Positions 1 to 64,000 of a stretch of DNA of 64,000 nucleotides are shown in pieces. A program made the translations under genes and the position numbers. The notes under the pieces were generated by a model. The model did no database searches and had not been told where the DNA came from. It saw only the letters and a program-made list of their open reading frames with translations. Within the stretch, counting starts at the first letter, position 1. Each line of letters starts with the position of its first letter. This DNA is from Acidobacteriota bacterium (GTDB lineage Bacteria > Acidobacteriota > UBA6911), in assembly GCA_963664705.1 (NCBI GenBank), contig OY761556.1, positions 6,336,001 to 6,400,000 on the forward strand, in the 5' to 3' direction.

Positions 1-1
1 C

Positions 2-1120
2 GCATCCCCAGATTATTCAGTGGCGGTTCGCCGGATTAACCAGAAGCTAAATGTTACCAATGCTTCGTTGGTCAAAGTCCCCTTCGATCGCAGCTATTGG
101 CAGAGAGTTGCAGCGGAAAAATTTCCCAATGGTCTACCCGAGCCTGAGAGTGATGATCCGACACAGTGGCTCTTCCATGGCCGACCGGAGGAATCAACTT
201 CCCCGCTCCAGGTTGCTATGGCTCGACTACTGGGATATCGCTGGCCTGCAGAACTTGATGACAAAATACGCCTCAGCAATCGGGCTCGTGCACTAGCAAA
301 ACGATGCGAGGAGTTGGCCAAGTTTGTCGACAATGACGGGGTTATTCCGATCCCGTCGTTGCGTGGCGAAGAGCCCGCTGCCGAGCGATTGCATGCGCTG
401 TTAGGTGTAGTGGGCATCGATCCCGGGAAAGCGCGGGAATTGGCCGGCGGTGCCGATCTCGAAGACTGGCTCCGTAATTGCTTCTTCGAAGAACACTGCA
501 AGATGTTTCACGATAGGCCTTTTATATGGCATATCTGGGACGGACGGAAGCGGGATGGATTTGGCGTTCTGGTTAATTGCCATAAACTCTGTGAAGGCAA
601 CGGCAAAGGCCGTAAGCTGCTAGAATCGCTTACTTATGCCTACCTCGGTGAGTGGATCACCCGTCAAAAGGATGGCGTCAAACGAGGTGAAGGCGGTGCG
701 GAAGATCGATTGTCAGCAGCAATGGAACTTCAACATCTCCTGCGGTCCATTCTCGATGGCGATCCTCCTTATGACATTTTTGTGCGATGGAAGCCCTTGT
801 CTGAGCAGCCGATAGGCTGGGAACCGGACATAAATGACGGCATACGAACTAGCATTCGTCCCTTCCTTGCATCCGATTTATCGAACGGCAAGAAGGGGGC
901 AGGGATTCTGCGAAGCAGACCCAATATCAAATGGACTAAGGATCGAGGCAAGGAACCCAGGCGGCCGATCCGAGAGTTCCCATGGTTTTGGGGTTGGGAT
1001 GGATCCAAGAATTATACCGTGGGCCCCCTGTCAGAGTTTACAGGAGAAAGATTCAACGAATGTCATTATTCCAACGATTTAAAACAACAGGCGCGCCAGC
1101 AGGCAAAGAGCAAAGAATGA
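2..1120 (+). CDS. pglX: C-terminal part of BREX PglX-like / Eco57I-type adenine methyltransferase (5'-truncated by window edge)
   Basis: Frame is open from base 2. Motifs FFEEHC..FHDRPFIWHIWDG and WEPDINDGIR..IRPF resemble PglX C-termini. Lies upstream of pglZ and brxL. Methyltransferase motifs fall outside the window. Confidence 0.7.
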   Translation, partial: ASPDYSVAVRRINQKLNVTNASLVKVPFDRSYWQRVAAEKFPNGLPEPESDDPTQWLFHGRPEESTSPLQVAMARLLGYRWPAELDDKIRLSNRARALAKRCEELAKFVDNDGVIPIPSLRGEEPAAERLHALLGVVGIDPGKARELAGGADLEDWLRNCFFEEHCKMFHDRPFIWHIWDGRKRDGFGVLVNCHKLCEGNGKGRKLLESLTYAYLGEWITRQKDGVKRGEGGAEDRLSAAMELQHLLRSILDGDPPYDIFVRWKPLSEQPIGWEPDINDGIRTSIRPFLASDLSNGKKGAGILRSRPNIKWTKDRGKEPRRPIREFPWFWGWDGSKNYTVGPLSEFTGERFNECHYSNDLKQQARQQAKSKE

Positions 1121-1139
1121 CTCTTATTGAGGTGAACTC

Positions 1140-2843
1140 ATGAGCATTAATATCGGCATCATCGACCAGCGAGTCCGAAAATTAGCGGAGGATTTGGCCG
1201 CCGAATTCGAGACACGGTTAAACATCCCGCATGAAGGCAATGAGCAGGTCACCATTAAACGACGATCCGCCGCGTTCGTATACCTTGTAGTTCAGACCGT
1301 ACTCGATCTTAGCGACGAACAAGCCCTAGACTGTCTCACAGAAGGCGGCGGTGATATTGGGCTGGATGCAGTGCATATCGGCGACGTTGAGGATGGCGAG
1401 TTCGTTGTCACACTCTTCCAGGGAAAGTATACGCACAAGCTGGAAAAGGCAGGGATAAGCAACTTCCCTGAGAACTCCATTGTAAAGATGATTGGTACTG
1501 TCAGACACCTCTGTGATCCTGATGCCATATTAGATGTGAATAATGCCGTAAAGAAGCGAATGGAGGAGATCCGATCGTTGGTTCGCGATGGCAAAATTCC
1601 TCTGGTTCAGGTCATTTTATGCAACAACGGCCCTTCATGGAACGAAAGCGCGCAGAAACTAATCGATGCTGAGAATTTTGGTGATCAAGTTGTGTGGCGG
1701 CATGTCAATCACGATAACTTAGCTCAAATTATGCAGGCTGTGAAACCAGTAAATGAGTCGTTCAGGCTAATCGGCGATGCGACAATTGAGAGTTTTGATT
1801 TCTGCCGGGTGCTCGTAGGCAAAGTGCTTGTGAAAGAGATCGAAGGTCTTTTTAACCGCAATCCAGGCGATCGCTTGCTAGAGAGAAATGTTCGGCGCTT
1901 TCTTGGTCTTCAGGGAAATCGCGTTAATCAGGCTATTGAAAAGACTCTCCTGACTGAGTCAGAAAGGCCAAATTTCTATTTTTACAACAATGGCATCACG
2001 ATGGTATGCCGGAAGTTTGCCCATAGCGGGTTGCAAAAGGGTAATTACATCGTACAGGTGGAGGGTATGCAAGTCATCAACGGAGGCCAGACTTGTAAGA
2101 CAATTCAGAATACGCTGTCGACTCTAGCAGGCGCCGATGCCGGTTTGGAAAAGGCTTTCGTCTTAGTACGACTCTATGAACTGCCTAGTGAATCCTCTGA
2201 TTTGGTCAAAAGCATCACCTATGCCACCAATAGCCAAAATCCTGTTGATCTCCGTGATCTTCGATCCAATGATGCAAAACAGAAGAACTTGGAGATGGCA
2301 ATTTATGATCTTGGGTTCACTTACCACCGGCACCGCAGTGACGCTTCGCTGAAAGCTACGGATATCAGCAGCGCAACGGCCGCGGAAGCCATTCTGTCGG
2401 TATGGCGTTGCATGCCACATAGGGCCAAGTTCATGGGACGTGAACATTTCGGGAAATTGTATGAAGCTATTTTTTCCAGTGACCTGAATGCGGCCCAGGT
2501 TATCATCGCCACATTAGTGTTCAGGATCGCCGAAAACAAACGGCGTCGTCCTCCAACAGATGCACCAGACTTTATTGCATATGGCTCGTGCTTTATAGCG
2601 ATGCTGATGGGGCAATACCTTTTGAGTGATCTCGGCATCACACTACCACAGCTTAACCATCTCAGGTTCGCAGAGGCGAAAGCCAAGTTAGACCAGAACG
2701 AAGCTTCGTATTTTGCAAAAGCAACGAGCGAAGTGGACGAGGCTCTCAAAAGACTCTACGGCGGGCAGGTTATTTCACTGCAACGTATGGCAGCAACATT
2801 CAGACGGGGTGATTTGATTCAGGAGCTGGGAATACACCAATAA
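1140..2843 (+). CDS. AIPR family protein (abortive infection phage resistance)
   Basis: Contains ERNVRRFLG, FYFYNNGIT, QVINGGQT and ATNSQN motifs; N-terminal D-x-G-x-D...FQGK restriction-endonuclease-like fold. Confidence 0.85.
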   Translation: MSINIGIIDQRVRKLAEDLAAEFETRLNIPHEGNEQVTIKRRSAAFVYLVVQTVLDLSDEQALDCLTEGGGDIGLDAVHIGDVEDGEFVVTLFQGKYTHKLEKAGISNFPENSIVKMIGTVRHLCDPDAILDVNNAVKKRMEEIRSLVRDGKIPLVQVILCNNGPSWNESAQKLIDAENFGDQVVWRHVNHDNLAQIMQAVKPVNESFRLIGDATIESFDFCRVLVGKVLVKEIEGLFNRNPGDRLLERNVRRFLGLQGNRVNQAIEKTLLTESERPNFYFYNNGITMVCRKFAHSGLQKGNYIVQVEGMQVINGGQTCKTIQNTLSTLAGADAGLEKAFVLVRLYELPSESSDLVKSITYATNSQNPVDLRDLRSNDAKQKNLEMAIYDLGFTYHRHRSDASLKATDISSATAAEAILSVWRCMPHRAKFMGREHFGKLYEAIFSSDLNAAQVIIATLVFRIAENKRRRPPTDAPDFIAYGSCFIAMLMGQYLLSDLGITLPQLNHLRFAEAKAKLDQNEASYFAKATSEVDEALKRLYGGQVISLQRMAATFRRGDLIQELGIHQ

Positions 2844-2883
2844 TATATGACGAGGCCCGTGAAGCCACTAGAAAGGGTAAGAG

Positions 2884-4080
2884 ATGAGTAATCAACTACT
2901 GAACAGCCTCCATTTGAGGGGCTTTCTGTCGTTTGGCCTTCACAGCAAACCGGTGCATCTGAACGGGCTGAATTTACTCATTGGCCCCAACGGTGTAGGT
3001 AAAAGCAATTTTGTAGAGGCTGTGGAATTGCTACATGCAACACCTGCGGACTTTAGTGGTGCGATCCGTCTTGGCGGTCTGCCCAGCGACTGGATATGGC
3101 ATGGTGGGCAAGGGAGCAATGCTGCAAGGATTGAAGCCAAGCTCTCGAAGATGAATGGATCGCCGGAGTTGAAATACGGCATTGAATTTGCTGAGAGCGG
3201 TGGACGGCTGGAAATTATTGATGAAATCCTAGAAAATTCCGCCAAAGTTTCGCCTAAGGAGAAGGATGTATTCTTTTACTATCGCTACAAGCACGGCCAC
3301 CCAGTTATTAATGTTTGGGGAGTTTCCCCTGCTGATAATTTTAAGCAGCGCAAGCTCAAGCGGGAAAATATCGATCCGCAGCAGTCCATTTTATCTCAAA
3401 AGAAGGATATTGAACTTTATCCCGAAGTGACAACCACCGGAAAAAGATTTAGTTCCATCCAGATATTCCGGGAATGGGGTTTTGGCCGATCGGCCGCGCT
3501 TCGCTCCCCGCAATCATCGAATCTTCCGACTGATGTGCTGCTGCCTCAATTAATCAATCTTGGTTTGGTTCTCAATGATCTGGAGCATCGACCCGAATGG
3601 AATCGCTTTAATGCTTTGATGACACAATTCCTGCCGCGCTACACGCGATTGAGCACAAAGGTTTCTGCCGGTTCTGTTCAAGTGTATCTGCATGAAGATG
3701 GACTGAGTGTTCCAGTTCCGGCCACGCGTTTGTCTGATGGCACCCTACGCTTTCTTTCACTCTTAGCGATTTTGCTGAAGCCCGAGGCTGCGAGCCTGGT
3801 TTGCATCGAGGAGCCGGAATTGGGACTTCATCCGGATGCTATGTCGCTACTTGCGGACCTTTTGGTGGAAGCCTCCGCGAAAACACAACTGATTGTAACC
3901 ACGCATTCAGACACGCTTGTCTCAGAATTGACGGATGAGGCTGATTCAGTGCTGGTATGCGATTACGGACCGGAAGGTACTGAGTTGCACCGGTTGGAGG
4001 CTGCCAAATTACAACACTGGCTTGGGAAGTATCGATTGGGTGAGGTCTGGCGACTGGGAAAGATCGGAGGCAACCTGTGA
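2884..4080 (+). CDS. ABC-type (AAA_21-like) ATPase
   Basis: Walker A GPNGVGKS, signature LSDG, Walker B IEEPE, H-loop TTHS. Confidence 0.85.
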   Translation: MSNQLLNSLHLRGFLSFGLHSKPVHLNGLNLLIGPNGVGKSNFVEAVELLHATPADFSGAIRLGGLPSDWIWHGGQGSNAARIEAKLSKMNGSPELKYGIEFAESGGRLEIIDEILENSAKVSPKEKDVFFYYRYKHGHPVINVWGVSPADNFKQRKLKRENIDPQQSILSQKKDIELYPEVTTTGKRFSSIQIFREWGFGRSAALRSPQSSNLPTDVLLPQLINLGLVLNDLEHRPEWNRFNALMTQFLPRYTRLSTKVSAGSVQVYLHEDGLSVPVPATRLSDGTLRFLSLLAILLKPEAASLVCIEEPELGLHPDAMSLLADLLVEASAKTQLIVTTHSDTLVSELTDEADSVLVCDYGPEGTELHRLEAAKLQHWLGKYRLGEVWRLGKIGGNL

Positions 4081-4712
4081 CTTTGAGCATCGCCATTTAC
4101 ATCGAAGGAGGAGGAGATACTCCCCAGACGTTGGCTCCTTTCCGCAAGGGAATGTCAGCTTTTCTCAATCCGATTGTGAATGAATTGCGGAAGAAGAGGA
4201 TCAAATGGCGAGTAATTGCATGCGGCGGGCGCAAAGCGGCCTACGACGCCTTTGTAGATGCGCTGGAGAATGAGCCAGAAGTCCACAATGTTTTGCTCAT
4301 AGATTCCGAGGATCCGGTTGCAATCGCCGTAAGCCCTTGGGTGCACCTGCGAAATCGGCAGGGCGATGGATGGGCACAGCCCGCTGGTGCTAATGATGCG
4401 CGCTGTCAAATGATGGTTGTTTGCATGGAAGCTTGGTTTCTGGCGGATCCTGTCAATATGAAAAAGCATTTTGGTGGCAATTTCGATGTGGCCAAACTCC
4501 CGGCCGCGAATCTAGCCGAAACTCGAACAAAGGCTAGCATCAACAACGCATTAAGCCAAGCGACGCGCAAAACCCCAGCCAAGGAATACAAGAAGATCCG
4601 TGATGGTGCGAAGCTGCTTTCGGAGGTCGATCCGGCGACAGTGCGGATACACTGCAAGTGGTGCGATAGGCTTTTTAAGTCGTTAGGTGAAGTTATCGGA
4701 GTCGTGTTATGA
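4077..4712 (+). CDS. DUF4276-like putative TOPRIM-fold protein
   Basis: IYIEGG, LIDSE and MEAWFLAD motifs; GTGA overlap couples it to the ATPase. Confidence 0.65.
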   Translation: MTLSIAIYIEGGGDTPQTLAPFRKGMSAFLNPIVNELRKKRIKWRVIACGGRKAAYDAFVDALENEPEVHNVLLIDSEDPVAIAVSPWVHLRNRQGDGWAQPAGANDARCQMMVVCMEAWFLADPVNMKKHFGGNFDVAKLPAANLAETRTKASINNALSQATRKTPAKEYKKIRDGAKLLSEVDPATVRIHCKWCDRLFKSLGEVIGVVL

Positions 4713-7060
4713 ATCAGACTTCTACGCTTATTGATTTGGTACGGACCTCGCTCACGCAAGCGGGTCGGTACAATGTGGGCGATGTGGTTGCGCCGGCGGC
4801 AGTGCTGTGGACTGATGCAGATGGCCAGTGGAAGCCAGTAGTTGAGCGGCTACGATCTCTTATGCCGGAGCTTCTAACATTGGGCGGGTATGACCCGGCC
4901 CTGCGAACTGGGCCAGCGATTTGGCTGCGGTGCGTGATCGAACCCGCGGTACGGGCAGAAAAATTCCCCGGCCTTGCCTGGACGAATGGCTGTATCCCCG
5001 TAGTGTACCTGCCGGGCGTTAGTCGTCAGACACTCAGGGCTGTCGAAGAATGCCCAGACGAGTTAAAGCCCATGGTTGAGCTTCAGTACCGCGGTACAGT
5101 CTGGTCGCAGAAGAATGGCAAAGACTGGACGATTCGCGCATTTCTGGTGAACGATGAGGAAGGGCTTGGATTGGATGTTGCAGAAGATAAGCTCACGCTC
5201 CAGGCGATGCAGGGATCGTTGTCACAATTGGTGGTGACAACGGCCGTGCGGCTAAGGGGCAAACGACTAGAAGCGGAAGATTTCGACAAGCTCATGATCG
5301 GCGACACGCCGCGGGATTTGTTACTGTGGCTTGGGGATCCCACCGCCACACGCGAACGCTGGGACGAGGGGAAATGGTCGGCATTTCGGAATCGCTGCGT
5401 GCAGGACTACGGGTTTGATCCCGAAACTGAAGGGGAAATTGCTGGTGGTGAGAAGATCGCAGAACGGAAAGATGCGTGGTATGGCGTATGGGAGCGTTTT
5501 GCTGAGGCACCGACACTGTTTCCTGGCATACCGAACCTTCTGCGGCGTGTGAAACCTAAAGGCAAATTAATCTTCGAGCAAGAGACTTGGCCGGATGAAA
5601 ACGACTTGATGGAAACCTCACTTCGCAATGCCCTTATGGAGGTCGGCACGATGAAGCCAGCCGACGCGCGTTTGCGACTAGCGCAATTAGAAGTGGAGCA
5701 TGGACCGCGGCGAGCTTGGGTCTGGGCAAGGCTTAACCAGTGCCCACTGGCAAGTGCCATTGCACATCTGGCTGTGCTTGCCTCGCGGACGGCAACAACG
5801 TTAGGTGGAGACTCTGCAGACGTGATGGCCAAGTTGTATGCGGAAGGGGGGTATCTGGCCGACGACGCGGCATTGCGGGCGATTGCATGCGCAAGAACCG
5901 CAGAAGATGCGGCCGCAGTCCGCGCGGCGATACGTTGTTTATATCTGCCATGGTTGGATGACACGGCTCGCCATTTTCAGGAATGCTTGAGGGTCAAGGC
6001 GCTACCAACGGTACAGCAACAGGAGGCAGTATCGATCGCGCCTGGAGAGTGCATCCTATTTGCTGACGGCCTCCGCTTTGACATCGGGCAGAGACTCGCG
6101 ACAATGGCCGGAGAGCGACAAATAGAATTAACGATCGGGTCGCGATGGGCGGCACTGCCGACCGTTACCGCGACAGCCAAACCGGCAGCTTCTCCGGTTG
6201 CTGCCGCGATCTGTGGTGCAAAATTGGAGGCTGACTTTTGCCCGGAAACATCGAATAAGGGCGAAAAACTTAATGCGGACCGCTTCCGTCGGCTATTGTC
6301 GGCAGCCGGCTTTCAATTACTTGGGCCGAGCGAAACTGGTGACCCCAGAGACAAGAACGCTCTTGCCTGGACTGAATATGGAGAATTCGACAAGCTTGGA
6401 CACAACCTCCAATCCAAACTGGCGTCACGCATCGATGATCAACTGGAACTGTTGCTGGAACGCGTGCAATTGCTGCTCAATGCTGGATGGAAACGAGTGC
6501 GCATTGTGACCGATCATGGGTGGCAACTTGTGCCGGGAGGAATGCCGAAGTTCCAATTGCCGAAGTATCTCACTGAGAGCCTTTGGTCAAGGTGCGCATC
6601 GATCAAGGAGAGTTCGCATGCTGATGTGCCGGTAGCCAGTTGGTCTTGGAACTCACAAGAGCAGTTTGCCTATGCGCCTGGGGTGCATTGTTTTGTCGCC
6701 AACCAAGAGTATGCTCACGGCGGCGCGAGCCTGCAGGAATGTCTAGTGCCCGTCCTGACCTTCGCAGAAACGGGGAGGCCGGATGGCAGGGTAGTTAGGG
6801 TAAGCGAAATACAGTGGGTGGGCTTGCGGTGCCGCGTAACTGTGGGGCCGGGAGCGGAAGGATTATTGGCTGATCTGCGAACGAAACCCAATGTTTCCTG
6901 TTCAAGCATCACTGATCCCAAGCCTCTGGATACCGCAGGCAAGGCTGCCCTGTTGGTTGCTGACGAATCTCTTGAAGGAACGATGGTCAGCCTGGTCATT
7001 ATTGATGGGTCAGGTCGCATACTCAGCAAAGAAGCAACCACCGTTGGAGGTGATAAGTAA
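4709..7060 (+). CDS. pglZ: BREX alkaline-phosphatase-family protein PglZ
   Basis: ADGLRFD, LPTVTATAK, VTDHG and YAHGGASLQE motifs; directly upstream of brxL. Confidence 0.9.
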   Translation: MNQTSTLIDLVRTSLTQAGRYNVGDVVAPAAVLWTDADGQWKPVVERLRSLMPELLTLGGYDPALRTGPAIWLRCVIEPAVRAEKFPGLAWTNGCIPVVYLPGVSRQTLRAVEECPDELKPMVELQYRGTVWSQKNGKDWTIRAFLVNDEEGLGLDVAEDKLTLQAMQGSLSQLVVTTAVRLRGKRLEAEDFDKLMIGDTPRDLLLWLGDPTATRERWDEGKWSAFRNRCVQDYGFDPETEGEIAGGEKIAERKDAWYGVWERFAEAPTLFPGIPNLLRRVKPKGKLIFEQETWPDENDLMETSLRNALMEVGTMKPADARLRLAQLEVEHGPRRAWVWARLNQCPLASAIAHLAVLASRTATTLGGDSADVMAKLYAEGGYLADDAALRAIACARTAEDAAAVRAAIRCLYLPWLDDTARHFQECLRVKALPTVQQQEAVSIAPGECILFADGLRFDIGQRLATMAGERQIELTIGSRWAALPTVTATAKPAASPVAAAICGAKLEADFCPETSNKGEKLNADRFRRLLSAAGFQLLGPSETGDPRDKNALAWTEYGEFDKLGHNLQSKLASRIDDQLELLLERVQLLLNAGWKRVRIVTDHGWQLVPGGMPKFQLPKYLTESLWSRCASIKESSHADVPVASWSWNSQEQFAYAPGVHCFVANQEYAHGGASLQECLVPVLTFAETGRPDGRVVRVSEIQWVGLRCRVTVGPGAEGLLADLRTKPNVSCSSITDPKPLDTAGKAALLVADESLEGTMVSLVIIDGSGRILSKEATTVGGDK

Positions 7061-7062
7061 CC

Positions 7063-9111
7063 ATGGAACTTGACAATCTAGACAATATCGCGGCTTCAGC
7101 GTTCGATGGCTACCTTGTTCGAAAGGATCTTGTACGGCGATATAGCCGGCAATACCCCGTACCTACTTACGTTGTGGAGTTCCTGCTCGGACGATATTGT
7201 GCGACAGTGGATGAACAGGAGATCGAGGAAGGGCTGAAAATCGTCGAGCGACAACTGCAGGACCGCACAGTCCGCACGAGCGAGCAAGAGCTTTTTAAGG
7301 CAAGGGCACGCGAGAAGGGTTCGGTGAAGCTTATCGATATTGTGAAGGCCCGGCTTGACTCAAAGACCGATTCCTTCCTGGTGGAGTTGCCTAGTCTGGG
7401 AATCAAGGACGTGCGGATCGCAGACACACTCGTCCACGAGCATGAGAGAATGCTGACAGACGGTTTCTATGCCGAGGTGACACTAACTTATGATGCGGCC
7501 ATCGCAGAAGAAAAGCATGGTCGACCGTTCGCCCTAGAGAGCCTGCGGGCAATACAACTTTCCAAATCGGATGTTCTTTTGACGCTGATGAAGGGCCGGA
7601 GTCGATTTACTACGAATGAATGGAAGGACTTCCTTGTGCGATCAGTTGGGCTGGAAGCGGCGTCTATGTCAGATCGCGCGAAGATGGTTACCTTGCTGCG
7701 GATGATTCCATTCGTCGAACGGAACTACAATCTGGTTGAACTCGGTCCGCGTGGTACGGGCAAGAGCCACCTCTATCAGCAGATATCACCGTACTCGCAC
7801 CTGATTTCCGGCGGCAAAGCGACTGTCGCGAAGATGTTTGTAAACATGTCCAACGGCCAGCGCGGCCTGGTATGTCTATATGATGTGGTGTGCTTCGACG
7901 AAGTGGCTGGGATTTCCTTCGATCAGAAGGACGGCGTAAACATCCTGAAAGGCTATATGGCGGCTGGCGAGTTCTCTCGCGGCAAGGATAGCATCCGAGC
8001 GTCGGGCGGTATCGTGATGGTGGGTAACTTCGACGTAGATGTTGAGCAGCAGCAGAGGATCGGCCATCTGTTGAGCCCGCTGCCTCCAGAGATGCGAAAT
8101 GATACGGCTTTCATGGACCGCATCCACGCATATGCGCCCGGCTGGGACTTCCCAAAGCTCAAGGCGAGTGATCACCTGACCAACCATTTCGGCCTCGTGA
8201 CCGACTATCTTTCCGAGTGCTGGACCAAACTTCGCGAAGGCACGCGGATTTCAACTTTACAGGGTAGAGCGCACTGGGGCGGTGCGCTCAGTGGCCGGGA
8301 TATCGAGGCAGTGAGTAAGACTGTGAGCGGTCTGATAAAGCTGCTGTTCCCTGACCCGGAAATGCCCATTCCTGACGGGGAACTGGAAGCGATTGTGCGG
8401 ATCGCGCTGGAGGCTCGTCGACGGGTGAAGGAGCAGCAGAAAAGGTGCTTGAAGACGGAGTTCCGCAACACGCATTTCAGTTATTTCATGGGCCTGGACG
8501 GCGTGGAACAGTTTGTTTCGACGCCGGAACTGCACAGCGACGAAGCCATTGAAGCCGATCCACTTCCCCCGGGGCAGGTATGGGCGATTGGCCCGGGGGG
8601 GCTGGACGCTGCCGCGTCACTGTATCGGATCGAAGCAACAAGCGGACCGGGCAGCGGTGTGAAAATTCTCAATATGCCCGTGCCGCCGGCATTCCGCGAA
8701 AGCGTGCGCTATGGCGAACAAAACCTCTATTCGCAATCAAAGGAACTAGTGGGCGACCGCGATCCGCGCAATCATGAGTTTTCGGTACAGCTGCGAGCGA
8801 TGGACGCTGATCGTTCTGGGAATGGCCTCGGATTGCCCGTGTTGGTGGCGTTATGCGGAAGCCTGATGGAGCGCAGTACCAAGGGTGGGTTGATAATCAT
8901 TGGCTCCCTCAATTTGGGTGGCTCAGTGGAGATGATCCCCAATCCCGTTGCTGTTGCCGAACTGGCCGTGGAGAAGGGCGCCGCTCAGATCCTCATGCCT
9001 ATATCGGCGCGAAGGCAACTGCTTGAGTTACCGGATGAGATGGCAACAAAGGTAAACATCGTTTTTTATGCGGATCCTGCAGATGCCTTCATGAAAGCCA
9101 TTCTTGAATGA
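7063..9111 (+). CDS. brxL: BREX protein BrxL (MCM-like AAA+ plus Lon-like C-terminal domain)
   Basis: VPTYVVEFLLGRYC, ELGPRGTGKS, VCFDEV and DTAFMDRIH motifs; Lon-type C-terminus. Confidence 0.92.
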   Translation: MELDNLDNIAASAFDGYLVRKDLVRRYSRQYPVPTYVVEFLLGRYCATVDEQEIEEGLKIVERQLQDRTVRTSEQELFKARAREKGSVKLIDIVKARLDSKTDSFLVELPSLGIKDVRIADTLVHEHERMLTDGFYAEVTLTYDAAIAEEKHGRPFALESLRAIQLSKSDVLLTLMKGRSRFTTNEWKDFLVRSVGLEAASMSDRAKMVTLLRMIPFVERNYNLVELGPRGTGKSHLYQQISPYSHLISGGKATVAKMFVNMSNGQRGLVCLYDVVCFDEVAGISFDQKDGVNILKGYMAAGEFSRGKDSIRASGGIVMVGNFDVDVEQQQRIGHLLSPLPPEMRNDTAFMDRIHAYAPGWDFPKLKASDHLTNHFGLVTDYLSECWTKLREGTRISTLQGRAHWGGALSGRDIEAVSKTVSGLIKLLFPDPEMPIPDGELEAIVRIALEARRRVKEQQKRCLKTEFRNTHFSYFMGLDGVEQFVSTPELHSDEAIEADPLPPGQVWAIGPGGLDAAASLYRIEATSGPGSGVKILNMPVPPAFRESVRYGEQNLYSQSKELVGDRDPRNHEFSVQLRAMDADRSGNGLGLPVLVALCGSLMERSTKGGLIIIGSLNLGGSVEMIPNPVAVAELAVEKGAAQILMPISARRQLLELPDEMATKVNIVFYADPADAFMKAILE

Positions 9112-9283
9112 AAACCAAACGAGGCATTATTGTGGAATTTGTGAGGGGCATTGAGTTGGCGATTTATCCATGCAAAAAATTAGCCTAGTGGATGCCAAAA
9201 TTTTGGTGAGATTTGCTTATCAAATGGGATCTGGCCATCACCGCTGATTTCGACCCATACCGTCCCGGAAGGTATTAGGTTTT

Positions 9284-9568
9284 CTACTTGCTCTTGGAGC
9301 CCGGCTTTTTGATTGGCGAAGGTAAATTTACCTCGCTCTTCTTTTCTGGATCATCCAGGCCGTCAACCAGACTGGCCAGTGGGACACAAAAAACCTCGCC
9401 GATGCGGAGTAGTGTTCGAACCGTAATGGGACGCCCCGCTTCAATTTGCTGCCAATGCCGGGCAGAAAATCCAAAGGAGATCATATCTTCCTGCGTGAAG
9501 CCTTTCTGCTTCCGCAAGTCTCGAACTTTCAGCCCCAATCCTCGGAAGAATGCCGCTTGATCTGTCAC
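9284..9568 (-). CDS. XRE-family helix-turn-helix regulator
   Basis: LGLKVRDLRKQKGFTQED...QIEAG pattern. Confidence 0.8.
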   Translation of the reverse strand: MTDQAAFFRGLGLKVRDLRKQKGFTQEDMISFGFSARHWQQIEAGRPITVRTLLRIGEVFCVPLASLVDGLDDPEKKSEVNLPSPIKKPGSKSK

Positions 9569-9772
9569 AAGCAGTTTTGTATGCTCACACGAGCAAAATC
9601 ACCACGAGCAGAATAGCTGTTTTCTCGTATCCTTCTTGACGATATGGCTTTTAAGGTTGGCCGCAATAGCTCGCTTTTGATCAACGCGCGCTCTCGGCTA
9701 CCGGAATTTTCTAGTGGGGGAGTTCGAGTTTGGGCTAGGGCTGCTGCCTCAGGCCGAACCCAGTACCTTGGA

Positions 9773-10144
9773 ATGAAAGATATTATTGCCAAATATATTG
9801 AGCTGGGCTATCCATCCGATCCGATCCAGGCGACCGCCCTTCGCATGCTTCTTCAAGTATATGACCAAGCCGTTGATCGTCACTATCCGCTCCTGGAATT
9901 GATAGTAAAGAGCCTGGTGGACGAGGGGGGAGCCCTGAAACCTTTCCCGGGGATGGATCTGGATCAGGAGAACCTGAACCAGTTCCTCCAACTAATGTTC
10001 GAGGACCCGGAGAGGATGCAGGTGAAACTCCTGCAGATAATGGAGGCCGAGGGGAATCCAGTCCCACAGGACCATAAGGATCTTCCGGATTGGGCGGAGG
10101 ACTTGGTGCTTCTACTACTAGAAGCCCGGGGAGACATTCGCTGA
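9773..10144 (+). CDS. Hypothetical protein
   Basis: Open frame with protein-like helical composition; ATG at 9773 chosen as start. Confidence 0.45.
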   Translation: MKDIIAKYIELGYPSDPIQATALRMLLQVYDQAVDRHYPLLELIVKSLVDEGGALKPFPGMDLDQENLNQFLQLMFEDPERMQVKLLQIMEAEGNPVPQDHKDLPDWAEDLVLLLLEARGDIR

Positions 10145-10537
10145 GATGAGTCTGCCTGGTCAGGCGCAAACAAAAACTGCCACGAAGATCTGAGAATGCT
10201 GTTTAAGGAATGATAAGGGATTATACCGGTACAAAATTATGTGCTTCTGAATTACCCTCTCGCTGCGCTGCTTTCCTAAAAAGAGATATTTCTGCTTCCC
10301 GCAGAAATATCTATATGTCTTTTGGAGTAATATATTAAGATTTCGCACCTGAGGCAAAAAGACATCCAAATATCCTCGGCCGATTCGCCGATCGCATTAT
10401 TGCTCATGTAAGGCGCGCTCTGTTCTGGAGTATCTTCCAGAACAGAGCCAAAATACGCGTCTTCTGACAATCGCCAAACCTGGGTAAGACATCTGGCGAC
10501 TAAGCTCCTGGAAACAAACCTGAATGCCAGGGATTAA

Positions 10538-12967
10538 GTGGGAGAAGAAATGAACTCTAAACCTGAAGGCGCCGGAGCCCGAGCCAGTTGGTTTGTCGGC
10601 GCATCCTATGGCGGAACAGATGATCAAACACCCAAATTTCTCAAGGAAGGCATATGGGTGAATGGCTGCAAAGATAAATACCTGGAGGCAGTTAAATCGA
10701 TCCAACCCGGCGATCGCATTGCCATCAAATCATCCTACACGCGCAAACGCAACCTTCCTTTTGACAGCCGGGGCCAGACTGTTTCTGTAATGGCGATCAA
10801 AGCAATTGGAACAGTGAAGGAAAACCTTGTTGATGGTCATAATTTGAAAGTTGACTGGAAACAGGTCGACCCGCCTCGCGAATGGTACTTCTACACAAAT
10901 AGAAATACTGTTTGGCGGGTTTTGCCCGGCGATTGGACCACGGATGCGCTGATTGCGTTTACTTTCGAAGAAAAGACTCAAGATATTAGCCGATTTCGAA
11001 ACGCACCGTATTGGCGCGAACGATTCGGCGACGGAGCCGTAGACAAGCGGCGGTTTGGGTGGACAAGGTTCTATGAGGCTGTAGCCGATAAGCTACTTAC
11101 ATTCAGAAATAAGAGAGAAAAACTCGTAAAGGGTATTCATGAAATCGCGTCAAAAGTGAATGGTTTCTCAATTCTTAATGATCAATTTAAAGATGGGACA
11201 ATCGGTCCGATGAAGGACATATGCCCATTTACAGTTATGGGAATATTTAATCGAGGAATTACGGAGGTCAATCGGAAGAATATTGCTTCTGAACTGGCCG
11301 GAATCTTGGGTGTTTCCGAAGCGGTTCCGGATTCTTTTAAGGGTATACCCATCCTCAATAATCAGAGATCGTGGTTCTTTGGTTATGAGAAAAGGCGGCA
11401 GCCTGACGATATCGATACTCTTTGGGAAATCTTTTCCCAAGCGATCGCATTTGCCGAATCAGACAATCCGGAGGCTAGATCCTCTTTTATTGCAGCATAC
11501 GATAATGCTGCTCAGCGATATGGAGTTGGATGGAACCTCACAATGGGACTTTATTGGATTCGTCCCTGGGATTTCCCAACCCTGGAAAGCCAATCTCAGC
11601 GATACATTACCAAGAAGCTAAATATCCCGATCGCTTTGAATGGGCCCAAAGGACGCTGCAATGCGAGTGATTATTTGTCCGTCCTCGATACTCTTGAAGC
11701 CCGGTTCCAGGAAGAAGCCTACCCAGTACATTCATTCCCGGAATTGTCATATGCGGCATGGGGATTCAATCCCACGTCTGATGATGATTCGCACGGCAAG
11801 TGGAGCCGGAGCATACAGGGAAAAATCAGGGCTCTTTGCTCCGACAAGCAATCTTCTGAATTTACTCGTCAGGAGTTCCTCGAACGATTTTTGTCCGGAT
11901 TAGAGGACGAGTTTCCCAATAACAATACTATTGAAGCGACGATCAATCGCCAGTTCCAGATTTTGCGAGATGAAGATTTACTCGAATTTCTCGCCAGCGG
12001 CAGCTATAGGTGGTTAGGTTCTGAACTGGAAGATGGAGATAACGGACCTGAACCCCCAGTACCGCCAGTCGCCTACATTGAATCCTATTCGGTTGATAAT
12101 ATCCTGGCAGAGGGCTGTTTCATCGCTCAATCAAAACTGGAGAAAATTCTCGAACGTCTGCGCACAAAGAAGAACCTGATCCTTCAGGGGCCGCCGGGGA
12201 CCGGCAAGACGTGGCTGGCAAAACGATTGGCCTTTGCCCTGATAGGACAGCGCGATGACAGCAAAGTTCGCGCAGTTCAGTTCCATCCAAATCTCTCTTA
12301 TGAAGACTTTGTTCGCGGATGGCGTCCCGCCGGCGATGGCAGGCTTGCATTGACGGATGGACCATTTGTGGAGATGATCGAAGCAGCCGCGAAAGAGCCT
12401 ACAGCCAGGCATGTTGTAGTCATCGAGGAGATTAATCGGGGGAACCCAGCGCAGATTTTCGGAGAAATGTTAACGCTGCTTGAGGCTGATAAAAGAACGC
12501 CCAATGAAGCGCTAGAGCTTTCCTATAAGAGGTCTAAAGACGAGCGCAAGTTTATCCCCGATAATCTTTACGTAATCGGGACCATGAATATTGCTGATCG
12601 TTCATTAGCATTAGTTGACCTGGCCTTGCGCCGGCGATTCGCCTTCATTGATCTCGAACCCACACTCGGCAAACCCTGGCACGATTGGGTAAATTCCCAG
12701 TGCGGAATAGATTCTGAAATCCTTGTTGAGATCGAAAAACGGCTCAACTTTTTAAACGCTCTAATCTCTGCCGATACTAGTCTCGGCTCACAATTTCGCG
12801 TGGGGCACAGTTATGTTACACCTCCGTTCGGAATTCCAATCAGCGATGCCCGCGAGTGGTTTCGGCAGGTTGTGGATACAGAGATCGGACCTCTTCTCGA
12901 TGAATACTGGTTCGATGCCCGTGAGAAATCGCAGAAAGCCCGGGAACGCCTGCTGGAGGGATTTTGA
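10538..12967 (+). CDS. mcrB: McrB-family AAA+ GTPase with extended N-terminus including a DpnI-like winged-helix domain
   Basis: GPPGTGKT, VQFHPNLSYEDF, IEEINRGN, GTMNIADRS (McrB NxxD) and ALRRRF motifs; followed by mcrC. Confidence 0.9.
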   Translation: MGEEMNSKPEGAGARASWFVGASYGGTDDQTPKFLKEGIWVNGCKDKYLEAVKSIQPGDRIAIKSSYTRKRNLPFDSRGQTVSVMAIKAIGTVKENLVDGHNLKVDWKQVDPPREWYFYTNRNTVWRVLPGDWTTDALIAFTFEEKTQDISRFRNAPYWRERFGDGAVDKRRFGWTRFYEAVADKLLTFRNKREKLVKGIHEIASKVNGFSILNDQFKDGTIGPMKDICPFTVMGIFNRGITEVNRKNIASELAGILGVSEAVPDSFKGIPILNNQRSWFFGYEKRRQPDDIDTLWEIFSQAIAFAESDNPEARSSFIAAYDNAAQRYGVGWNLTMGLYWIRPWDFPTLESQSQRYITKKLNIPIALNGPKGRCNASDYLSVLDTLEARFQEEAYPVHSFPELSYAAWGFNPTSDDDSHGKWSRSIQGKIRALCSDKQSSEFTRQEFLERFLSGLEDEFPNNNTIEATINRQFQILRDEDLLEFLASGSYRWLGSELEDGDNGPEPPVPPVAYIESYSVDNILAEGCFIAQSKLEKILERLRTKKNLILQGPPGTGKTWLAKRLAFALIGQRDDSKVRAVQFHPNLSYEDFVRGWRPAGDGRLALTDGPFVEMIEAAAKEPTARHVVVIEEINRGNPAQIFGEMLTLLEADKRTPNEALELSYKRSKDERKFIPDNLYVIGTMNIADRSLALVDLALRRRFAFIDLEPTLGKPWHDWVNSQCGIDSEILVEIEKRLNFLNALISADTSLGSQFRVGHSYVTPPFGIPISDAREWFRQVVDTEIGPLLDEYWFDAREKSQKARERLLEGF

Positions 12968-14136
12968 TTGTGTCGGCCGCGGCAACCGATGTCATTGCAG
13001 ATGCTGACAAAGAGCCTGGCCGGATTGGCCGTATCCCTGTACGCAATCTATGGCTGCTCATGCTTTACGCCTCGGACCTCTTTCGGGATGTTTCCCGGGC
13101 AAAAACCTCCGTTGAAGATAACCCGGATGACATTCCAGATTTAATTGCTGAAATTCTATCTCGGCAGGTTGAACTCCGCATAAAAAAGAACCTGAGTTTT
13201 GGATACCAGACGCGCAACGCAATTCTAGGGCGGATTCGCGGACGCATAGACTTTTTATATACAGAACGGCATCAGCTACTTAATCGCGGAAAGGTGGCCT
13301 GCCGTTTTGACGAATTGACCATCGATACTCCCCGAAATCGTTTCGTCCGAGCCGCACTTGAAGAAATTTCCAAAATTGTGGGCCGCAAGGAGCTTGCCCA
13401 TCGATGTCGATCTCTTGCTGCTAGCTTAAAGCATATGGGTGTTTCAGGAGAAAGACCTAATCGGATGGAGGTTTCACTTAATCGGTTCGGCAGGCATGAT
13501 TCTGCTGATCAGCAAATGGTAACTGCCGCGCACCTTGCTTTCGAGCTGGCTCTACCAACCGAATCTGCCGGCAATAGACATCTACTCTCACCTGATCGAG
13601 AAATTACTTGGATCCGTAAATTATACGAGAAAGGTATTGCCGGTTTTTATGATGTGGTGCTTTCAGGAGAAGGCTGGCGCGTTGACGCCGGAAAGACCAT
13701 CGGATGGCCCATAGCGAGCAAAAGTTCGGGTATCGATAAAATCCTTCCGTCTATGAGAACTGATATTGTGTTGGACCATGCAAGCACAGGCCGCCGGATT
13801 GTTATCGATACGAAGTTCAATTCGATTGTTACCCGCGGGTGGTACCGAGAGGAGACATTACGTAGTGGGTATGTCTATCAGATCTACGCCTATTTGCGGT
13901 CTCAGGAAGGGAATGGAGACCCCCTCTCAGATAAAGCTTCTGGTTTGCTCCTTCACCCCTCCGTAGGAGATATGGTTGATGAATCCGTTGTAATTCAGAA
14001 TCATGAGATCAGATTCGCCACCGTTGATCTTGGCGCAGATGCGAAAGAAATCAGATCACAACTTTTGGAAATTGTTGGGTCTCACATGCGGACTAGCTCT
14101 GCCTCTGCCCTGACCTTGGCGGAGGTCGGAGCATAA
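12964..14136 (+). CDS. mcrC: McrC PD-(D/E)XK nuclease subunit
   Basis: IPVRNLWLLMLYA, MRTDI...IDTK and YQIYAY motifs; overlaps the mcrB stop codon. Confidence 0.9.
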   Translation: MIVSAAATDVIADADKEPGRIGRIPVRNLWLLMLYASDLFRDVSRAKTSVEDNPDDIPDLIAEILSRQVELRIKKNLSFGYQTRNAILGRIRGRIDFLYTERHQLLNRGKVACRFDELTIDTPRNRFVRAALEEISKIVGRKELAHRCRSLAASLKHMGVSGERPNRMEVSLNRFGRHDSADQQMVTAAHLAFELALPTESAGNRHLLSPDREITWIRKLYEKGIAGFYDVVLSGEGWRVDAGKTIGWPIASKSSGIDKILPSMRTDIVLDHASTGRRIVIDTKFNSIVTRGWYREETLRSGYVYQIYAYLRSQEGNGDPLSDKASGLLLHPSVGDMVDESVVIQNHEIRFATVDLGADAKEIRSQLLEIVGSHMRTSSASALTLAEVGA

Positions 14137-14295
14137 AACCGGTCTTGAAATGGCGATTTGGATTCGAATCGCTGGTTTCCAAATTATCGCACGTAACAAA
14201 TGACCATTTTTGATATTGGTGCATCCTGGAATATACCAGGGGCTGATTCTCCTAATACTCAAAGGTAGAAAACGGCAGGGACGCTATTACTCTTT

Positions 14296-15792
14296 CTATA
14301 TGTAAAACTTAAAATTCGGCCGGTAGTCCTTGATAGACTGATTGGAGATTAGTATTTCGCCAACCGCATCGGAGAACTTAATCGTGACCGGCTTACTCTC
14401 TCCCAGGCGGCACGCATTATAGTTGAGCTTAGTAAGACCCAAAATATCCTCGGCCACACATCCAATCGATGAATTCCCGTGCTGGATGTCGATTTTAAGT
14501 GGAACTGGTGTTTCCCAGCCGTCATAAGTTCCAATCCGGTCCTTGAACCCGGACCCATAGAGGTAGCCACATCTTTCATTCACCTGCCAGAATGTGCCCC
14601 GCAGAACAGGCATGCGTCCTGTTCGATATAGCCGAGGCCCGAATCGATCTGTTCGAACTCGAATCCCAACCAGGGTGCAATCGTTTGGACATGCAGCTTG
14701 GTAGCCCCTGAATTCTTCATCACTTATTTCGGATCGAGAGTGGAGGAAGATTTCCCTCAGCGGGCGCCCGTCCAAACTCCTATAGGTATTGAGTATGCCA
14801 TTAAGAAGTCGAGTTGCTGAGTTTCTGGAAAGATGGAATTGTCGGTCTTTCTCTGAGTACCATGGCCTATCATCAGCCAAGAAAACAATGCCATCCCCGG
14901 AGTCGATGAACATCTGTGCTGCGCAACATGCGCTTCCCTTGCTTTCTTCGGTCCGTCGAAAAGCCAAACCAACGTAGCACACACCATCCCGACCATTATG
15001 TAAACGCCAAGGCTTTCCACCACATTTGTAATAGAGAGCTGTGCTTACATTCCACATACGATCTGAAACAGGAGTCAACCCTCGACTCCCAAAAGGGTTT
15101 TCATCTGAAAGCCTGAGGGTAGATTCACGGAAAATCTGGAGCGGAATGTTGTCTTGCATTGCGCGGGCTTTGATCTGGCGTCGGAAATCAGGAGAAAGCT
15201 GGTATTGTTCTGGATCATAATCTTCGAATAAATTGAATTGACCGCCTTTCCGAAGTTTTTTTTCTGTTCTAGACAACCGGTCGCCGATGGGGCGGGTTAC
15301 ATTCGATTTGGGACGACAATTAGCCCACACTTCATCCGGAACGATACAGATTGCAACCCCAATGGGGCTGTCAACCTTGCGCATCTGCCTAAAACCCTCA
15401 ACAAACATTTCCACAACGGAGAAGCAACGCTCGTGTGGATCCCGCTTTTGGGAAGATTCGAGAAGTAGCTCGCGGTCTATTTCATGTGCCCATAGTGGTT
15501 TTGTAGACCATTTATCGCCGAAGGCTGCATCAAATCCTGGGAAGGGTGGCCAAAGTCGATGCTTAGCGGAATCGGCAACATACCATGGCTCATTCATTGC
15601 CTCTGCCCACTGGCGTACTAAGCTAATTCCGGTTGCACTACCAAGAACAACATACCCGGGTGACTTTGGATGAGATGGAGCGTCAATGCTATGAGGACCA
15701 AAAAGCGTTAAGCCATCGTGGGGATCCGCTGCGCTCTGTCCTCGACCGAATTGAAGCGGGGGTTCCTCAAATAATAATACGTTTTCACTCAC
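14296..15792 (-). CDS. Short prokaryotic Argonaute (MID-PIWI, no slicer tetrad)
   Basis: About 500 aa. MID motifs FRRQIKAR...IPLQIFRESTL and YYKCGGKPW; PIWI motifs CYVGLAF, CCAAQMF and LTKLNYNAC...PVTIKFSDAVGEIL; ends FKFYI. GTG start overlaps the partner's stop codon. Confidence 0.92.
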   Translation of the reverse strand: MSENVLLFEEPPLQFGRGQSAADPHDGLTLFGPHSIDAPSHPKSPGYVVLGSATGISLVRQWAEAMNEPWYVADSAKHRLWPPFPGFDAAFGDKWSTKPLWAHEIDRELLLESSQKRDPHERCFSVVEMFVEGFRQMRKVDSPIGVAICIVPDEVWANCRPKSNVTRPIGDRLSRTEKKLRKGGQFNLFEDYDPEQYQLSPDFRRQIKARAMQDNIPLQIFRESTLRLSDENPFGSRGLTPVSDRMWNVSTALYYKCGGKPWRLHNGRDGVCYVGLAFRRTEESKGSACCAAQMFIDSGDGIVFLADDRPWYSEKDRQFHLSRNSATRLLNGILNTYRSLDGRPLREIFLHSRSEISDEEFRGYQAACPNDCTLVGIRVRTDRFGPRLYRTGRMPVLRGTFWQVNERCGYLYGSGFKDRIGTYDGWETPVPLKIDIQHGNSSIGCVAEDILGLTKLNYNACRLGESKPVTIKFSDAVGEILISNQSIKDYRPNFKFYI

Positions 15793-17611
15793 TGATATCG
15801 TCCCCTTCAAGCGATTCATCTGGGTCGGCGCCTAGGATCATTGCCTCTTCGCGTATTTTGTCGGGACTAAAAAGAGACGCCTCATCGATTCCAAGACAAG
15901 TGGACCACTCATCAGGATTGCAGTTAATTTTGAGCAAATCGGATTCAGTATGTCCCATGCAAATGGAAATTCCATCTTCTGACAGAAACTGTGCTATGGC
16001 CAAGACTCTGGAAAGCCAATCGTCATTCCACCAACCGCGGCAGAGGTCTTTTCTACGTGTCTTTGCAGAATTGTCTGTCAGCAAACCATTATTTTCATCA
16101 GTGATTCGGATATAGATCCTTGCCAGTATATAGACACTGTTCGTGCATGGATCTCCAGATGCTCTCAAATAAGGCGCCAGACTATACCGGTATTTTGATG
16201 ATCCTGTCGGCCGCCAGAAAGTCCTGATCCCCGTAGTATTAATAAATGACTTAGCTCCATCCGGTTTCTTGAAATAAAGCCGATTTGATTTCGGAAGTCC
16301 CTCCGGAAAAAACAAATGGTGCTTCATCGGGCAATACAAGAGCCCCTTTTTGGCGAGATGGACCCGTATGGATTTTGTTATCAACTCAAGAACGAGATGA
16401 TCACAAGGAATACCTTCAAAGTTTGCGAAATCCATCCAAGATTTGGCGCCTGCCCATTTTAAGCTGCGCATTCGAGGAGAAGTTGCAGGAGGAGGTTGGA
16501 AACTTACAAAACTCGTAGGACTTATGCGCCGGAAAGCCCATTTCGAAGCCAGTTCTCCTATGTCACGGTAATCGATAGGGGTATCGCACCTGAACATCTG
16601 TAGGGCTGCCGGAATTCGGGTAACTCTGAGGCGATTTGAGATAATCCGCTCAGAACTCTCCACAATTCTAGATTCCGGAAGAAAAGCGCTGATAGCGAAA
16701 TTTGGCAAAGGTCCAGTCCGAGGGCATCTGGCTTCTACCAAAGATTTCAATAGCTCTTTAATGCCGTCGCCCCAGCTTTTCTGGAATGGGATAGCACGGA
16801 TTTCGCGCGTCTTAGAGTCCAACCCTTGGCCATTGAAGCTCGATGCTACGATTGGGATCATCAATTCGCAACGCGCCGATCCTTTTAAAGTGTGAATTGT
16901 CGCACGTCGAGCGTTCATGTCTGGATTAGCAATTGCCCCAGGCGACAGCATGGGAAGGTATGCGAAGGCCCTATTTGCAATAAGATCTTCTAAAGCGTTA
17001 TCGACTCTTAATCCCGCAGTGGCAGCCGTGCTCTGGCTCCAAACGTCATACCCTTCCAATGTGAGCCGGCCTACCAGCCATTTGGCAAGAACTTTATCCT
17101 CGTCAGAATGGTCCAATATAATCATGTCCCTGGGGGACAGCGGCGCGTCTCCCGCAACGGGGAAAAAGGGTGGTGTGAAAATCTGCGGGTGATGCGCAAT
17201 GAGTTGTGCGCAAGTGGTCGCCAGCATGGTTCGCAGTCTCTCAAGACCATAGAGTTCCAGTTTCCATCCGTATTTTGCTTTTATTGACTCTATCGCAGAG
17301 TCCCTCTCATGAGCCGAGAGGGATGATGTGGATAGAAACACCAATCTGTCACAAGCGTGCTCATGGGTACGAATTTTTTCGGCATCCTCAGAGAGCTTCT
17401 TTTTCCAATCCTCCCGGACGCTGTACGCGAAAATCGTGACTTCTCCCGATGGTTTGCTTATGTGTATAGCGTCCCGACCTTTATCATTGCGGCCACCTAA
17501 GGGCTCAACGGCAGGATACCCATGCAGGGCCATCAGGTCATGGCATAGCCGCTCAAACTGATCGTAGTCAGTCAGCTTTTCAAGGCAATAGACAATTGCA
17601 TCAGCACCCAT
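15785..17611 (-). CDS. Mrr-like nuclease / TIR / APAZ fusion, partner of the short pAgo
   Basis: N-terminus FERLCHDL...DKGRDA (Mrr-like). Middle KWLVGRLTLEGYDVW...IPFQKSWGDGIKELL (SPARTA-type TIR). C-terminus RRKDLCRGWWNDDW (APAZ-type). Operonic with the pAgo. Confidence 0.82.
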   Translation of the reverse strand: MGADAIVYCLEKLTDYDQFERLCHDLMALHGYPAVEPLGGRNDKGRDAIHISKPSGEVTIFAYSVREDWKKKLSEDAEKIRTHEHACDRLVFLSTSSLSAHERDSAIESIKAKYGWKLELYGLERLRTMLATTCAQLIAHHPQIFTPPFFPVAGDAPLSPRDMIILDHSDEDKVLAKWLVGRLTLEGYDVWSQSTAATAGLRVDNALEDLIANRAFAYLPMLSPGAIANPDMNARRATIHTLKGSARCELMIPIVASSFNGQGLDSKTREIRAIPFQKSWGDGIKELLKSLVEARCPRTGPLPNFAISAFLPESRIVESSERIISNRLRVTRIPAALQMFRCDTPIDYRDIGELASKWAFRRISPTSFVSFQPPPATSPRMRSLKWAGAKSWMDFANFEGIPCDHLVLELITKSIRVHLAKKGLLYCPMKHHLFFPEGLPKSNRLYFKKPDGAKSFINTTGIRTFWRPTGSSKYRYSLAPYLRASGDPCTNSVYILARIYIRITDENNGLLTDNSAKTRRKDLCRGWWNDDWLSRVLAIAQFLSEDGISICMGHTESDLLKINCNPDEWSTCLGIDEASLFSPDKIREEAMILGADPDESLEGDDISE

Positions 17612-17775
17612 ACGCAACTCAAGGTATTCGGAGATTTAACAAAATTTGTGCTTGCGCGAATGGTTATATCAGATTTGATATTAATTCCCTATTGCCTTAT
17701 GGTCTATACCAATTGTCATGATTCTTTGCAATGACAAATCAGCTACACATTATAAAAGACGAGCTGCGTTCGTGA

Positions 17776-18738
17776 TTGATCTCTCAGATTAATAAAAACA
17801 CTGAAAGCCCCTATCTGAAACATTCTATGGTCAGTGTACCCGGGTATACTGATTTGATGTTTCTAACTGAAACAATTTGTGGTTGCGAATCGTCGAAGAG
17901 TCTCGGATCACACGCATTATTGACATGTATGAGATACACTAATTTTGTGAAAAACGTGGATGAGAATAACTCTTCTTCCGATTTTGGCGTTGATCCTGAC
18001 CTCCTTAATTTGCTGGGCGATGGAGGCATCACCCTACGAGACCTCGAATGCGTTCATGACTGGAGACGAGGTTTTGATGAAGAGAGAATTGCAGCTTTTT
18101 ATGAAATCACAGTTCCGGAAGTTAAGGCAGGAATTGAAAGGATCGTGAAGAAATTGCCAGAAAGCACCGTGCGTCTGGACACCGAACTGCGCGATCAGAT
18201 AGTAGCAAATAACGCCCGCATGAAAAGGAATGATCGAGAACTGTCTGGCAATTTAGAGCTATCGGCGGATACGCTTCTGCAGAACGGAAAGAATCCAATC
18301 CAGATTCTAAAGCGATATCGAGAAGCGCTAACCGAGGAAGATACTAACCTGATCGAAATCCTACGCCAGGCGGATAAAGGAATCGACGATGTCGGGGAAA
18401 GCGCAGACCCCACGCTGGAGCGAGAAGCTCGGCTTATCGAAGAATTGCGCCAACAGGAAAAAATTCCGAAGATTAATGCTGTGAGTAATAGGTCAATCTC
18501 TCAGAATTCAGAAGATTCTCGTTCTCGAATCGCTGGTAATAAATTAGCGGGAATAGGGGACCCCAAAAAGAACAATAGATGGGATCGCCGGAGTAAGAGA
18601 ATTACGGTCCGGATCGAAAACGCTCTGTTAGAGAGGATACAGAAACATACGCACAACGACGGTTATGACCTGAGTAAGCTTGTTCGAGTCGCCATCAACC
18701 AGTATCTGGAATCCAGTGCTGAAGACGGCAAAAAATAG
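17776..18738 (+). CDS. Hypothetical protein with C-terminal ribbon-helix-helix-like segment
   Basis: RITVRIENALLERI...LSKLVRVAINQYL; start uncertain. Confidence 0.5.
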   Translation: MISQINKNTESPYLKHSMVSVPGYTDLMFLTETICGCESSKSLGSHALLTCMRYTNFVKNVDENNSSSDFGVDPDLLNLLGDGGITLRDLECVHDWRRGFDEERIAAFYEITVPEVKAGIERIVKKLPESTVRLDTELRDQIVANNARMKRNDRELSGNLELSADTLLQNGKNPIQILKRYREALTEEDTNLIEILRQADKGIDDVGESADPTLEREARLIEELRQQEKIPKINAVSNRSISQNSEDSRSRIAGNKLAGIGDPKKNNRWDRRSKRITVRIENALLERIQKHTHNDGYDLSKLVRVAINQYLESSAEDGKK

Positions 18739-18749
18739 GGAGTGCAAGA

Positions 18750-19427
18750 ATGTCTGACAATTTTGGGAGTCAGCGACCTAATTCAGGCAATTTCGGAGGA
18801 AGTTGGCATGGCGAGGGACACGGGGGAGGAAAAGTTTTTCTATATACCCGCCGACGCTATCTAGTCGAAGAAGCTGCCTCGGTAAGCATCAAGGATTTAC
18901 AACGAAATAAAGGTCGGCAAAAGATATTGCAGGCTGCTGATAACGGCTCGACTATCCCAATCTCATTAAATGAAAAGACCTTCACATTGAATGTGACCTA
19001 CGATACTCACAGACTTCCAGGTCGGCAAGAACGTTGGTCAAGCATTTCGGATGGGAACGTCAGATTATGGTTAGTCTGTCCCAGTTGCAGGCGCCGTTTC
19101 GAAAAGCTCTACATTGCCCCCTCAGGATTATCTGACGATGAACATTGTCTCAAATGTAGAAAATGCGCACGCCTTGTCTATATGAGCCAGCATTGCGGGC
19201 GGCGGAAGTGGTGGAGACTGAGTGCCAAACCAATTCGGAGACTTCTTCGAAAACGCGATGCGCTATTGAGAAGAAATCTTAGTCCAAACATGGCTCAAGA
19301 ACTGGATCATATTGACAGGATGATCTGGCTGTACCGACAACGCGCAGCACCAAAGGGCGCAAGAAGATCATCCAAGGGGATAAAAAGACAGTATCGGGAT
19401 GTGGATTTGGTCTTCAGACTAAACTAG
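18750..19427 (+). CDS. Hypothetical basic Zn-ribbon protein
   Basis: CPSC...KLY...CRKC motif; RBS GGGAG upstream. Confidence 0.55.
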   Translation: MSDNFGSQRPNSGNFGGSWHGEGHGGGKVFLYTRRRYLVEEAASVSIKDLQRNKGRQKILQAADNGSTIPISLNEKTFTLNVTYDTHRLPGRQERWSSISDGNVRLWLVCPSCRRRFEKLYIAPSGLSDDEHCLKCRKCARLVYMSQHCGRRKWWRLSAKPIRRLLRKRDALLRRNLSPNMAQELDHIDRMIWLYRQRAAPKGARRSSKGIKRQYRDVDLVFRLN

Positions 19428-19490
19428 AAATCGTGCTTCTTTCCAAATCTCTCAAAATTTTCCTATTGTTGATAAAATCCACTGTCCTAG

Positions 19491-20372
19491 CTATTGAGGC
19501 TTTTTCTTCTGCCGGTGCTTTTGGTAATACGTATGAGAAGCAGATGCTTGAGCACATGCTTTACTGCAAAATAATCTTGTTGGTGGATCAAGAGCGAACA
19601 GTCGTCCACACTTTTTGCAGCTTCTGAATTCTTTGTTGGCAGTAATATCTGCGAGAATCATGCAGTAAATCGCCTCGCGTAGATCTGCTATGTGGTAGTG
19701 CATTCTCATTGTCTCGATTTCTATGACTGTGTTGTAATAGATTGGTTCAGAACAAAGAAAAGGTCCGCCGGTACCCAACAAATTTCTAAAATCATCTCTG
19801 AATGATCTACTAATAGCAGCTACCGTACATACCTTCAGTTCAGCGAGGGTTAGTCTTACGGCTTTTTTTGCTATGATGGGCCCGCCTACCAGGGGATACG
19901 GCTTCAGTTCTAGATCTTCAAGTGAATATTTGCTGACTTCGCTCCAAAATTGGAGTGCTTCAACCATTTTATCGGGATCTTGTGCTTTAAGAGCAATCCA
20001 TAAGTCCCACAAAGCACGTACCTGATTCCGGTATTTTCTAATGATGCGAAGTGAGAGAGCGAAAGGTAATTCAGGTATTGGCATTTTTCTCTGAACTGGA
20101 TGGGTTGAACTGATAATTGCAGGGATAAGGAGCTGCGATTGTGGGCCTGTAATCGCTGAACGCGAGAGAATACCCCATTTGTTAATAAACTGCGCTATGG
20201 CATCCTGATTGTCTCCCAGCCTCACAAATTCCAGATGTAAGCTTTTTGAAGGCGTTCGCCTATACGTATCAAATGGATCCTTGCCTCGCGAGAAATCCAG
20301 CACACCTATTACTCTTTCATCTCGAATGGAAATGGTTTTCACCATTGGAAGTTTGGTCCTTGGCATTTCCAC
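19491..20372 (-). CDS. CGNR-type zinc-finger domain protein (putative regulator)
   Basis: C-terminal CKKCGRLF...FCSKAC followed by a basic helix; divergent from the excisionase-like gene. Confidence 0.6.
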   Translation of the reverse strand: MEMPRTKLPMVKTISIRDERVIGVLDFSRGKDPFDTYRRTPSKSLHLEFVRLGDNQDAIAQFINKWGILSRSAITGPQSQLLIPAIISSTHPVQRKMPIPELPFALSLRIIRKYRNQVRALWDLWIALKAQDPDKMVEALQFWSEVSKYSLEDLELKPYPLVGGPIIAKKAVRLTLAELKVCTVAAISRSFRDDFRNLLGTGGPFLCSEPIYYNTVIEIETMRMHYHIADLREAIYCMILADITANKEFRSCKKCGRLFALDPPTRLFCSKACAQASASHTYYQKHRQKKKPQ

Positions 20373-20470
20373 AAAAAATATCTCCTTATCATATGAATTA
20401 TCATATCAAAGTAATTGTAGGAGAATTTGCGAAATATAACAATGCAATCAGCAAAAGGGGGAATTTGAAC

Positions 20471-20668
20471 ATGCTCGAGAAAGAATTTGAAGCACTTGAG
20501 CGCACTGCGTGGCTGGTTGACAAGTTGAGGTTATCGCCAAGCACGATATATCGGAAGCTTGCGAATAAGGAAATTCCATCCGTGATCGTTTCAAATGGAT
20601 TCAGGAAGAAAAGCTATCGAGTGCGCCCTTCCGAAATTGAGAAATGGCTCACGACTCGCAGATGTTAA
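20471..20668 (+). CDS. Excisionase/AlpA-like HTH DNA-binding protein
   Basis: LRLSPSTIYRKLANKEIPS...YRVRPSEIEKWL. Confidence 0.75.
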   Translation: MLEKEFEALERTAWLVDKLRLSPSTIYRKLANKEIPSVIVSNGFRKKSYRVRPSEIEKWLTTRRC

Positions 20669-20941
20669 GGCAATCAGATCCAAAAAGAAAAGCCCGGCTG
20701 TAACCGGGCCTCAATGATTCCAACAATGTTAAACATACTATACCACAAAATTACCCTACAATTGTTCATCTGGGCATGGCGAACTGATATTTTCAGGAGG
20801 CAATGCCTGGAAAAATCAGTATCCGCCCTGAAAAGCATTCTCGTCTCTGCGTTCAATCAGGGTTTCTTATCTCCAAAAACTGTTTCGTTAATATTTGAAA
20901 GGCTGCCCTCATTGCGAGAGGCATGAATTGGAATTTCGCAA

Positions 20942-21833
20942 ATGACATCTATCCCAGAGGAACTTATCGAATGCGGTCAATGGGTTTGTTGGAGATTTGA
21001 ACGACGAGAAGGACGCGCGACAAAAATCCCAATCAATCCACAGACAGGACGCCGAGCATCAAGCACGGATCGGGCAACTTGGAGCAATTACGCCATGGCA
21101 GTTGAAGCGCAGAAACGATTTCGGCTAGATGGAATCGGCTTTGTTTTCAGCACTAATGATCCATATGTTGGGGTTGATCTCGATAATTGCCGCAATCCGA
21201 AAACGGGCGAAATTGCGCCCCGAGCCTTGCGAATTGTGCAGCTTCTGAACAGCTTTACGGAGATCTCACCTTCAGGTTGTGGATTGCATGTTTTTGTCAA
21301 AGGGAAGCTGCCTAAAGGAGGTAATAGAAAAGATGGACTCGAATGGTGGTAGGCGGAAAGGGGGTATCGAGATGTACGACCGTACCCGATATTTCACAGT
21401 TACTGCGGATCATCTCGATGGCACGCCAATGTTGATCAACGAGTGCACGGCCGAATTGGAGAGACTCCACACGTTATTCTTCGGCAAGCCCAAAACGAAT
21501 CAGTGTACAAATTCACAATTTAGACAGCTCCGTCCAATCCGTATCTGCGATGAGGAGATCCTGAACAGAGCGAGACGAGCAGCAAATGGTTCCAGATTCG
21601 AAAGGCTCTGGCGCGGAGATTGGCGAGACAGTTACCCTTCACAGTCCGAAGCCGACTTGGCGCTCTGCAACATGCTTGCCTTCTGGACCGGAGGAGATTC
21701 GGACCGCGTAGATTCTCTCTTTCGGCGTTCTGGACTTATGAGGCCGAAATGGGATCAGCGACACTTCAATGATGGCTCAACATACGGAGGTGCGACAGTT
21801 GCCAGGGCTTGTACTCGGGGGGTGCGCTCTTGA
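20942..21833 (+). pseudogene. Primase-polymerase (AEP / NrS-1-like N-terminal region), frameshifted
   Basis: 5' part has GVDLD and EISPSGCGLH. 3' part has IEMYDRTRYFTVT and SQSEADLALC...LFRRSGLMRPKWD. The halves are split by a 28-nt duplicated segment at 21317-21372. Confidence 0.8.
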
Positions 21834-23191
21834 GTTCCACCAATACAACTAAATACGCAGAACCGCAGTCTGCTAAAGGACTAAAGTTAAAAAAGGAGAC
21901 TCTGAATTGGATCAAGACTGGCGAGATTCCAGAACGTTTAAGGTCCGTACAAAGGCCGCCAGATGTTTTACTAATAGAGCAACTGATACGAGAGGGATTA
22001 AATAGAGATTCGGTCTTCCAGATTTTATCTGACCCACAAACAGCATACGGATCCACAATCGATAAACTAGCTGATACCGCCGCGCTGGATTACCTGCAGG
22101 ATAAATTTACCCAAGCTGTCAGATGGACGATCCCCAGTATCAGACCAATCAGCGAAATCATGGATCTAAAGGGTTCGCCACCGGGAGCACTGATCGAGGA
22201 CATCCTTTTAGAAGGCGAAACCGTATTGTTTGCCGGCCGCGCAAAAATCGGGAAATCGACTCTCCTTCAACAAATGGCTTGTTCACTAGCGTCTGGCGAC
22301 TCGTTCCTGGGCCATTGCATGCCTATGCCGCGCCGAGTTTTGTACATAGATATGGAAAATCAGCCTCTGCACCTTCGAGAACGATATCGCCAGGTGAGTA
22401 GCACTATTAAAGGAAACGACTGGTATAAACGCTTCGAAATTGCCGCTTTTGACTCACTTGCTGGAAATGTATTCGGACTTGATCAAGGTGGTTTGCGCCG
22501 TCTTACTCTAGCCGTGGAGGCGTTCGATCCAGATCTTGTCATTATAGATAGCTTGCGCCTGTTTGGAGGAGTCGAGCTAAAGGATGAAATTCAAGTCGTT
22601 CAGTTTTTAACTCGCCTAGCGGAACTGCGGCGCATTAAGAAATCGCTATCTACGATCCTTGCTCATCACCTTAGAAAACAGGATCGAAAGGGTAAGGCTG
22701 TGAAACTAAGCCAAAGCCCCACCGAGTGGATCGATGATGTATCAGGTTCACAGGCACTTGTTGCGCATGTTGACTCTATTTGGGGTTTCGAGCTGGAACG
22801 CGAAAACGATCTAGAAACAAATGTATTCGCGCAGGTGCGCCGTAACGGGCGCCAAAATACGTTCTATCTCTCACAAGCCGTCGATGATTCTGGCAATTCC
22901 ATAGTTGGGTTTAATCTACTTTCAAAAAACGATGTAGAAGCCGCTGCAGAAAAGGTTTTTACCCGAAGAGAAATGGAAGTCTGGGGCAACCTTCCCAAAT
23001 CATTTAGGTGGAAGGAACTACTCGCAGCCTGTGGCGGGGATACCAAAAAGAAAATTGCAAGCAGCCTGCTAAACAAGGCAAGGACAAACGTGCTGGTGAA
23101 CGAAATTGATAAGACCTACACAAAGGTGATTCCAGTTGCTTGGGTGGGATGGAGCCCTGACACAAGGCAGGGAGAAACCATTTGTGGATAA
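21809..23191 (+). CDS. AAA_25 / RepA-like SF4 helicase
   Basis: Walker A GRAKIGKS, YIDME, IIDSL and HHLRK motifs; follows the primase. Confidence 0.8.
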   Translation: MYSGGALLSSTNTTKYAEPQSAKGLKLKKETLNWIKTGEIPERLRSVQRPPDVLLIEQLIREGLNRDSVFQILSDPQTAYGSTIDKLADTAALDYLQDKFTQAVRWTIPSIRPISEIMDLKGSPPGALIEDILLEGETVLFAGRAKIGKSTLLQQMACSLASGDSFLGHCMPMPRRVLYIDMENQPLHLRERYRQVSSTIKGNDWYKRFEIAAFDSLAGNVFGLDQGGLRRLTLAVEAFDPDLVIIDSLRLFGGVELKDEIQVVQFLTRLAELRRIKKSLSTILAHHLRKQDRKGKAVKLSQSPTEWIDDVSGSQALVAHVDSIWGFELERENDLETNVFAQVRRNGRQNTFYLSQAVDDSGNSIVGFNLLSKNDVEAAAEKVFTRREMEVWGNLPKSFRWKELLAACGGDTKKKIASSLLNKARTNVLVNEIDKTYTKVIPVAWVGWSPDTRQGETICG

Positions 23192-23335
23192 CTGCTTCTA
23201 ATAAGTTGAAAAGAATTATTTTATTGCTGGTTTCCACATTACAGAAACCAAAGGAAACCAACACTAGAGATATGGTTTCCTGGTTCCCCTTAGTTTCCTG
23301 GTTCTGTCGGTTTCCAATGTTTTGCCTTGGTTTCG
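23174..23335. repeat. Cluster of GAAACCA/TGGTTTC direct and inverted repeats plus a DnaA box; putative replication origin
   Basis: About 10 exact or near copies in 160 bp; TGTGGATAA at 23183-23191. Confidence 0.55.
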
Positions 23336-23458
23336 ATACCTGACCGATCCGCACTTGGTGAAATTGCCCCGTTCGCACACCGGGTACAGAGTTGAGCCGC
23401 GACGTGACAGTCAATTTAAAGAGGCCTTCGTCGGAACTTCACCAAAGAGGAGAATGAC

Positions 23459-24037
23459 ATGCACAGAAGCACCACGAACCAACATCAGAGAACATTGCCC
23501 TTTCCCTTACAAAGCAAATCAGTTGAAGGACTGAAGGCGTTGCCTCCTGTGAAGATCAAAAATAGGCCAGGTAAAACTATGACGGTCGCTGTATTGAGAG
23601 CGCAGACCCGGACATGGCGGCAAGCGATCCGTCAAAACTGCATAGATTGTGCTGGAGGAGTAAGCAATATAGAGAACTGTCAAGGGGATAAACTCCTTGG
23701 CGGCCCATGCCTCTTTTACCCTCACCGTATGAGTAAAAACAAACCATCCGCTCGTTTGATACGGAAGCATTGCCTATGGTGCATGGGCAAAAGCAAAATG
23801 CTTGTCCGGGAATGCCCGAGCAAAAGCTGTCCATTTCTGCCATGGCGTATGAGGCATGTCCCAAAACCAAAATCACAAAACCTATCGGACAAACAGCTGA
23901 AATCTCTGGCTGAAGGCACGAGCGTTTTAAACCGGAGAAAAGGGCCACTTTGTCCAGTGATTTCTCTGCCAGAATCAGCGCAAATCCCTATTGAGTGTAA
24001 AACCATTGGCGCTATTCCGGCGGCTAAAATTCGTTAG
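23459..24037 (+). CDS. Hypothetical protein with two tandem Cys-rich repeats
   Basis: IRQNCIDCAGG...C...CLFYPHR and IRKHCLWCMG...C...CPFLPWR. Confidence 0.55.
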   Translation: MHRSTTNQHQRTLPFPLQSKSVEGLKALPPVKIKNRPGKTMTVAVLRAQTRTWRQAIRQNCIDCAGGVSNIENCQGDKLLGGPCLFYPHRMSKNKPSARLIRKHCLWCMGKSKMLVRECPSKSCPFLPWRMRHVPKPKSQNLSDKQLKSLAEGTSVLNRRKGPLCPVISLPESAQIPIECKTIGAIPAAKIR

Positions 24038-24295
24038 CAATGACTGGAGAAAAACACTTAGTCAGAATCTAATGGCGGCCATCGACAGGAACGCTTAAAG
24101 CATCGTGCTCTCCAATTTCGGGGAATACCAAAACTCAGGGTGAGATGCCCTAATTGATGGTGAGACAAGCTTTATGAAACGGCTTTGGTCTATGAAAGGG
24201 CTATGTCCCGGGTATATGAGCAAAATCGAAATTGTCATCGCAGTACGCTGTCCGAAGGGGAATGATCCTCGATCGGACAACGACCAAGGGCGAAT

Positions 24296-24880
24296 GTGCT
24301 GGCGCCCCTGAGCCATCTATCTCAGCACAATTGGAGATTCAAAATGAACCATAAAAGCAATCAGCCGGCAGAAGAGTCAATCCCAGAAAAAACCAGAACA
24401 CATTCCGAAACGGAAGGAGAAAAAGTGAAAGTTGTTGGAATCGATATCTTTATTGACTGCAATGATAAGTCAGTGAGGAACCTTCTTAACACTCCTTTCT
24501 CGCGTGACCCAGAACGACAGTTAGCAGATATTGTCGATGCCCTTCAACGAGAATGCTTCGATATCCTCTGGTGTACAGAAGGACTGCAATTCCATATCGT
24601 TTTGCCGGAAGGCCAAGTGAAAGAAGCGTGCCGCATCATTCAGACGGCGCTGACAGAGTCGTGGCCCTTCCACAACCATGGGCCTCTCGTCAAATTTGAA
24701 ACGACCTCTGAGGTCAGAGGAATCCCCTCCTGCCAGATGGAGGACTGCGATTTGACTGCCCTGTATCTTTCCGATTTGGAGGGAAAACTTAGCAGACTAG
24801 CTGAACGCCAGAACGCGAAACGCGCGGCTCGGCTAAATCCAAATCTGGGTACTCAGCCGCATACTAACAATATGGTTTAA
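24296..24880 (+). CDS. Hypothetical protein
   Basis: Open frame with RBS-like GGAG before the internal ATG (MNHKS). Confidence 0.45.
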   Translation: MLAPLSHLSQHNWRFKMNHKSNQPAEESIPEKTRTHSETEGEKVKVVGIDIFIDCNDKSVRNLLNTPFSRDPERQLADIVDALQRECFDILWCTEGLQFHIVLPEGQVKEACRIIQTALTESWPFHNHGPLVKFETTSEVRGIPSCQMEDCDLTALYLSDLEGKLSRLAERQNAKRAARLNPNLGTQPHTNNMV

Positions 24881-25061
24881 GGTCGGCGTAGGGCTCTGGC
24901 CCGCAATGTAACATATCGGGAGTTGTCTTGGTTAGATTCAGCCAAAGCGAAATTACATGCGCAGAAGTGAGCAACAGGGGCCGACACGGGGCCGACTTGT
25001 GTGTCGGCAAGGTAATACTTAGATGTGGCAATCTTACGAGCCACGAAACAGGGAGCCCAAA

Positions 25062-25262
25062 GTGGATAAATTGATAACGGTTCAAGAAGTAGCAGAGAAA
25101 CTGCAAGTAAAAGCCAGCTGGGTATACAGTCATCATTCCGAGCTTGGCGGTTTTAAGCTGGGCAAATATTTGCGTTTTTCATGGCCTCGCGTGCTTGAGT
25201 GTCTGGATGAGGCGGCTGGTAAGGTTGGAAGTTTATCCGAGGATTCTTTTCAGCATAATTAG
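25062..25262 (+). CDS. Excisionase-like HTH protein
   Basis: LITVQEVAEKLQVKASWVY...FKLGKYLRF; immediately upstream of the integrase. Confidence 0.75.
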   Translation: MDKLITVQEVAEKLQVKASWVYSHHSELGGFKLGKYLRFSWPRVLECLDEAAGKVGSLSEDSFQHN

Positions 25263-25371
25263 TTTTCACTGCCGCGAACAGAATGCAAATAAAAATGTTG
25301 ACTAGTCCGGAACTCGACGCTACAAATCGAAACGAGAAAGAAGGGCGGGCCTATCATCGGGAGGCCGCAAG

Positions 25372-26550
25372 ATGGTGACTCGTCAATTAGTTCAGGATGG
25401 TTGGGTATCTGATCCCATCCGCACACGGCACGGGACCGTATATAAAATCCGTTACCGTGTCCCGGCCGCGGGAGGAAAGTTCAAACATAAGCAGGAAACA
25501 CTCTATGGTCTTACTGGGAAAAAGGAAGCAAAGGGTGTTCTTAATGAGCGGCTGCAACAAGTCAGCAGCATGAACCTGGAAGCCGTTGGTCTAACATTCA
25601 GGTCTTTCATGGACAATTATTGGAAACCCTATTTGGACAGGAAGCAAACCAAGCCGTCAACGGTGCGTGGTTATCAATCTGTTCTTGATAATCATATCCT
25701 GCCATTTATGGGTGACATGATCTTGACGGAGATCGTTCCACTCAATATTGAGCAGTTGCTTCAGATCAAAGCCAAAGCAAAGTATTCCTCAAGGACAATG
25801 CGGAATATCATTGTTCAATTAAACGGGATTTTTAACTTAGCCGTGGATAATGATCTGATCAGCCGCTCTCCTGTCCGTAAACGGCACAAGCCAGTGTGTC
25901 ATAAAAAGGAAAAGCCAGTTTGGTCAGCGGAGCAACTTCGAAAAATTCTCGATTCAATTCCGATTGAGTTTCAGTGCGTATTTCTTTGTGTGGCCTTAAC
26001 AGGGCTGCGCCTGGGCGAACTACTTGCCCTGCAATGGAAATATGTTGATCTAGTTTCGAAGAGACTCCGTGTAGCACATAGCCTATATAAAAGGCAGTTG
26101 GTTGCTCCAAAAACCGAATCGAGTGCTAGGACTATTGCTTTGGGAGAGGCCCTTAACTCGGCACTAATGGAGCATAGGATGAGTTCTCGTTTCACTGGTC
26201 CCGAGGACTTTGTATTTTGTACACAGGAAGGGGCGTCACTGAATCCGGATGTGCTTCGAAAAGATGTCCTCTATCCCGTGCTGGATCGATTGAACATTCC
26301 ACGGCCAAAAGGTGCAGCGGGATTTCATTGCTTCCGGCACTCGGCTGCAAGCCTTATCAACGCCGAGACAGGGAACCTGAAAATAACTCAGAAGTTTCTT
26401 GGGCATTCAAACGTCAGTACGACAGCTGATATTTACACTCACACGTCCGAGGACATGGAGCGGGAAGCTGCTTCTGCCTTGGAACGATCCATTTTTGGAA
26501 GCTGTTCGCGATCTGTTCGCGATACGGAACCGCGAACAAGAATTCAGTGA
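25372..26550 (+). CDS. Tyrosine recombinase / phage-type integrase
   Basis: Catalytic residues intact: TGLRLGE (R), APKT (K), HCFRH, LGH, IYTH (Y). Confidence 0.95.
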   Translation: MVTRQLVQDGWVSDPIRTRHGTVYKIRYRVPAAGGKFKHKQETLYGLTGKKEAKGVLNERLQQVSSMNLEAVGLTFRSFMDNYWKPYLDRKQTKPSTVRGYQSVLDNHILPFMGDMILTEIVPLNIEQLLQIKAKAKYSSRTMRNIIVQLNGIFNLAVDNDLISRSPVRKRHKPVCHKKEKPVWSAEQLRKILDSIPIEFQCVFLCVALTGLRLGELLALQWKYVDLVSKRLRVAHSLYKRQLVAPKTESSARTIALGEALNSALMEHRMSSRFTGPEDFVFCTQEGASLNPDVLRKDVLYPVLDRLNIPRPKGAAGFHCFRHSAASLINAETGNLKITQKFLGHSNVSTTADIYTHTSEDMEREAASALERSIFGSCSRSVRDTEPRTRIQ

Positions 26551-26633
26551 ATTCACATTTTGTAATGAAAGGCCCAAGGTGCTTCCAACTTGCTCGATTT
26601 TAAGTGTTTATGGGATTTATTTCGGGTGAGTTT

Positions 26634-26683
26634 TGGTAGCGACGGGTGGAATCGAACCACCGACCTTGGGGTTATGAATCCCT
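26634..26683 (-). tRNA. 3' half of tRNA-Met(CAT); att-site duplicate, not an intact tRNA
   Basis: Minus strand reads AGGGATTCATAACCCCAAGGTCGGTGGTTCGATTCCACCCGTCGCTACCA: anticodon loop TTCATAA, T-arm GGTTCGATTCC, CCA end; no D-arm upstream. Confidence 0.85.
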
Positions 26684-26874
26684 AACCTGCCTGAACGTCG
26701 TACTAAACGGTACTAAAACCTCCTATAAATCCTGGATTCGGCGGAATTCTTTTAGGACGGTTTCGGCTCCAGTAGGATCCAGAACCGCCACACAACCGTC
26801 ACACTCGCTGCTTTTGGCTAAAAGCCATCGGCTGCGCCTGTGACAAGTTTGTTCCGACGAATCGAGGATACAAA

Positions 26875-27681
26875 ATGGCATATACATTCACGCTCACTAA
26901 TGCAAAGGGCGGCTGCGGCAAAACCACAACAGCTCTAAACCTAGCAATTTGCTTTGCAAAGGCAGGGTATCGTACCCTTGCCATCGATTTGGATCAACAA
27001 GGAAATTTGAGTTCCGGCCTTGGCGTTGATCTCAACCAATTGAACATGACGGCGCATCGTTTGCTGATCAACGAGGCGCCGGAGATTGGCAAGTATTTGG
27101 TTGAGGTTCGTCCCCAGCTGAAGCTCCTGCCCAATTCCATCGATATCGAAGCCGACGATCTCCTGGAAGCCAAGAAGGTCAACCGTGAGGTTCTCCTTCG
27201 CCGGCAACTAAAGCCGATCAAGGCTGAGTTCGATGTCATCCTGATCGACACTCCGCCGGCAATGCGGGCAGCTACCGTCAATGCCCTGGTTGTTGCTGAC
27301 TCCGTAATTGTCCCGATCGATTCATCCAGCTTCGCTTTGCTGGGAATGACTCAGCTGCTCAAGACCATCGCCGCTATCAGTGAGACACATAATCCCAATC
27401 TGAAGATCCACGTGTTGACAACACTGTTCAACAAGAGACAAAACCTGGACCGCGTCATCAGACAGCAGGTTGAGGAGTTCTTCGGCCAGAGCCTGGTCCT
27501 GGAATCAATTATTCATCGATATGTCGGCGTTGCAGAAGCAACCGCAATGAAGAAAGGAGTAGTAGAAAACACTGCTGCTACATCCGCCACGTTCGACTTC
27601 ACGAAGCTCTTCAACGAACTCAAAGAGGAAATGGATCATGAAAAAGAGAGACATGCAGCAGCTGAAAGCATCAATCGCTAA
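26875..27681 (+). CDS. parA: ParA/Soj family ATPase
   Basis: KGGCGKTTT deviant Walker A, IDLDQQGN and IDTPP motifs. Confidence 0.92.
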   Translation: MAYTFTLTNAKGGCGKTTTALNLAICFAKAGYRTLAIDLDQQGNLSSGLGVDLNQLNMTAHRLLINEAPEIGKYLVEVRPQLKLLPNSIDIEADDLLEAKKVNREVLLRRQLKPIKAEFDVILIDTPPAMRAATVNALVVADSVIVPIDSSSFALLGMTQLLKTIAAISETHNPNLKIHVLTTLFNKRQNLDRVIRQQVEEFFGQSLVLESIIHRYVGVAEATAMKKGVVENTAATSATFDFTKLFNELKEEMDHEKERHAAAESINR

Positions 27682-28849
27682 GGATTTGGTACAAGGCCAG
27701 GGAGACAATTCCGCGACTAGAGACTTATTAAAGCTGTACGTTCCGCTGAATGGAATCGTCAGCAAGCCAGAGCCCGAAATTCGGCACGAAATGCCTGTGG
27801 AAAACTGCCTGGCACCACGTGCCACCGTGGCACAGGACGACATTCCTGCATGGCACGGTGCCACCGTGGCACCTCATGCTACCCTGGCACCACATGCCAC
27901 GGTAGCACGATATGCTAGGGTGGAAGGCGAATTGCGCGTTCCGAATACCATTAGTTTCCGCCTCTTTCCGACACTCGATCCATTCGCAAAAGCCGTCTAT
28001 TATCAGCTCTATTTGGAATCATATGGTTTCCACAGCGATATGTGTCTGGTTAGCCTTCCGACATTGGCGAAATTGGTGCTGATGTCCCAGCGAAAGGTTC
28101 AAAACACAATCAGTTATCTCGAATCGCGTGGATTAGTAAAAAGGCTTGGGTCCAGGCTAGGTGGAAAAGATCGCGGCAATTATTATCAAGTATTTGTTCC
28201 GGAAGATATCGGTCCCATAAATCCAAATATTCCGCCAGACAACTATGATGAAAATGAAACCGACTGCATGGCACCTCGTGCCACCCTGGCACCACGTGCC
28301 AGCCTAGCACTCCATGCCACGGTGGCACGAGGTGCCACCAATCAAAATGATGATGATGATGATATAAAAATAAAAAATAAATCATCATCATCAAAAGGCA
28401 ACGACATTGGCAGCGAGTTTGTGGAAAACCACACTTGCGCGGCTGCGCCGCGAGAGAAAGAAACGGCGAATTTTCTGCTTGTGCGCGACGCGTATGAAAA
28501 AGCCACCGGGAATCGCTGGAATCAATCGGATTCGGAAGCCTACAAGCAAAACTGCATCGCCGATGTGCCGCCGGCCAAAATCGTCTCGGTTTTGGAGACC
28601 GTAGTTCGTCGGACGCCGACAAAGATCAACAGCTTCAAATATTTCGTCAAGGAGATCATCGCTCAGCCGGATCCGCGCAATCGCTCCTGGCAGAAAAAGC
28701 GCCTTGAGAGGATCGTTCACAAAATCCGGGATATTTCGGTTGGGCGCGGCGACTATTCAATGGCCGATTTTGTGGAGGACGTCAAATGCAGCTGCGCTCG
28801 CGAAGGCGTTGTATTCGAAAACGATCTGTTTAACGAATTGGTGAGTTAG
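27638..28849 (+). CDS. Putative HTH replication-initiator protein with internal repeats
   Basis: Winged HTH SLPTLAKLVLMSQRKVQNTISYLESRGLV; downstream of parA; APxATVA repeats. Confidence 0.55.
   Translation: MKKRDMQQLKASIAKDLVQGQGDNSATRDLLKLYVPLNGIVSKPEPEIRHEMPVENCLAPRATVAQDDIPAWHGATVAPHATLAPHATVARYARVEGELRVPNTISFRLFPTLDPFAKAVYYQLYLESYGFHSDMCLVSLPTLAKLVLMSQRKVQNTISYLESRGLVKRLGSRLGGKDRGNYYQVFVPEDIGPINPNIPPDNYDENETDCMAPRATLAPRASLALHATVARGATNQNDDDDDIKIKNKSSSSKGNDIGSEFVENHTCAAAPREKETANFLLVRDAYEKATGNRWNQSDSEAYKQNCIADVPPAKIVSVLETVVRRTPTKINSFKYFVKEIIAQPDPRNRSWQKKRLERIVHKIRDISVGRGDYSMADFVEDVKCSCAREGVVFENDLFNELVS
27810..27916. repeat. 18-bp quasi-palindromic tandem repeats (GGCACCACGTGCCACCGT-like), cluster 1
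   Basis: Several degenerate GGCAC-nn-(G/A)TGCC units; TGTGGAAAA at 27796-27804. Confidence 0.8.
28239..28440 (+). repeat. Origin-like module copy 1: 18-bp repeats, (TGA)n/(TCA)n inverted repeat around an A-rich spacer, DnaA-box match
   Basis: Four units at about 28270-28340; AT-rich core at 28341-28396; TGTGGAAAA at 28420-28428. Confidence 0.75.
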
Positions 28850-29266
28850 TGCTTGCCGGCTAATTTCTGCAAACAAGTTTCATGTCACCATGAACGAGTC
28901 AGCAGCGATTCTTGCGCGAAGGAGGTTTGCGAAAACTTATGCTAACGGGTATACGAATCATCGGCCTCGGGATATGGGTTGCAATTATAAGCATGGCGAT
29001 CTCGGCATTTTTCTTCCGGCATGGCTCGGAGGAGGATGTCACGCTTGTCTTCGTGTCAATCATGGATTTGATTGTGATAATGGTCGCAGCGAAAGCCATC
29101 ATGAAGGTCTTTAGAAAATCCAGCTGAATTTAACGCGATATTGCGGCTCCACAGCCTGCATGACTGACGTGAAATGAGGCTGTTATTTGTTCAGAATGCC
29201 TGAGCGATATCCATTTCCGAGAAATTCTTGCAATGCGACAGGATACTGCCATATGATGACAGGATT

Positions 29267-30328
29267 ATGACCGGTATAAGCAAACCTTCTGCAGTCGCCA
29301 GGCATCGCATTGCATGTGGATGGTCTCAATCGGAATTGGCACGACGTGCTGATATTCCCCGGACCACCGTTAGTGCAATTGAGGGTGAGAGACTCACTCC
29401 TTCCGTAACAACAGCCTTGGCGTTGGCGCGCTCATTGGGATGCTCTGTTGAAGAGCTGTTCGGCACCGGCATAATGGAATCCGTGACTGGCAGCCCGGCC
29501 TGGGCATGGTCTCCTCACATCGACCCGTGCCGCTATTGGGAGGCTGAGGTTGGTGGGCGACGGTTGCTCTTCCCCGTTGAAGGGCTTTCGCTGAATGATA
29601 TACCGCACGATGGAATATGGCAGGGCGGGGCTGAACATGACTCAAGACCAACCATAGCGGAAGAAACGCTAGTCCTGGCGTGCTGCGATCCTGCAGCAGG
29701 ACTTCTCGCTGCAGAGTATGCGAGAGAAAGCGGATTCCGCCTCCTGATAATTGAACGCAGCGGCGGGGCTGCTCTGGAATTGTTGAGACAAGGCCTTATA
29801 CATCTTGCCGGATTGCACCGATCGACTCCTGATCGGCCTCTAAGAAACAAAGAAACCGTTCATGAGCGGCTTGGCCAGGGGTATCGATTGCTTCGGGCTG
29901 CAAGCTGGCAGGAAGGCTTAGCTCTGCCGGTCGCGGAACGATCGAGCTCTTCAGCCACCATCGCGAAGCAATGCCGGCGATGGGCTCTTCGGGAAAAGGG
30001 ATCCGCTGCACGCGAATGTCTTGATGAGATGCTCGAAGGCAAGGCTGCTGCCGGAAAGCCTGTCCATGGCCATAGTGCAGTGGCTGAAGCAGTGCGGGCG
30101 GGTTGGGCAAGCGCCGGGGTTTGCGTGAAATTAACAGCACAAGATGCCGGATTGCATTTCATCCCGGTGCGTACCGAGATGTTGGATATCTGCTACTCCG
30201 ATTCATTGGCACACGATCCGCGGATGCTTGCGCTAATTCGGCTTCTTCGAAGTAAGTCGCATCGCAGGTTTATTAGTGAGCTTCCCGGCTATGATGCAAG
30301 CGGGACGGGCGAGATTGTAGAAGTATGA
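29267..30328 (+). CDS. XRE-HTH plus periplasmic-binding-fold (molybdate-sensor-like) regulator
   Basis: N-terminal WSQSELARRADIPRTTVSAIE; C-terminal ACCDPA, IHLAGLH and LPGYD motifs. Confidence 0.8.
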   Translation: MTGISKPSAVARHRIACGWSQSELARRADIPRTTVSAIEGERLTPSVTTALALARSLGCSVEELFGTGIMESVTGSPAWAWSPHIDPCRYWEAEVGGRRLLFPVEGLSLNDIPHDGIWQGGAEHDSRPTIAEETLVLACCDPAAGLLAAEYARESGFRLLIIERSGGAALELLRQGLIHLAGLHRSTPDRPLRNKETVHERLGQGYRLLRAASWQEGLALPVAERSSSSATIAKQCRRWALREKGSAARECLDEMLEGKAAAGKPVHGHSAVAEAVRAGWASAGVCVKLTAQDAGLHFIPVRTEMLDICYSDSLAHDPRMLALIRLLRSKSHRRFISELPGYDASGTGEIVEV

Positions 30329-30388
30329 GCTGGAAGAATTTCTTCCGCCGACTTTGAGCAGTGATTTAGAGACCAATGAGGTAGGTTC

Positions 30389-31180
30389 ATGAGCAAGATT
30401 TTTGTGCGTGGAAGCGGCGATGTCGCTTCCGCAGTTGCGCTGATATTGTACGAAGCTGGCCATGCCGTACTTATTCATGATTCGGCGCAGCCCACTTCAA
30501 CACGGCGAAAAATGGCGTTTTGTGATGCCATTTTTGATGGGAAGGCTATGTTGGAAGGGGTACAGGCCCAGCTTGCGTCCGGTCTATCTGAGATCACTGC
30601 GCACCTGGATTCACATGATTTGATTCCCGTAACCACACTTGATTTGTCCTTCCTAATTGCTTCGATTTCACCTGATGTGTTGGTTGATGCGAGAATGAGA
30701 AAGCATTCTCAACCTGAGACTCAGATTGCATTAGCCCCATTTACCATCGGCCTGGGACCAAATTTTATCGCGGGCGTGACGGTCCACGCTGCAGTGGAAA
30801 CCGGGTATGAAGCGATGGGGCAGGTCATTTGGCAGGGAGCAACGCGGCCGTTGGAAGGGGAACCACGAACGATTGCCGGACATGCTCGCGATCGATATGT
30901 TTACGCGCCAATTGCCGGTGTATTCCGGACTACGGCGCAAATTGGGGATTTAGTTGCAGCAGGGCAGCAAGTCGCGACAATCGGGGAGACCATGCTGCAC
31001 GCGCCTATTGATGGTATCCTTCGTGGACTCACTCACGACAATGTGCCGGTGGCACAAAAGACGAAGGTCATCGAAGTCGATCCCCGAGGCAAAGAAGTAA
31101 ATATTGCAGGAATCGCGGATCGCCCAAGGCGTATCGCACAGGGCGTTTTGGAAGCCGTCAGGCAACGAACTATTTTCTAA
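30389..31180 (+). CDS. YqeB-like selenium-dependent molybdenum hydroxylase accessory protein
   Basis: VRGSGDVASAVA, RRKMAF, VDARMRK, IGLGP and LRGL...EVDPR motifs. Confidence 0.8.
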   Translation: MSKIFVRGSGDVASAVALILYEAGHAVLIHDSAQPTSTRRKMAFCDAIFDGKAMLEGVQAQLASGLSEITAHLDSHDLIPVTTLDLSFLIASISPDVLVDARMRKHSQPETQIALAPFTIGLGPNFIAGVTVHAAVETGYEAMGQVIWQGATRPLEGEPRTIAGHARDRYVYAPIAGVFRTTAQIGDLVAAGQQVATIGETMLHAPIDGILRGLTHDNVPVAQKTKVIEVDPRGKEVNIAGIADRPRRIAQGVLEAVRQRTIF

Positions 31181-31223
31181 AACAATCAGCAATCATTTCC
31201 GGCGGCACATTCACGAGGAAAAG

Positions 31224-32153
31224 ATGGATCTGCATGCGAGTTTCCCGATATCAGGAGTTACAACTTGGATTTTTCTGCCACCTATCGTGGCCTTCGTGGT
31301 TTCATTCTTTGCCTCAATGGGAGGCGTTTCGGGAGCGTTCCTCCTCCTGCCGTTTCAGATCAGTTTCCTGCATTTTGTCACTCCTTCGGTCAGCTCAACA
31401 AATTTTGTCTATAACATAGTGGCCATTCCGAGCGGCGTCTACCGCTACATCAAAGAAGGACGGATGGCTTGGCATTTGGCCTGGCTCATGATTTTAGGAA
31501 CCCTCCCGGGTGTTTTCCTTGGCTATTATTTGAGGGTTTTGTATCTCCCGAATCCCCGCACCTTCAAGCTCTTTGTTGCCTGTGTTCTTTTTTATGTGGG
31601 GATACGCCTTGCGCTGGAAATTATTTTGAAGGCTCAAAACGGCGGAGGTAATGGGCTGAACGGAAGCCTAAAGATGAATCAGAGGATTGGCATTCCCGTC
31701 AATCTCAGAACCGTCGCCTTTTCTGCAAAGAAGACAGAGTATGAATTCTGCGGAAACAGCTTTTCTGTTGCTACCACAAGATTGCTGATTCTCTCATTCC
31801 TCGTGGGAGTTGTTGGAGGTGCATATGGAATTGGTGGCGGTTCAATAATCGCCCCATTCCTGGTCGCCTTCTTTGGCCTACCGGTCTATATGGTCGCAGG
31901 AGCTGCGCTCTTGGGAACATTCCTTACCTCAATTGCAGGAGTCCTTTTTTATTCTTTGGTTCCTTTAAAACCCGGCATCTCCACTTCGCCCGACTGGATG
32001 CTCGGGATCCTCTTTGGCTTGGGCGGACTCGCAGGAATGTATTGCGGAGCGCGGCTGCAGAAACATATGCCGCAGAAATTTATCAAGATAATGTTAGGAA
32101 CTATGCTTTTATTCCTCGCTGCAAACTACGTCAGAGAGTTCTTCACTCTCTAA
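31224..32153 (+). CDS. TauE/SafE family sulfite exporter-like membrane protein
   Basis: SMGGVSGAFLLLP and GGAYGIGGGSIIAP repeated halves; multiple TM helices. Confidence 0.85.
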   Translation: MDLHASFPISGVTTWIFLPPIVAFVVSFFASMGGVSGAFLLLPFQISFLHFVTPSVSSTNFVYNIVAIPSGVYRYIKEGRMAWHLAWLMILGTLPGVFLGYYLRVLYLPNPRTFKLFVACVLFYVGIRLALEIILKAQNGGGNGLNGSLKMNQRIGIPVNLRTVAFSAKKTEYEFCGNSFSVATTRLLILSFLVGVVGGAYGIGGGSIIAPFLVAFFGLPVYMVAGAALLGTFLTSIAGVLFYSLVPLKPGISTSPDWMLGILFGLGGLAGMYCGARLQKHMPQKFIKIMLGTMLLFLAANYVREFFTL

Positions 32154-32171
32154 TCCTACGCCCAAAATCAC

Positions 32172-32340
32172 ACAATTATGATGAAACAGAAACAGGTTGG
32201 ATGGCACTTGATGCCACCCTGACACCACATGCCACGGTAGCACGAGGTGCCATCATTAAAAATGATGATGATTATAAAAAAATAAATCGCCATCATTAAA
32301 AGGCGAAAAAACAAAGTCGGCGGCAAGCATGTGGAAAAAA
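32172..32340 (+). repeat. Origin-like module copy 2 (orphan, intergenic)
   Basis: Homologous to 28239-28430: repeats, ATGATGATG...CATCAT, TGTGGAAAA at 32330-32338. Confidence 0.75.
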
Positions 32341-32745
32341 ATATGCCGAAATCAGCGAGGTTGAGAAGGTGTTGCCGCAGGGAACCTGCTGTATTGTGCT
32401 GCTCGCTGCTCCAAAACACACTGGCTCCCCCAATTTTTCACGATCATGTGTCCAGGTGGATTTTGGGCGGATATTACCTATACTGCCCAATCAAATTGAT
32501 CGCAGGGCAATTGCCATTTTTGCAATGTGATATGCAGTGGGATTTTTCAGAATTGATCGACAGCGAATCTTCCGGAGTGCTTTGGGTGCAGCGATTGTGA
32601 CACAACATATAGAGCATTCCATGATGTTGATTTGCAGTCAGGACGGAAATAATCATTCATCGGTTTTGAGAAGACCAAGATTCTTCATCGAAACACCCAC
32701 TTCTCGCTTCATAGAAAACAGAAAACCAATCGAATATGCGCGGGT

Positions 32746-33711
32746 CTATACTGACTGCTGAACTATGCTGAGATACGCCTCTTCCAACGTCGAATCCCGC
32801 ATCGCCATATATTCGATATTCTCCACGCCGATTATTCTGCGCACCTCATCTCTGATCTCCACATCCGGCTGCATATATAACGTCAGCTTTTGAACCGGGC
32901 CGTCAGTGATATGCATGACCTCCTTTATATATGGAAGATTCTGGATCTCAGGCAAAACCCGCGTCATATCTTTTCGCAAGATGATTTCCATAACGGCGGT
33001 TTTGCTGAATTTCTTCTTGACCTCTCCGGGGGTGCCGCGTGCCACAATAACCCCTTTGTTGATGATGGCAATGTAATCGCTGAGTTCATCCGCCTCCGAC
33101 ATATAGTGCGTAGTGAGAAGGATCGTTTTGCCCCTGGCCGTCAATTGGGGAATCAAGACGCGCAGTTCGTGCGCTCCCTCAGGATCAAGCCCGATGGTCG
33201 GTTCGTCCATCAAGAGGACATCTGGATCGGTAAGTATCCCCCGGGCAATGTGCAGGCGCTGCTTCATCCCTTTGGAGTATCTCTCGGTCAGGATATCGGC
33301 GGCTTCGGTTAGGTTTACCTGTTCGAGAATACTAGCGATCCGCCGGTTTGCCTCGCGGCTTGGCATATTGTTCAATGCCGCGAAATACTTGAGGTTCTGA
33401 CGACCGGTCAGCCGCCCGTATAGGCCCCTGTCACCGCCCAGAATGAGCCCGATATGCTTTCTCACAACCGTCGGATTTTTAGCACAATTCTGGCCCATCA
33501 CCAGGGCGATGCCTGCGGTCGGGGTCAAGAGCGTTGCTAGAATACGCATGGTTGTGGTTTTTCCGGAACCGTTTGGGCCTAGAAGGCCAAAAACCATCCC
33601 CTTGTCAGCGGAAAAGCTGATTCCTCTGAGCGCTTTGGTCTCCTGTTTTTTCCCGAAAAGGCCTTTCGAAACATATGTCCTCTCAAGTTTTTCACACTCA
33701 ATTGCGGACAT
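32746..33711 (-). CDS. ABC exporter ATP-binding subunit
   Basis: GPNGSGKT, YSKGMKQR, MDEPT and TTH motifs. Confidence 0.92.
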   Translation of the reverse strand: MSAIECEKLERTYVSKGLFGKKQETKALRGISFSADKGMVFGLLGPNGSGKTTTMRILATLLTPTAGIALVMGQNCAKNPTVVRKHIGLILGGDRGLYGRLTGRQNLKYFAALNNMPSREANRRIASILEQVNLTEAADILTERYSKGMKQRLHIARGILTDPDVLLMDEPTIGLDPEGAHELRVLIPQLTARGKTILLTTHYMSEADELSDYIAIINKGVIVARGTPGEVKKKFSKTAVMEIILRKDMTRVLPEIQNLPYIKEVMHITDGPVQKLTLYMQPDVEIRDEVRRIIGVENIEYMAMRDSTLEEAYLSIVQQSV

Positions 33712-33737
33712 AAAGACAACTCTCCCGTTTGAGTTTG

Positions 33738-34520
33738 TTACTGCATGTCGCGCTCTAATGCGCCGGTGTGCCGCACACGAATCTCAAAAATCCGGAAAGC
33801 TACATATGCCAAGACACAATATGAAAACCCCACAACAAGCTCATGTAAGATATCCGCTCCCGCCTTATCCATATTTGCGCCCGTCAATCCCGCCCTTGCC
33901 GCTCTAAGGCCGTTAGTGATCGGCATCGCACGAGAAATAATGGCGAACAGCTTCGGGAGGATGTCTGTCGGAATGATGGCTCCGCATAATAACATAAGTA
34001 ATCCGAGCGCGATCCCCTGAACAAAGAGCCAATTACGCGTCACCATTGAAATAAGTCCCAACAACTGGCCAAAACATATAAGTGAAAAAGCAACAGACAA
34101 CACCGCAAGAACAAGCGGTGTCCAGCTGACACCCGAGAGATGGAGGTTTGCCGCATAGCACGAGGTCGCAAGACCCAACACAAATGCGAGCAGTGCATTC
34201 GGAAAGTGCAGCACGGCTCTGGCCAGATAGTTTTTTAGTCTATTGGCTCTCGAGGCATAAAAGAACGACATTGTCCCGAAGTACAGATCATAGGAATAGG
34301 ATTGTGCAAGCCCGTTGACACTTGAAAAGGACATCGAGAATATAACGATGCCGAGGGCAAATGCACTGTTAACCGTGCTGCCGCCTAAACGCCCGATTAG
34401 GGTATACATTAGGACATTCGCTACCGGATACAAGATAATGCTCGAAATATAGCCCGGCCAATTGAGCCACATAAAAAGTCCCTTATAGGTATAGAAGCAT
34501 TGCCTGAAAAAATTAGTCAA
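33738..34520 (-). CDS. ABC-2 type permease
   Basis: About 6 TM helices; operonic with the ATPase. Confidence 0.8.
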   Translation of the reverse strand: MTNFFRQCFYTYKGLFMWLNWPGYISSIILYPVANVLMYTLIGRLGGSTVNSAFALGIVIFSMSFSSVNGLAQSYSYDLYFGTMSFFYASRANRLKNYLARAVLHFPNALLAFVLGLATSCYAANLHLSGVSWTPLVLAVLSVAFSLICFGQLLGLISMVTRNWLFVQGIALGLLMLLCGAIIPTDILPKLFAIISRAMPITNGLRAARAGLTGANMDKAGADILHELVVGFSYCVLAYVAFRIFEIRVRHTGALERDMQ

Positions 34521-34529
34521 TTCAGCCCC

Positions 34530-35324
34530 CTACCACTGTTTGCCTAAGTTGCCGCTGACGATAATCCGACGCTCGCCCCATCTGCAGAGGCCGTATGATA
34601 TCGTCAGCCAAACGGCCGATATTACGAGACACATAAACAGGTTAAACGCGATTTTTCTCAAGTTGGCGTCGTGCCCTACGGAAAACCAAAGGCTGTTCAT
34701 CGCCCATGACGACGGAATAAACATGGAAATTGCTTGAATAACCGCAGGCATTCGTTCCATCGGCAGAATATAGCCACTCAAGACGATCCCGAATGGGACG
34801 ATTCCCATAAAGAAACCGGCGCGGCCGCCAATCAGGACGATCAATACGCAAAAGAAATAGCCGATGACAACAGCACCCAAAATGGCGAAGATAAAAGAAA
34901 CCGCAAGCATAAGCGCATTTCCCACTTGGGGTGCCGTTTCTGATACGGCAAATACCGTGATCATGCCCATGATTCCCGATGGCAATTCAAAAAGAGCGGT
35001 TGCCAGAATTTTGCTGAAGAGAACCAGAGGTAGCGGCGCCGCGGAAATTAGTGTGAAATCGAGTGTCCCTGCTCCCATTTCAGCACTCATGGCCCAGCCA
35101 CCCGTTGCAATTGCACCAGCCCATACCATAATCATCGCAGCGCCGAAAGCCAGATATGTAACTGCTGCACGATTGCCCACCATTCTTGCGATATATGCGA
35201 TTGCAACGACTCCCAGGATTGCATAGAAAAGCTTCGGCAGTAAGCTGGAGCGAGCGGTCCTTATTTCCTTGCATACGGTAGATATGACGGTTCTCAGGAG
35301 TTTCTGCAAATTTGCATCCCCCAT
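34530..35324 (-). CDS. ABC-2 type permease
   Basis: About 6 TM helices; E.GAGTLD and LSGYILP...MP motifs. Confidence 0.8.
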   Translation of the reverse strand: MGDANLQKLLRTVISTVCKEIRTARSSLLPKLFYAILGVVAIAYIARMVGNRAAVTYLAFGAAMIMVWAGAIATGGWAMSAEMGAGTLDFTLISAAPLPLVLFSKILATALFELPSGIMGMITVFAVSETAPQVGNALMLAVSFIFAILGAVVIGYFFCVLIVLIGGRAGFFMGIVPFGIVLSGYILPMERMPAVIQAISMFIPSSWAMNSLWFSVGHDANLRKIAFNLFMCLVISAVWLTISYGLCRWGERRIIVSGNLGKQW

Positions 35325-35793
35325 GAAATCATCTATACACTATTATCGCTTTATCTCTCAAACTAGCACAATTCCTAAAAAGTTGCCCGATTTTCCGATG
35401 TGCTTTCCTATGCCAGAAAAGGCGATAGAGCAAACATCAACCAGTAGCTGAACAAAAAGCCAGTATAACGTGTTTTTGTTTGCTTTAACTCGATATAGCC
35501 AGGGCTCCTCGAAACCTGAAATACACGAGGCAGCGCAACGAATGATGCACTATAAATCTAAGAAGGCTAAATTCACGCCTTGTGGCTCGGTGTCGAACAG
35601 TATCCAGCATTTAGTCAGACATTAAGAACTCTGCCAAATCCGGAACTGACGCGACCGCTCAAGCCATTGCTCATAAATACTGCTGCACGCTTAATCCGCA
35701 GGGATAAACGGTGATGAATATAGCTGAATAACAAAAGCCTGTCGGAATCAACACGCAATCTCCTCCTCTTCGTTGATACCTGAGAGCAACTCC

Positions 35794-37065
35794 TTAGGCA
35801 CCGACGATGATTGTCCAGATCATCGCTGCCGTCAGAGCCACCATGATAATGCTCGTTGCGATTGTAATAATGTTGGCAAGCCTTGTGTTCCGGTATTTCC
35901 CCATCAGACCTTTTTGATTCACCAGGCGAAGCATGAAATATAGTACAAAGGGCAGCAAGATGCCGTTGGCCACCTGTGAGAGCAAAATCAGCTTAATCAG
36001 TGGAATGTGTGGGATCAGCACGACTCCAGCGCCGAAGATAATTAGAGCAGTGTAGATGGTGTAGTATGTCGGAGCTTCTGAAAACCTCTTATTTATTCCG
36101 GACTCAAATCCAAGTCCCTCGCATATGTTATAGGTTGTAGCTAACGGTAAAATCGCAGCCGACATCAACGCTGCATTTATCAGTCCCAGCGCAAACAATA
36201 CGGATGCGAATTGACCGGCCAACGGCTTGAGGGCAACTGCCGCATCGGCGGCATCCCCAATATTATGGATGCCATTAACGTGCAATGTTGCGCCACAGGA
36301 CACGATGATAAAAAAGGCCACGATGTCCGTGACGAGACAACCTATAATCACGTCCCATTTGCTCCATCGATATTGATCGGCGGTGATGCCCTTTTCCACG
36401 ATTGAGGCCTGCAGATAGAACTGCATCCAAGGAGTAATCGTCGTACCAACCAATCCGACTACCATCACGAGATACTCCGAAGAACGAGTTGTCCCTTCGG
36501 GAACAAATGTGTCCCGGATAGCAGCCATCCAGTTCGGATGCGCCATAATGGCTGACCCGGCATATCCAAAATAGATGAGCGAAAGAAACAACAGCACTCG
36601 TTCCACAGGCTTGTACCTGCCGAAAACGATGAGCCCCCAAACCGACAATGCGCCGATTGGCACAGTGATGTATTTGCTCAAACCGAAAATGCCGAGTCCC
36701 GAAGCAATCCCTGCAAATTCGGCGGCGATATTGCCGAGGTCGGCCAAGCCGAATATGAGCATAGTTAAGAAAGTTGCACGGAACCCGAACTCCTCACGAA
36801 TCAGGTCAGACAGGCCTTTTCCGGTAATTGCGCCCATGCGCGCAGCCATCTCCTGCACAACAATGAGTGCAATCGTGGTCGGAATAAGGGTCCACAAGAG
36901 CGCATAGCCGAATTTCGCTCCCGCCTGCGAATACGTCAGAATGCCTCCGGGATCATTATCAACATTGGCGGTGATGAATCCCGGGCCGAGTATTGCGATA
37001 AATGCCAATATCCTATAACGGAGGATTTTGGTAGGTTTTAGAATCCTGTTTTGCAGTTCAGACAT
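35794..37065 (-). CDS. NRAMP-family divalent cation (probably Mg2+) transporter
   Basis: GPGFITANVDNDPGG and GTTITPWMQFY motifs; RBS GGAGGAG; M-box upstream. Confidence 0.9.
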   Translation of the reverse strand: MSELQNRILKPTKILRYRILAFIAILGPGFITANVDNDPGGILTYSQAGAKFGYALLWTLIPTTIALIVVQEMAARMGAITGKGLSDLIREEFGFRATFLTMLIFGLADLGNIAAEFAGIASGLGIFGLSKYITVPIGALSVWGLIVFGRYKPVERVLLFLSLIYFGYAGSAIMAHPNWMAAIRDTFVPEGTTRSSEYLVMVVGLVGTTITPWMQFYLQASIVEKGITADQYRWSKWDVIIGCLVTDIVAFFIIVSCGATLHVNGIHNIGDAADAAVALKPLAGQFASVLFALGLINAALMSAAILPLATTYNICEGLGFESGINKRFSEAPTYYTIYTALIIFGAGVVLIPHIPLIKLILLSQVANGILLPFVLYFMLRLVNQKGLMGKYRNTRLANIITIATSIIMVALTAAMIWTIIVGA

Positions 37066-37353
37066 GATCTCCTCCGTCAGAATGCGCACTTTGAGGAGTC
37101 GGGGGCCCTTATGGAGAAACTGCCTCATCCCTCGCATTCACCGCACGAATCTGCGGCAAATGCTGCGGGCGAAGCGATATGGGGTATCAGATCACCAGCA
37201 GATCTTCCGCAGAAAAATTCTCACTACAGCCTCTACTCGGAGGCTCGTCTTTTTCTGATCTCATATAGCTTTCTGGAGGCAGATAAGAAGCTGGGAGGAG
37301 TTGTCACTCCTCCGCAGCGGAGAAATGGCTCAATGCCTGAAGGGTATCAGCCG

Positions 37354-37526
37354 GATTCCCCCACTGGTTTAAGCTTCAGCACCGCGCACCGTGAGAGGTC
37401 CGAAGACCTCAGCCACCTTAGGAAAACCCTTAACCCGGGAGTTCCTGTTCTACCCTAATCCGGCATCTTTGGATACCATAGGGCAGTGGCGTGTTTGTAC
37501 GTGGGAGCCTCGCTTACCGAGGATCC
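37354..37526 (-). ncRNA. M-box (ykoK) Mg2+ riboswitch
   Basis: Minus strand CCTCGGTAAGCGAGGCTCC...ACGCCACTGCCC...TCCAAAGATGCC...GGGTAGAACAG...GTGCTGAAGCT follows the ykoK consensus; upstream of NRAMP. Confidence 0.88.
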
Positions 37527-37654
37527 TTACAATTCGCTGAGCCTTAAAATGCATGATTTAAGACCCGTGAAAAAAATAGGCTTGGATTCAGGACATGTCA
37601 AGCAGTATGCATCTTTTTGAGGTACTGGGTGTCATTCTGGCGCTGCATGCCTGC

Positions 37655-37745
37655 CTGGCACCACGTGCTACCGTGGCACGTGGTGCCTCCCTAAAAGATG
37701 AAGATCTAAAATTGGCGGCGAGTCTGTGAAAAATCACACCACAGC
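37655..37745 (+). repeat. Origin-like module copy 3 (orphan, shortened)
   Basis: TGGCACCACGTGCTACCGTGGCACGTGGTGCC followed by ATTGGCGGCGAGTCTGTGAAAAATCACAC, homologous to 28407-28434. Confidence 0.7.
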
Positions 37746-37768
37746 AACGTGAGGATGAATAGATCATT

Positions 37769-38617
37769 TTAAGCAAGCTTGGTGGCTTGAGCTTGAAAAA
37801 ACTCCGCGTTCCAAAGCTCCAAGGATGGCAATTCATTTGATTTTACGAACCTGCGAACGTCCTCACGGGCTTGTTTCCAATCAATGGCCTTGATTCGTTC
37901 ATTCAATCGTTCGAGACACCAGGACCTATCCGCTTTGACATTCTTTCCCTTCCAAGGACCTGTTTGATTTATTGCCGAGGAGAGCAATTCATAATTCGCC
38001 GGAGTCCGGCGAGCGGTATACCAGACAAAATCGTACCAATCCCGCCCCTTCAGATATTCACGGCATAGCAATGCATGAAGCTTGCCGGCGTAGAGGCTTG
38101 ACAGATCAAATACGCAGACGGCCGAAAGGAAAGGAAAGTCCACGTGCCTGGTTTCGAAGGTTGCACCTTCCGGCGGATTCGTATCCACTTCAACCTTGAT
38201 CCTCATCTTGCGCATCGGACCTGATATCGGTCTGAAATTTAGTTGGAGCAGTTTGCCGAGCGAATCATCCTTTACAAATGCTTTGCGCACTGTCTGTCCG
38301 ACCTTCGAACGGTCATCCATCTGGAGTTCAAATCCGTAGGCCGTCAGTTCCTTTTTCGCTGTGTCGAGATAGGGCTGCAATTTAAATGATGAGTCCGGTT
38401 CTTGCAGGGCAAAATCAAGGTCTTCAGAAAAACGGTTCAATCCGTGGAAAATTCGTAGACAGGTGCCGCCCTGAAATCCGGCCTTCTGGAAGAAATCCGT
38501 TCGTCCCAGTGCTGCCAACAAAATCTCCTGGGTGATTTCGCGGAGGGCTTGTTCTTCCTCAAGACTCGAACGGCAGTTATATCCGTTCAGCCGATCCTGG
38601 ATTATCCGTACACTCAT
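37769..38617 (-). CDS. abiEii: AbiEii nucleotidyltransferase toxin (type IV TA)
   Basis: FQGGTCLR...RFSEDLDF, K..ALL.R and RDWYD motifs. Confidence 0.9.
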   Translation of the reverse strand: MSVRIIQDRLNGYNCRSSLEEEQALREITQEILLAALGRTDFFQKAGFQGGTCLRIFHGLNRFSEDLDFALQEPDSSFKLQPYLDTAKKELTAYGFELQMDDRSKVGQTVRKAFVKDDSLGKLLQLNFRPISGPMRKMRIKVEVDTNPPEGATFETRHVDFPFLSAVCVFDLSSLYAGKLHALLCREYLKGRDWYDFVWYTARRTPANYELLSSAINQTGPWKGKNVKADRSWCLERLNERIKAIDWKQAREDVRRFVKSNELPSLELWNAEFFQAQATKLA

Positions 38618-39276
38618 CTCTTCAGGTCCTTTCGCAATCCTTTAAGAAATCGCCGAACTCGCTGGGAAGAATAGTTGTTGATCAAAAGTTCAACGATCTC
38701 TGAGTCGATGCCTGCCAGCGAGTTTTCATCCACTCGCAGGCTTTCGATGACCGGCTCTGCGGATGTCCAATCAAGTCTGTGCGCATAGACGTAATCGGCC
38801 AGGGCTTTCAACGGAGATGCTATCAGGAAGCTTTCGCCGGCGAGAAAACTTGGTTCATTCCCATCCTGCTTTTCAATGCGAGTGACTTCTGCATAGAAGA
38901 CCTTCTGCGGAATCCGCGTGAAACTGAAATGCCCGAGAGGCGTCTCAAATTCGCGGGCACGATCCATGGAGGCGCTTGTAATAGCGTATACCGCTTCGGG
39001 GATCCAACCATGGTACGACAATGAAGTTTCCAGGCTGATATAGCTGGGTCCATGGATTAACTGGGCGAATATCAGCGGGTCGGGCTTTCGTCGCAGATAC
39101 TTGGGGGCAAGGCAATAAAGCCCACGGTGGATCCGGATCACCTCATTCGATTTCAGAGCCCGTTTGAGAAGAGCGAATTGGCGATTTGACGTTCCGCCAA
39201 CCCACTGCGAAAGCTCCAACAGGGTAAAGGCGCCAGTATCTGATTTCTCCAGAACGGTTTCCGTCAAACTTTGCAT
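38614..39276 (-). CDS. abiEi: AbiEi antitoxin / transcriptional regulator
   Basis: RIHRGLY, PSYISLETSLSYHGWIPE and ASPLKALAD motifs; ATGA overlap with the toxin. Confidence 0.85.
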   Translation of the reverse strand: MQSLTETVLEKSDTGAFTLLELSQWVGGTSNRQFALLKRALKSNEVIRIHRGLYCLAPKYLRRKPDPLIFAQLIHGPSYISLETSLSYHGWIPEAVYAITSASMDRAREFETPLGHFSFTRIPQKVFYAEVTRIEKQDGNEPSFLAGESFLIASPLKALADYVYAHRLDWTSAEPVIESLRVDENSLAGIDSEIVELLINNYSSQRVRRFLKGLRKDLKR

Positions 39277-39285
39277 TAATGCATC

Positions 39286-39308
39286 ATACTGTCATTATAT
39301 GACAGTAT
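39286..39308. promoter_or_regulatory. 23-bp inverted repeat, probable AbiEi operator
   Basis: ATACTGTCAT-TAT-ATGACAGTAT, 10 bp upstream of the abiEi start. Confidence 0.65.
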
Positions 39309-39410
39309 CAAGCATAAATACGATCAATCGTAGATAGGATACCATAATGCAAATCGAGCATAGTATGTCGACACTTTGTCGACATACTATGCGAAATGTT
39401 CAGTCTGCCA

Positions 39411-40049
39411 CTACTTGTTACCGACAATACAATAAAATCCAGGCTCATCAATAAACAGGCTAATGCTTAAAGCAGCTCGCTGAAAGAGATCATACATCTC
39501 GGATTTGCCGGGAAGATGATCATGCATCACGGCATGGCAGGATTCATGGTGCTTCTTAATGCCTTCCGACGAGTCCAAGTGAGCCACAACAAAAGTCCCG
39601 TCCCGTTTCAGAATTCGCGACAAGGCTAACATGGATTTTTCTTTGTCGTGAAAATGCGGAAATGAAGCAAAGCAGATGATGCTGTCGCAGGATGCGTCCT
39701 CCAAAGGAGCTTCTGCTGCATCCGCGACAACGAACCGTATATTCCCGTCCTTGTGAAGACTCTTGTTTGCCTCGATCATTCTTTCGGCAAAATCCAGTTC
39801 ATAAAGAATACCGGTTTCGGTAATTCGTTTCAGCACGAATGGAACGAGAACACCGGAGCCGCATCCTACATCCAGAACACTGTCTCCGGGTTTCAGCGGG
39901 ATCAGGGAAAAGAATCGATCGAGCGCTTTTTGGTGCAGGTCGTGTTGTCCGGATTCAGGATTCTTATAGAATGTATCCAGCCAGGTCGCAGCGCTGTCGT
40001 TAAAGAACTGTTTCCTCATCCGATAAATTTCTTCTGATGTCATGTGCAT
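39411..40049 (-). CDS. Class I SAM-dependent methyltransferase
   Basis: VLDVGCGSG motif I; FPHF motif. Confidence 0.88.
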   Translation of the reverse strand: MHMTSEEIYRMRKQFFNDSAATWLDTFYKNPESGQHDLHQKALDRFFSLIPLKPGDSVLDVGCGSGVLVPFVLKRITETGILYELDFAERMIEANKSLHKDGNIRFVVADAAEAPLEDASCDSIICFASFPHFHDKEKSMLALSRILKRDGTFVVAHLDSSEGIKKHHESCHAVMHDHLPGKSEMYDLFQRAALSISLFIDEPGFYCIVGNK

Positions 40050-40893
40050 GATCGGAATTCCTTTGAGAACGTTTTAGTGCATTGCGCTTAGGCGAAAACA
40101 CGTAGGCCAAAGCAAATATGATTGTAGCCATGAGAACTACTGAGGCGCCGGACGGAAGGTCGAAAACGTATGATATCAGCAATCCCAGCACGCAGGCGCT
40201 TATTCCCGCTCCAGCGGCTATCAGGAAAAAGAGCTTGAGATCATACGCAAGCTGAAGCGCCGTGGCTCCTGGCTGAATGAGCAGCGCAAAAATCAGCAGG
40301 CCGCCTACGGTTGATAGATTTGATGATACAACCGCGCCTGTCAGGAACAGGAGAGAGTAATAAATGAGGCGCTCAGGCACTCCTGATGCTGCGGCCAGCC
40401 TTCTATTGAAGAGGACTGCTCGGATTTCCTTGAAGAAAAGAAAGATGAAAAGCAGCAACACGCATGTTATTGCCAAAAGAACTAGAACATCTCGATGCGA
40501 TAGGGACAACAGGTTCCCCCACATCAGTGACAGGATCCCGGCTTTTGTCTTGGTTAGAATGCCCAATCCGAGAAACGCAATCCCCATAAGGAAAGAGAAG
40601 AAAATGCCCAGCATATTTTCAGGAGCGATTCTTGCACGATCCGAGAGGGGACCAAGCACTCCCGCAACAGCCAGACATAAGATGAATCCCGCAACTACTG
40701 GATTGACTCCAAGCAGCATTCCCAAAACCGCTCCCGCAAATGCGGCGTGAGACATGGACACTCCAATGAGCGGCATCCGCATAAGGACGACAAAAACCGA
40801 AAGAAGAGAGCAACTCAATCCGCATAGAACGCAGGCAAGAAGCGCTCTCTGGATAGGCAGATAGGTCAAACCTTCCAATAGATGCTCAACCAA
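40000..40893 (-). CDS. Metal ABC transporter permease (ZnuB/ABC-3 type)
   Basis: SMSHAAFAG, LMWGNLL, VGGLLIFALL and DLPSGASVV motifs. Confidence 0.88.
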   Translation of the reverse strand: MVEHLLEGLTYLPIQRALLACVLCGLSCSLLSVFVVLMRMPLIGVSMSHAAFAGAVLGMLLGVNPVVAGFILCLAVAGVLGPLSDRARIAPENMLGIFFSFLMGIAFLGLGILTKTKAGILSLMWGNLLSLSHRDVLVLLAITCVLLLFIFLFFKEIRAVLFNRRLAAASGVPERLIYYSLLFLTGAVVSSNLSTVGGLLIFALLIQPGATALQLAYDLKLFFLIAAGAGISACVLGLLISYVFDLPSGASVVLMATIIFALAYVFSPKRNALKRSQRNSDHAHDIRRNLSDEETVL

Positions 40894-41662
40894 GGGAAAC
40901 AAACCTCCTGCCGTTTCGCTCGAAAATTTCAAGCGGGCAATTAAAGAGTCGGCTCAGCATAGAGCCTGTCAATGCTTCATCAATTGTGCCGTCGAATACG
41001 ACCCGCCCGCTATTCAGGAAAACAGCGCGCTTCATGCATTTTGGCAAAAGGTTGAAATCGTGGGTTACAAAAAGAACCGTTAGCGATTCCCGCTCATAGA
41101 GATCTGCAATCAGGTTCAACACTTCCATTTGAACCGCAATATCCAGATTGGAGGTGGGCTCATCGAGCAGGAGTATCTCGGGCTTTTGAATGATTGCGCG
41201 CGCAATCGAGATTTTTTGCCGTTCGCCACCTGACAGATGCCCGAGCGGGCGGTTCGCCAGATGAGCGATCCGCATCAGTTCCATCAACTCCGTTGCTCTT
41301 TTGCGATCCTGTTTGCCCGGCGAGTGGAATAAACCAATGCGACCATAAAGGCCGGTCAGGACTGCTTCAATGGCTAAGATTGGGAATCCCGGATCGATTT
41401 CGAATAATTGAGGAACATACCCGATCCGCGTGCGACTTTTTCGCGAACGGACCCAGGTTTCGTCGCGATCGAAAAGATGAAGATTGCCTTCGAATCTTTC
41501 GAAGCCGGCGACGGTATTCAGTAATGAAGTTTTGCCTGCGCCGTTTGGTCCGATAATGCCGACAAACTCATTTCTATGTACCTGGAGACTGATCTTATCC
41601 AACAGGACACAATTCGGCTTCCTTACGGATACCTCCTCGAGATTTATCACCGAAATGTTCAT
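40886..41662 (-). CDS. Metal ABC transporter ATP-binding protein
   Basis: GPNGAGKT, LSGGERQ, LLDEPT and VTHD motifs. Confidence 0.92.
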   Translation of the reverse strand: MNISVINLEEVSVRKPNCVLLDKISLQVHRNEFVGIIGPNGAGKTSLLNTVAGFERFEGNLHLFDRDETWVRSRKSRTRIGYVPQLFEIDPGFPILAIEAVLTGLYGRIGLFHSPGKQDRKRATELMELMRIAHLANRPLGHLSGGERQKISIARAIIQKPEILLLDEPTSNLDIAVQMEVLNLIADLYERESLTVLFVTHDFNLLPKCMKRAVFLNSGRVVFDGTIDEALTGSMLSRLFNCPLEIFERNGRRFVSLG

Positions 41663-42498
41663 TAATTCGTTCCAGCTGCAGCCAGCGCCGCATTCACATT
41701 CTCGCTGAGCGTAGATACGTATCCTTTTTCCGACGGAAAGTTGGAAAAGATCACATGCGGCACATCTAATGCCTCCGCGATTCCCTTGCCGGCTTCAGGT
41801 CCCGATTGAAGATTATCCACGATCATAACGGCCTTTTTATCCTTGCCGATCCGAGTAAGCTCGACGATTTCCTTCGCCGAGAGAGATTCAGGTCTGCCGT
41901 ACTCGCCGACAACACGGAATCCCATCCATTCCAAAGGCTCCTTCAACATGGATGATGAGATCACCGGCTTTTGAGAAACGAAGGCTTGCTGCAATCTGTC
42001 ATTGAGACTCTTTGTCATTTCATCTGTGTCCCGGACCGCTCGCTCCTTCCGCTTTGAGATTTGTTGCCTCTGTCCAGGGAAGCGCTCGATGAGTCTTTCG
42101 GCGAGGATGCCCAAACCGGCGATATAGGAGGGTGGAGTCATCCAGTTGCGGCCTTTCGTGTCTATGAGGAGATGCTTGTCGGCCGCGATTTCTGTTTGAT
42201 TCATGAAAGGCATCCCGAGAAAGGATATAACAAGATCAGCCTGCTTCACTTTGGCGATATCTGTGAGCTTAATATCATAATGCCCTGGACACTGCCCTGG
42301 AGGCAGAATTGCGGTTGTCGCGAAACTGTCAGAAGGCAACAGTGCCTCGCACATTCCAGACAGAATAGTGTCGGAAGTTACAATGCTTTTAGGGCTTTTC
42401 TGTTGCTCGCTTGATGTGCTTCTCTGACAGCTTATAGTAATAAAGGCCAGGGCCAGCGTACCGATAGCAACAATGAATTTCGTTCTTTGAGCGATCAA
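41662..42498 (-). CDS. Metal ABC transporter substrate-binding lipoprotein (ZnuA-like fold)
   Basis: Lipobox-like ITISC; LPPGQCPGHY; operon context. Confidence 0.8.
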   Translation of the reverse strand: MIAQRTKFIVAIGTLALAFITISCQRSTSSEQQKSPKSIVTSDTILSGMCEALLPSDSFATTAILPPGQCPGHYDIKLTDIAKVKQADLVISFLGMPFMNQTEIAADKHLLIDTKGRNWMTPPSYIAGLGILAERLIERFPGQRQQISKRKERAVRDTDEMTKSLNDRLQQAFVSQKPVISSSMLKEPLEWMGFRVVGEYGRPESLSAKEIVELTRIGKDKKAVMIVDNLQSGPEAGKGIAEALDVPHVIFSNFPSEKGYVSTLSENVNAALAAAGTN

Positions 42499-42511
42499 GA
42501 GTCTCTCCCTG

Positions 42512-44542
42512 CTAGAATTTTATCCTCACGCCGCCGGCAGCATTCGTTCCTGGCATTGGATAGCCGGCAATCTCCTGATAGTCCCTGTCGAACAGATTGT
42601 CTACCATAGCAAAAATGGTCCAATGCTTTCCCATCGGGACCGTGCATTTGAGGGTCGCAGCAGTATAGGCATCAAGCCGAATTGTCCGGGCTGTATTGGC
42701 CCACGTGCGTCCGACAGAGCTTCCTCCAAAGGAAACGAAAGCATGAATCAAATCAACATCCAGCGAATAGTTGAATTTGTTTCCCGGAACATATGGAGCG
42801 AGATTGGTTGAGCTGAGATATGCGTATCCAGATGACAGACTGACACGGCGTGTCACGTTCCAACGGGCATTTGCTTCCAACCCGCGGTTAGACATGCGTC
42901 CAATGTTCTCCAATTTCAGATTGGGAAACATGCCAGTTGCTACAATGAGGTTGCTGACATCTGAATAGTATCCTGTGATCCAGGCTAAAAGACTGGCGCC
43001 GGGACGCACCTGAAAAGTAGCCTGATAATTCCAGAGTCTTTCGGGTTGCAGTGTGGGCGTAGGGGCAGGAAACAAGTACAGCTCTCTGATGGTTGGATTC
43101 CTGAATCCTTTGCCGATTGCCAGCGAGAGTGAGTAGCCGTTGGCAATGCGATAAGATGCACCAAATTCGGATGCAGTAACGCCTCCAAAAACCGAATTGT
43201 CGTCATAGCGAAATCCGGCATTCAGCCGTAGTCTGTTCGAAACAGTCCAACGTGCGCGAGCAAAACCGCCGCCTTCGCTCACATGGTGCTCGCCATAGTC
43301 ATAGCCGGTCGCAATGCTTTTCGCTCTCCCTCCATATTGGGCAGCGTCTCCGCCAAGGTCCAGTTCGAGATTCGATATGGGTGCAAACGTCTCTTGGATT
43401 CGAAAGCCTGTGTTGCTGTCGACTGAACGAAATCCGTCATAAATCATGTGATGACCATAGCTGGAAAAGAATCGTATGGATCCCCACGACTGTTCATCAC
43501 GGTTATCCAAACTCAGGCTGTACCCACCTCTCCCCACTCTTGACCAGTGCCCGGCTGTCGGAGCGTCAATGGTTCCCGGATCTTCTACATTGAAGTGTCC
43601 ATATCGTCCTTCTACCGAGGCCTTCCACACAGGAGTCAGGTCATACGACAGATGTATGCTGCCATCCTGATTCCGGAAGGAGGAATTTTCACGTTGGCCA
43701 TTGGTATGCTCAATACCGCCGGCAATCTGATAGTTAAACTGTCCCAACTGGCCGCCATGAGATAAACGATCTTGACCTGTGTAATAAGATCCCAAACTGG
43801 TGGTCAATTCCGTATGAAAGCCGGGTTCGGAAGAAGTCGGCTTGATTTCAATAGCTCCTCCCATGGCTCTATTACCATAGAGAACCGACGCCGGTCCGGC
43901 CGTAACGCTGATGCTCCCAACATCTGTTAAAGAGTAGAAGTCCGGGATCGGGTGTCCCATCAATCCCATGACCTCCGGGCGCCCGTCGATGACTACCAGC
44001 AACTCCGTCGTGGGCGAGCCGCCCACTCCTCTGAGAGCAATTGAATTGGATGTCCCCAAGCCATGGCCGAGAATGCCTCGGCTAGGGACATAGGCGCTGG
44101 GGATCAACTTATCCACTGCGTCATAGACCGTACGGGCTCCGCTGCGATCGATCACAAGTGCGCTTCTTTCAACGGATCCTTCCGATGCAGGATCCTCCTT
44201 CACCATCACTTCAATGGAGGTATGGAGTATCGCCGGTACCAGATGCAGTTTGATTGGTCCTGAGGAGGCATCGTCTATCCTTTGACTCAATGGTTCAAAA
44301 CCCGGCGCTTTCACCTGTACCGTGGCTGGTAGCTGTATCTCGGCGACGACACGACCCTGACCATCAGACACCATTGAGATAATTTGCCGGGGCTGTGTGA
44401 ATCCTCGAATCTCCACGGTTGCCCCCGGCACTGCGGAGTCGCTGGGGTCCAGTATCTGGACGGTGAAATCGTCAGAAATTAGGGGGGCTGAACAGATCAG
44501 AAACGCAAGGATAGACACGAACGTGATTTTGGCCATCATCAT
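42512..44542 (-). CDS. TonB-dependent receptor
   Basis: Signal peptide, plug LRGVGG...IDGRP, barrel NLFDRDY, terminal Phe. Confidence 0.9.
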   Translation of the reverse strand: MMMAKITFVSILAFLICSAPLISDDFTVQILDPSDSAVPGATVEIRGFTQPRQIISMVSDGQGRVVAEIQLPATVQVKAPGFEPLSQRIDDASSGPIKLHLVPAILHTSIEVMVKEDPASEGSVERSALVIDRSGARTVYDAVDKLIPSAYVPSRGILGHGLGTSNSIALRGVGGSPTTELLVVIDGRPEVMGLMGHPIPDFYSLTDVGSISVTAGPASVLYGNRAMGGAIEIKPTSSEPGFHTELTTSLGSYYTGQDRLSHGGQLGQFNYQIAGGIEHTNGQRENSSFRNQDGSIHLSYDLTPVWKASVEGRYGHFNVEDPGTIDAPTAGHWSRVGRGGYSLSLDNRDEQSWGSIRFFSSYGHHMIYDGFRSVDSNTGFRIQETFAPISNLELDLGGDAAQYGGRAKSIATGYDYGEHHVSEGGGFARARWTVSNRLRLNAGFRYDDNSVFGGVTASEFGASYRIANGYSLSLAIGKGFRNPTIRELYLFPAPTPTLQPERLWNYQATFQVRPGASLLAWITGYYSDVSNLIVATGMFPNLKLENIGRMSNRGLEANARWNVTRRVSLSSGYAYLSSTNLAPYVPGNKFNYSLDVDLIHAFVSFGGSSVGRTWANTARTIRLDAYTAATLKCTVPMGKHWTIFAMVDNLFDRDYQEIAGYPMPGTNAAGGVRIKF

Positions 44543-44555
44543 TGTTCCCTTCTAA

Positions 44556-44672
44556 GTATTACGATTATATGAAACGTAACACTAGCAGAGTAGGCCATAA
44601 TCAACAAGAAATATTCAAAATATTATGCCGGATTCATTGAATGGCGTATTACTGAATGAGCATACGTAATAC
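44556..44672. promoter_or_regulatory. Two probable NikR operators
   Basis: GTATTAC-N13-GTAACAC (44556-44582) and GTATTAC-N13-GTAATAC (44646-44672), between the TBDR and nikR genes. Confidence 0.7.
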
Positions 44673-44785
44673 CATTGTCGTATTATTCAATAAATTAAAT
44701 GGGCTTTCCTTGCGCAAAAATCAGGCCGCGAATCATAAGCGCGATCATGTAAAATACGGGGAGCCTATATTGGGAGTGACTGCTT

Positions 44786-45205
44786 ATGTCAACATTGATA
44801 CGGACAGGTATTTCGCTTGAACAGGATCTTCTCGAAAGGTTTGATCAAGTTATCAAACAGAAGGGATACGGCAGTCGATCGGAAGCTCTCCGGGACCTGG
44901 TTAGAGATCATTTTGTTGAAGAAGAAGTTGCCACAAATAAGATCGTTGTTGGGACCATCACACTGGTTTACGATCATCATCAACCCAAGCTTTCCGAGCA
45001 GCTTGTTAGTGCTCAGCATGATTACAAGGGCCAGGTTTTGGCGACAACGCACGTTCATCTGGATCATCACAATTGTCTCGAGGTGATCATTCTCAAGGGG
45101 CATGGGACTGACGTCAAAAAATTCTCAGACCAACTTTTGAGCCTAAAAGGTGTAAAGCATGGGAAACTTGTGCTGACCAATGCTCCCGTGAGTCATCACC
45201 GATAA
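44786..45205 (+). CDS. nikR: Nickel-responsive regulator NikR
   Basis: RHH RTGISL...SRSEALRDL; YDHH and HVHLDHHNCLE motifs. Confidence 0.95.
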   Translation: MSTLIRTGISLEQDLLERFDQVIKQKGYGSRSEALRDLVRDHFVEEEVATNKIVVGTITLVYDHHQPKLSEQLVSAQHDYKGQVLATTHVHLDHHNCLEVIILKGHGTDVKKFSDQLLSLKGVKHGKLVLTNAPVSHHR

Positions 45206-45422
45206 CAGTTCAGGTCTGCAAGCTCATCTCCAAGTCCTCTGGCGACGCGGCGACCTAAATTCCGAACTAAGAAATTCCTTCCAGCAAGACTCATTCTTAA
45301 AGACGCCAAGCTTTCGCCGGGGCATTTGTAGGCCTGGTGCACAGACAGTGGATAATTCAACTATCTGTGGAGTGCGCAAAGGGTTGAACACTATGTCATC
45401 TCTGACATATACTGCGGACGTC

Positions 45423-45755
45423 ATAGCAACGAACCTAAGCCTCTTGTCTGGATGAGAGCGGTTGTTAAATCGCCTCCTTTTTCTAAGAATGCAAGACTTG
45501 AAGCCGGGGTTCTGCTGAGAAAGCTCCAAAAACGCCAAATGCTCGAAATGCCGCCTTCGCAACCCATGCCTATTGTCGGAGAACGATGCCATGAATTAAG
45601 AGTGGTCGATATTGAAAAGAATTGGCGAATTGTTTATCGCATTAATATTGATGCGATCGTGATTCTGGACGCCTTCAGCAACTAGACTCGAAGCACTCCA
45701 CAGTCAGTGATTGATCGGCAGAGAACAGAGATTGAGGGAGTACGACGATGCATAG
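45423..45755 (+). pseudogene. RelE/HigB-like toxin, inactivated
   Basis: KPLVW...PPFS..ARLEAG, CHELR and WRIVYR motifs. No ATG before SNEPKP, in-frame TAG at 45683-45685, and a later frameshift before QRLREYDDA. Confidence 0.7.
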
Positions 45756-46080
45756 CAATAAGAGAAAACGTCTCGAAGCGAAAGGATGGGAAATTGGAGA
45801 TGCTAAAGGATTTCTTGGGCTCACTCCGGAAGAAGAAGCTTACGTAGAAATCAAACTCAAGCTTTCTGAAAGCTTTCGCGCTCATAGATTGCGTCGCAAA
45901 ATGACGCAATCCGATGCTGCTAAACTGCTAAAATCGAGCCAATCTCGGGTTGCAAAAATGGAAGCTGGTGATAGTTCCGTGTCTCTGGATTTGCTTGTGC
46001 GCTCGATTCTCGCCCTCGGGGTATCCGGCAAAGGGTTGATTCAGAGGCTTTCAACGCGAAAACCATCCCGTGCTGCCTGA
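45748..46080 (+). CDS. HigA-like HTH antitoxin
   Basis: KRKRLEAKGW..GDA..FLGL; MTQSDAAKLLKSSQSRVAKME. Confidence 0.82.
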   Translation: MHSNKRKRLEAKGWEIGDAKGFLGLTPEEEAYVEIKLKLSESFRAHRLRRKMTQSDAAKLLKSSQSRVAKMEAGDSSVSLDLLVRSILALGVSGKGLIQRLSTRKPSRAA

Positions 46081-46130
46081 TTTTTTGTGCTCTCCCGTTA
46101 TTAGTTCTCAAGGATAATGGAGTTAATCCT

Positions 46131-46640
46131 ATGCTGTTGCCAATCCTTAAATACGGAGCTTCGGTACTGAAATCCCCAGTCAAACCGGTTGATTTCTTCA
46201 CTTCCGAACTCGAGAAAATCGCTCAGAATATGATCGAGACGATGTATGCGGCCTCTGGAGCCGGACTTGCCGCAAACCAGGTGGGGATAGATATAAACAT
46301 CACCACCATGGACATCTCAGGAGGACACGAAGCCGACAGGCTGATCACGCTTTGCAATCCCAAGATCATCTTCTCGGAAGGCGAACAGAGTGGAGAAGAG
46401 GGATGTCTCAGCATCCCTGACTTCAATGAAATCGTAACGCGGCCTCGAAAAGTAGTAGTCCGCGGACAGGATATTCATGGCGACGAGATAACTATTGAAG
46501 CAGAGGACATGCTTGCCCGTTGCCTAAGCCATGAAATCGATCATCTCAAAGGCGTGATGTTCATCGATCACCTGAGCGCTCTCAAGAGAAGCCTGATCAA
46601 GAACAGAATCAAGAGACTTATGAGAGCCGGCAAATGGTGA
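46131..46640 (+). CDS. def: Peptide deformylase
   Basis: GAGLAANQVG, EGCLS and HEIDH motifs. Confidence 0.95.
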   Translation: MLLPILKYGASVLKSPVKPVDFFTSELEKIAQNMIETMYAASGAGLAANQVGIDINITTMDISGGHEADRLITLCNPKIIFSEGEQSGEEGCLSIPDFNEIVTRPRKVVVRGQDIHGDEITIEAEDMLARCLSHEIDHLKGVMFIDHLSALKRSLIKNRIKRLMRAGKW

Positions 46641-46656
46641 TCTCCTGCCGGGTCGA

Positions 46657-49600
46657 TTACAGGCCCTTTTCCCGCAAGACATAAAAAATAGCTGGCGTTA
46701 CCAGCAACGATAAAATCATCGAGATTGCTACTCCGCCTATTACCGCAATTGCGAGCGGCTGAAGCATCTCTGCTCCGGAACCGATGCCGATAGCCAATGG
46801 CAGCATTCCAAATATTGTGGCCAGTGCAGTCATTGCGATAGGTCTCAAGCGGCGCCTGCCTGCCTGGAAAATAGCTTCACGAAGAGGAATCCCTTGCTCC
46901 GAAAACGCCTTTTCCGAATCCAGCATGAGAATACCGTTCTTATGAACGATGCCGACGACCATGATCGTTCCCATGAATGAAGAAATGTTGAGCGTCGTGT
47001 GAGTCAGGAAGAGCGCGAAAAGAGATCCTGATGTACAAAGAATCGTTGCCACCAGGATCGCGATCGGATGTGAAAACGATCGGAACTCGAACACGAGGAT
47101 GATGAATATTAGGATAATCGAGGCAAACAGGACCTGTGTCAGTCCAAGGAAGGATTCCAGCTGGACTTTATACAGACCGCCAAATTCTATCTCGGTCCCC
47201 TGCGGCATTGGAACTTCCTTGTAGATCCTGTCCTGGATCTCCTTCATGGCTGAGCCCAGGTCGCGACCGGCCAGCCGGGCTGTCACTGCGGAAGTATTTC
47301 TAAGGTTATCCCTCCTCACTTCCGTCATGCCCTCATCCATTTGTAATTCGGCTATGCTGGAGAGAGGAACGGTCTGACCGGTCGGCGAAGTTACCTGGAG
47401 TGATTTCAGCTTGTCGATCGAGGAGCGATATTCCGCCGGATAACGTACGCGGATGCCAATGAGCCGATTACCTCCGCGTATCATGTCCGAAGCCAGCTGA
47501 CCATCCAGAATCGCCGATTCAAGATCAGCCACATCGCGGACGCTGAAGCCGGCGCGCTGCGCCTTTTCCAGATCCACACGGAAATTTGCTGCAGGGCCGA
47601 TCACAAAAGTCTGGTTAACGATGTCGACTACTCCCGGAATTTTCGGAAGCCACTCCTCAATCCTCTTGGCAACCTCTTTGTATGTTGCCTCGTTATCGTG
47701 AAACACTTTGATCTCGATCGGCTGAGGCGACCAAGCAAGATCGCCGACAAGGTCTTCGAGAATGTGAGGAAACTCGACCTCGATCGCGGGTTCAGACGTT
47801 GTTATCTTGGTCCTGAGTTCTTCAGTTACCTCCTCGAGCGAGCGTTTGCGGTCCTTTTTCAGTTTGATAAGGAAATCGCCTGTGTTGGGCTCGGCTATCG
47901 CGAGAGCGAGGCGAACTCCAGTACGGCGTGAGTAGCTCTCGATTTCTGGGGTTTCGCCTAGATATTTCTCTACATGACGCAATACGCGATTGGTTTCTTG
48001 AAGAGAAGTGCCGGGTGGCATTCTATAGTCCAGGACAAAAGCACCTTCATCCATATCGGGAAGAAATCCGCTGCCAAGCTGGAAATAGACGACAACCGAG
48101 AGAACGATCACTCCCAGAGCTATCAGTAGAACCACGCGCGTGTGGAGCAGGACCCAGTGAAGCGCCTTTTCGTATCGCGCAGTCAGGAATCGGAGAATGC
48201 GTCCTTCGCCGGCCTGCTCAGCTTCCGCAATATCAGCATGTCCCTCAACCTTTGTATGTTTCAGGAATACCCCGGCCAAGACTGGAGTGAAGAAGATGGC
48301 AAGCACCAACGATGCAAGCAGTGCCGTTGCCATAGTAAAAGCAAGGGCTCTGAAGAACACCGCCGTGATCCCGCCAAGAAACACCAACGGAACAAAGACC
48401 ATGATCGGAGTCAGTGTCGATCCGATCAAGGCCGGCGTCAGTTCGTGAATTGCGTTCTTTGCCGCTTCCCGCGGAGGCTGACCGAGAGACATATGTACCA
48501 TGATGTTCTCGACCATCACGATTGCATCATCGATGACAACACCTATCGATGCAGCCAAACCTCCCAGGGTCATGAGATTAAAGCTTAGATTGAAAAGCTT
48601 CATGAAGACGATCGCGATCAGAGTGGCAATCGGGATCACGATTGCGGCAACCACAGTTGTACGCCAGTTCTTCAAAAACGCTATCAGCACCGCGATCGAG
48701 AGCAGCAGCCCGATAATGATACTGTCCCTAACACTTCCAATAGAGTCGCGGACAAGCGTTGATTGATCGTAGAAGACCGACAGGTGAATGTCAGGCGGAA
48801 GTGTTTTGCGAATTTCAGTCAATTCGCGATTCACGGCATTTGCTATATCTACTGCATTGCCGTCAGGCTGTTGCAGAACGTTCACCAAAACCGCGGGCTG
48901 ACCATTGGCCGTCACGATGTTGTAAACAGGTTGCTCGCCGGGGACGACCTGCGCCAGATTCCTGATCAGCACCGGAGTTCCTTTGGCAACATCCACGACG
49001 ATATTTTCTATCTGCTCCTTCTGCCGGATCAGGCCGGTGACCGTGGTCAGGTAAAGATGATAATTCTCCTGCACCATCCCGGCAGACTCGATCAGGTTCG
49101 TGTTGCGGATTGCATCCACAACTTTGGTAAGCGGCATTCCATAGCTATTGAGCTTTTCCGGATTCACCAACACGTGGTATTCCGGCTGCCGCCCTCCAAC
49201 AACCCGCGTCTCGGCTACGCCGGGGAGCCTGTAGAGTCGCGGCGTGAGATCGTAATAAGCAAGATCCCAAAGCTCGGTCGTGCTTCTTGTCGGAGAGGTG
49301 ATGCTGAAACCGATCATTGGGAAAACCGAGAACGTCAGGCGATTGATGTAGAACCGGGTCGAACTCGGCAGGGTCGGCAGAATCTGCGAAATCCTCCCTT
49401 GCACCAGGTGCAGCGCATCGTGGATGTCCACATCCCAGCGAAAGAAAACGCTGATTTCGCTGGAACCCCGGCTTGTCGTGGAACGGACGTCGGTGATGCC
49501 TGGAACCAAACGAATCGCCTGTTCAATGGGCCGGGTTACCGTGAGCATCTGCACGTCTACCGGCGCTATGCCGTTGTCCACAAGAATCACGATCCGAGGA

Positions 49601-49731
49601 AAATCGGTCTGTGGAAAAATTGCGATCGGCAACCGGAACAAAAACAATATTCCCGCAATCGCAAAGGCGAAGACGACCAGAATCAACGCCCGGCCGTGTG
49701 CTTCTATGAAATCCCCAAGACGTCCCGTCAC
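46657..49731 (-). CDS. RND efflux permease (CusA/CzcA-like)
   Basis: 1024 aa; GVVIDDAIVMVEN and RRLRPIAMT motifs. Confidence 0.92.
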   Translation of the reverse strand: MTGRLGDFIEAHGRALILVVFAFAIAGILFLFRLPIAIFPQTDFPRIVILVDNGIAPVDVQMLTVTRPIEQAIRLVPGITDVRSTTSRGSSEISVFFRWDVDIHDALHLVQGRISQILPTLPSSTRFYINRLTFSVFPMIGFSITSPTRSTTELWDLAYYDLTPRLYRLPGVAETRVVGGRQPEYHVLVNPEKLNSYGMPLTKVVDAIRNTNLIESAGMVQENYHLYLTTVTGLIRQKEQIENIVVDVAKGTPVLIRNLAQVVPGEQPVYNIVTANGQPAVLVNVLQQPDGNAVDIANAVNRELTEIRKTLPPDIHLSVFYDQSTLVRDSIGSVRDSIIIGLLLSIAVLIAFLKNWRTTVVAAIVIPIATLIAIVFMKLFNLSFNLMTLGGLAASIGVVIDDAIVMVENIMVHMSLGQPPREAAKNAIHELTPALIGSTLTPIMVFVPLVFLGGITAVFFRALAFTMATALLASLVLAIFFTPVLAGVFLKHTKVEGHADIAEAEQAGEGRILRFLTARYEKALHWVLLHTRVVLLIALGVIVLSVVVYFQLGSGFLPDMDEGAFVLDYRMPPGTSLQETNRVLRHVEKYLGETPEIESYSRRTGVRLALAIAEPNTGDFLIKLKKDRKRSLEEVTEELRTKITTSEPAIEVEFPHILEDLVGDLAWSPQPIEIKVFHDNEATYKEVAKRIEEWLPKIPGVVDIVNQTFVIGPAANFRVDLEKAQRAGFSVRDVADLESAILDGQLASDMIRGGNRLIGIRVRYPAEYRSSIDKLKSLQVTSPTGQTVPLSSIAELQMDEGMTEVRRDNLRNTSAVTARLAGRDLGSAMKEIQDRIYKEVPMPQGTEIEFGGLYKVQLESFLGLTQVLFASIILIFIILVFEFRSFSHPIAILVATILCTSGSLFALFLTHTTLNISSFMGTIMVVGIVHKNGILMLDSEKAFSEQGIPLREAIFQAGRRRLRPIAMTALATIFGMLPLAIGIGSGAEMLQPLAIAVIGGVAISMILSLLVTPAIFYVLREKGL

Positions 49732-50990
49732 TTTGCCTTCTCCTCGGAAGAACGTACCTCCGTGCCGTCCGGAAGACCGTATCCCCCTTCCACGATCACC
49801 AGTTCTCCAGCAGTGATCCCGCTAATAATTCGAACTTTGTCGCCCGCCTTCTCACCTGTTTCGACTTCTCGTTTGTGCGCGATATTTTTGCCATCGACAG
49901 CCATAACGGTCCCCTTGGGAGTGCCCTCTTCAAATTGAACCGCCGCCAGGGGAACAACAACACTTCCCGGTATCGTGCCCTTGACAATTTTTACCCGTCC
50001 AAAAGCTCCGGACCGAAGCTCTTTTTGCCTTCCCGGGATTTCAGACCAGACCTCGACTGTACGCCTTGCAGGATCAACACTGCGATTCACCATTGTTACC
50101 TTGCCCTGAAAAACAGAAGCGGGACTATCCGTCGGACTGAAAATGGATAACTGACCAACCCCTATACCACCAGCTTCAGCTTCAGGAACCTGTGCGCGAG
50201 CTACTGCGACGGAAATATCGATCACAGTGAAAATTGGTGCATCCGGCTTCGCCATGTCGCCGGGATACATGAACTGCTCTATTATCGTGCCGGCAAATGG
50301 ACTTGCGATTTTTGTAAACTGGATTTGCTTATCGAGCAGTTCCAGCCTAGCTTTTGCCTGGTCCAGCCGGCTCTTGGCTATTGCAAGGTCTCGCTCGCGG
50401 GATTGCGTCAGAAGCAAATCCAGCGACTTTTTTGCAACCTCATAATCCGTCTTTGCCTGCGCCAGTTCGGTTTGGCTTGTCAGAACCTCCCGGCCCGAAA
50501 TCGCCCTCTGGTTCAAGAGTTCCCGGCGCTGATCGTAGATCTTCTGGGCTCTGTTGACAGCGGCTTCCGCGCTCTCAACTTGGCCCTTGGCGCGCTCGAT
50601 ATCCATAGGCAGGGTGCTTTGCGTAGTCTTCTGCAAATTAGCTTCTGCATCAGCTACAACTGCGACGGCTTCCTGTCTCTGAGCAACCAGATCGCTGTTG
50701 TCCAACTCTGCCAGAATCTGTCCTGCCTGTATGGAATCGCCTTTTTGGGCATGGAGTCGGCGTATCGGTGCTGTTACCCGAGCTGCGATGTTTGCTTGCT
50801 GGCGGGGGAAGATGGTCGCGGGGGCTGTCACCGAAAGCTGGATATCAGCTACCTGGGCGCGTTCCAATTTAACGGCCACGACTGGCTTTGCCTCCTTCTC
50901 TTCGGGCTTGGAGCAGGCTTGCCCAAAGAGAATTAGTGTGAAACCCATCAGCGCCGAACCTGCATAAAATTTATGTCTTTGCATGATCAA
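49728..50990 (-). CDS. RND membrane-fusion (periplasmic adaptor) protein
   Basis: Lipoprotein signal, coiled-coil hairpin, IASPFAG and VVVP motifs. Confidence 0.9.
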   Translation of the reverse strand: MIMQRHKFYAGSALMGFTLILFGQACSKPEEKEAKPVVAVKLERAQVADIQLSVTAPATIFPRQQANIAARVTAPIRRLHAQKGDSIQAGQILAELDNSDLVAQRQEAVAVVADAEANLQKTTQSTLPMDIERAKGQVESAEAAVNRAQKIYDQRRELLNQRAISGREVLTSQTELAQAKTDYEVAKKSLDLLLTQSRERDLAIAKSRLDQAKARLELLDKQIQFTKIASPFAGTIIEQFMYPGDMAKPDAPIFTVIDISVAVARAQVPEAEAGGIGVGQLSIFSPTDSPASVFQGKVTMVNRSVDPARRTVEVWSEIPGRQKELRSGAFGRVKIVKGTIPGSVVVPLAAVQFEEGTPKGTVMAVDGKNIAHKREVETGEKAGDKVRIISGITAGELVIVEGGYGLPDGTEVRSSEEKAK

Positions 50991-52297
50991 TAGTTCCCCG
51001 TCAGTGTCTGAATCATTGCGATGGCAATCCGATATCGGGAGAGTCCGTCAGCATAAGCATTGCGAGACTGAGCCAGCGTAGTTTGCGCGTCCACTACTTC
51101 CAGAGCGGTAGACTCCCCGGCCTCATACCGCAGGTTCGTTAACCTCAGGCTTTCGGCAGCTAAATCCAGCGACCGCTTCAGCGAATCTATTTGAGCGAAG
51201 GCGGCCCTTGCTTCCAGATACGAATTCCGGAGGTTTGAATTCAATTCCCGTTGGGTGAGCACCAGATCCAGCTGCGCCTGCTGCTTTCTCAACTCTGCCT
51301 GCTTGACTTTGCTCTTAGTCACCCACCAGTTGAAAATGGGAATGTTCAATGTTGCCTGGGCGCCGGATCCAAGACGACGGAATCCCGCCTCATCTCGAGC
51401 TGCAAACTGAGGAGAGTCGATGCCATAGAAATATTCGACCGAGAATGTAGGCATGTACCCACTGCGCGCGGCTGCTACGCCAAATTGTTCCTGGCTCACA
51501 TTTGCTTGCGCTGCGCGGAGATCCGGGCTGGTTTCGTTTGCCAACTTCTGGATCTGATTGAAATCAGCCAGTGTTGGCATCGATTCCAAATCATCAACCA
51601 CGGAAAAATCCGATGTAAGATCCGGGAAAATCAGAATTGCCAGCCCAATCTTATTTTTTTCCACTGAGAGCTGAGCATCCTGGAGATCGCGTTCCCGCTG
51701 TTGCAGCGTTAACTGAGCTTTTGCTACGTCGGCATAAGAGATCTCTCCGCCTCTTTCAAGTTTCTCCGTTATTTCAACAAAATGCTGTGCCTCATTCTTG
51801 CTCTGCTGGGCGTTGGCAAAATGCCTTTGGGATACCACTATTCCGTAGTAGTTCTGAAATACAGTTGTCACGAGCCCGCGCAAGGCAACGTCGCGCCTTG
51901 CAGTGGCTGCGGCTTCCGCGGCGATTGAACGCCTGTACTCCGCCAACCGGCCGGGAACAAATACATCCTGGCGAACCACTCCCTGGCTGACATATTCATG
52001 AACCCCATTGCTGCCGACAAAAACGCCTTCCGGAGTGCCGTTGCCCTGAGTGTAAATGTATTGATTGTGGTACTCAGCGGAAGGATAGAAGGCTGATTTC
52101 GCCAGGTAGCGATCAATGCGTGCAACATCGACCGCCACCGAAGCCGATTGAAACTGCGGGCTGTAAGTGCGGGCTCGTTCGAGAGCAGTCTTTATATCTA
52201 TTGTGACCGTTGCCTGTTGTCCTTTGACAGCTGCAGAGAACAAGCACATTCCGACCAAGATAAAGATCGGCAAGCGTACTACCAAATTCTTGAACAT
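50987..52297 (-). CDS. TolC family outer-membrane channel
   Basis: Signal peptide from ATG 52297 (RBS AGAGG); RYEAGESTALEVVDAQ. Confidence 0.88.
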   Translation of the reverse strand: MFKNLVVRLPIFILVGMCLFSAAVKGQQATVTIDIKTALERARTYSPQFQSASVAVDVARIDRYLAKSAFYPSAEYHNQYIYTQGNGTPEGVFVGSNGVHEYVSQGVVRQDVFVPGRLAEYRRSIAAEAAATARRDVALRGLVTTVFQNYYGIVVSQRHFANAQQSKNEAQHFVEITEKLERGGEISYADVAKAQLTLQQRERDLQDAQLSVEKNKIGLAILIFPDLTSDFSVVDDLESMPTLADFNQIQKLANETSPDLRAAQANVSQEQFGVAAARSGYMPTFSVEYFYGIDSPQFAARDEAGFRRLGSGAQATLNIPIFNWWVTKSKVKQAELRKQQAQLDLVLTQRELNSNLRNSYLEARAAFAQIDSLKRSLDLAAESLRLTNLRYEAGESTALEVVDAQTTLAQSRNAYADGLSRYRIAIAMIQTLTGNY

Positions 52298-52521
52298 AGA
52301 ATCCTCTAAAGAAATAGGATCTTGATTCCGGTCTCCTGAGAGTGCGAGCTTATCATTCATACTGGCTAGCGCAGGCAACGAGCAGGACGGTGAAGGTTGC
52401 ACGCTCGGCAGCTGAAACTTAGGCTCCCATTTGCCCTCATGTTCATAGGCAGGTACTCCAAAAACAATGAAAATCATCCTGCAACGCCTGCCGGGATGCC
52501 GCATTTCACGCATTGCTGCGG

Positions 52522-53583
52522 CTACAAGGCAGTAGCGCGATAGAATCGGATCTCTGCAGTTCGTCCGCTTTCTTGCGGCACAGCAAGAAAAAGTCCGTCC
52601 AACTCGGGCACGAAGAGCGAGGTTGCGGCGCCCTTCGCCGTGGATACCTTAGTAACGGATATATAGTGATCTGCATCCTGCTGCCGAATAACCTCGATGA
52701 CTCCTGTGCTGCAGGATGCATAGATCAATCTGCGCTTGGCATCATAATAGATGCCATCGCAGCCTTCGTCGATGTCCAGGCCGGCGATAGATTTGCCCGT
52801 AGCCGTATTAAGAACAACGAACTTGCCCGAATCGCACCCCACAAAAAGCCTGTGGTGCTGACGATCAAAGCCCATTGGAACATTCTCTTTGCCTACGGTT
52901 ATTGGCCAGGTTCCGATCACCGCCCCTTTGGCAATGTCCACAATAGCAACGTGGTTATCCGATGGGACGTTGACGTAAATCAGGTTGCCGTCTATCTCAA
53001 ACTGTTTTGGGTAATTCGCCAGCGGGATTTCGCCCCGCACAATGTCATGGCGCGTGTCAATCATGCCCAGTGCTCCGAAAGTCTTGCCTACGCCCACAAA
53101 GAGGAGGCCGCTGGCCGCATCGTAGCGCAAGTTATTGCACTTTTCCCTGAACTGAAAAGTCTTCACTGGCTCAAGTGTCTCCGAATCCAGGGCTGTGACC
53201 CGTGCATCGCCGGCAGTGGCGACATAGAGGCGTTTGGCTTCAGGGCGGTAGTTGAACCACTTGGGCTCATCGAAACCGGGCAAGCTGCGCAGGGGTTTCA
53301 TAGCTGCCAAATCCAGCACTTCTATGGAGTGATTGCTCTCAGCAGCGACAAACAGGCGATGCCCCCGCAGGTCTACGGCCATCAAATCGAATTCGCCCCG
53401 TACCGCAGGCAACGGGATGATTCGTTCAAGGCGCAGCAGCGGGGAGGAAATTGCAGTAGTTGGAGAACCCGGCTTACAGCCAGCAAAATTGAGAGCTGTT
53501 GCCACAATCGCCACTGTCGCGAGCCATGTATAACTGATCTTCATTCGCATAACCATTGTTGTAGAAGAAATAAAGTCATGCAC
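52522..53583 (-). CDS. YncE/YVTN-type beta-propeller exported protein
   Basis: Repeated RLFVA/RLYVA blades; FDLMAVD motif; signal peptide. Confidence 0.8.
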   Translation of the reverse strand: MHDFISSTTMVMRMKISYTWLATVAIVATALNFAGCKPGSPTTAISSPLLRLERIIPLPAVRGEFDLMAVDLRGHRLFVAAESNHSIEVLDLAAMKPLRSLPGFDEPKWFNYRPEAKRLYVATAGDARVTALDSETLEPVKTFQFREKCNNLRYDAASGLLFVGVGKTFGALGMIDTRHDIVRGEIPLANYPKQFEIDGNLIYVNVPSDNHVAIVDIAKGAVIGTWPITVGKENVPMGFDRQHHRLFVGCDSGKFVVLNTATGKSIAGLDIDEGCDGIYYDAKRRLIYASCSTGVIEVIRQQDADHYISVTKVSTAKGAATSLFVPELDGLFLAVPQESGRTAEIRFYRATAL

Positions 53584-53794
53584 CTTTTTGGAAGTTGACG
53601 GTGCGATTCTAACGGACCTGTTATGTGCCTTTCAACTACGATTGTTTTGATTTAGAGACACTTCCCTTAGGAGAGGGAAGATAGCTAAGCAGCCGGGACA
53701 GATTATTGGAGATTCCTATTTCACATCCCCAATCCCCCTCTCTTCGGTCTGAGACAAGAAGAGTATACTGGTAACGAGGACAGGAGGTACGGCT

Positions 53795-54436
53795 ATGGAG
53801 GGAATAGAAAAGACTTATTTTCATAGTTTGTATCAGTTGGTTGCGACGCTGAACTCAACGCGTTCTGCCGAGAATATCTTCCACTCTATTGTTGAGGATG
53901 TGGCAAAGGCAATGGACGCGAAGGGCTGTTCATTGTTGTTGCTTACGCCTGATAGAAAAGAACTCATGCGCATCACAGCCTATGGGTTGAGCGACTGGTA
54001 TGCCCGAATCGGACCTGCCTTAGCTGACAAGAGCATGTCAGAGTCTCTGGAAGGCGAAGTAGTGGCGGTGTTGGACGCGACTACGGATGAAAGGGTGCAA
54101 TTCAGAAAACAGGTTGCACAGGAGGGGATAGCCTCCATTCTCAGTGTTCCGGTTAAGTTGAGAGAGACAGTCATCGGTGTTATGCGGGTTTATTCTTCTG
54201 AGCAGCGTCAATTCACCGATACAGATGCCTCCTTTGCCAGTGCGGCGGCGAATTTTGGCGCCATTGCATTGGAAAGCGCAAAATTTTACCAGACCCTGCA
54301 GAAAAGCTATGACGATCTTCGGGAGGAACTGCTGCAACGGAATTCAAATCTTGGCTATGAGTGGTCAGCGGAAGGGTCTATCGTAGCTGCTCCAAAGGAA
54401 GATGTAGAATTCCCATACGCGCCTCCGGGAGGTTAG
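53795..54436 (+). CDS. Stand-alone GAF domain protein
   Basis: AKGCSLLLL, GIASILSVPV and IGVMRVYS...FT motifs. Confidence 0.85.
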   Translation: MEGIEKTYFHSLYQLVATLNSTRSAENIFHSIVEDVAKAMDAKGCSLLLLTPDRKELMRITAYGLSDWYARIGPALADKSMSESLEGEVVAVLDATTDERVQFRKQVAQEGIASILSVPVKLRETVIGVMRVYSSEQRQFTDTDASFASAAANFGAIALESAKFYQTLQKSYDDLREELLQRNSNLGYEWSAEGSIVAAPKEDVEFPYAPPGG

Positions 54437-54528
54437 CTGCCGGTACAGTACCACTGGTCTGCTTGTCTGCTCCGTTGGGTGCGAACGAATAGCGGCCGGG
54501 ATCAGAGCCAACCTGATCCTGGCCCACT

Positions 54529-55230
54529 CTATCGACGCGCATTCCGTAACACTGAGGACATTTTGTCCGCCACATCCTTTGAAAGTCCGCTTTCCTGTAA
54601 GCGCTTTACCGCACTTTCTACGTCATACCGGATTCGCTTCAAAATCACTTCGCCATCTTCCCAAACGGCTAAACAGCCGCGCGGGTCGCCATCGGTAGGC
54701 ATGCCTAGGCTGCCGGGATTCACCACTGTCAATCGGCCAATTTTTCTTATAAATGGCCAATGAGTATGGCCAACAAACAGCCACTCTTCCTGATCTGATA
54801 GTTCTCCAACCGCAGCCAGCCATTCTGATTCAGAAGCATCGCCATTCAGATATTCAAAAAGAGGATCGCGCGGCGTAGCGTGTATCAGATGTAACGTAGC
54901 GCCTTCCGCCCGATAGATGGATCCGGCTGGAAGTGAACGCATATAGTCCATCGATTCCTGGCTTATCACTGAACGAAAATGAGAACGCGTGGCAATCGAG
55001 AGCGCATAAGAATTGGAAGAACTGCGGCAGTCAGCTCCGGTTGCCATCGCGAAATCATGATTCCCGCTGATGGCGGTTGCTTCTCTCTCTCGAACCCAGC
55101 GCACCGCCTCTTCCGGTGAAGCGCCGTAGTCCACTATATCCCCGAGAACCAGCAGATCATCGAATTGTTCATCGATGGACTGCAAAGCATCGATATTGGC
55201 GTGGATATCGGTAAGAATTAGATAGCGCAC
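54529..55230 (-). CDS. Calcineurin-like metallophosphoesterase
   Basis: DIHAN, GDIVDYG, GNHD, GHTH and NPGS motifs. Confidence 0.92.
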   Translation of the reverse strand: MRYLILTDIHANIDALQSIDEQFDDLLVLGDIVDYGASPEEAVRWVREREATAISGNHDFAMATGADCRSSSNSYALSIATRSHFRSVISQESMDYMRSLPAGSIYRAEGATLHLIHATPRDPLFEYLNGDASESEWLAAVGELSDQEEWLFVGHTHWPFIRKIGRLTVVNPGSLGMPTDGDPRGCLAVWEDGEVILKRIRYDVESAVKRLQESGLSKDVADKMSSVLRNARR

Positions 55231-55243
55231 CTGCGGGCCTCCT

Positions 55244-56452
55244 CTATTTCAAAATTCTAGGCATCAACGCGGGATCTTTCCGCACAGACATGAGCAACGG
55301 AATTGAGGCAAATTGAGACAACATTGAGAATCCTATTACCCACATCATCGAGAGTTCATAGAGATAACCCATGAGCGCGCTTCCCAAAAACCAGAAGATT
55401 CCATAACCGGTATTGAAGATGCCATATGCAGTGCCCCGCTTGTCGGCCGGAACAATTTCTGCAACAGCCGCTCTCATGACAGATTCCTGTGCTCCCATGC
55501 CCGCGCCCCAGAGAACCATACCAGTGAGACTCGTGAAAAAACCTCCAAGCAGAACCAGGGGTGCAAAGAATACCGACACAAGGACAGAAATAATCAGGAC
55601 GATGATACCCCTGCGGTCGAAAAGCCGTCCAAAAATCAATGCCGCAATAGCATCGACTCCCATCGCTACGGCATAGAAAATCGGAATCCAGTCGCGTGGA
55701 ACTGTAGCGGCCTTTTGGAAATGGAAAGCGATCAAAGGAAAATCCGCATAACCTGCCGCAACTAGAGCCATTGCCAGCACGTAGATCCGGAAAACCTTAG
55801 AGAGCCCTTCTGCCCGCAATGGCGGAGCGGCCGGTTCAAGGCTGCGAGGACGCGGATATAGCAGTGCTGCGGTTGCCAACACGCAAATTGCAAGTATTGC
55901 TGGTATGAGCAGGACAGCAAAACCGTTTCTGTAACTCCCCCTGAAATACAGAATTGCTGCCACGATAAGCGGTCCAAGTATGGCGCCGATCTGGTCCATC
56001 GCCTCGTGTAGAGCGAAGCCCCACCCGCGTCCCATTTCCGAGGTGGCATGGGACAGCATGACGTCTCGTACAGGAGTCCGCACTCCCTTGCCAGTGCGCT
56101 CGGCTATCATCAAAAGCGCTGCGGCTTGCCAACTGCCGGCCAGTGCGAGAAGCGGAACGGCAATCATATTTACAGCGTACCCGAAGATTGTTATTCCCCA
56201 ATATTTTCCTGTCCTGTCCGCGAAATAACCTGAAACCAAGCGCACGCAATAGCCGATCAATTCTCCTAGGCCTGAAACAAAACCAACAATTATGGCATTC
56301 GCACCCAAGAGAGCCAGAAACGGACCGGCAATACTGCGCGCGCCCTCATAGGTGATGTCTGCGAAGAGACTCACTGCCCCCAACAAAATGACAAACATTA
56401 CAGCGGGACGACGCACAGTATTTTGGCGGGCTTTGGATTCAGGCATATGCAA
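55244..56452 (-). CDS. MFS transporter
   Basis: About 12 TM helices; GYFADRTG, GRLFDRRG and RGTAYGIF motifs. Confidence 0.9.
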   Translation of the reverse strand: MHMPESKARQNTVRRPAVMFVILLGAVSLFADITYEGARSIAGPFLALLGANAIIVGFVSGLGELIGYCVRLVSGYFADRTGKYWGITIFGYAVNMIAVPLLALAGSWQAAALLMIAERTGKGVRTPVRDVMLSHATSEMGRGWGFALHEAMDQIGAILGPLIVAAILYFRGSYRNGFAVLLIPAILAICVLATAALLYPRPRSLEPAAPPLRAEGLSKVFRIYVLAMALVAAGYADFPLIAFHFQKAATVPRDWIPIFYAVAMGVDAIAALIFGRLFDRRGIIVLIISVLVSVFFAPLVLLGGFFTSLTGMVLWGAGMGAQESVMRAAVAEIVPADKRGTAYGIFNTGYGIFWFLGSALMGYLYELSMMWVIGFSMLSQFASIPLLMSVRKDPALMPRILK

Positions 56453-56471
56453 TCATCGGAACATATAATCG

Positions 56472-57755
56472 TTAGATCGGGGATTTAAACACGGCCGCGC
56501 TTCCAAGCTCTGCTTCAATTTCCAGGAGCCGGTTGTATTTCGCAATTCGCTCACTCCTGCAGGCAGAGCCGCTTTTGATTTGCCCCCCACCCATGGCAAC
56601 CGCAAAGTCTGCCATGAACGCGTCTTCAGTTTCACCGGAGCGATGAGAGATGACAAAGCCCCAACCGGCTTTCCTGCAGAGCTGAATCGCTTCTATGGTT
56701 TCCGTTACGCTTCCGATCTGGTTCAGCTTGATGAGAACAGCATTGGTCGACTTTTCAGCAATTCCGCGCGCGATGAATTTGGTGTTCGTTACATACAGAT
56801 CATCACCCACAATCTGAATTTTTGATCCCAGCGCGGCCGTATGTTCGCGGAAACCATCCCAGTCGTTCTCAGCCAGGCCATCTTCAATGGAGATCACTTG
56901 ATATTTATCGATCCAGGTCTTGTAGAGGGCCGTCATCTCAGCGCTTGTCTTTTTGCCCTGGCCGGACTTGGAGAGGTTGTAAACGCCGCCTTCGAAGAAT
57001 GAGCTGGCTGCCGGATCCAGAGCGATGCCGATATCTTTGCCGGGTTTATATCCTGCGCTCTGAATCGCCTCGACGATTACCTCGCAGGCTTCATCGTTGC
57101 TTTTGAGATTTGGCGCGAATCCACCTTCATCTCCCACGGCCGTGGCATACCCCTTTTTCTTGAGTATCTTCTTCAATGTGTGAAAGACTTCAGCGCTGTA
57201 GCGAAGTCCTTCGGCAAAAGTCGGAGCCCCGATAGGCATTACCATGAACTCCTGGAGGTCAACGCTGTTGTCGGCATGCTTTCCACCATTGAGGATATTC
57301 ATCATCGGCACGGGAACCTGAACGGCGCCGGGTCCGCCAAGATAAGCGTACAGCGGAAGATTGGCAGAAAGAGCTGCCGCGCGCGCCACAGCCATAGAGA
57401 CGCCGAGAATCGCATTCGCTCCCAAATTGGTTTTGTTGGGCGTTCCATCCAGATCAATCATGGCGCGGTCGATTTCTACCTGGAGGCTGGGATTCATACC
57501 AACGATTTTTGGAGCGATGGTCTTATTGACATTAGTTACAGCCTTTAGCACGCCTTTGCCGTCATAGCGTTTTTTATCATCGTCCCGCAGCTCGCAGGCC
57601 TCATTTTCTCCCGTGGAGGCTCCGGATGGCACGGATGCACTTGCGATTACCCCATTCTCCAGGGTCACAAAGGCTCGAAGAGTCGGATTCCCTCGTGAAT
57701 CCAAAATTTCCATGGCTCTAACTGCATTAATTTTTTGATTTCTCTTATGGCTCAT
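56472..57755 (-). CDS. eno: Enolase
   Basis: [35 protein letters not shown] and ERIAKYN motifs. Confidence 0.98.
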
Positions 57756-57810
57756 GATTTCTCCTTTTCGAATAAGGATCTCTCGGTCCAAAGCTATGCC
57801 GACAACGCGA

Positions 57811-59487
57811 TTATTGCAGCCTGATCGTGTTTTTCATCAATTCTATTTCTTCAAGACTTGTCCGGATCTCCTGCGAATCCGAACGTGTTGTCGAGAGCAG
57901 TGCTTCGATGGTCAGGATCTGTTCATGCACATTTTTCTCGGCATCGCGTTGCATTTTCAGAATTGCGTTATTGATATTCTCGGTCCACTGCGATGCTAAA
58001 CGTGACAGGTTCTTTTCAGTTTCATAGGGAATCCGATTTATGAAGTGCTTGTCCGCCCAGGACCGAAACAGCCACATCGGAATTACAAACCAGAGCAAGT
58101 CAGTGTTGAACATGAATAGGTTGCCTATCGCGATGTCTGGTATGGTTGGCCTCTTTAGCTCGATCTCGAACGGCTCAACAGAAAAGCGCATGCCTAGAGC
58201 CTGTTCGATATTGCCGGCAAGACGATCGCGGAATCCCTGTACTGCTCTCGTCAAAGTCTCACGTGCCTCCTCGAGGGAAGCAATAAACAGGTCTCCGTCT
58301 CTGAGAGAAATCTCCTTCATTTCACGCCGCATAGACTCATCGAGCCAGCCCTCGAATGCGCGGCTCAGATTCCAGAGGTTCGATTGCAGCCCGGACAGCT
58401 TTTCCCTAAGCTCTAGCGTGATCCGCTTTTTGATATCGGGTCTCAGTTCTTCCATCCGTTTCATGAGCCAGGGGCGCGTCCGGCCGGCGCATTCTGCTGC
58501 TAATGCCTGCAATTCCATCCGGACCGATTCATGGCTGGTCTTCTCGTTCAGGATTTGCATCTTGAGCCTGGACCTGTCAGCATCCATGCGCTCCGCAGCA
58601 GCCAGAGCCAGAGAAAGATATTCCGTGGCCTTACTGAGTAATGAACCAAATTTGAATTGGGCGATCTCATAACGGGTGGTATCGCTGTTCTCCACCAGTG
58701 GAAGCAAAAGCTCGTGGTCCAGTGTTAATTGCAGGTGCTCATAATCCTGACGTACTGAAAACGGCACGATCTTAAACTCGGAACCGAATTCCTTCATCAG
58801 TTCCGCGCGGATGAATTCCGTGATTTCTTGCCTCTCGCTTTCGGTCACCAGATCCGATTTTGTAAGTAGGATGACAATCTTCGGCGTGTAACCGAGCAGG
58901 GTGCGGATGAGTTCGACATCATGTTTGGACAGCGGAGGATCTACGCTGACGGTCACCAGTGCTAGTCCCACTTTAGGCAACCAATCCAATGCCATTTCGG
59001 TATTGTGCTGAAACACGCTCTCCAGCCCGGGAGTGTCCACAAATTGCAGGCAACGATAAGGCTTCAGCGAAGGCAACTCGATGGTAACCGAAGCGACCTT
59101 TTTCATGTTCATCGGGTTTTCAGCTTCGGAAACAAATAATTCTACAGATTCTAGAGGGACAGTCTCCGATTTGCCGCCGTAGTACTGAACTGTCGTCCGT
59201 TCTTGCGGGCTATAGCGGAGACGTGTGATGACTGCAGTAACCGGAGTCACACCGACCGGCAAGACAGATCTCTTGGCAAGCAGATTTAGAAGCGAACTTT
59301 TTCCCGCCTTGAACCGGCCGAAAACCCCGACATCGATCAGGTCTTCCGCCTCCAGAACTGATCCGCAGGCCTCCAAATTGGGCTGGATTGCAGAGAGAGA
59401 GTACTTCTCCTGAATGACTTGGATTCGTTCCAGGACATCTCTAAGAGTGCCGTTCGCTTTACCGATTATTTTAGGATGGGCCATCAC
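57811..59487 (-). CDS. Bacterial dynamin-like GTPase A
   Basis: G1 [10 protein letters not shown]2 GVTPVT, G3 DTPG, G4 TKSD; helical stalk and hydrophobic paddle ([11 protein letters not shown]). Confidence 0.85.
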
Positions 59488-59501
59488 TTAGTCCTGAAAG
59501 C

Positions 59502-59536
59502 AAAAACCCCACCTCGGAAATTCCCGGGCGGGGTTC
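59502..59536 (-). terminator. Intrinsic terminator-like hairpin in the leader of dynamin A
   Basis: AACCCCGCCCGGGAA/TTCCGAGGTGGGGTT followed by a T-run. Confidence 0.6.
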
Positions 59537-59578
59537 TTATTCTCAAACTATGCCCTACCCTGGTGTCGGTTGAGGTTC

Positions 59579-59628
59579 GGGTAGGAGTTATCAGGCCATC
59601 GGCCGGTTATCTGGCGAACTCCATCGCC
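59579..59628 (-). ncRNA. Fluoride riboswitch (crcB motif) 1
   Basis: GGCGATGGAGTTCGCC...TAACCG...CTGATAACTCCTACCC. Confidence 0.9.
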
Positions 59629-59679
59629 AAAACATCATCATAACAACGGCACTAATGCTGCGCAAGTCAGTGTGAAGGC

Positions 59680-60105
59680 TTAGCTCTTCACTATCAGTAC
59701 GCTGCAATGCGCGTGATCGCTGACACGGTCCGCCGTGTCGCCCAGCAACCGTCCCCACAATCCGGAGTGGTCGCTGTGACCAATGATGATCAGATCACAT
59801 TGCTTCTCGTCCGCCGCCATGACAATCGTTTTTGCGGGATGGCCCGAACGAGACTCGCATTCAATGGCAATACCGTACTGCTTTGCAATGGCCTCAACTT
59901 CCCCACGACGCTCTTTGAAGTATTCCTGCGCAGCTTCCGTCTCCTCTTCGAACTCCCCAGGCAAATCCGAGTAACGTGGAAGCGGCTCTCGAACCCAGAG
60001 AGCCGTGAACCTGGCGTCATACTCTTTAGCCAATATTGCGGCTCTTTGCAGAGCCTTTTTTGAACTGTTCGATCCGTCATAGCCCACGAGGATGTTTTTG
60101 AACAT
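59680..60105 (-). CDS. Universal stress protein
   Basis: ILVGYDGS, GHPAKTI and LLGDTADRV..HAHCSVLIV motifs. Confidence 0.93.
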   Translation of the reverse strand: MFKNILVGYDGSNSSKKALQRAAILAKEYDARFTALWVREPLPRYSDLPGEFEEETEAAQEYFKERRGEVEAIAKQYGIAIECESRSGHPAKTIVMAADEKQCDLIIIGHSDHSGLWGRLLGDTADRVSDHAHCSVLIVKS

Positions 60106-60112
60106 TTGTTCC

Positions 60113-61330
60113 TCACTTTCCGCTGGTTATCGGAGCCTTCGCGCTTTTACCATTGATTCTTCGAGTGTATGTAACGCCCCACTCGATCATCGTCTCGATC
60201 TTCGGTTGAAAGAGTTTCTGAGCGATAAGGGTCGGCACAAATGCGCTCAGAATGACTACTGTCACAAGAATCGTATATTGCTTCTCATCGATGATCTTAT
60301 TCTGAAGGCCGAAAAGTGCAGAAATCGTACCGAAGGTCAGTCCGGTTGCCATGAGCAAGGTGGTGTAATTCGCTTCCCGGGTGGCCATGTAAAAGGCCTT
60401 GGTCGATGGTCAGACTCCCAGAAATTTCGTTGCGAGCTTCAATCCCAGCAAAACCACAATTATGCCCAGCGATGCCCATAGTGCGGGGAGTGAAACGTAA
60501 AGACCGGCTTTTATGAAGTAGAACGGAGTGAAGATTGCGAAAGCGATACTGCGCATACGGTGCACCAGCGTTTTATCGCGAAGGAATACACCTGCCACTA
60601 CCAGACCGACCAGATAAGCCGGGAGAACCGCTTCACTCTTGGCGGTCGACGCGAGTCCCCCCAAGAAGAAAAGAGTGAGAAAGATGAACTTTACTTCAGG
60701 CTCACTGACGCGTGTCGCGCCGAATGTATCGATCAGGAGCCTCGTCCACTTTGGTAGGAACCATAATGCGATCGATAGAACCACAACGAAAACCACAAGC
60801 CAGATGTCGAATTTGGCGAATAGGGTACCAAGAGCAAGAACGGTTCCGAAATCCGTTATGAAGCATGCCGCCAGAATCGTTTTGCCGAGGGCCGTCTCCC
60901 CAAGCCCGCCCTCAATCATAACGGCATAAACAACCGCGACAGATGTGGTCGAAAGGGCTATCCCGGCGATCTGCGCCTGGTGCAACGGCCACCCCAGCAC
61001 ATACTGTGCGAATATCCAGACGAAAACAAACGGAAGCAGAAAAGAGAGGATACCGATCGTGAGGCTGGCGCGAAGACTGGAACGCAGAGAAGCGGGATCG
61101 ATCTCAGCGCCTGCAAGGAATGTCAATACGCCGCTTCCGAGCATTGCCAGAAAGTTGGTCCATTCTGTAGTCTTCAGGATGTGGTGTTGGGCGCCGAACT
61201 GAAAATTCCCTGCGATTACTCCGACAACAATTTCGATCAAAGCTACTGAAATACCTGTGCGAATCGAGACTAGGCTGGCAACGAAGGCCAGCGCCATCCA
61301 TATGGCGGCTACATACCAGATATTATCCAT
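60113..61330 (-). pseudogene. CPA2 cation:proton antiporter with a single in-frame TGA
   Basis: LSTTSVAVVY and ACFITD motifs. ORFs 60410-61330 and 60113-60388 share a frame; the TGA at 60410-60412 falls in KFLGV*PSTKAF. Confidence 0.82.
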
Positions 61331-61343
61331 GTTGTTCCTTGAG

Positions 61344-61703
61344 CTAGGTTCCCGTTTTTTCAGGAGGCACTTGCGAGGACCTGTAATCTATCACCTTCGC
61401 TTGTTCCAAAGTAACAAGGCCTCCGTTCATCATCCCATCGATTGCAGAAAGGAACGCGTTGATCCTCTCTTCAGTATCGATAATTTCAACAACCAGTGGC
61501 AGGTCCGACGAGATGTGCAGGGGCTTGGCCGCATGCAACCTGCTGGACAAACCATACCCCAAAGGACCTCGCAGCACGGTGGCGCCGGCCATATGCATTT
61601 GGCGGGCCTTGAGAACCAGGGCTTCATAAAGAGGTTGGTGCTTCCATCGGTCGCTTTCGCCAAGGAAGATTCGCAACAGCATCGCATCGTGTGGGAGATG
61701 CAT
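61344..61703 (-). CDS. DUF190 (PII-like, CrcB-associated) protein
   Basis: LLRIFLGESD, AGATVLRG..GYG and DLPLVVEIID motifs; RBS AAGGAG. Confidence 0.9.
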   Translation of the reverse strand: MHLPHDAMLLRIFLGESDRWKHQPLYEALVLKARQMHMAGATVLRGPLGYGLSSRLHAAKPLHISSDLPLVVEIIDTEERINAFLSAIDGMMNGGLVTLEQAKVIDYRSSQVPPEKTGT

Positions 61704-61845
61704 ATCAGGCTCCTTCATAAGAACAGATTCCTGGAACGCTATTCCCAATCCAAGCCCCGTCTGATTCTTCAGGTGAAGTATGCCGAAATTCTAGAAGAAA
61801 AACTGGTGCTGCCACTCACTTCATGCCGTATACCGAATTCGGGCA

Positions 61846-61948
61846 TAAAAAAACTCCTACCGAATCACGTTGGTCCGGGTAGGAGTCATCAGCTCTGATG
61901 ATTTCAGGCGGTTTCTCACCATCTGGCGAGCAGGCAAACTCCATTGCC
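61846..61948 (-). ncRNA. Fluoride riboswitch 2 with overlapping terminator
   Basis: GGCAATGGAGTTTGCC, extra hairpin CTCGCCA/TGGTGAG, AAACCGCC...GCTGATGACTCCTACC; terminator ACTCCTACC...GGTAGGAGT-TTTTTT. Confidence 0.9.
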
Positions 61949-62057
61949 TATAAACATTACTTTATACGTGTGCGGTTACCTTGCGCAAGCATCTTCACAT
62001 AGCAACATAAGGAACGATTAGGCTGAAGATTTATAATCTGATGCGAATTCCTCGCGA

Positions 62058-62087
62058 TTGACATGAACCCGTAGGCTTGGATAACCT
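62058..62087 (+). promoter_or_regulatory. Putative sigma70 promoter
   Basis: TTGACA-N18-TAACCT, 10 bp upstream of riboswitch 3. Confidence 0.45.
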
Positions 62088-62097
62088 AGTTCTCAGA

Positions 62098-62177
62098 GGC
62101 GATGGAGTTCGCCCTTAACCATCTCCATGAGATTGATGACTCCTACCTGGAAAACTGGCCGGTAGGAGTTTTTTTTT
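62098..62177 (+). ncRNA. Fluoride riboswitch 3 with overlapping terminator
   Basis: GGCGATGGAGTTCGCC..TAACC...TTGATGACTCCTACC; terminator ...GGTAGGAGT followed by a T-run. Confidence 0.92.
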
Positions 62178-62204
62178 ACGAAAATTCAAAACCGGCCGCA
62201 ATAA

Positions 62205-63863
62205 TTGGAGTCCACGGTGGCAGGTTTAAATGAGAATCACAAGCGCAGGCTGGTTGCCGCGTTTGGGCATGCCGACGAGCTGTTGACCCGGTGCCTCAAT
62301 GCCATGTCGCCTTCTAGACCCGGTCAGTTTTCACGTTATGTTCACGACATGTCCCCTTCTGATCAGCACTGGGTTGAGAGTTATATCGGAAAGATTCGCG
62401 AACAAATCTACCGCCTGATGCAGAGGTTTGAGGTGGAGGCGCCGTCTCCGTCTATAGCTTCGAGTTGGGCGCTGAAGACCGGCCTCATATCGCTTGACAT
62501 CTCTCTGGAAGATCTCTACCCCGATCAAATGAAGGGCTACGGGGCAATTGACGAAACGACAGCAGGCGAACTTACATGGACTCTTCAGGAAGTTCGGAGG
62601 CTCTTGAACCAGTTATTTGCTTTTCTGGCAGATGCGGGCGTAGCACAGGAAAAGCGGATACTTCAGCTCAAGGCAGAGCCGTCCCTCGTGAGCATGCTTC
62701 ATCAGTATGCGGCGATCATTTCGCGGCACCACCTCGTCGAGTTTCTCCCAACCCTGAACTCAATAACGCGCAAACTCGAGTCACACCGATATGAAATAGC
62801 GGTGTTCGGGCGCGTAAGCTCCGGGAAGTCTTCTCTGATAAACGAGCTTCTGGGTATTCAGTTGCTGCCGGTGGGTACCACGCCGATTACCGCTGTTCCA
62901 ATCCATATCGTGGCTGGACCCCAGCCGCGGCTACGCGTGACTTTCCTGGATCGAACGGTTGCAATGCGCGCAGAAGCTCTCCCGGAATTTGCGACTGAGC
63001 AGCTTAATCCGGCCAACTCAAAAGGTGTGGTTGGACTTGAACTTTCGGTCCCATCAAAACGCGTGCAGGATGGAGTAGCCTTTGTAGACACTCCCGGAAT
63101 CGCATCCCTCGCAACCACAGGTACAAAGCTTGCCTATGCTTACCTGCCGGACTGCGACTTTGCATTAGTCCTGGTTGACAGCCAATCGACTCTGGGACGG
63201 GATGACCTGGATATTTTGAGAGCGCTCCACACGTCTGGAATACCCTCAGCGGTTTTGATCACCAAATGCGATCTTCTTTCCCGGGAGGAGGTCGACCGGA
63301 CAGTGGCTTATACCCGCTCAGAAATAATGGAGCACTTAGGCCTTCACCCGGACGTGGTTCCTATCAGTTCAAAAGAATCCTGGGTTCCGGAGGTAAACAG
63401 ATGGTTTGATGCTACTATCCTTCCATTATTGGCACGTGCACGGGAATCACTCAACATTTCGACAAACAGAAAATTGCAGTCATTGCGCAATTCAATGCTG
63501 GCCACGCTGGAATCAAAAGCTCGACGCACAATGGGTGCCAGGAAAAACCCAAACGAATTGGAGAGCATCCTTCGTCCAATAGACGAAAGCCTATCGGCAT
63601 TTGCACAAAGCTGGGAAGAGAAACTCGAAAACATCTTGGATTGCACTTCGGAAATTGTTGCGAATGCATCAGTGCAAATGGCGCAGGAGCCGGGCCGTGA
63701 TGGTAAGAGCCGCACGGACATACTTACAAATTCGCTTTTACGTTCTGTAATGTCCCGATGCAATCCGTTCATGAGTGAATACGAAACGTTATCTCGAACG
63801 ATTGCCGATCAGCTTCATCTTCTGGCGACAGAGGCATCAACGCCAGAACAAATCCGACAATAA
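62205..63863 (+). CDS. Bacterial dynamin-like GTPase B (possibly truncated by a premature TAA)
   Basis: G1 GRVSSGKSS, G2 GTTPIT, G3 DTPG, G4 TKCD; the same frame stays open from 63864 to the window end. Confidence 0.82.
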   Translation: MESTVAGLNENHKRRLVAAFGHADELLTRCLNAMSPSRPGQFSRYVHDMSPSDQHWVESYIGKIREQIYRLMQRFEVEAPSPSIASSWALKTGLISLDISLEDLYPDQMKGYGAIDETTAGELTWTLQEVRRLLNQLFAFLADAGVAQEKRILQLKAEPSLVSMLHQYAAIISRHHLVEFLPTLNSITRKLESHRYEIAVFGRVSSGKSSLINELLGIQLLPVGTTPITAVPIHIVAGPQPRLRVTFLDRTVAMRAEALPEFATEQLNPANSKGVVGLELSVPSKRVQDGVAFVDTPGIASLATTGTKLAYAYLPDCDFALVLVDSQSTLGRDDLDILRALHTSGIPSAVLITKCDLLSREEVDRTVAYTRSEIMEHLGLHPDVVPISSKESWVPEVNRWFDATILPLLARARESLNISTNRKLQSLRNSMLATLESKARRTMGARKNPNELESILRPIDESLSAFAQSWEEKLENILDCTSEIVANASVQMAQEPGRDGKSRTDILTNSLLRSVMSRCNPFMSEYETLSRTIADQLHLLATEASTPEQIRQ

Positions 63864-64000
63864 GAATCTCCGAAACTTTCCGGGCTTCCATCCCCGGTAC
63901 TGTCTTTTCTGGATGGACTGGAGATTTCCGGTCCGGGTGTTTTCATGAATGTCAGTCAAGCCACACGCGAGAGGCACTTTCGCAGCGAGCTGAAGCAGGA

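Follow-up and report, generated by a model that had tools for sequence, protein, structure and literature searches.

The window that we analysed, a stretch of 64,000 nucleotides from an Acidobacteriota genome of 6.89 Mb, contains three fluoride riboswitches (crcB motif) and, behind two of them, genes for two dynamin-like GTPases (DLPs). The three aptamers had been claimed in a preliminary description, and all of them pass the Rfam model RF01734 in cmscan, with matches over the full model length and scores of 49 to 55 bits versus a gathering cut-off of 34 bits. The same three matches, and none besides, were found in the whole genome. Riboswitch A (aptamer at 59575-59637, minus strand, 49.3 bits) leads DLP-A followed by genes for an enolase (eno), an MFS transporter and a phosphoesterase. 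Another one (61847-61957, minus strand, aptamer at 61873-61957, 49.1 bits) overlaps a predicted terminator and leads genes for a DUF190 protein, an antiporter and a universal stress protein (USP). Riboswitch B (62089-62177, plus strand, aptamer at 62089-62152, 54.9 bits) leads DLP-B. The claim that two of the aptamers lie in the leaders of two dynamin-like genes in oppositely oriented units also stands, since riboswitches A and B are so placed and the Pfam domain Dynamin_N is found in both flanking genes (75.9 and 81 bits, cut-off 27).

In an alignment of 28 aptamers, two of them from the window, the two stems and the pseudoknot were paired in 95.2% of the cells (100% for the pseudoknot) versus 42-60% in slid controls, and 6 of 12 pairs had changed on both sides; all rows are Rfam matches, so that these values are biased towards the expected structure. 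Coupling between a terminator and the aptamer 3' end was predicted throughout, as an overlap at two aptamers (for riboswitch B, folding places the terminator at 62139-62177) and as a three-stem platform at the third. The latter, the putative expression platform of riboswitch A (59502-59560, minus strand), has a switch strand at 59553-59560 with two alternative predicted partners, the 3' end of the aptamer and the 5' arm of a terminator-like hairpin (59502-59535). Its three stems were the same in all six relatives examined, and constrained folds reproduced the fluoride-ON state in part only. We infer the ON/OFF logic of this platform from these folds, and fluoride induction of the genes behind the switches is predicted. 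Scans for promoters and terminators were at chance level (5 versus 8.1 and 11 versus 9.9), with long-stem terminators missed by the scan.

The minus-strand run said to be headed by DLP-A was borne out by the Pfam calls: DLP-A itself (57811-59487), the enolase (56472-57791), the MFS transporter (55244-56452, MFS_1, 128 bits) and, as last gene of the unit, the metallophosphoesterase (54529-55230, Metallophos_2, 73.3 bits). The enolase is a second copy; the other one, at C1:5419047, is 59.5% identical and presumably the housekeeping copy. Among 39 genome stretches and 80 metagenome loci, homologues of the MFS transporter were found in 8 and 9, respectively, and those of the metallophosphoesterase in 24 of the metagenome loci. 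DLP-A is an intact protein of 557-558 amino acids with motifs G1 to G4 all present (G3 DTPG, G4 TKSD), a helical neck and trunk, and a conserved hydrophobic trunk tip at residues ~451-480 that is retained in 31 of 35 type-A homologues and is a candidate lipid-binding paddle. Of 76 type-A proteins, 73 had motifs G2 to G4 intact, as had all 17 of type B. The AlphaFold2 model of DLP-A (pLDDT 84.2) had its best fold matches among dynamin-family proteins, namely IniA (best in Foldseek, E 6.5e-18), BDLP1 and Cj-DLP2.

On the same strand, the middle riboswitch is followed by the DUF190 (COG1993) gene (61344-61748, Pfam DUF190, 123.6 bits), a Na+/H+ antiporter (60113-61330) and the USP (59680-60105, Pfam Usp, 120.9 bits). 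An in-frame TGA (60410-60412), which is TGG in the relative L004, splits the antiporter gene. The DNA of this gene is 83% identical to the uninterrupted gene of that relative, and Na_H_Exchanger was found on both pieces, below the cut-off on the shorter one. On the plus strand, DLP-B (62217-63863, G1 GRVSSGKSS) begins at TTG 62205 according to the ORF finder, and relatives favour GTG 62217. The first part (62217-62660) codes for a helical N-terminal domain of ~150 amino acids (NTD), recognised by alignment and genome survey. DLP-B ends at an in-frame TAA (63861-63863) and its closest relatives run on to 678 amino acids, so that this strain lacks ~130 residues from the helices of trunk and neck. 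The remaining frame (63864-64000 in the window) continues to 64262 and, with this part included, the overall identity to the full-length relative P0123 is 83%. The AlphaFold2 model of P0123 (pLDDT 78.7) has a helical neck and trunk and matches dynamin-family folds; the DLP-B matches are Fzo1 (Z 24.8, rmsd 4.4, 315 aligned residues) and IniA (Z 23.4, rmsd 10.7, 446 aligned). No hydrophobic tip is evident in DLP-B outside the GTPase domain. Some homologues have a degenerate G1 or G3, with DTPG kept in 64 of 69.

Logan contigs of runs X1 and X3 match 57500-64000 without difference at either stop and those of X2 and X4 match over the DLP-B stop, also without difference; these are four runs of one sample, possibly the source of this DNA, and the single other sample spans neither stop. 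With these contigs identical there, an assembly error is unsupported, and an alternative genetic code was set aside, given that one stop is TAA and the other TGA and that the remaining genes of the island read through. Two tRNA-Met 3'-end repeats (window positions 26634 and ~65473) flank the locus, which sits amid a run of integrated elements. The DLP-B gene has a stop here and a frameshift in L004 and is present only as a fragment in G271, and the antiporter is broken as well, so that the island looks to be under weak selection. Only the DLP-A arm is intact in this strain. The locus is a partly decayed example and the intact relatives L067 and P0123 suit testing better.

The association of fluoride riboswitches with DLP genes extends far beyond this genome and is strongly supported. 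We surveyed 45 other DLP-positive Acidobacteriota genomes (G000 left out), counting as a switch any same-strand RF01734 match within 5 kb upstream, and found one in 41 of them, or 39 with over-cut-off matches only; in 31 the switch was within 800 nt. Any over-cut-off match at all was found in only 13 of 100 DLP-negative genomes, some of which may be misses, since the search across the phylum scored three candidates per genome. Related genomes in these counts are not independent observations. In the families with both kinds of genome, the switch rate was higher in the DLP-positive members in 10 of 11, with one tie, and 19 of the 21 families with DLP-positive genomes had a switch-bearing member. 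A same-strand switch was also present in 35 of the 38 metagenome loci that had 3 kb or more of DNA upstream. The preliminary description had proposed such a survey, and the association does recur. By DLP type, near-duplicates included, linkage was 40 of 43 for type A, 11 of 11 for type B and 21 of 23 for type C. Furthermore, the link was found on a Burkholderia plasmid; with DLP-A as query, nothing was found in plasmids at 1e-20. An early contig scan with a single-protein query gave three loci only.

Controls were negative. PF00350 matched in 32 of 80 Acidobacteriota genomes, of which the five top-scoring matches, translating to long helical GTPases, were taken as true DLPs, leaving out a sixth match (an Era-like protein) and 26 short P-loop matches; none of the five had a switch, nor did any of six lower-scoring plasmid DLP loci. 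Some single cases are informative. G059 has a DLP without any switch in 7.3 kb upstream, and in Lichenicola the switch faces a divergent crcB gene, which adjoins the DLP, and not the DLP itself. In G179 (one contig of 2.3 Mb), the sole switch found leads the DLP, with Fluc elsewhere. In a tree, types A and B were resolved, as was the control type. The root was not, nor was type C as a clade, and so we make no claim of monophyly for the switched DLPs.

The preliminary description took the two dynamins as partners, and this holds only in part. Separate switches on both DLPs recur in the relatives L004, L006, L067, L071, L096 and L126. However, a single DLP (at least 450 amino acids) was found in 35 of 39 fetched genome stretches and two in only four, in a count limited by the fragmentation of the contigs; in G261 and G138, a second DLP is on another contig. 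Pairing is optional and not the rule and, DLP-B being truncated, a working two-dynamin system is unsupported in this strain.

Known fluoride regulons described in two papers (PMC5533749, PMC11139923) share with this locus the aptamer class, the terminator-overlap logic and a cargo of eno, USP, Na+/H+ antiporter and phosphoesterase. One of them is ppaC-uspA-eno-gpmA-crcB-orf5249 of Enterobacter cloacae FRM (PMC5533749). Unlike in these regulons, no exporter is under switch control here and two switches lead dynamin-like genes. The accessible text of the review of fluoride gene classes (PMC11139923) makes no mention of GTPase or dynamin, and that of the E. cloacae FRM paper (PMC5533749) none of GTP. 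No dynamin role in fluoride stress was found in the searchable literature, which does not reach the early fluoride-riboswitch papers (Baker 2012 and Weinberg 2010 supplements).

The best PDB sequence match to the DLP-A profile was Cj-DLP1/Cj-DLP2 of Campylobacter jejuni (5OWV, E 3.4e-21). According to its description (PMC6104087), that system has, as here, a shorter partner and a longer one with an extra N-terminal domain. The Cj genes are side by side in one operon, whereas here they are separate, divergently transcribed and separately switched, and DLPs often occur singly. Between the NTD and the Cj assembly domain, neither a sequence alignment nor a structural one was obtained, the latter in a search with the whole model against 5OWV_A. 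The BDLP fold (G domain, neck, trunk, tip) is shared with mycobacterial IniA, Nostoc BDLP1, B. subtilis DynA, E. coli CrfC and LeoA, although IniA and BDLP1 are only ~16-17% identical to the DLPs found here. Scores in NCBIfam were far below cut-off for DynA (NF052648, 36.6-74.2 bits versus 1600), CrfC (NF007368, up to 32.6 versus 1146) and LeoA (NF041922, 16 versus 325, in type C only, with no match for A or B). To our knowledge, none of these five proteins is under the control of fluoride or a riboswitch.

Fluoride crosses into the cell as HF, lowers the cytoplasmic pH and dissipates the proton-motive force. The reading that we put forward, giving it about an even chance, is that fluoride induces the switched DLPs and that these use GTP to tether and seal the cytoplasmic membrane and thereby protect it. 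Folding predicts that the aptamers would become stable once fluoride is bound, and that transcription would then not terminate. DLP-A, alone or perhaps with DLP-B or a free-standing NTD, would attach to the membrane by the hydrophobic tip of its trunk and reshape or mend it, an activity proposed for DynA and IniA. Enzyme inhibition and pH stress would be countered by the other products induced alongside, namely the enolase, the antiporter, the USP and the phosphoesterase. A role as membrane suture is proposed for DynA, and IniA makes cells drug-tolerant (PMC6104087); under fluoride, cells become acidified and raise the expression of genes for membrane integrity (PMC11139923). Membrane repair and other membrane roles fit the evidence alike. 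A bolder version, which we regard as possible although doubtful, would make the switched DLPs and their helical partner of ~150 amino acids a third, exporter-independent membrane route to fluoride resistance, possibly with the GTPase locked in a membrane-bound form by metal-fluoride; if true, roughly one in two riboswitch-bearing Acidobacteriota would, by extrapolation, have it. With the queries used, neither Fluc nor a close CLC-F match was found in 17 of the 45 DLP-positive genomes, and exporter-free genomes are also common among the DLP-negative ones. Fluc was found in 27 of the 45 genomes with a DLP and in 14 of 35 without, counts that fit neither a DLP that replaces Fluc nor one that depends on it.

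Metal-fluorides inhibit GTPases, and an ordinary DLP function inhibited by fluoride might simply be compensated by making more of the protein, as with enolase and pyrophosphatase. This logic is accepted for eno and PPase in such operons (PMC11139923, PMC5533749), but for the DLPs it seems improbable: four queries found no further, constitutive DLP in this genome to back up, whereas enolase does have its second copy, of 80 further Acidobacteriota genomes only about 5 have another true DLP, and the switched types occur almost only behind switches. Fluoride may instead act on the protein, if GDP with MgFx or AlFx traps the G-domain dimer and fixes the DLP as a sensor or static coat that lowers membrane permeability, rather than a cycling remodeller. 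GTPases induced under fluoride inevitably meet metal-fluoride complexes, Cj-DLP1 was solved with GDP.AlF4 (PMC6104087), other GDP-AlFx GTPase entries exist, and the degenerate motifs of some DLP-B homologues would suit a static role. However, most members keep all the catalytic motifs and lipid binding by Cj-DLP1/2 is nucleotide-independent (same paper), and we consider such a coat unlikely.

It is distinctly unlikely, in our opinion, that the DLPs assist export or sequestration, by organising Fluc channels or by pinching off vesicles with fluoride or metal-fluoride precipitate. Of the 39 genome stretches fetched, 11 do include Fluc, which often shares a single run of genes with DUF190 and the DLP, and crcB is the neighbour of the DLP in Lichenicola, but the Fluc of the genome studied here is unlinked to the locus and has no switch. 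As to a role at Fluc itself, 18 of the 45 DLP-positive genomes have no Fluc match, and only G216 among them has a close CLC-F match. The position of the locus between tRNA repeats amid integrated elements, with two genes broken, could also mean that the DLPs ride on a mobile fluoride island and give no benefit under fluoride. This is very improbable given that the switch is directly on the DLP gene across many gene orders and in three divergent DLP types, that it leads the DLP and not Fluc in G179, and that it recurs in nearly all families with DLP-positive genomes.

The cellular job of bacterial dynamins is largely open and fluoride resistance past Fluc and CLC-F is poorly explained; for both questions, a ligand-specific switch on a DLP gene names the stress to test. 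There is also relevance for the engineering of microbes that degrade organofluorine compounds and release fluoride. In addition, the candidate fluoride regulon gains two recurring partners of the switched DLPs, an unnamed helical family and a small AAA-type ATPase, the latter of 229 amino acids and directly after the DLP-B frame here (64266-64955 in window numbering, past the window end, plus strand). The helical family is that of the NTD, fused to DLP-B or encoded as a free-standing gene in fluoride operons. The free-standing members tested had no Pfam or NCBIfam match at cut-off, and comparison of the NTD with PDB sequences gave nothing under E 0.02. In the Atlas it fell in unnamed clusters, plus DUF3907 at 0.80, which is a lead only. 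Members of this family also occur in fluoride operons without a nearby DLP.

The preliminary description of this region had placed three fluoride riboswitches beside two dynamin-like protein (DLP) genes on opposite strands, and this arrangement was confirmed. All three aptamers are full-length and pass the Rfam model RF01734 (cut-off 34 bits), with 54.9 bits for 62089-62152 (+), 49.3 bits for 59575-59637 (-) and 49.1 bits for 61873-61957 (-); no further RF01734 riboswitch was found in the 6.89-Mb single-contig genome. The minus-strand order is riboswitch, DUF190, Na+/H+ antiporter, USP, riboswitch, DLP-A (57811..59487), enolase, MFS and, as also described, metallophosphoesterase, and on the plus strand riboswitch, DLP-B (62217..63863) and a 229-aa AAA-type ATPase immediately beyond the window. 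In two close relatives (loci L067 and L068) the DUF190-antiporter-USP block is absent and the DLP-A and DLP-B riboswitches lie back to back. RNA folding predicted terminators with U-runs overlapping two of the three aptamers, and a three-stem platform in the DLP-A leader, kept in 6/6 relatives examined, for which we infer an ON state. Fluoride-ON control is predicted, and fluoride induction of the riboswitch-led genes is very likely.

The finding brings together the fluoride regulon and the bacterial DLPs, each of a kind already known. A predicted GTPase may reportedly figure in the gene tallies of Baker 2012, Breaker 2012 or Weinberg, and therefore the association may be listed, though uncharacterised. 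The literature searched, to which those tallies (for Weinberg, S1.DOC/S3.PDF) did not belong, contained no pairing of fluoride riboswitch and dynamin. In the accessible parts of PMC11139923, PMC5533749, PMC7266159 and PMC2864571 a GTPase is never named among the riboswitch-controlled genes, and neither 'dynamin' nor 'COG0699' occurs in the eight readable supplements of the last (one incomplete).

We searched 401 genomes of the Acidobacteriota, the phylum to which the three named relatives (all MAGs) belong, with a DLP-A profile (E <= 1e-20) and obtained matches in 46, including the genome of the window. An over-cut-off RF01734 match was present in 41 of the other 45, against 13 of 100 DLP-negative genomes (searched out of 355), in which the assignable riboswitches lead Fluc, CLC-F or antiporter genes; the tallies include one unpublished genome (G024). 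A same-strand riboswitch was located upstream of a DLP match within 400 nt in 26/45 genomes, 800 nt in 31, 2 kb in 38 and 5 kb in 41 (39 with over-cut-off matches alone). Among the four misses, two run off contig ends (G053 and G112), one is a partial DLP match (G216) and the fourth (G059) has no riboswitch within 7.3 kb. In 10 of the 11 families holding both kinds of genome the riboswitch rate was higher in the DLP-positive ones, with a tie in the other; since the genomes are kin and the counts not independent, no P value is given. The association is thus no chance effect but a real one, and it is widespread. By extrapolation, about half of the riboswitch-bearing genomes in the sample would carry such a DLP.

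A tree of 126 GTPase regions (unrooted) sets apart type A (GRFKAGKS) and type B (GRVSSGKS), with type C (mostly GQFKRGKS) as a looser group. Where at least 3 kb of flank was available, upstream riboswitches were found in 40/43 type A, 11/11 type B and 21/23 type C cases, near-duplicates counted. Five genomes with other DLP types (four of them GEFNxGKS) have no riboswitch anywhere. The DLPs of types A to C that were tested reach the cut-off of no NCBIfam DLP family. A model of our own, made from 28 Rfam hits, was run on metagenome loci (the best 80 of at least 560); a same-strand riboswitch lies upstream in 49/80, and in 35/38 of those flanked by 3 kb or more, some matches being weak (19-30 bits). 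FGE-sulfatase-like proteins appear in 12/80 (e.g. L105:1640-2590), some directly behind a fluoride riboswitch. A type-C query matched 10 plasmid records, of which eight were fetched; the two DLP loci with the best profile scores sit in fluoride clusters and the remaining six have no riboswitch. In the Burkholderia multivorans plasmid (L285:299-10606) the cluster has four riboswitches, one of which leads a hypothetical gene and then a type-B DLP; besides this DLP, the genes around which they are set comprise one resembling NADH-quinone oxidoreductase H, those for DUF190 and pyrophosphatase, two MutS-annotated genes, NUDIX and enolase. In Lichenicola cladoniae the riboswitch faces a divergent crcB gene.

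The idea of a dynamin pair is not supported in this strain, as DLP-B of the window is cut by an in-frame TAA at 63861; nor is pairing general, a single DLP being the norm (35/39 genome stretches). Its closest relatives have 678 aa, and the frame runs on past the TAA with 83% overall identity to the homologue P0123. The antiporter frame is broken by a TGA at a codon that reads TGG in L004; in L004 DLP-B is frameshifted and in G271 only a fragment is left. Contigs from runs X1 and X3 showed zero differences over 57500-64000, and those from X2 and X4 zero over the DLP-B stop region, all four being from one sample, possibly the source of the assembly; the one other sample covers neither stop. The locus is a partly decayed example. 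It is flanked by tRNA-Met 3'-end repeats (window 26634 and ~65473) within a series of integrated elements, in which three 3'-end repeats and the tRNA mark tandem elements (window 25372-28849; contig positions 6316667, 6362633, 6401473 and 6522610). There is an integrase ahead of the 26634 repeat, and both repeats are followed by near-identical pairs of parA and a 403/407-aa HTH-less ORF; the 39-kb element with the fluoride locus showed no integrase at its right end. On the same island an M-box (Mg2+) riboswitch (37353-37528, -, 117.5 bits) stands in front of an Nramp-family transporter gene (35794-37137, -). An AbiEii-type nucleotidyltransferase and its unnamed upstream partner (37769-39276, -) adjoin a ZnuABC-like system and a TonB receptor.

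The predicted DLP-A fold (confident, pLDDT 84.2) has a G domain, helical neck and trunk, best matches being IniA, BDLP1 and Cj-DLP2, and its hydrophobic tip is kept in 31/35 homologues. Fluoride gets into cells in the form of HF, lowers their internal pH and is linked to the proton-motive force, and membrane-integrity genes go up in its presence (PMC11139923). Among known DLPs, DynA and IniA have been associated with stress (PMC6104087). A fluoride-induced DLP would bind the membrane and protect it as a cycling GTPase, a reading to which we give even chances. A DLP coat locked by metal fluoride is unlikely. A role as export or vesicle helper is a little less probable again; Fluc was found in 27/45 DLP-positive versus 14/35 DLP-negative genomes, and a close CLC-F match in one (G216) of the 18 Fluc-less DLP-positive and none of the 21 Fluc-less DLP-negative genomes, absences meaning not found with these queries in often fragmented genomes. 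Fluc is neither replaced nor required by the DLP. In the genome of the window Fluc lies elsewhere and has no riboswitch (contig positions 4560754-4561489); a further DUF190 gene, which shares 69% identity with that of the island, accompanies it. A CLC of this genome lacks the CLC-F motifs of riboswitch-led CLCs (L189, L203). Simple compensation for a fluoride-inhibited function suits enolase, of which a second copy exists, but fits the DLP poorly because four queries brought up no further DLP here, and it is slightly more doubtful still. That the DLPs merely hitch-hike is the least probable of these, and quite improbable.

In such protection DLP-A could work by itself or together with DLP-B or the N-terminal domain of DLP-B. 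In the predicted structure of a full-length DLP-B relative, Fzo1 and IniA match from about residue 151 onward, the first 150 residues (NTD) being left unaligned. As a gene of its own, the NTD is present in 10/39 genome stretches and 13/80 metagenome loci (best 80 of at least 560); those free-standing copies that were tested match no named Pfam or NCBIfam family, and similar unnamed Atlas clusters come from Acidobacteriota, Chloroflexota and Thermodesulfobacteriota. Its profile matches 27/401 genomes; of the 26 besides the genome of the window, 20 are DLP-positive. The remaining six were fetched as a forward test; four (G014, G114, G156, G363) have a same-strand riboswitch up to ~2.6 kb upstream and two (G109, G190) have none within that distance. 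Since three of the four (G014, G156, G363) have no DLP in 7-8 kb downstream (fluoride-riboswitch operons L264:8369-9655, L267:3745-6795 and L269:6011-7239), the NTD may belong to the regulon independently of the DLPs. By likeness to the assembly domain of Cj-DLP1 (PMC6104087) it might dock DLP-A. The small AAA ATPase was found in 38/80 metagenome loci (best 80 of at least 560) and 5/39 genome stretches. In several fluoride clusters (L126:2776-3654, L081, L096, L142, L271) DLP-B is followed by a member of a ~290-aa family that matches nothing in Pfam, and four DLP-B homologues (P0151, P0156, P0159, P0161) have degenerate G1 or G3 motifs and are possibly non-catalytic partners. Five loci (L169, L176, L177, L178, L181) share a zinc-ribbon/HEAT-repeat protein in the neighbourhood of Fluc and type-C DLPs; in four of them it lies between NTD and Fluc.
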